A DNA stretch of 14,557 nucleotides from Sulfurihydrogenibium sp. (GCA_037442825.1 JBBIPN010000031.1:1-14557), one strand, 5' to 3'; positions 1 through 14,557 are shown, counted from the stretch's first letter. The notes: a model not told the origin generated them from the letters alone. Program-made: numbers and translations.

Positions 1-111
1 AATAGAAAATATTTTTTAAAATGTAATAACTGCAACGTTTTATATCCTATTATTGATGATATTCCTATTTTGTTAAAAGAAGAAGCAATAAAGGAAGAAT
101 CTATTGAGTAA
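1..111 (+). CDS. Trm112/YcaR (UPF0434)-family small protein, 3' part only (start lies outside the window)
   Basis: Not in the ORF track. Frame +1 reads NRKYFLKCNNCNVLYPIIDDIPILLKEEAIKEESIE* with TAA at 109-111. It matches the Trm112-like C-terminal pattern LxCxxC..YPI.D.IP.LL.EEA. The stop overlaps the cdsA TTG start (104-106). Confidence 0.85.
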   Translation, partial: NRKYFLKCNNCNVLYPIIDDIPILLKEEAIKEESIE

Positions 112-871
112 TCTTCTAAAAAGAACTATCTCAGCTTTTATTTTAGGTTTTTTTGTAGTTTTTTGTGTTTTATACTTACCTGTCAATATTTTAAAAATTT
201 TTGTAGCTATCATTTCAGTTATTGCAGTTTATGAGATTTTTAACCTTTTAGATAAAAAAGTTTTTGGGATAAAGAATATTTGGATTTATCCTGTATCATT
301 TTTATCTTCTTTATCTTTACTTTTTTTAGATATCTACATTTCTCTTTTAGTAATCTTTCTATACTCATTTTTTATAGCTACTAAAAGGTGGGATTTAAAC
401 TATCTTTCTTACTCTGTGTTTGGATTTATTTATGGTGTGTTTTTTGTATCTTCTATTGGATTAATTTTTGATTTTGATAAAAAATATATCTTTATTATCT
501 TTGCAACTGTTTGGTTTGGAGACACTTTTGCTTACTTTGTTGGTAAAAGTATAGGTAAGAAAAAACTATCAGAAAGAATATCTCCTAAAAAGACGATAGA
601 AGGTGCTATAGGTAGTTTTGTTGGCTCTATTATTGGTGGATATATGGTTATATACTTTTTAAAACTAGATATTTTATTTATAATTCCCGTTGTTATATCT
701 GCTTTTTTGCTACAGATTGGTGACCTTTTTGAAAGTTTTATAAAAAGACAAGTAAATCAAAAAGATTCTTCCAACTTAATACCTGGTCATGGCGGTTTAT
801 TAGATAGAATAGATTCCTTAATATTTGCTTCTGTGATATTCTTAATTTTTTTAAAGATTTATTCTAATTAA
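104..871 (+). CDS. cdsA: Phosphatidate cytidylyltransferase (CDP-diglyceride synthase)
   Basis: Very hydrophobic 255 aa protein with CdsA signatures WFGDTFAYFVG, ISPKKTIEG, GDLFESFIKR and KDSSNLIPGHGGLLDRIDS. TTG start preceded by AAGGAAG. Confidence 0.96.
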   Translation: MSNLLKRTISAFILGFFVVFCVLYLPVNILKIFVAIISVIAVYEIFNLLDKKVFGIKNIWIYPVSFLSSLSLLFLDIYISLLVIFLYSFFIATKRWDLNYLSYSVFGFIYGVFFVSSIGLIFDFDKKYIFIIFATVWFGDTFAYFVGKSIGKKKLSERISPKKTIEGAIGSFVGSIIGGYMVIYFLKLDILFIIPVVISAFLLQIGDLFESFIKRQVNQKDSSNLIPGHGGLLDRIDSLIFASVIFLIFLKIYSN

Positions 872-1946
872 ACACCTTTACAATATTATAATATGTATCC
901 CTTTGGGCTGGTGTAAATCCTGCATCTTTTATCTGTTTTACCATTTTCTCAGGTTTTGGACTTGAAACTTTAAAACCAGTAGATGCAACAACATTTTCCT
1001 CTATCATTGTACTTCCAAGGTCATTAGCACCAAATCTTAAACCTACTTGTCCTATTTTCATAGTTTGAGTAACATGGGATGATTGGATATTATTAAAGTT
1101 ATCTAAATATATTCTTGATAAAGCTAAAACTTTCAAATACCATACAGAAGTAGCCGGTTCTAAGTAATCAAGTTGTGTATTTCCTTTTTGGAATGTCCAA
1201 GGTATAAAAGCAGTAAATCCTCCTGTCTCATCTTGAAGTTTTCTTACATTTTCAAGATGCTCAACAATATGTTTAGGTTTTTCTACATGACCAAACATCA
1301 TAGTAGCTGTAGATCTCATACCAAGGTTATGGGCTGTTCTGTGCACTTCAAGCCATTGTGAAGTTGTTGTTTTATTTGATGATATTAATACTCTAACTTC
1401 ATCAGATAATATCTCTGCTCCACCACCAGGTAAAGACATTAAACCAGCTTCCTTTAATTTTTCCAATACTTCTTTGATACTAATTTTTTCTAATTTTGCA
1501 ATATAGTTTATCTCTGTTGCAGATAGGGAATGTATCTGTATCTGTGGGAATTTCTCTTTTATCCTTGAAAAAAGTTCAATATAGAAATCAAGTCTTAAAT
1601 CTGGGTTTAAACCTCCTTGCATTAAAAGTGTAGTTCCACCCCAATCTACCAGTTCTTGTATTTTATTAAATATCTCATCTAAATCTAAAACATAAGCATC
1701 TTTATCCGTTTTTCTTTTTTGGAAAGCACAAAATTTACAACCTGCAACACAGATGTTTGTATAGTTTATATTTCTATCAATTACAAAGGTAGCTATATTA
1801 TCTGGATGTTTTATTGACCTTACATAATCAGCTAACCTTCCAAAAGATAAAAGGTCAAAGTTTTCCAACATAAATAAAGCTTCTTCTGGTTTTATCCTTT
1901 CTCTATTTAAAACTTTCTCTGTTATATAACTTTTTTCTTTAATCAA
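864..1946 (-). CDS. mqnC: Cyclic dehypoxanthine futalosine synthase (radical SAM, futalosine menaquinone pathway; CofH/MqnC family)
   Basis: RNINYTNIC-VAG-CKFC radical SAM CxxxCxxC motif, plus LMQGG, PGGGAEIL, TATMMFGHVE, FIPWTFQ and GANDLGSTMIEENVV motifs typical of MqnC. The TTG start overlaps the ldhA stop (TTGA, 1943-1946). Its 3' end overlaps cdsA convergently by 8 bp. Confidence 0.88.
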   Translation of the reverse strand: MIKEKSYITEKVLNRERIKPEEALFMLENFDLLSFGRLADYVRSIKHPDNIATFVIDRNINYTNICVAGCKFCAFQKRKTDKDAYVLDLDEIFNKIQELVDWGGTTLLMQGGLNPDLRLDFYIELFSRIKEKFPQIQIHSLSATEINYIAKLEKISIKEVLEKLKEAGLMSLPGGGAEILSDEVRVLISSNKTTTSQWLEVHRTAHNLGMRSTATMMFGHVEKPKHIVEHLENVRKLQDETGGFTAFIPWTFQKGNTQLDYLEPATSVWYLKVLALSRIYLDNFNNIQSSHVTQTMKIGQVGLRFGANDLGSTMIEENVVASTGFKVSSPKPEKMVKQIKDAGFTPAQRDTYYNIVKVFN

Positions 1947-2965
1947 TTTGTCACCCCAACTACATTTTTAGGATTTCCTTCAATAAAAGATTTTAGATTA
2001 TCTAAGGTTATATCAAGTATTCTATAAAGGGCGTCTTTTGTGTTGTATGCATTATGGGGAGAAACAATTACATTTTCAGAATGTAAAACATAGAATGATT
2101 CTAAGGCTTTTTTTAATTTTATAGCTGGAATATCATCTCTTTTTAAAAACTCTTCTTCTATCCAGATATCTTCAGCCTCAAACGTATCAAGTCCAACTCC
2201 ACCGGCAAGCCTTCCTTCCTTCAGTGCTTGAACTATAGCTTCTATTTCTACTACAGGACCTCTTGATGTATTTATAAGCATAGCATCAAGTTTCATAAGT
2301 TTTATATTGAATCTGTTTATTAAGTGATGTGTTGATGGCGTATAAGGAACATGAATTGTAACAATATCAGCATTTCTTAATAAATCTTCAAGTCCAACAT
2401 ACTCTACATTATACTCTTGAACAAGTTCTTCATCTCTTGCTCTGTCGTACACTAAAATTTTCATACCAAAACCGTCAGCAATCCTTATAACATGTTTTCC
2501 TATTCTTCCAGCACCTATTACACCTATCGTTTTACCCATCAAATCTATACCTGTAAGACCATCCCTTGAAAAAATACCTTTTGAAGTTCTTTCAATCATA
2601 GGTCTAAATTTTCTTGCAAGAGCAAGTATCAAAGCAAATGTATACTCTGCAACTGTATTATTTCCATAACCAGGAACATTACAAACAGTTATACCTTTTT
2701 CTTTTGCATACTTAACATCTATATGGTCATAACCTGTCGACCTTGTAATAATAAGTTTTAAATTTTCCATTTTATCGATAACTTCTTTGCTAAGTTTAGA
2801 GTATATAAAAACTATAGCCACTTCTGCGTTTTTGTAAAGGTCTATGTTTGTATCATCAAGAGGTTCTTTTGTAAATTGAATTTTCCTTTCTATCTTCATA
2901 TCACTTATTTTCTTTTCTAAATACAACTTTTCCCAGTCCTCTGTTTCAAAAAAATGTATATTCAT
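1943..2965 (-). CDS. ldhA: NAD-dependent D-2-hydroxyacid dehydrogenase (D-lactate dehydrogenase-like)
   Basis: TRSTGYDHID, VAEY, Rossmann GVIGAGRIG, catalytic motifs INTSRG / LDTFEAE / SPHNA. From memory it resembles Aquifex aeolicus D-LDH along its length. Start moved from 2983 to ATG 2965 (MNIHFF, 340 aa) because an AGGGGG RBS lies just upstream. Substrate specificity is uncertain. Confidence 0.8.
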   Translation of the reverse strand: MNIHFFETEDWEKLYLEKKISDMKIERKIQFTKEPLDDTNIDLYKNAEVAIVFIYSKLSKEVIDKMENLKLIITRSTGYDHIDVKYAKEKGITVCNVPGYGNNTVAEYTFALILALARKFRPMIERTSKGIFSRDGLTGIDLMGKTIGVIGAGRIGKHVIRIADGFGMKILVYDRARDEELVQEYNVEYVGLEDLLRNADIVTIHVPYTPSTHHLINRFNIKLMKLDAMLINTSRGPVVEIEAIVQALKEGRLAGGVGLDTFEAEDIWIEEEFLKRDDIPAIKLKKALESFYVLHSENVIVSPHNAYNTKDALYRILDITLDNLKSFIEGNPKNVVGVTN

Positions 2966-2983
2966 ATCAAAACCCCCTAACAT

Positions 2984-3002
2984 TTATAATATTATAATAT
3001 CA
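2984..3002. promoter_or_regulatory. Overlapping divergent -10 elements for ldhA-mqnC (minus) and mtnC (plus)
   Basis: Perfect 14-bp palindrome TTATAATATTATAA at 2984-2997. TATAAT on plus at 2985-2990 and 2993-2998, TATAAT on minus at 2996-2991, and extended -10-like TGATATTAT on minus at 3002-2994. All lie in a 54-bp divergent spacer. Confidence 0.55.
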
Positions 3003-3019
3003 TTTTTGGAGGTTAAGTA

Positions 3020-3709
3020 ATGATTAAAATAATCATAACAGATATAGAAGGTACAACCACGCCTATATCCTTTGTAAAGGATGTTTTATTCCCATATTCA
3101 TACGAAAAAATAGAAAGTTTCATAAAAGAAAATTTAAATAATCCTGAAGTTTTAAGGATACTAAATAATATAAAAAAATTAGAAAATAAAGATTTAACGA
3201 TAGAAGAAATCATATGGATTTTAAAAAAATGGATAGAGGAAGATAAAAAAATCACTCCCCTTAAAGAGATTCAAGGTTTAATATGGGAAGAAGGATATAA
3301 AACAAGAAAGTTGGAAGGATTTATATATCCAGATGCTTATAAAAACTTAAAATGTTGGGTTGATAATGGTTTAAAAATATACGTTTACTCTTCTGGTTCT
3401 GTAAAAGCTCAAAAACTTTTATTTTCAAATACAAACTATGGAGATATAAATTATCTCTTTTCAGGTTACTTTGATACAAATATTGGCAATAAGAAAGATA
3501 GTGAATCTTACTCAAAGATTGCAAAAGAGATAAATATATTGCCAGAAAATATACTTTTCTTATCAGATAATCCTGATGAAATAATAGCTGCAGCTAAAAG
3601 TGGTATGAAAGTAATAAGATTAGCAAGACCAAAGGATGCTGAATATATAAAAAATTTTCCATATATGCAAGTTGAAAGTTTTGATGAGATAGATTTAAAT
3701 AAGGTTTAA
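3020..3709 (+). CDS. mtnC: Enolase-phosphatase E1 (acireductone synthase), methionine salvage, HAD family
   Basis: TDIEGTTTPISFVKDVLFPY, LKEIQGLIWEEGY, YVYSSGSVKAQKLLF, YFDT and LFLSD motifs are diagnostic. GGAGGT RBS just upstream of the ATG. Confidence 0.95.
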   Translation: MIKIIITDIEGTTTPISFVKDVLFPYSYEKIESFIKENLNNPEVLRILNNIKKLENKDLTIEEIIWILKKWIEEDKKITPLKEIQGLIWEEGYKTRKLEGFIYPDAYKNLKCWVDNGLKIYVYSSGSVKAQKLLFSNTNYGDINYLFSGYFDTNIGNKKDSESYSKIAKEINILPENILFLSDNPDEIIAAAKSGMKVIRLARPKDAEYIKNFPYMQVESFDEIDLNKV

Positions 3710-3768
3710 AATAAAATCTAGGTTATTTTTAATGGTTTCTCTTAAAACAAATAATTATGTATAATACT

Positions 3769-5592
3769 TTATTTTTTTACTAAATTTTCTATTTTCTCTT
3801 TTAACTCTTCTATATCTATATTTTCATCTACTTGTAAAATCTCTAAAAGTTTTTCTATACTTACCCATTTTTTTAAAACCATACCTTGTGTTAGTAATTT
3901 TTCAAATGGTTCATCTACTTCTACAAGACCCATATCTTTTAAGAATTTTGTGAAAAATCTTGAATAAAGTAAATGTAAAACTGCGTGTTCTATCCCTCCT
4001 ATATATATATCTACCGGCATCCAGTAATCTACTTTTTCTTTATAAAAAGGTAATTTATCATTTTTAGGATCACAGTATCGTAAGAAGTACCAAGAGCTGT
4101 CAAAAAATGTATCCATCGTGTCAGTTTCTCTTTTTGCTGGTTTTCCACATTTTGGACATTTAGTACTTACAAACTCTTCTACTTTTGATAGAGGTGAACC
4201 ACCTACTCCAGTAAACTCTACATTTTGAGGTAGTATAACAGGTAAATCTTTTTCCGGTACAGGGACAATACCACAATCATCACAGTATATGATAGGTATT
4301 GGTGTTCCCCAGTATCTTTGTCTTGAGATATTCCAATCTCTTAATCTGTAAGTAATAGATTTTTCTCCTAACCCTTTTTCTTGAATGTATTTTGTAAATT
4401 CTTGTTTTGCTTGTGTAGATGTTAAACCATCAAATTGGCCAGAATTTACAACGATACCTTCTTCTTCATAAGCTGATTTAGAAAAATCCCACTCTTTATC
4501 CTTTGGTTTTATAACAACTTTTATTGGCAAGTTATATTTAAATGCAAACTCAAAATCTCTTTGATCATGAGCTGGAACTGCCATTATTGCACCAGTACCA
4601 TAACCCCAAAGTATATAGTTTGCAGCATATATTGGAATCTCTTCTCCTGTTAATGGGTTAATAGCGTACTTACCTAAAAATACTCCTTCTTTTTCTTCTA
4701 CAATAGACCTCTCTTTCGTAGATAAAGATTTTATCTTTTCTACAAATTTACTTACTTCTTCAAAGTATGATGTGTCTTTTGAGAGTTCTAACGTTAATGG
4801 GTTTTCTGGTGCTAAAGCTAAAAACGTTACACCAAAAACTGTATCTGGTCTTGTTGTAAAAACTTCCATATTTATACTACTATCTTTAACAGGAAATTTT
4901 ATTTTTGCTCCTTCAGATTTTCCGATCCATTTTTCTTGCATTATTAAAACTTGGCTTGGCCATTTACCTTTTAGCTTTTCTAAATCTTGTAAAAGTTTTT
5001 CTGCATAATCTGTTATTTTTAAATACCAAGATGGTATTTCTTTTTGAACTACATTTGTTCCACATCTCCAACATTTACCATCTATAACTTGCTCATTGGC
5101 AAGTACAGTCATATCATGGGGGCACCAGTTAACAGTAGCTGATTTTCTATAAGCTATACCTTTTTCAAACATTTTTAAAAATATCCATTGGTTCCATTTA
5201 TAATACTCAGGATTACAAGTTGCTATCTCTCTATTCCAGTCGTAAGAAAATCCAAGTTTTTTTAGCTGAGACCTCATATAATCTATATTTTCGTAGGTCC
5301 ATTTTGCTGGATGTATTCCACTTTTTATAGCAGCATTTTCTGCTGGCATACCAAAAGCGTCCCATCCCATAGGATGAAGTGTATTTTTACCAGTCATTTT
5401 ATAGTATCTATTTATAATATCACCTATAGCATAGTTTCTAACATGTCCCATATGTATTTTCCCTGATGGATATGGGAACATTTCTAAAACGTAGTATTTA
5501 TTTTCTTTTTCACTTTCTTTTGTTTCAAAAAGATTTTTCTCTTCCCATTCTTTTAACAACTGATTTTCTATATCTTCAAATCTATATTCCAT
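3769..5592 (-). CDS. leuS: Leucyl-tRNA synthetase alpha subunit (N-terminal part of a split, heterodimeric LeuRS)
   Basis: MFPYPSG-HMGH (HIGH motif), CP1 editing domain ([22 protein letters not shown]), [17 protein letters not shown] and GGIEHA. The 607 aa protein stops shortly after LLTQGMV, with no KMSKS or anticodon-binding domain, as in the Aquifex alpha subunit. Confidence 0.93.
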
Positions 5593-5609
5593 CTGCTTCC
5601 CCTTCTTTA

Positions 5610-7286
5610 TTATTCAGAAGCCCTAAATAAAGCAACATTATCATCTTCAACTTTTCCAGATAAACTTTCATAACAAGAGTAGTAGTAAGGTGTAAATGCT
5701 TCAAATTCTGCAGCACACGTATCAACTACTTTATAGGATGCATCTATTCTTCTATTTCTGATTTCTTCTTCTGTAGTTTTTAAAATTCTTGACAACTCTC
5801 TATCAGAAAATCCCCATTGCTTTGCTTTTTCTAACTCTTCATCTTTGACAGTGTTGATATCTTTTTGTGATAAGTAAATCTCGTAATCTATTATCTCTTT
5901 AATCTGATTTAAAAACCATTTATCTATATGTGATAGTTTATGAACTTCTTCTACTGAATAACCTCTTCTAAAAGCTTCTGCTATATACAAAAGTCTATCT
6001 GGATCTGGTTTAATAATTTTCTCTTTTAAAGTATTTTCATCTGCTTTTTCAAGACCTATATAAAATCCATATCTTCCAAGTTCTAAACTTCTAATGGCTT
6101 TTTGAAGACTTTCTTTAAATGTTCTTCCAATAGCCATCACTTCACCAACAGATTTCATCATAGTAGTTAATGTTTGATCTGCTTCTGGAAATTTTGCAAA
6201 ATCAAATCTTGGTATTTTTGTAACTATGTAATCTATAGTTGGTTCAAAGGATGCTGGCGTCTTTTTTGTTATATCGTTTGGAAGTTCATCAAGAGTATAA
6301 CCAACAGCAAGTTTTGCAGCTATCTTTGCTATAGGGAAACCGGTAGCTTTAGATGCTAAAGCTGAAGACCTTGAAACTCTTGGATTCATCTCAATAATAT
6401 AGAACTCCCCAGTTTCTGGATTTTGAGCAAATTGGACGTTTGAACCACCTGTCTCAACACCAATTTCTCTAATAACTGCTATAGAATAGTTTCTTAATAT
6501 CTGATACTCCCTATCTGACAACGTCATTGCTGGAGCTATTGTTATACTATCTCCAGTATGGACTCCCATAGGATCTAAGTTTTCTATAGAACAGATTATT
6601 ACACAGTTATCATTTTTATCTCTCATAACTTCCATTTCAAACTCTTTCCAGCCTATAATAGACTGTTCAAGTAAAACTTCATGAATTGGCGAAGCATCTA
6701 ATCCAGCTTTAACTTTTAGATAAAACTCATCTCTGTTGTAAGCTATACCGCCACCTGTACCACCAAGTGTAAAAGATGGTCTTATTATAACTGGAAAATT
6801 TATCCATTCTACAACTTCTTCTGCTTGAGCAAGAGATTTTACGACTGCACTTTTTGGCATAGACAAACCTATATTTTCCATAGCTTTTTTAAATAGGTCT
6901 CTGTCTTCTGCTTTCTTTATAACTTCGTATTTTGCACCAATCAACTCTACATTATACTTATCTAAAATTCCTTTTTCATACAAGTTTATAGCAAGGTTTA
7001 AAGCTGTTTGACCTCCAAGTGTTGGCAAAATAGCATCAGGTCTTTCTTTCTCTATAATTTTCTCTAAAACTGGTGTGATAAGTGGTTCTATATAAGTTTT
7101 ATCTGCAATGTTTGGATCTGTCATTATTGTAGCTGGGTTAGAGTTTACAAGGATTACTCTATAACCTTCTTCTTTTAAAGCTTTGGCTCCTTGGGTACCA
7201 GAATAGTCAAACTCTGCAGCTTGCCCAATAATTATAGGTCCAGAACCAATTAAAAGAATTGTTTCAATATCTGTCCTTTTTGGCAT
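5610..7286 (-). CDS. carB: Carbamoyl-phosphate synthase large subunit, N-terminal half (carB1/CPS.A of a split CarB)
   Basis: MPKRTDI...[53 protein letters not shown], and ends after [19 protein letters not shown]. Start moved from 7325 to ATG 7286 (GAGGT RBS; 558 aa). Only one ATP-grasp half is present, followed by tandem TAA TAA stops. Confidence 0.93.
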
Positions 7287-7315
7287 ACTATACCTCAGGT
7301 AAATTTTAGATATAT

Positions 7316-7324
7316 ATTTTATCA
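7316..7324 (-). promoter_or_regulatory. Candidate extended -10 promoter (TGnTAAAAT) for carB1-leuS
   Basis: TGATAAAAT on minus about 30 nt upstream of the carB ATG, in the 68-bp aioR-carB spacer. The context is AT-rich, so a chance match is possible. Confidence 0.45.
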
Positions 7325-7354
7325 TTGATTTAAATAATAAAAAGTAGTGTGTTT

Positions 7355-8707
7355 TTATAAATCTTCGGTATCTTTTATTTTCAGTTTTGATTTAAGAGTA
7401 TTTCTACTAATACCAAGAATATTTGCAACTTTTGTTTTATTATTTTCATATTTTTCAAGTAAAATTTTAATAATTTTTATCTCTAGATTTTCTATCATTC
7501 CTTTTATTTCCTCTTCATTAGTACTGTATATAAACTGTTTTATAATTTCTTCTAACACATCACATTTTTCACATGTATAATCTAAATTTAAACTGTTTAT
7601 GTATCCGTATTTAGTCTCTAAAACTCTCTTAAAAACAACATTCTTTAGTTCTCTAATATTTCCTTTCCATGGATAATTCTGTGCTTCTTTAATTGCTTCT
7701 TTTGTAAAACCATAAACATGGGTATTAAATTCTTCATTTGCAAGTTTTAGGAAATACATCATCAAGCTCTCAATATCTTCTTTTCTTTCTCTAAGTGGTG
7801 GTAGATGTATAGATAAACTGGAAATTCTATAAAACAGGTCTTCCCTAAATGTATTTTTAGTTATCATATCTTGTAAAGGTCTATTTGTGGCACAGATTAC
7901 TCTTACGTTAACTCTTTTTTCGGTTGTTTCTCCTATCTCATAAAATGTTCCATTTTCTAAAAATCTTAAAAGTTTTGATTGTAAACGATATGGTAAATCA
8001 CCTATTTCATCTAAAAATAAGGTTCCACCATCTGCCAACTTTACTTTTCCAGTTATATCTTTAACTGCTCCAGAAAAAGAACCTTTTTTAGCTCCAAAAA
8101 GTTCGCTTTCAAATAACTCAAAAGGAATAGCAGAACAGTTTAAAGCAACAAAAGGACCTTTACTTCTATAGGACCTTTCGTGAATGATCCTTGCAATTAC
8201 ATCTTTTCCAGTACCTGTCTCTCCTGTAATAAGAACAGGTATGTCAGATGATGCAGCTACCCCTACCATTTTAAAAACATCAAGCATTTTCTCAGAATTA
8301 GCTATAACATTTACAGATACGGTATCTTGATAATCTTTATAATCATTAACCTTAGAATTAAATACTTTCTTTACTAAATTTAATATCTCATCCTTTGTAA
8401 AAGGTTTTTTAACTACCTCAAAGGCACCATAAAAGGTTGCATCCATAAAGTTCTCTGGAGTAGCATATGCTGTTACGATAATCACAGGTAAGGTTTTTAA
8501 ATCTGAATTTTTAATAGTTTTTAGAAAATCTATTCCAGATTGATTCTTTAATCTTATATCTAAAATTAATAAGTCTGCATCTTTTATATCGCTTATATCA
8601 GGTATAGAAGAAAATGTTTCAACATCATAACCTTCTTCTTGAAATACCCTTTTTAAAGCATAGTTTACAGAACTTTCATCATCTATAACAACTATTTTAT
8701 TTTTCAT
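7355..8707 (-). CDS. aioR: NtrC-family (sigma54-type) response regulator, AioR-like
   Basis: Receiver domain (IDDE, LLILD, KKPF), AAA+ domain ([44 protein letters not shown]) and Fis-type HTH ([16 protein letters not shown]). The aio assignment comes from its position in the aioX-kinase operon next to aioBA. Confidence 0.82.
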
Positions 8708-10364
8708 TTAATATACAAACCTCCGTTTTATACTCAGGAACAATTATAGTAAAAGTAGTACCTTTTCCTTCTTCAGATTCTATTTCAAGGAAACCTCCTA
8801 AAACGTGGAGTATTTTTAAAACTATTGATAATCCAAGTCCTGTACCGTTTTCTTTATTTGTATAAAAAGGTTCAAAAATTTTATCAATGTCATCTTTTTT
8901 AATTCCTATACCTGTATCTTCTACTTTAAAATAGATTTTATCTCCTTTTTTTCTTACTTCTAACCTAATTATTCCCTTTTCTAATATTGCCTCTATACTA
9001 TTTGTTAAAAGATTCGTAATAATTAATTCCGTATGATCTTCAGGAAGAATTGCATAACTATCTTCCACATCAATTATAATATCAATATCCTTTTCAGGAT
9101 GTATATATCTTGTAATATTTTTTAAACATTTATTTATAAAATCTTTTAGATTAACAGTAGTATATGATGGGTTAGAAACCTTTACAAAATTTAAAAAGAT
9201 ATTTGATATTCTGTCAATCTTACAAACAGAATCTAAAATAACTTTAATATCTTCTTTTTGAATATTGTTAATATCTGAAAGTAGTCTAATAGGTAATATT
9301 GCATTTTTTACTTCATGAGCAAATGATGCGCTCATTTCTCCCATTTTAGATAAAACTTCCATCCTTCTTAGCATATCTTCAACTTTCTTTTTGTCTGTCA
9401 GATCAAAAATACTTACTACCTCAAATTTTTCACTTTTTACTTTTTCTATGTAAATATCAAAATTCCCTCTTTTTCCCTTAAATATAGCTTCCTTAGGAAT
9501 ATTTTTAAAATCTATAAAATCGTATAAATTTAAGTTTTCTAATTCTTCTTGTGTATAACCAAACTTTTCAATACTCTTATTAATCCATTCTATCTTTCCA
9601 TCAAAATCTGTTATTACAATAATTTCTCTAGTTGAATCTAATATATCCCTATAAAAATCATGAACATTTTTTAATTTTTCATATAGTCTTTTAACATCTT
9701 GAATGGTTTTATAAACAAATTGAGCAAAATCATAAATTTCATCTTTCTCAAGAAAATCTAATTTCTTTACTTCATCAAAATTACCTACTGATATCTTGTT
9801 CATCTCTTTTTTTATATCTTCCATTCTTTTTTTGATACGCTGCGCTATTAAAAAACCCAAAGTAGAACTAATAAATCCAGTAGACATAATAAAGATAAAA
9901 ATTATAACTGATGCATTTTTAAGTTCTTTTTCTAATATTTTTGGTTCTGTCTTTACTACAAGGTTGTATATATTGTTGCCATCATTACTTATACTATAAA
10001 ATTTATCATATTTATCGCGATATACATTTCCAATAGTATATTTCAATGGATTAGAACATACGATAACTTTACCATCTTTATCTAAAAAACATACTTCCTT
10101 TATATATGGATTTTCCAAAAGTCCTAAAGTAAATTTAAAAAGTCCCCAATAATCTTTATAAAGTAATTTTTGCTCAAAATCTAATCTTGAACTTTCAATA
10201 GTATTTGTAATTGTATCTTCATAATGTTTTAGCAAAGATTCTCTATAATGAGTAAATAGAAAGTAAGAAACTGGTAATAAACATATTAGAATAATTAAAA
10301 AAAAGCTAATTGAAAGTTTTGTCCCTATACTTAAAGACGTTATTTTATCTCTTACTTTTTTCAT
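8697..10364 (-). CDS. aioS: Membrane sensor histidine kinase (TM-periplasmic-TM-HAMP-PAS-HisKA-HATPase), AioS-like
   Basis: Two hydrophobic helices (about aa 17-38 and 153-174), H-box FAHEVKN, N-box NLLTNS, G1 DTGIGI, F-box FEPFYT and G2 GTGLGL. ATGA overlap with the aioX stop and 11-bp overlap with the aioR start. Confidence 0.82.
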   Translation of the reverse strand: MKKVRDKITSLSIGTKLSISFFLIILICLLPVSYFLFTHYRESLLKHYEDTITNTIESSRLDFEQKLLYKDYWGLFKFTLGLLENPYIKEVCFLDKDGKVIVCSNPLKYTIGNVYRDKYDKFYSISNDGNNIYNLVVKTEPKILEKELKNASVIIFIFIMSTGFISSTLGFLIAQRIKKRMEDIKKEMNKISVGNFDEVKKLDFLEKDEIYDFAQFVYKTIQDVKRLYEKLKNVHDFYRDILDSTREIIVITDFDGKIEWINKSIEKFGYTQEELENLNLYDFIDFKNIPKEAIFKGKRGNFDIYIEKVKSEKFEVVSIFDLTDKKKVEDMLRRMEVLSKMGEMSASFAHEVKNAILPIRLLSDINNIQKEDIKVILDSVCKIDRISNIFLNFVKVSNPSYTTVNLKDFINKCLKNITRYIHPEKDIDIIIDVEDSYAILPEDHTELIITNLLTNSIEAILEKGIIRLEVRKKGDKIYFKVEDTGIGIKKDDIDKIFEPFYTNKENGTGLGLSIVLKILHVLGGFLEIESEEGKGTTFTIIVPEYKTEVCILNEK

Positions 10365-11194
10365 CTTAAGTATTTGATCATTTTAAGTATTACATTGTAA
10401 TCTTCATCTTTTAAAGTATTAAAGCCATCTATTCCTAATTTTTGTAAAATTTCTTTTCCTCTTTTGTCATACTTCATATTTAAAAGCGTTTTTCTAATAG
10501 AAATTTTTACCTCATAAGGTATATTTTTTCTAATAACTATTGGTGTAGTAGGATACGGGCCAAATACATCAACAATTTTAATATGTGAAATAATTTCAGG
10601 TTTTGATTTTTCTACTTGATGGTAAACTATACTATCAACACTAGCACCTTCCACAAGACCATAGTAAACAGCATAAATAGATTCTACATGAGAATATGTA
10701 TATACTATAGGCTTAAAGAAGTTTCTGAAGTTATAACCTTTTTTCTTTATTACATAAGAAGGTACTATTGAACCAGAGTTTGAGTCTGGATCAGAGAAAG
10801 CATAAGGTTTGTTATGAAAATCAAATATAGATTTATATTTTTTTTCTTTCTTTGTAATCACATAGGAATAGTAGACGGGTTTACCATTTACTGTTGGAGC
10901 AACAGATAGTTCTACACCTAAAAACTCTCTTTCTTTCACGTAAGGAGCTCCACAAATAAATCCCATATCTATAAAACCTCTACTTAACATATAGTTCATT
11001 TCACTATAACTTTTTAAATAAAATGGGGCAAACTTATAACCAGTTTTTTTTGATAGATAATCTAAGAAAATTTTTATTACTGCTGAATCTTTCTGATTGA
11101 TTACTGCTGTAAAACCAAACTTGATTGTTTCTTGAGAAAAAGAACTTTTTAAATTTACAAATATTAAGAGTATCAAAGATAAATAAAAATACAT
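10361..11194 (-). CDS. aioX: Periplasmic arsenic-oxyanion-binding protein (PhnD-like fold), AioX/ArxX/ArrX family
   Basis: N-terminal hydrophobic signal. Motifs SYSE (Y63), FICGAPYV (C81), YYSY, FSDPDSNSG, YSH and GASVD. The Tyr-to-Cys spacing of 18 equals the Y88/C106 spacing I recall for Rhizobium NT-26 AioX. No ABC permease or ATPase is adjacent; it is coupled to a kinase instead. Confidence 0.88.
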   Translation of the reverse strand: MYFYLSLILLIFVNLKSSFSQETIKFGFTAVINQKDSAVIKIFLDYLSKKTGYKFAPFYLKSYSEMNYMLSRGFIDMGFICGAPYVKEREFLGVELSVAPTVNGKPVYYSYVITKKEKKYKSIFDFHNKPYAFSDPDSNSGSIVPSYVIKKKGYNFRNFFKPIVYTYSHVESIYAVYYGLVEGASVDSIVYHQVEKSKPEIISHIKIVDVFGPYPTTPIVIRKNIPYEVKISIRKTLLNMKYDKRGKEILQKLGIDGFNTLKDEDYNVILKMIKYLR

Positions 11195-11228
11195 TTTTCC
11201 TCAAAATAAAAAAATTTAAATCTTAATT

Positions 11229-11256
11229 AATATATATCTAAAAAGTTCCCTAGCAA
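11229..11256 (-). promoter_or_regulatory. Candidate sigma70-like promoter for aioXSR
   Basis: TTGCTA (11256-11251), 16-nt spacer, TATATT (11234-11229), lying between the aioA terminator and the GAGG RBS of aioX. Weak evidence in AT-rich DNA. Confidence 0.35.
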
Positions 11257-11261
11257 GATTC

Positions 11262-11291
11262 AAAAATAAAAAAGGGGGAATAACTCCCCCT
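11262..11291 (-). terminator. Intrinsic terminator after aioA
   Basis: Minus strand reads AGGGGGA-GTTAT-TCCCCCT followed by TTTTTATTTTT, starting 10 nt after the aioA stop. Confidence 0.85.
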
Positions 11292-11301
11292 CATTAGAAA
11301 A

Positions 11302-13914
11302 TTAGTCTTTAAAGTCGTTATTTGGTAAGAATGATGTGTATCTAAATAATTCTTTATTACTCTTTAATTTTCTGATAGCTACTCTTGAAGCCTTATACCA
11401 AGGTATAGTTGTTTTTGGATCTGTATAGTTTGTAGTTAAGTGGTTGAGGGATTCATAGAACCTATACATAATTCCAAAAACTGTTCCTGGTGGTGGAGCG
11501 TCGTTTACATAAACTACACAAACTGCATTTCCTTCCATATTGTAAATTTCTACTAAATCTCCACTCTCTAGACCTAGTCTTTTAGCATCTTCTGGATTTA
11601 CCTCTATATAAGGGAATGGTACTGTTAATACCTTCTCTGGAATATTTCTATCGTGGTATCCTGTTTGCCATACATGTTGGTTTCTACCATTTGTAAACCA
11701 GAATGGATACTTTTCTTTATTTCCACCTTTTAAATATTTAACTATTTGTGGTGGATAGAATTTTGTAGGATCTGGTTCCCAAGGATCTGTTCCATACCAT
11801 TTAAACTTACCATCTGGTGTTCCAAATCTATGAACATATCTTCTAACAGTTCCTACCAACTCTCCAGTTTTTGGATCTACCCTTACTGGAGTTTGAATAC
11901 CTTTTTGACCAACTTTTCTTAAGTATTCGTATGTTACACCTTTATAACACTCTGCTGGAAGTATTGCCTCATCAGCTTCAGAGAGTCTATTATCAGGAAA
12001 ATCTGATGCACCATCTAAGAATACATCTTCGTCTTTTTCCCAATCATAACCACTAAAGTATTTAGCTTCTTCATGATTTCCTTCAGCTTCATAAAGTTGT
12101 TTCATTCTTTTAGCAATTTGAGCATATATCCACCAGTCTGGTTTTGCTACACCAGGTGGATCCATAACTTTCTCGGATATTCTTAGTAATCTTGAGTTAC
12201 AGTTTATTGATGTTGTAGTTTTTTCAAGCCATCCAGCTGCAGGTAATACTAAATGTGCATCTTTTCCAGTTTCTGTCATATATATGTTAATTGATATTAA
12301 GAAAAGTCCATCTGTTTTTGACAATCCTTCAAGAATTCTTTTAGCTCTTTCTTCTGAACCTGAAGGTTCCCCTGATGTAGCGAGTGAGAGATAGTCAGTT
12401 AAAGCTTTAGTTCTTCTACCTACTTTCTTTTTGAAATCTTGAGAATTTGGAGTAGAAAGATATGGATCACAACCTGAAACTATGAAAACTTTTGCATTTA
12501 GGTTGTGTTTTACATAATCATCTATGTTTGGAGGTGGTCCACCTGCATATATAGAACCTACAAGATTAGCTCTTGATTTACCATGTGGTCTAACATAACC
12601 TTCTTGGTGTCCTCCCTGTCTTCCACAACCAGTACCTGGTTTACCATAGTTTCCAGATATAGCTGCAAGTTGAGCGATTGCTGCAATTGTATCGTAGTTT
12701 TTATATCCCCAAATTACACCTTTTTCGTAGATTATTAATGTTCTTCTTCTATGTCCTCCAGATTTAGGTTTTGATATCCATTCTGCAGCTTTTTCTATAT
12801 CTTTAACAGGTACCCCAGTGAGTTTTTCTACTCTTTTCATAAATTCATCATAAGATACGTCTAACATAAGAGATTTTTTCTTATAATCTTCAAATGTTTT
12901 TAAATCTGTTCTATTTTTAATTAGATGTTCATCATGCCATCTTTTTTCATATATAACTCTTGAAATTGCATTTGCTAATACATAATCTGTTCCTGGGTTT
13001 AGTTGTAAATGGAGAACTCTACTACTATCTATACTTTCTGCTACTTTATAAGATGCTGTTTTTCTTATATCAACAACAACCATTCTTGCTGGTTCAATAG
13101 GTTCTCCTTTTGCATACACTTTTCTTTTATCTTCTTCTGTTGCACCTTGGAAGTTTGGAAGCATATGTTGAGTATAAAATACAGATGCTGTTTCAAAACT
13201 GTTTGCACCCCAAAGAACTATAGTATCAGCAAGTCTAGCATCTTCCCACATATAGTTTAATTCATGTGTACCTCTTTCCCTTTGACCCCAAACTTCTGAG
13301 TTATAAGCTGGTCTGTTATGTATAGACAGCATTCTTGTTGCTAAAGATATAAAATAGAACTTTCCAACAGCCCAGTTATCTTCAAAACCTGCTCCGGAGC
13401 CACCGTGGTCATGTGTTTTCATTGCAATAGAATCGTTACCAAAATTATCTCTAACTCCTTTTAAAACTCTTGCAACTATATCTATAGCCTCTTCCCAGCT
13501 AATAGGTTGAAACTGACCACCAACTTTAAGGAGAGGATAAGTTAATCTTTCTTTTGTTGGACGTGTTGGTGAATAAGTTGTAATTGCGTTTGTACCACCT
13601 CTTGCAGAATAGTTACCTTGGTTTATAGGTGATTGAGGAGAAGGAACTACCAATAGGTTATATCTTTGACCATCATGATCAACGATTGTAGTATGCATTG
13701 TTTCAGTAAAAGCTTGTCCTTGAAGTGCAATTTGCTGTTTACTAAAATCTATACCTAACGCATTTTCGTTAGGTGCTAATCCGCCTTCTTTACCTACAGG
13801 CCATTTGTATACATCATAACCACATCCTACGTTACAGTACTGACAAAATGTAATTGTTTTTTGGGCATCTTTTGGTGGGATAGGTAATTTGTCTCTTCTT
13901 GCAAAAACAGCCAT
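11302..13914 (-). CDS. aioA: Arsenite oxidase large subunit (Mo-bisPGD, [3Fe-4S]; DMSO reductase family)
   Basis: N-terminal RDKLPIPP, [3Fe-4S] motif C24-X2-C27-X3-C31...S103 (CQYCNVGC...SARGG), DHGG, arsenite-site motif HNRPAYNSE, GGHQEGY, NGR..WQT.YH and C-terminal PWYK. No signal peptide of its own. AGGAGGT RBS at 13923-13929. Confidence 0.97.
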   Translation of the reverse strand: MAVFARRDKLPIPPKDAQKTITFCQYCNVGCGYDVYKWPVGKEGGLAPNENALGIDFSKQQIALQGQAFTETMHTTIVDHDGQRYNLLVVPSPQSPINQGNYSARGGTNAITTYSPTRPTKERLTYPLLKVGGQFQPISWEEAIDIVARVLKGVRDNFGNDSIAMKTHDHGGSGAGFEDNWAVGKFYFISLATRMLSIHNRPAYNSEVWGQRERGTHELNYMWEDARLADTIVLWGANSFETASVFYTQHMLPNFQGATEEDKRKVYAKGEPIEPARMVVVDIRKTASYKVAESIDSSRVLHLQLNPGTDYVLANAISRVIYEKRWHDEHLIKNRTDLKTFEDYKKKSLMLDVSYDEFMKRVEKLTGVPVKDIEKAAEWISKPKSGGHRRRTLIIYEKGVIWGYKNYDTIAAIAQLAAISGNYGKPGTGCGRQGGHQEGYVRPHGKSRANLVGSIYAGGPPPNIDDYVKHNLNAKVFIVSGCDPYLSTPNSQDFKKKVGRRTKALTDYLSLATSGEPSGSEERAKRILEGLSKTDGLFLISINIYMTETGKDAHLVLPAAGWLEKTTTSINCNSRLLRISEKVMDPPGVAKPDWWIYAQIAKRMKQLYEAEGNHEEAKYFSGYDWEKDEDVFLDGASDFPDNRLSEADEAILPAECYKGVTYEYLRKVGQKGIQTPVRVDPKTGELVGTVRRYVHRFGTPDGKFKWYGTDPWEPDPTKFYPPQIVKYLKGGNKEKYPFWFTNGRNQHVWQTGYHDRNIPEKVLTVPFPYIEVNPEDAKRLGLESGDLVEIYNMEGNAVCVVYVNDAPPPGTVFGIMYRFYESLNHLTTNYTDPKTTIPWYKASRVAIRKLKSNKELFRYTSFLPNNDFKD

Positions 13915-13940
13915 GAATCAATACCTCCTATAAATTATTT

Positions 13941-14435
13941 TTAACTTCTTGGTATTAAATTAATTGCTCTTCCCCAAATAAGTCCTTCTACACCTGCAGC
14001 ATAAATATTACCTTGAGAATCTACAGAAAGTGTGATTTGTGGTAACCATTGGGAAGCATGTCCTTGGTAAACTTGACCATTTTTTGCTGGATCAAACATA
14101 GAGTAATGACATTTACAAATCAATCTTCCTTTTGAATAGTTCACAGGACAGCCTTGGTGAGTACAATGTGCAGAAAATGCAACAATGTCCTTTTTAGGAC
14201 CTATACCACCTATCGCAGGTTTTCCAAGTTTAACCAAGATAGCTATAGATTCACTATCTGGATAGTTAAATGTGATTGGTGAATGGTCTTTAAGTTCTTT
14301 GATGTTTGCGATCTTAGCTCTTTTGTATGGTAGAGAAGGAGCTTCAAATGCCTTTGCAAACTTATACCCAGAAGCCCAAAATCCAGCAACAGCTGTACCT
14401 GCTAAAAAACCTCTCCTTGTTAAACTTAATCTCAT
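13941..14435 (-). CDS. aioB: Arsenite oxidase small Rieske [2Fe-2S] subunit with Tat signal
   Basis: Twin-arginine LTRRGFL, FNYPD, GGIGP..DIVAFS, Rieske motifs CTHQGC and CKCHYS.FD, and C-terminal GLIWGR. Lies directly upstream of aioA. AGGAGGTG RBS at 14441-14448. Confidence 0.97.
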   Translation of the reverse strand: MRLSLTRRGFLAGTAVAGFWASGYKFAKAFEAPSLPYKRAKIANIKELKDHSPITFNYPDSESIAILVKLGKPAIGGIGPKKDIVAFSAHCTHQGCPVNYSKGRLICKCHYSMFDPAKNGQVYQGHASQWLPQITLSVDSQGNIYAAGVEGLIWGRAINLIPRS

Positions 14436-14458
14436 ATTTACACCTCCTGTATTTTTTC

Positions 14459-14506
14459 AAAAAAAGCCAACTGCCCCTTTTTTAATACGATAAGGAAAGC
14501 AGTTGG
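14459..14506 (-). terminator. Terminator-like hairpin plus U7 in the aioB leader (possible attenuator)
   Basis: Minus strand reads CCAACUGCUUU...GGGGCAGUUGG (8 Watson-Crick pairs + 3 G-U pairs), then C and U7. It ends 10 nt before the aioB RBS. Confidence 0.6.
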
Positions 14507-14519
14507 ATTGGCAGCAGCA

Positions 14520-14548
14520 ATCTTAAAACTCTAATTGTAATCTTGCAA
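14520..14548 (-). promoter_or_regulatory. Candidate sigma70-type promoter for aioBA
   Basis: -35 TTGCAA (14548-14543), exact 17-nt spacer, -10 TAAGAT (14525-14520). The predicted start is near 14512-14514, just 5' of the leader hairpin. Confidence 0.5.
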
Positions 14549-14557
14549 ATATTTCAT

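Follow-up and report, generated by a model that had tools for sequence, protein, structure and literature searches.

An AioX-type sensor trio beside a Thermus-type arsenite oxidase in Sulfurihydrogenibium and its probable sigma-54 target promoter

Gene content of the locus

The window analyzed here, a 14,557-nt stretch of DNA from Sulfurihydrogenibium sp. (genome G000), carries five intact open reading frames on the minus strand (7355..14435). They read in the order aioB, aioA, X, S, and R, with a putative intrinsic terminator between aioA and X. The first-pass annotation had described five co-oriented genes with aioBA split by a terminator from a translationally coupled X-S-R operon, and this layout holds: the stem lies at 11261..11292 and the reading frames overlap by 4 nt (X/S) and 11 nt (S/R). 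The genes flanking the cluster encode the N-terminal half of CarB (571 aa) and a piece of LeuS (607 aa), and we take split carB and leuS genes to be a marker of Aquificota. The relatives of the locus, found by a phylum search and among named loci, were placed in Aquificaceae and Hydrogenothermaceae, which agrees with the earlier assignment of the host to Aquificota and not to the proteobacteria. The GC3 of the cluster (0.14-0.19) matches that of the flanks (0.16-0.19), and composition therefore gives no sign of recent import.

The aioB gene (13941..14435) encodes the Rieske subunit (164 aa; TIGR02694, 186 bits against an NCBIfam cut-off of 96) with a twin-arginine motif (TRRGFL) and the motifs CTHQGC and CKCHYS. 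This gene with its Tat signal lies directly upstream of aioA (11302..13914), which encodes the molybdopterin subunit of 870 aa (TIGR02693, 1056 bits, cut-off 359). AioA has the C-x2-C-x3-C motif for a 3Fe-4S cluster (CQYCNVGC, residues 24-31), keeps the active-site stretches HNRPAYNSE and RQGGHQEG, and matches arsenite oxidases in the PDB with an E-value of 1e-170. Its identity is 59% to all nine Thermus plasmid records (9/9) and about 38% to alpha- and betaproteobacterial records among the matches listed. Judged from these profiles, motifs, and trees, the AioBA of the window is an arsenite oxidase with an AioA of the Thermus/Aquificota type, as had been proposed from the N-terminus. A common origin of AioA in this genome and in the same-genus genome G135 was rejected (AU p 0.00021), the group for this test having been chosen after the first tree was seen.

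A GC-rich stem with a U tail (11292-11272) begins 10 nt past the aioA stop codon and was called by the terminator scan (z -1.8, with 9 of 200 shuffles folding as well). At the other end of the cluster, the last codons of a porin gene (...ARLQLEF and the stop; 14523..14557, minus strand) precede aioB. The porin assignment rests on 127-nt exact contig overlaps, the reading frame, the promoter DNA, a run contig bridging window and C133, and the barrel model of a close homologue. Between porin and aioB, a hairpin followed by seven U (14459..14506; minus strand) has a predicted fold of -16.8 kcal/mol (z -2.0, 6/200 shuffles as good). The terminator scan did not call it, and it is possibly a partial terminator or an RNA-stabilizing stem.

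The binding protein X and its candidate ligand

The X gene (10361..11194) encodes a periplasmic binding protein of 277 aa whose best PDB matches are AioX (4e-35) and ArrX (1e-33), with PtxB and PhnD following at 1e-13 or weaker. All seven AioX pocket residues, as listed by PMC5908839 (Y88, C106, Y131, S161, S163, H192, and D210 in NT-26 AioX numbering), are present in X as Y63, C81, Y108, S138, S140, H169, and D187, the arsenite cysteine included. Databases label the Aquificota X proteins as PhnD, and the scores with Pfam PF12974 (177 bits) and TIGR01098 (above cut-off) would suit a phosphonate or phosphite transport protein of the PhnD/PtxB type. However, X reaches only 133 bits on the PhnD equivalog model (cut-off 261), has the AioX-specific residues C81 and D187 at positions occupied by G and N in PhnD, and is coupled to a kinase gene. 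A grouping of X with PhnD and PtxB is rejected (AU p 0.00085); no ABC permease or ATPase reading frame and no phnC or phnE neighbor was found in the window, and phnE has no match in this genome. We consider the transport reading effectively refuted. By trees and residues X is a member of the AioX family separate from PhnD/PtxB, and the earlier description of X as AioX-like is thus upheld.

Pocket residues alone do not settle arsenite versus arsenate (PMC5908839). ArrX, from the ArrXSR systems of Chrysiogenes arsenatis and Sulfurospirillum, has the same pocket (PMC5908839) and scores close to AioX against our protein, and X could therefore, like ArrX, respond to arsenate or to a thioarsenic anion, with the oxidase induced by its product or a related species. 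The same XSR lineage adjoins Ttr-like operons: ttr-like genes occur in 5/5 Aquificota genomes with X only (in one case seen as a ttrB start where the contig breaks off) and at 8 of 27 loci of a Campylobacterota-like sister group, three loci of which have arrAB-like genes behind aioBA. Ttr homologues have been reported as arsenate reductases (PMC11462812). The loop ahead of the pocket bears on both sides. X aligns without gaps to the AioX loop V56-F57-L58 as V31-I32-N33, so that the length and two of three positions are kept while the third is polar; V56 and a hydrophobic residue at 57 are absent from ArrX per PMC5908839, and the ArrX alignment begins only at residue 43, past the loop. Moreover, X has N139, as do all 15 aio-linked sister proteins, where seven of eight ttr-linked ones have T, and no ttrA orthologue was found in this genome. 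A ligand other than arsenite is considered unlikely, and arsenite is the probable ligand of X.

The kinase, the activator, and the porin-aioBA promoter

S (8697..10364; 555 aa) is a histidine kinase with two membrane helices, a periplasmic domain with a DYW motif, a PAS insert, and H350, as determined from Pfam, hydropathy, and motifs. H350 is invariant in 29/29 aligned sequences. The match to an AioS/ArxS profile (hhalign E 1.6e-38) spans 440 columns, the periplasmic region among them, which supports the AioS-like assignment. R (7355..8707; 450 aa) has a receiver domain with D10, D50, and K101, an AAA+ domain, and a Fis-type HTH (Pfam, alignment), the organization of a sigma-54 activator. In the tree, R falls in a clade separate from proteobacterial AioR (supports of 97 and 100) and the two clades are not joined with support. 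The sister relation implied by naming this gene aioR was therefore not borne out, which lowers the case that R is AioR by descent, not the case that it may work like AioR. The genome has rpoN and five activator-like loci besides R.

No sigma-54 promoter was found directly before aioB (best scores of -1.0 in the window and 4.4 on contig C133), nor any sigma-54 site or box 3' of the porin-aioB hairpin, and the upstream contigs were therefore examined. The porin gene heads the unit upstream of aioB, with its remainder on contigs C133 and C42. A sigma-54 site at C42:11041-11058 precedes it, and ahead of this site, at a distance of 40 nt, lies a paired box (C42:10965-11002) composed of two identical 17-bp copies in tandem. 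Wherever the DNA ahead of another Aquificota aioB gene could be read (20 of 20 genes), it contains a sigma-54-like site with a paired box 51-77 nt in front, a wider spacing than the 40 nt at C42. With a box model learned from these 20 promoters, the C42 site being outside the training set, a scan of the 1.35-Mb genome gives the C42 site the highest score (35.9; next independent site 14.1), while five locally shuffled genomes gave top scores of 13.1-21.1; the seed motif was written after the repeat in this genome had been seen. Within 515 kb of loci, each of the 28 box matches scoring above 16 lies no more than 130 nt from a sigma-54-like site, and the eight non-training matches among them stand before porin genes, ttrB-like genes, or one gene for an FAD protein. 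The assignment of this promoter to porin-aioBA rests on the contig chain and on congener synteny. The contigs join by 127-nt exact overlaps, and one run contig bridges the window and C133; a single contig bridging C133 and C42 was absent in the four runs examined. The chain is backed by the congener G136, where the N-terminal part of carB, an aioR remnant, thiE, and the C-terminal part of carB lie on one contig.

A different sigma-54 activator might bind the box, X-S-R controlling another target and lying next to aioBA incidentally. The five further activator-like loci would allow this, and three genomes (G034, G052, G068) keep box and sigma-54 site, and neither an X nor an R orthologue was found there. 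On the other side, R adjoins aioBA in 15 genomes, distant XSR genes often lie beside other box-bearing genes, and the HTH of R is near-invariant among these R proteins and unlike that of the paralogue and of proteobacterial AioR. No second strong box appeared in the whole-genome scan. This alternative is very unlikely, and control of the C42 promoter by R is probable.

We also considered a former arsenite switch that is now weakened or uncoupled in this lineage, leaving aioBA silent, constitutive, or under another activator. The AAA+ loop of R reads GSFSGA, whereas GAFTGA is found in 19/19 of the other R proteins from Aquificota; the promoter has TTGA instead of TTGC at -12, and the U-run hairpin stands before aioB. 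In G136, the nearest congener, only a decayed 3' aioR piece is left at the site, and X or S genes are split or have in-frame stops in G050, G065, G077, G081, and G082, where assembly errors are possible. Close relatives have GSFSGS in the loop. Against such decay, the five reading frames are intact, the two boxes match each other exactly and score highest in the genome, TTGA recurs in G095 and at several other sigma-54-like sites of this genome, and another activator here has the loop GSFTGA. Identity to related proteins from other assemblies is 90% (R), 91% (X), and 94% (AioA), near the 94% of LeuS, and thus there is no sign of collapse. Loss of coupling is therefore an unlikely reading.

Considering the above, the trio likely senses periplasmic arsenite and likely switches on a sigma-54 promoter, located just outside the window, that would drive porin-aioB-aioA. 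Arsenite would bind C81 of X, as the complete pocket and the AioX-length loop suggest, and X would stimulate S; by analogy with AioXSR, and with the residues present, phosphate would pass from H350 to D50 of R. Phosphorylated R would then bind the two boxes and activate the sigma-54 site. A single porin-aioB-aioA transcript would end at the stem 3' of aioA, the hairpin before aioB giving more porin than oxidase message, and X-S-R would be transcribed separately. A sigma-70-like candidate before X (11256-11229) was discarded as evidence, since the 44 such sites found are about the number expected by chance (41.8).

The porin matches no Pfam family above cut-off. A close homologue is modeled as an 18-strand barrel (pLDDT 89 from a 94-row alignment; 29 from a single sequence) that superimposes on AlgE with Z 29.5 and an rmsd of 3.0 over 337 aligned residues at about 15% identity. 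The porin has many conserved arginines. Both fold and arginines are common to AlgE/OprD-type outer-membrane channels, but the porin here is linked to arsenic genes instead of alginate. It is predicted to be an anion-favoring channel and, in the weakest step of this reasoning, would most simply be the outer-membrane route for arsenic oxyanions.

Distribution and relation to known systems

Among 178 Aquificota genomes, X is present in 24. X and AioA occur together in 19, AioA only in four, X only in five, and neither in 150; these counts include kin that are not independent. The 19 genomes show four gene orders, and the order with XSR downstream was found in this genome only (1/19), making it a local rearrangement. 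R adjoins aioBA in this genome, divergently in seven, upstream in four (two cut by contig ends), and as R only in three; in G035, G135, and G138, R is kept and neither X nor S orthologues were found. The box recurs in the sister group, where the Aquificota model finds sigma-54 sites in only 10/23 box-bearing loci. Within Aquificota, the box stands ahead of aioBA, of the porin gene, and of some Ttr-like reductase operons. Its presence before every ttr-like operon did not hold (of ten with readable upstream DNA, six have it, one weakly, and three lack it). This genome additionally has an arsR-arsP-arsC-arsB operon.

The spread of XSR with its own enhancer box across Aquificota is the weightier finding than the gene order. 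The locus had been presented as a little-described pairing of Aio with XSR in a different order. The pairing part stands, as no report of it was found in the literature searched; the arsenic loci listed by phylum in PMC9582695 may already include Aquificae aioBAXSR rows. The order part does not, being local and having a precedent, since PMC6549141 describes downstream same-strand XSR in arx clusters of two Thioalkalivibrio strains. According to PMC3834237 and PMC5908839, aioXSR is restricted to Alpha- and Betaproteobacteria, and Aio elsewhere has no XSR, its mode of control being described there as unknown.

The AioX-AioS-AioR systems of Rhizobium (Pseudorhizobium) sp. NT-26, Agrobacterium tumefaciens 5A/GW4, and Herminiimonas arsenicoxydans share with our locus the X-S-R order and coupling, the complete pocket, a homologous kinase with the periplasmic D-x-W motif, an NtrC-type activator, and a sigma-54 site with upstream palindromes before the oxidase operon. 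The present system differs in phylum, in the Thermus-type AioA, and in the position of the trio downstream of aioBA. X is 29% identical to proteobacterial AioX and has, by eye, no twin-arginine leader, S has an extra PAS domain, and R belongs to a separate clade. The box, TGNTCAAAWTTTGANCA present twice with a period of 20-22 bp, is unlike the proteobacterial AioR site GTT-N10-AAC (PMC5335332), and the Aquificota box gave no match above 16 in three proteobacterial loci scanned. A porin heads the operon here, and aioA is not followed by a gene for cytochrome c or by moeA. ArxXSR (Alkalilimnicola, Sulfuricella skB26, Thioalkalivibrio) has the same X pocket, with Ile at loop position 57 as in our protein, but its partner is Arx instead of Aio and its X and R fall in different clades. 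ArrXSR differs in its loop and in its partner, which is an oxidase here; the X trees contain no verified ArrX sequence. The ArrR of Campylobacterota belongs to the AAA+ activators as well (PMC5908839). The nearest named AioA is that of Thermus thermophilus HB8, whose aioBA locus has an ArsR gene and, unlike ours, no XSR within 7 kb on each side; PMC2848651 reports no sigma-54 motif there.

Aquificota are major arsenite oxidizers of hot springs. For this phylum, the locus offers a specific, testable answer on Aio control, comprising sensor, activator, binding box, and promoter. Its XSR argues against the proteobacterial origin of aioXSR suggested in PMC3834237 and accords with the early origin favored in PMC5908839. 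The box could also help to flag new arsenic genes, such as the uncharacterized porin family and the Ttr-like reductases. We tentatively propose, at somewhat less than even odds, that a third arsenic XSR lineage in Aquificota and Campylobacterota, mislabeled as PhnD, serves as the master switch for arsenic and has an enhancer of its own, co-inducing arsenite oxidase of two unrelated clades, an arginine-lined arsenic-oxyanion channel, and Ttr-like or Arr reductases. If true, the Ttr-like enzymes of Aquificaceae would be arsenic reductases, and in hot-spring and vent bacteria a single switch would govern the arsenic redox cycle in both its halves. Sensing applications would benefit from a heat-stable arsenite binder, and a homologue named from the cultured species Hydrogenivirga caldilitoris makes bench tests feasible.

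The oxidase cluster and its probable sensory trio

The genome (G000) spans 1.35 Mb in 137 contigs, with a completeness of 99% and a GC content of 28.9%, and it contains rpoN; the window is the whole of its contig C31. Five minus-strand open reading frames fit the description in the first-pass annotation: aioB (13941-14435) and aioA (11302-13914), both widely exceeding their curated cut-offs, followed by X (10361-11194; AioX-like periplasmic binding protein), S (8697-10364; histidine kinase), and R (7355-8707; sigma-54 activator). The terminator proposed between aioBA and XSR corresponds to a terminator-like stem directly 3' of aioA, detected by terminator scan and folding, and the downstream genes overlap (X/S by 4 nt, S/R by 11 nt). 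Only 29 nt (7326-7354), with no called terminator, separate the stop codon of R from the first carB start codon, so transcription of XSR may run on into carB and leuS.

AioA shares 59% identity with Thermus enzymes and approximately 38% with those listed from alpha- and betaproteobacteria. In trees it falls in a fully supported Aquificota clade adjoining Thermus, and its earlier assignment to the Thermus/Aquificae type thus holds. AioA of the same-genus genome G135 groups with that of G035 and with genus g19, and grouping with G000 was rejected (AU p 0.00021); from these sequences, the clusters of the two congeners likely differ in their histories. In G095, the sole X carrier of the same family, AioA is just 43% identical to that of the window. 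It groups with enzymes of the sister group, a Campylobacterota-like XSR lineage from metagenome loci, and its gene lies inside an arsR-arsB-arsC cluster (L058). The nearest congener (G136) has carB-N, thiE, and carB-C on a single contig, and a decayed aioR piece and a chemoreceptor gene occupy the site of the G000 cluster. This remnant indicates that the cluster was likely present here in the common ancestor and then lost in G136.

Among solved structures, X best matches AioX (4e-35) and ArrX (1e-33), with PtxB and PhnD at 1e-13 or weaker. X retains every one of the seven AioX pocket residues given in PMC5908839 (Y63, C81, Y108, S138, S140, H169, D187), and the signalling loop aligns without gaps, AioX residues V56, F57, and L58 corresponding to V31, I32, and N33. 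In a 26-row tree, X belongs to an Aquificota clade (100/99) joined to the sister group (98/96), while PhnD, PtxB, and a paralogue are all separate. Grouping of X with PhnD and PtxB was rejected (AU p 0.00085), which upholds the AioX-like identity given in the first-pass annotation. A quick 123-row tree, leaving out rows outside 250-345 aa and library matches after P0169, places X, NT-26 AioX, and Sulfuricella ArxX in one 63-row clade (99); both trees were built without a verified ArrX. The named relatives of X are Aquificaceae, Thermocrinis, Aquifex, and one Hydrogenothermaceae (19/19 loci). The profile search was topped by four proteins of 551-574 aa with two X-like domains each (P0079, P0080, P0088, P0170). 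A Bacillus pseudomycoides plasmid (L076) carries a gene annotated as phnD, coupled to a kinase and a regulator, whose product keeps most of the pocket with Ser in place of the AioX Cys.

S matches the AioS/ArxS profile over 440 columns, including the periplasmic part, and carries one extra PAS domain. R is a receiver-AAA+-HTH activator that forms a clade with Aquificota and sister-group R proteins in a quick tree (97); proteobacterial AioR/ArxR stand apart (100), with no supported join between the two clades. Judged by sequence, X and S are members of the AioXSR family, with R and its box as a separate branch. All 19 other Aquificota R proteins contain the loop GAFTGA, which reads GSFSGA in this R; the Thr of GAFTGA matters for sigma-54 contact.

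The porin, its promoter, and the paired box

No sigma-54 site is present directly before aioB, which is preceded by a hairpin with seven U. The right end of the window shares an exact 127-nt overlap with contig C133, which in turn overlaps contig C42 by 127 nt. Together, these contigs encode a porin-like ORF co-oriented with aioB, with its stop codon at window position 14523-14525. Upstream of it, beyond the window, are a sigma-54-like site, TGGCAC-N5-TTGA (C42:11043), whose -12 element is TTGA, and two identical 17-bp boxes with a 21-bp period (C42:10965-11002). One public run, possibly of the source sample, contains a 7135-nt contig that bridges the first junction, covering 6420 nt on the window side and 733 nt in C133; no contig in four public runs bridges C133 and C42. 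A full-length porin homologue matches the two porin pieces at 92% and 89% identity. The longest contig is 18842 both for this homologue and for near-identical AioA, S, and X, which presumably share one contig. The bridging contig, this homologue, and the gene arrangement in G136 support the joining of the contigs. The porin gene on C133 (L069) shows strong strain variation in the public runs (many substitutions, loop indels), the likely cause of the contig breaks. TTGA at -12 recurs in several top sigma-54-like sites of G000 (C42, C126, C3, C119, C8, C128, C53), and the site on C119 precedes another porin-like gene.

The porin was modelled as an 18-strand barrel (pLDDT 89) with AlgE as the closest fold (Z 29.5, rmsd 3.0, 337 aligned), and ten arginines are kept in at least 94% of 94 rows; its putative substrates are arsenic oxyanions. 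It occurs in 21 of 178 Aquificota genomes, 19 of which also have X or AioA. In divergent-type clusters (L031:3838-4663, with equivalents in L032, L033, L035, and L036), two small conserved ORFs follow the porin, one of ~135-150 aa without a family and one of 122 aa with a weak Rossmann fold. G000 is without them.

Readable DNA before aioB is available for 20 of the 22 other Aquificota genomes with AioA. All 20 have a sigma-54-like site and, 51-77 nt before it, the paired palindrome TGNTCAAAWTTTGANCA with a 20-22 bp period. With a matrix made from these 20 relatives, the C42 site is the top-scoring one in G000 (35.9; next independent site 14.1; maxima of 13.1-21.1 on five locally shuffled genomes); G000 was excluded from the matrix, but the seed was written with the G000 repeat already seen, and the ranking is not a fully blind test. 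In 515 kb of loci, the 28 matches above 16 all have a sigma-54-like site within 130 nt and comprise the 20 training sites and eight before porin, ttrB-like, and one FAD-protein gene. A further 121 kb yielded nine matches above 10, before porin or ttrB-like genes, eight with a sigma-54-like site. Three proteobacterial aio/arx loci gave no match above 16; the published AioR site is GTT-N10-AAC (PMC5335332). An FAD oxidoreductase (409-411 aa) is a possible further member of the regulon that the box probably marks. Its gene comes after aioA in G075, preceded by a box of its own (L047:14904-16272), and lies close to remnants of the porin gene in G050 and G051 (L136:7639-8868, L140:3157-4386). The database N-termini of P0039, P0045, P0047, and P0048 include QKLT-like repeats at a seven-residue spacing. 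These repeats are the box pair in translation, so the annotated starts are probably too early.

Distribution, gene order, and the Ttr-like link

An X orthologue (identity of at least 45%) is found in 24 of the 178 genomes, AioA in 23, both in 19, and neither in 150; no statistic is attached to these counts, since related genomes are not independent and many assemblies lack part of the genome. Most X carriers share the order of G000 and belong to a different family, the family of G000 being likely Hydrogenothermaceae. Where both are present, XSR is divergent from aioBA in seven genomes, upstream and co-oriented in four (two cut by contig ends), and not adjacent in seven (two on one contig 350-410 kb apart, five on separate contigs). 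The downstream order singled out in the first-pass annotation is confined to G000 among these 19, but it has a precedent in two Thioalkalivibrio strains with arxXSR downstream on the same strand (PMC6549141), and order matters little. In the loci comparison, R alone precedes aioBA in G135 (L061:1208-2584), G138 (L063:4843-6219), and the complete genome G035 (L064:12161-13537), where neither X nor S orthologues were found. These clusters are nearly identical across two families and keep the box and sigma-54 site. In their receivers, T-D-Y replaces T-A-Y and KKPL replaces KKPF, and this R is possibly a sensor-independent activator.

A close TtrA-like enzyme is encoded in 12 Aquificaceae genomes, nine of them with X; two more have S and R beside its gene, X being cut off. 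The sister group comprises 27 metagenome loci, and one of its protein clusters bears the name Aliarcobacter cryaerophilus. XSR lies divergently to aioBA in 15 of these loci and to a Ttr-like operon in eight (L116-L118, L120-L124), with four lacking context, and the box is present in 23. Position N139 of X, which corresponds to N162 of AioX, is T in 7/8 ttr-linked and N in 15/15 aio-linked sister-group X proteins. PhnD and PtxB have Thr here too, and the change may mark a switch to binding a tetrahedral anion. Ttr homologues have been reported as arsenate reductases (PMC11462812). Three sister-group loci (L108:707-7865, L110, L112) have arrAB-like genes behind aioBA (ArrA score 1086, below the cut-off of 1600). 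Their aioB-aioA-nrfD-arrA-arrB-like genes share one orientation with a single box ahead, so that oxidase and reductase apparently form one operon.

Proposed signalling and a second trio

The observed genes, residues, and sites, and their conservation, most likely reflect a pathway from arsenite through X, S, and R to the sigma-54 promoter of porin-aioB-aioA. Arsenite would bind C81 of X, S would phosphorylate R, and R would bind the paired box and open the promoter, with porin, aioB, and aioA read as one unit; the trio would then work like AioXSR. Against this count GSFSGA in R, TTGA at -12, the seven-U hairpin before aioB, and the box kept in G034, G052, and G068, where no X or R orthologue was found. 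A further point against it is that the pocket residues by themselves do not distinguish proteins that bind arsenite from those that bind arsenate (PMC5908839).

AioXSR with Aio has been described from Alpha/Betaproteobacteria only (PMC5908839, PMC3834237), and the accessible text of PMC3834237 has no mention of Aquif or porin. Three aio arrangements are listed in PMC7533571 (same-direction, divergent, absent), and the aio genes of Thermus and Chloroflexus are described as having no sigma-54 motif ahead (PMC2848651). AioBAXSR loci were counted widely in PMC9582695, the supplement of which may hold Aquificae rows. We found no paper on XSR in Aquificota in literature mostly outside subscription, so an earlier published description may exist. 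What merits follow-up is the system's spread across the phylum, together with its enhancer, the porin, and the link to Ttr-like genes.

G000 encodes a second binding protein-kinase-sigma-54 activator trio (C1:24091-27747; L068:10074-13748), which is a possible sulfur-compound sensor. The binding protein shares 21% identity with X; it retains a Cys where AioX has one but lacks the other pocket residues, and its gene lies immediately upstream of genes for cytochrome c and for flavocytochrome-like and sox-like proteins. Weak homologues (23-27%) are present in 13 further genomes, all but one from the same family.
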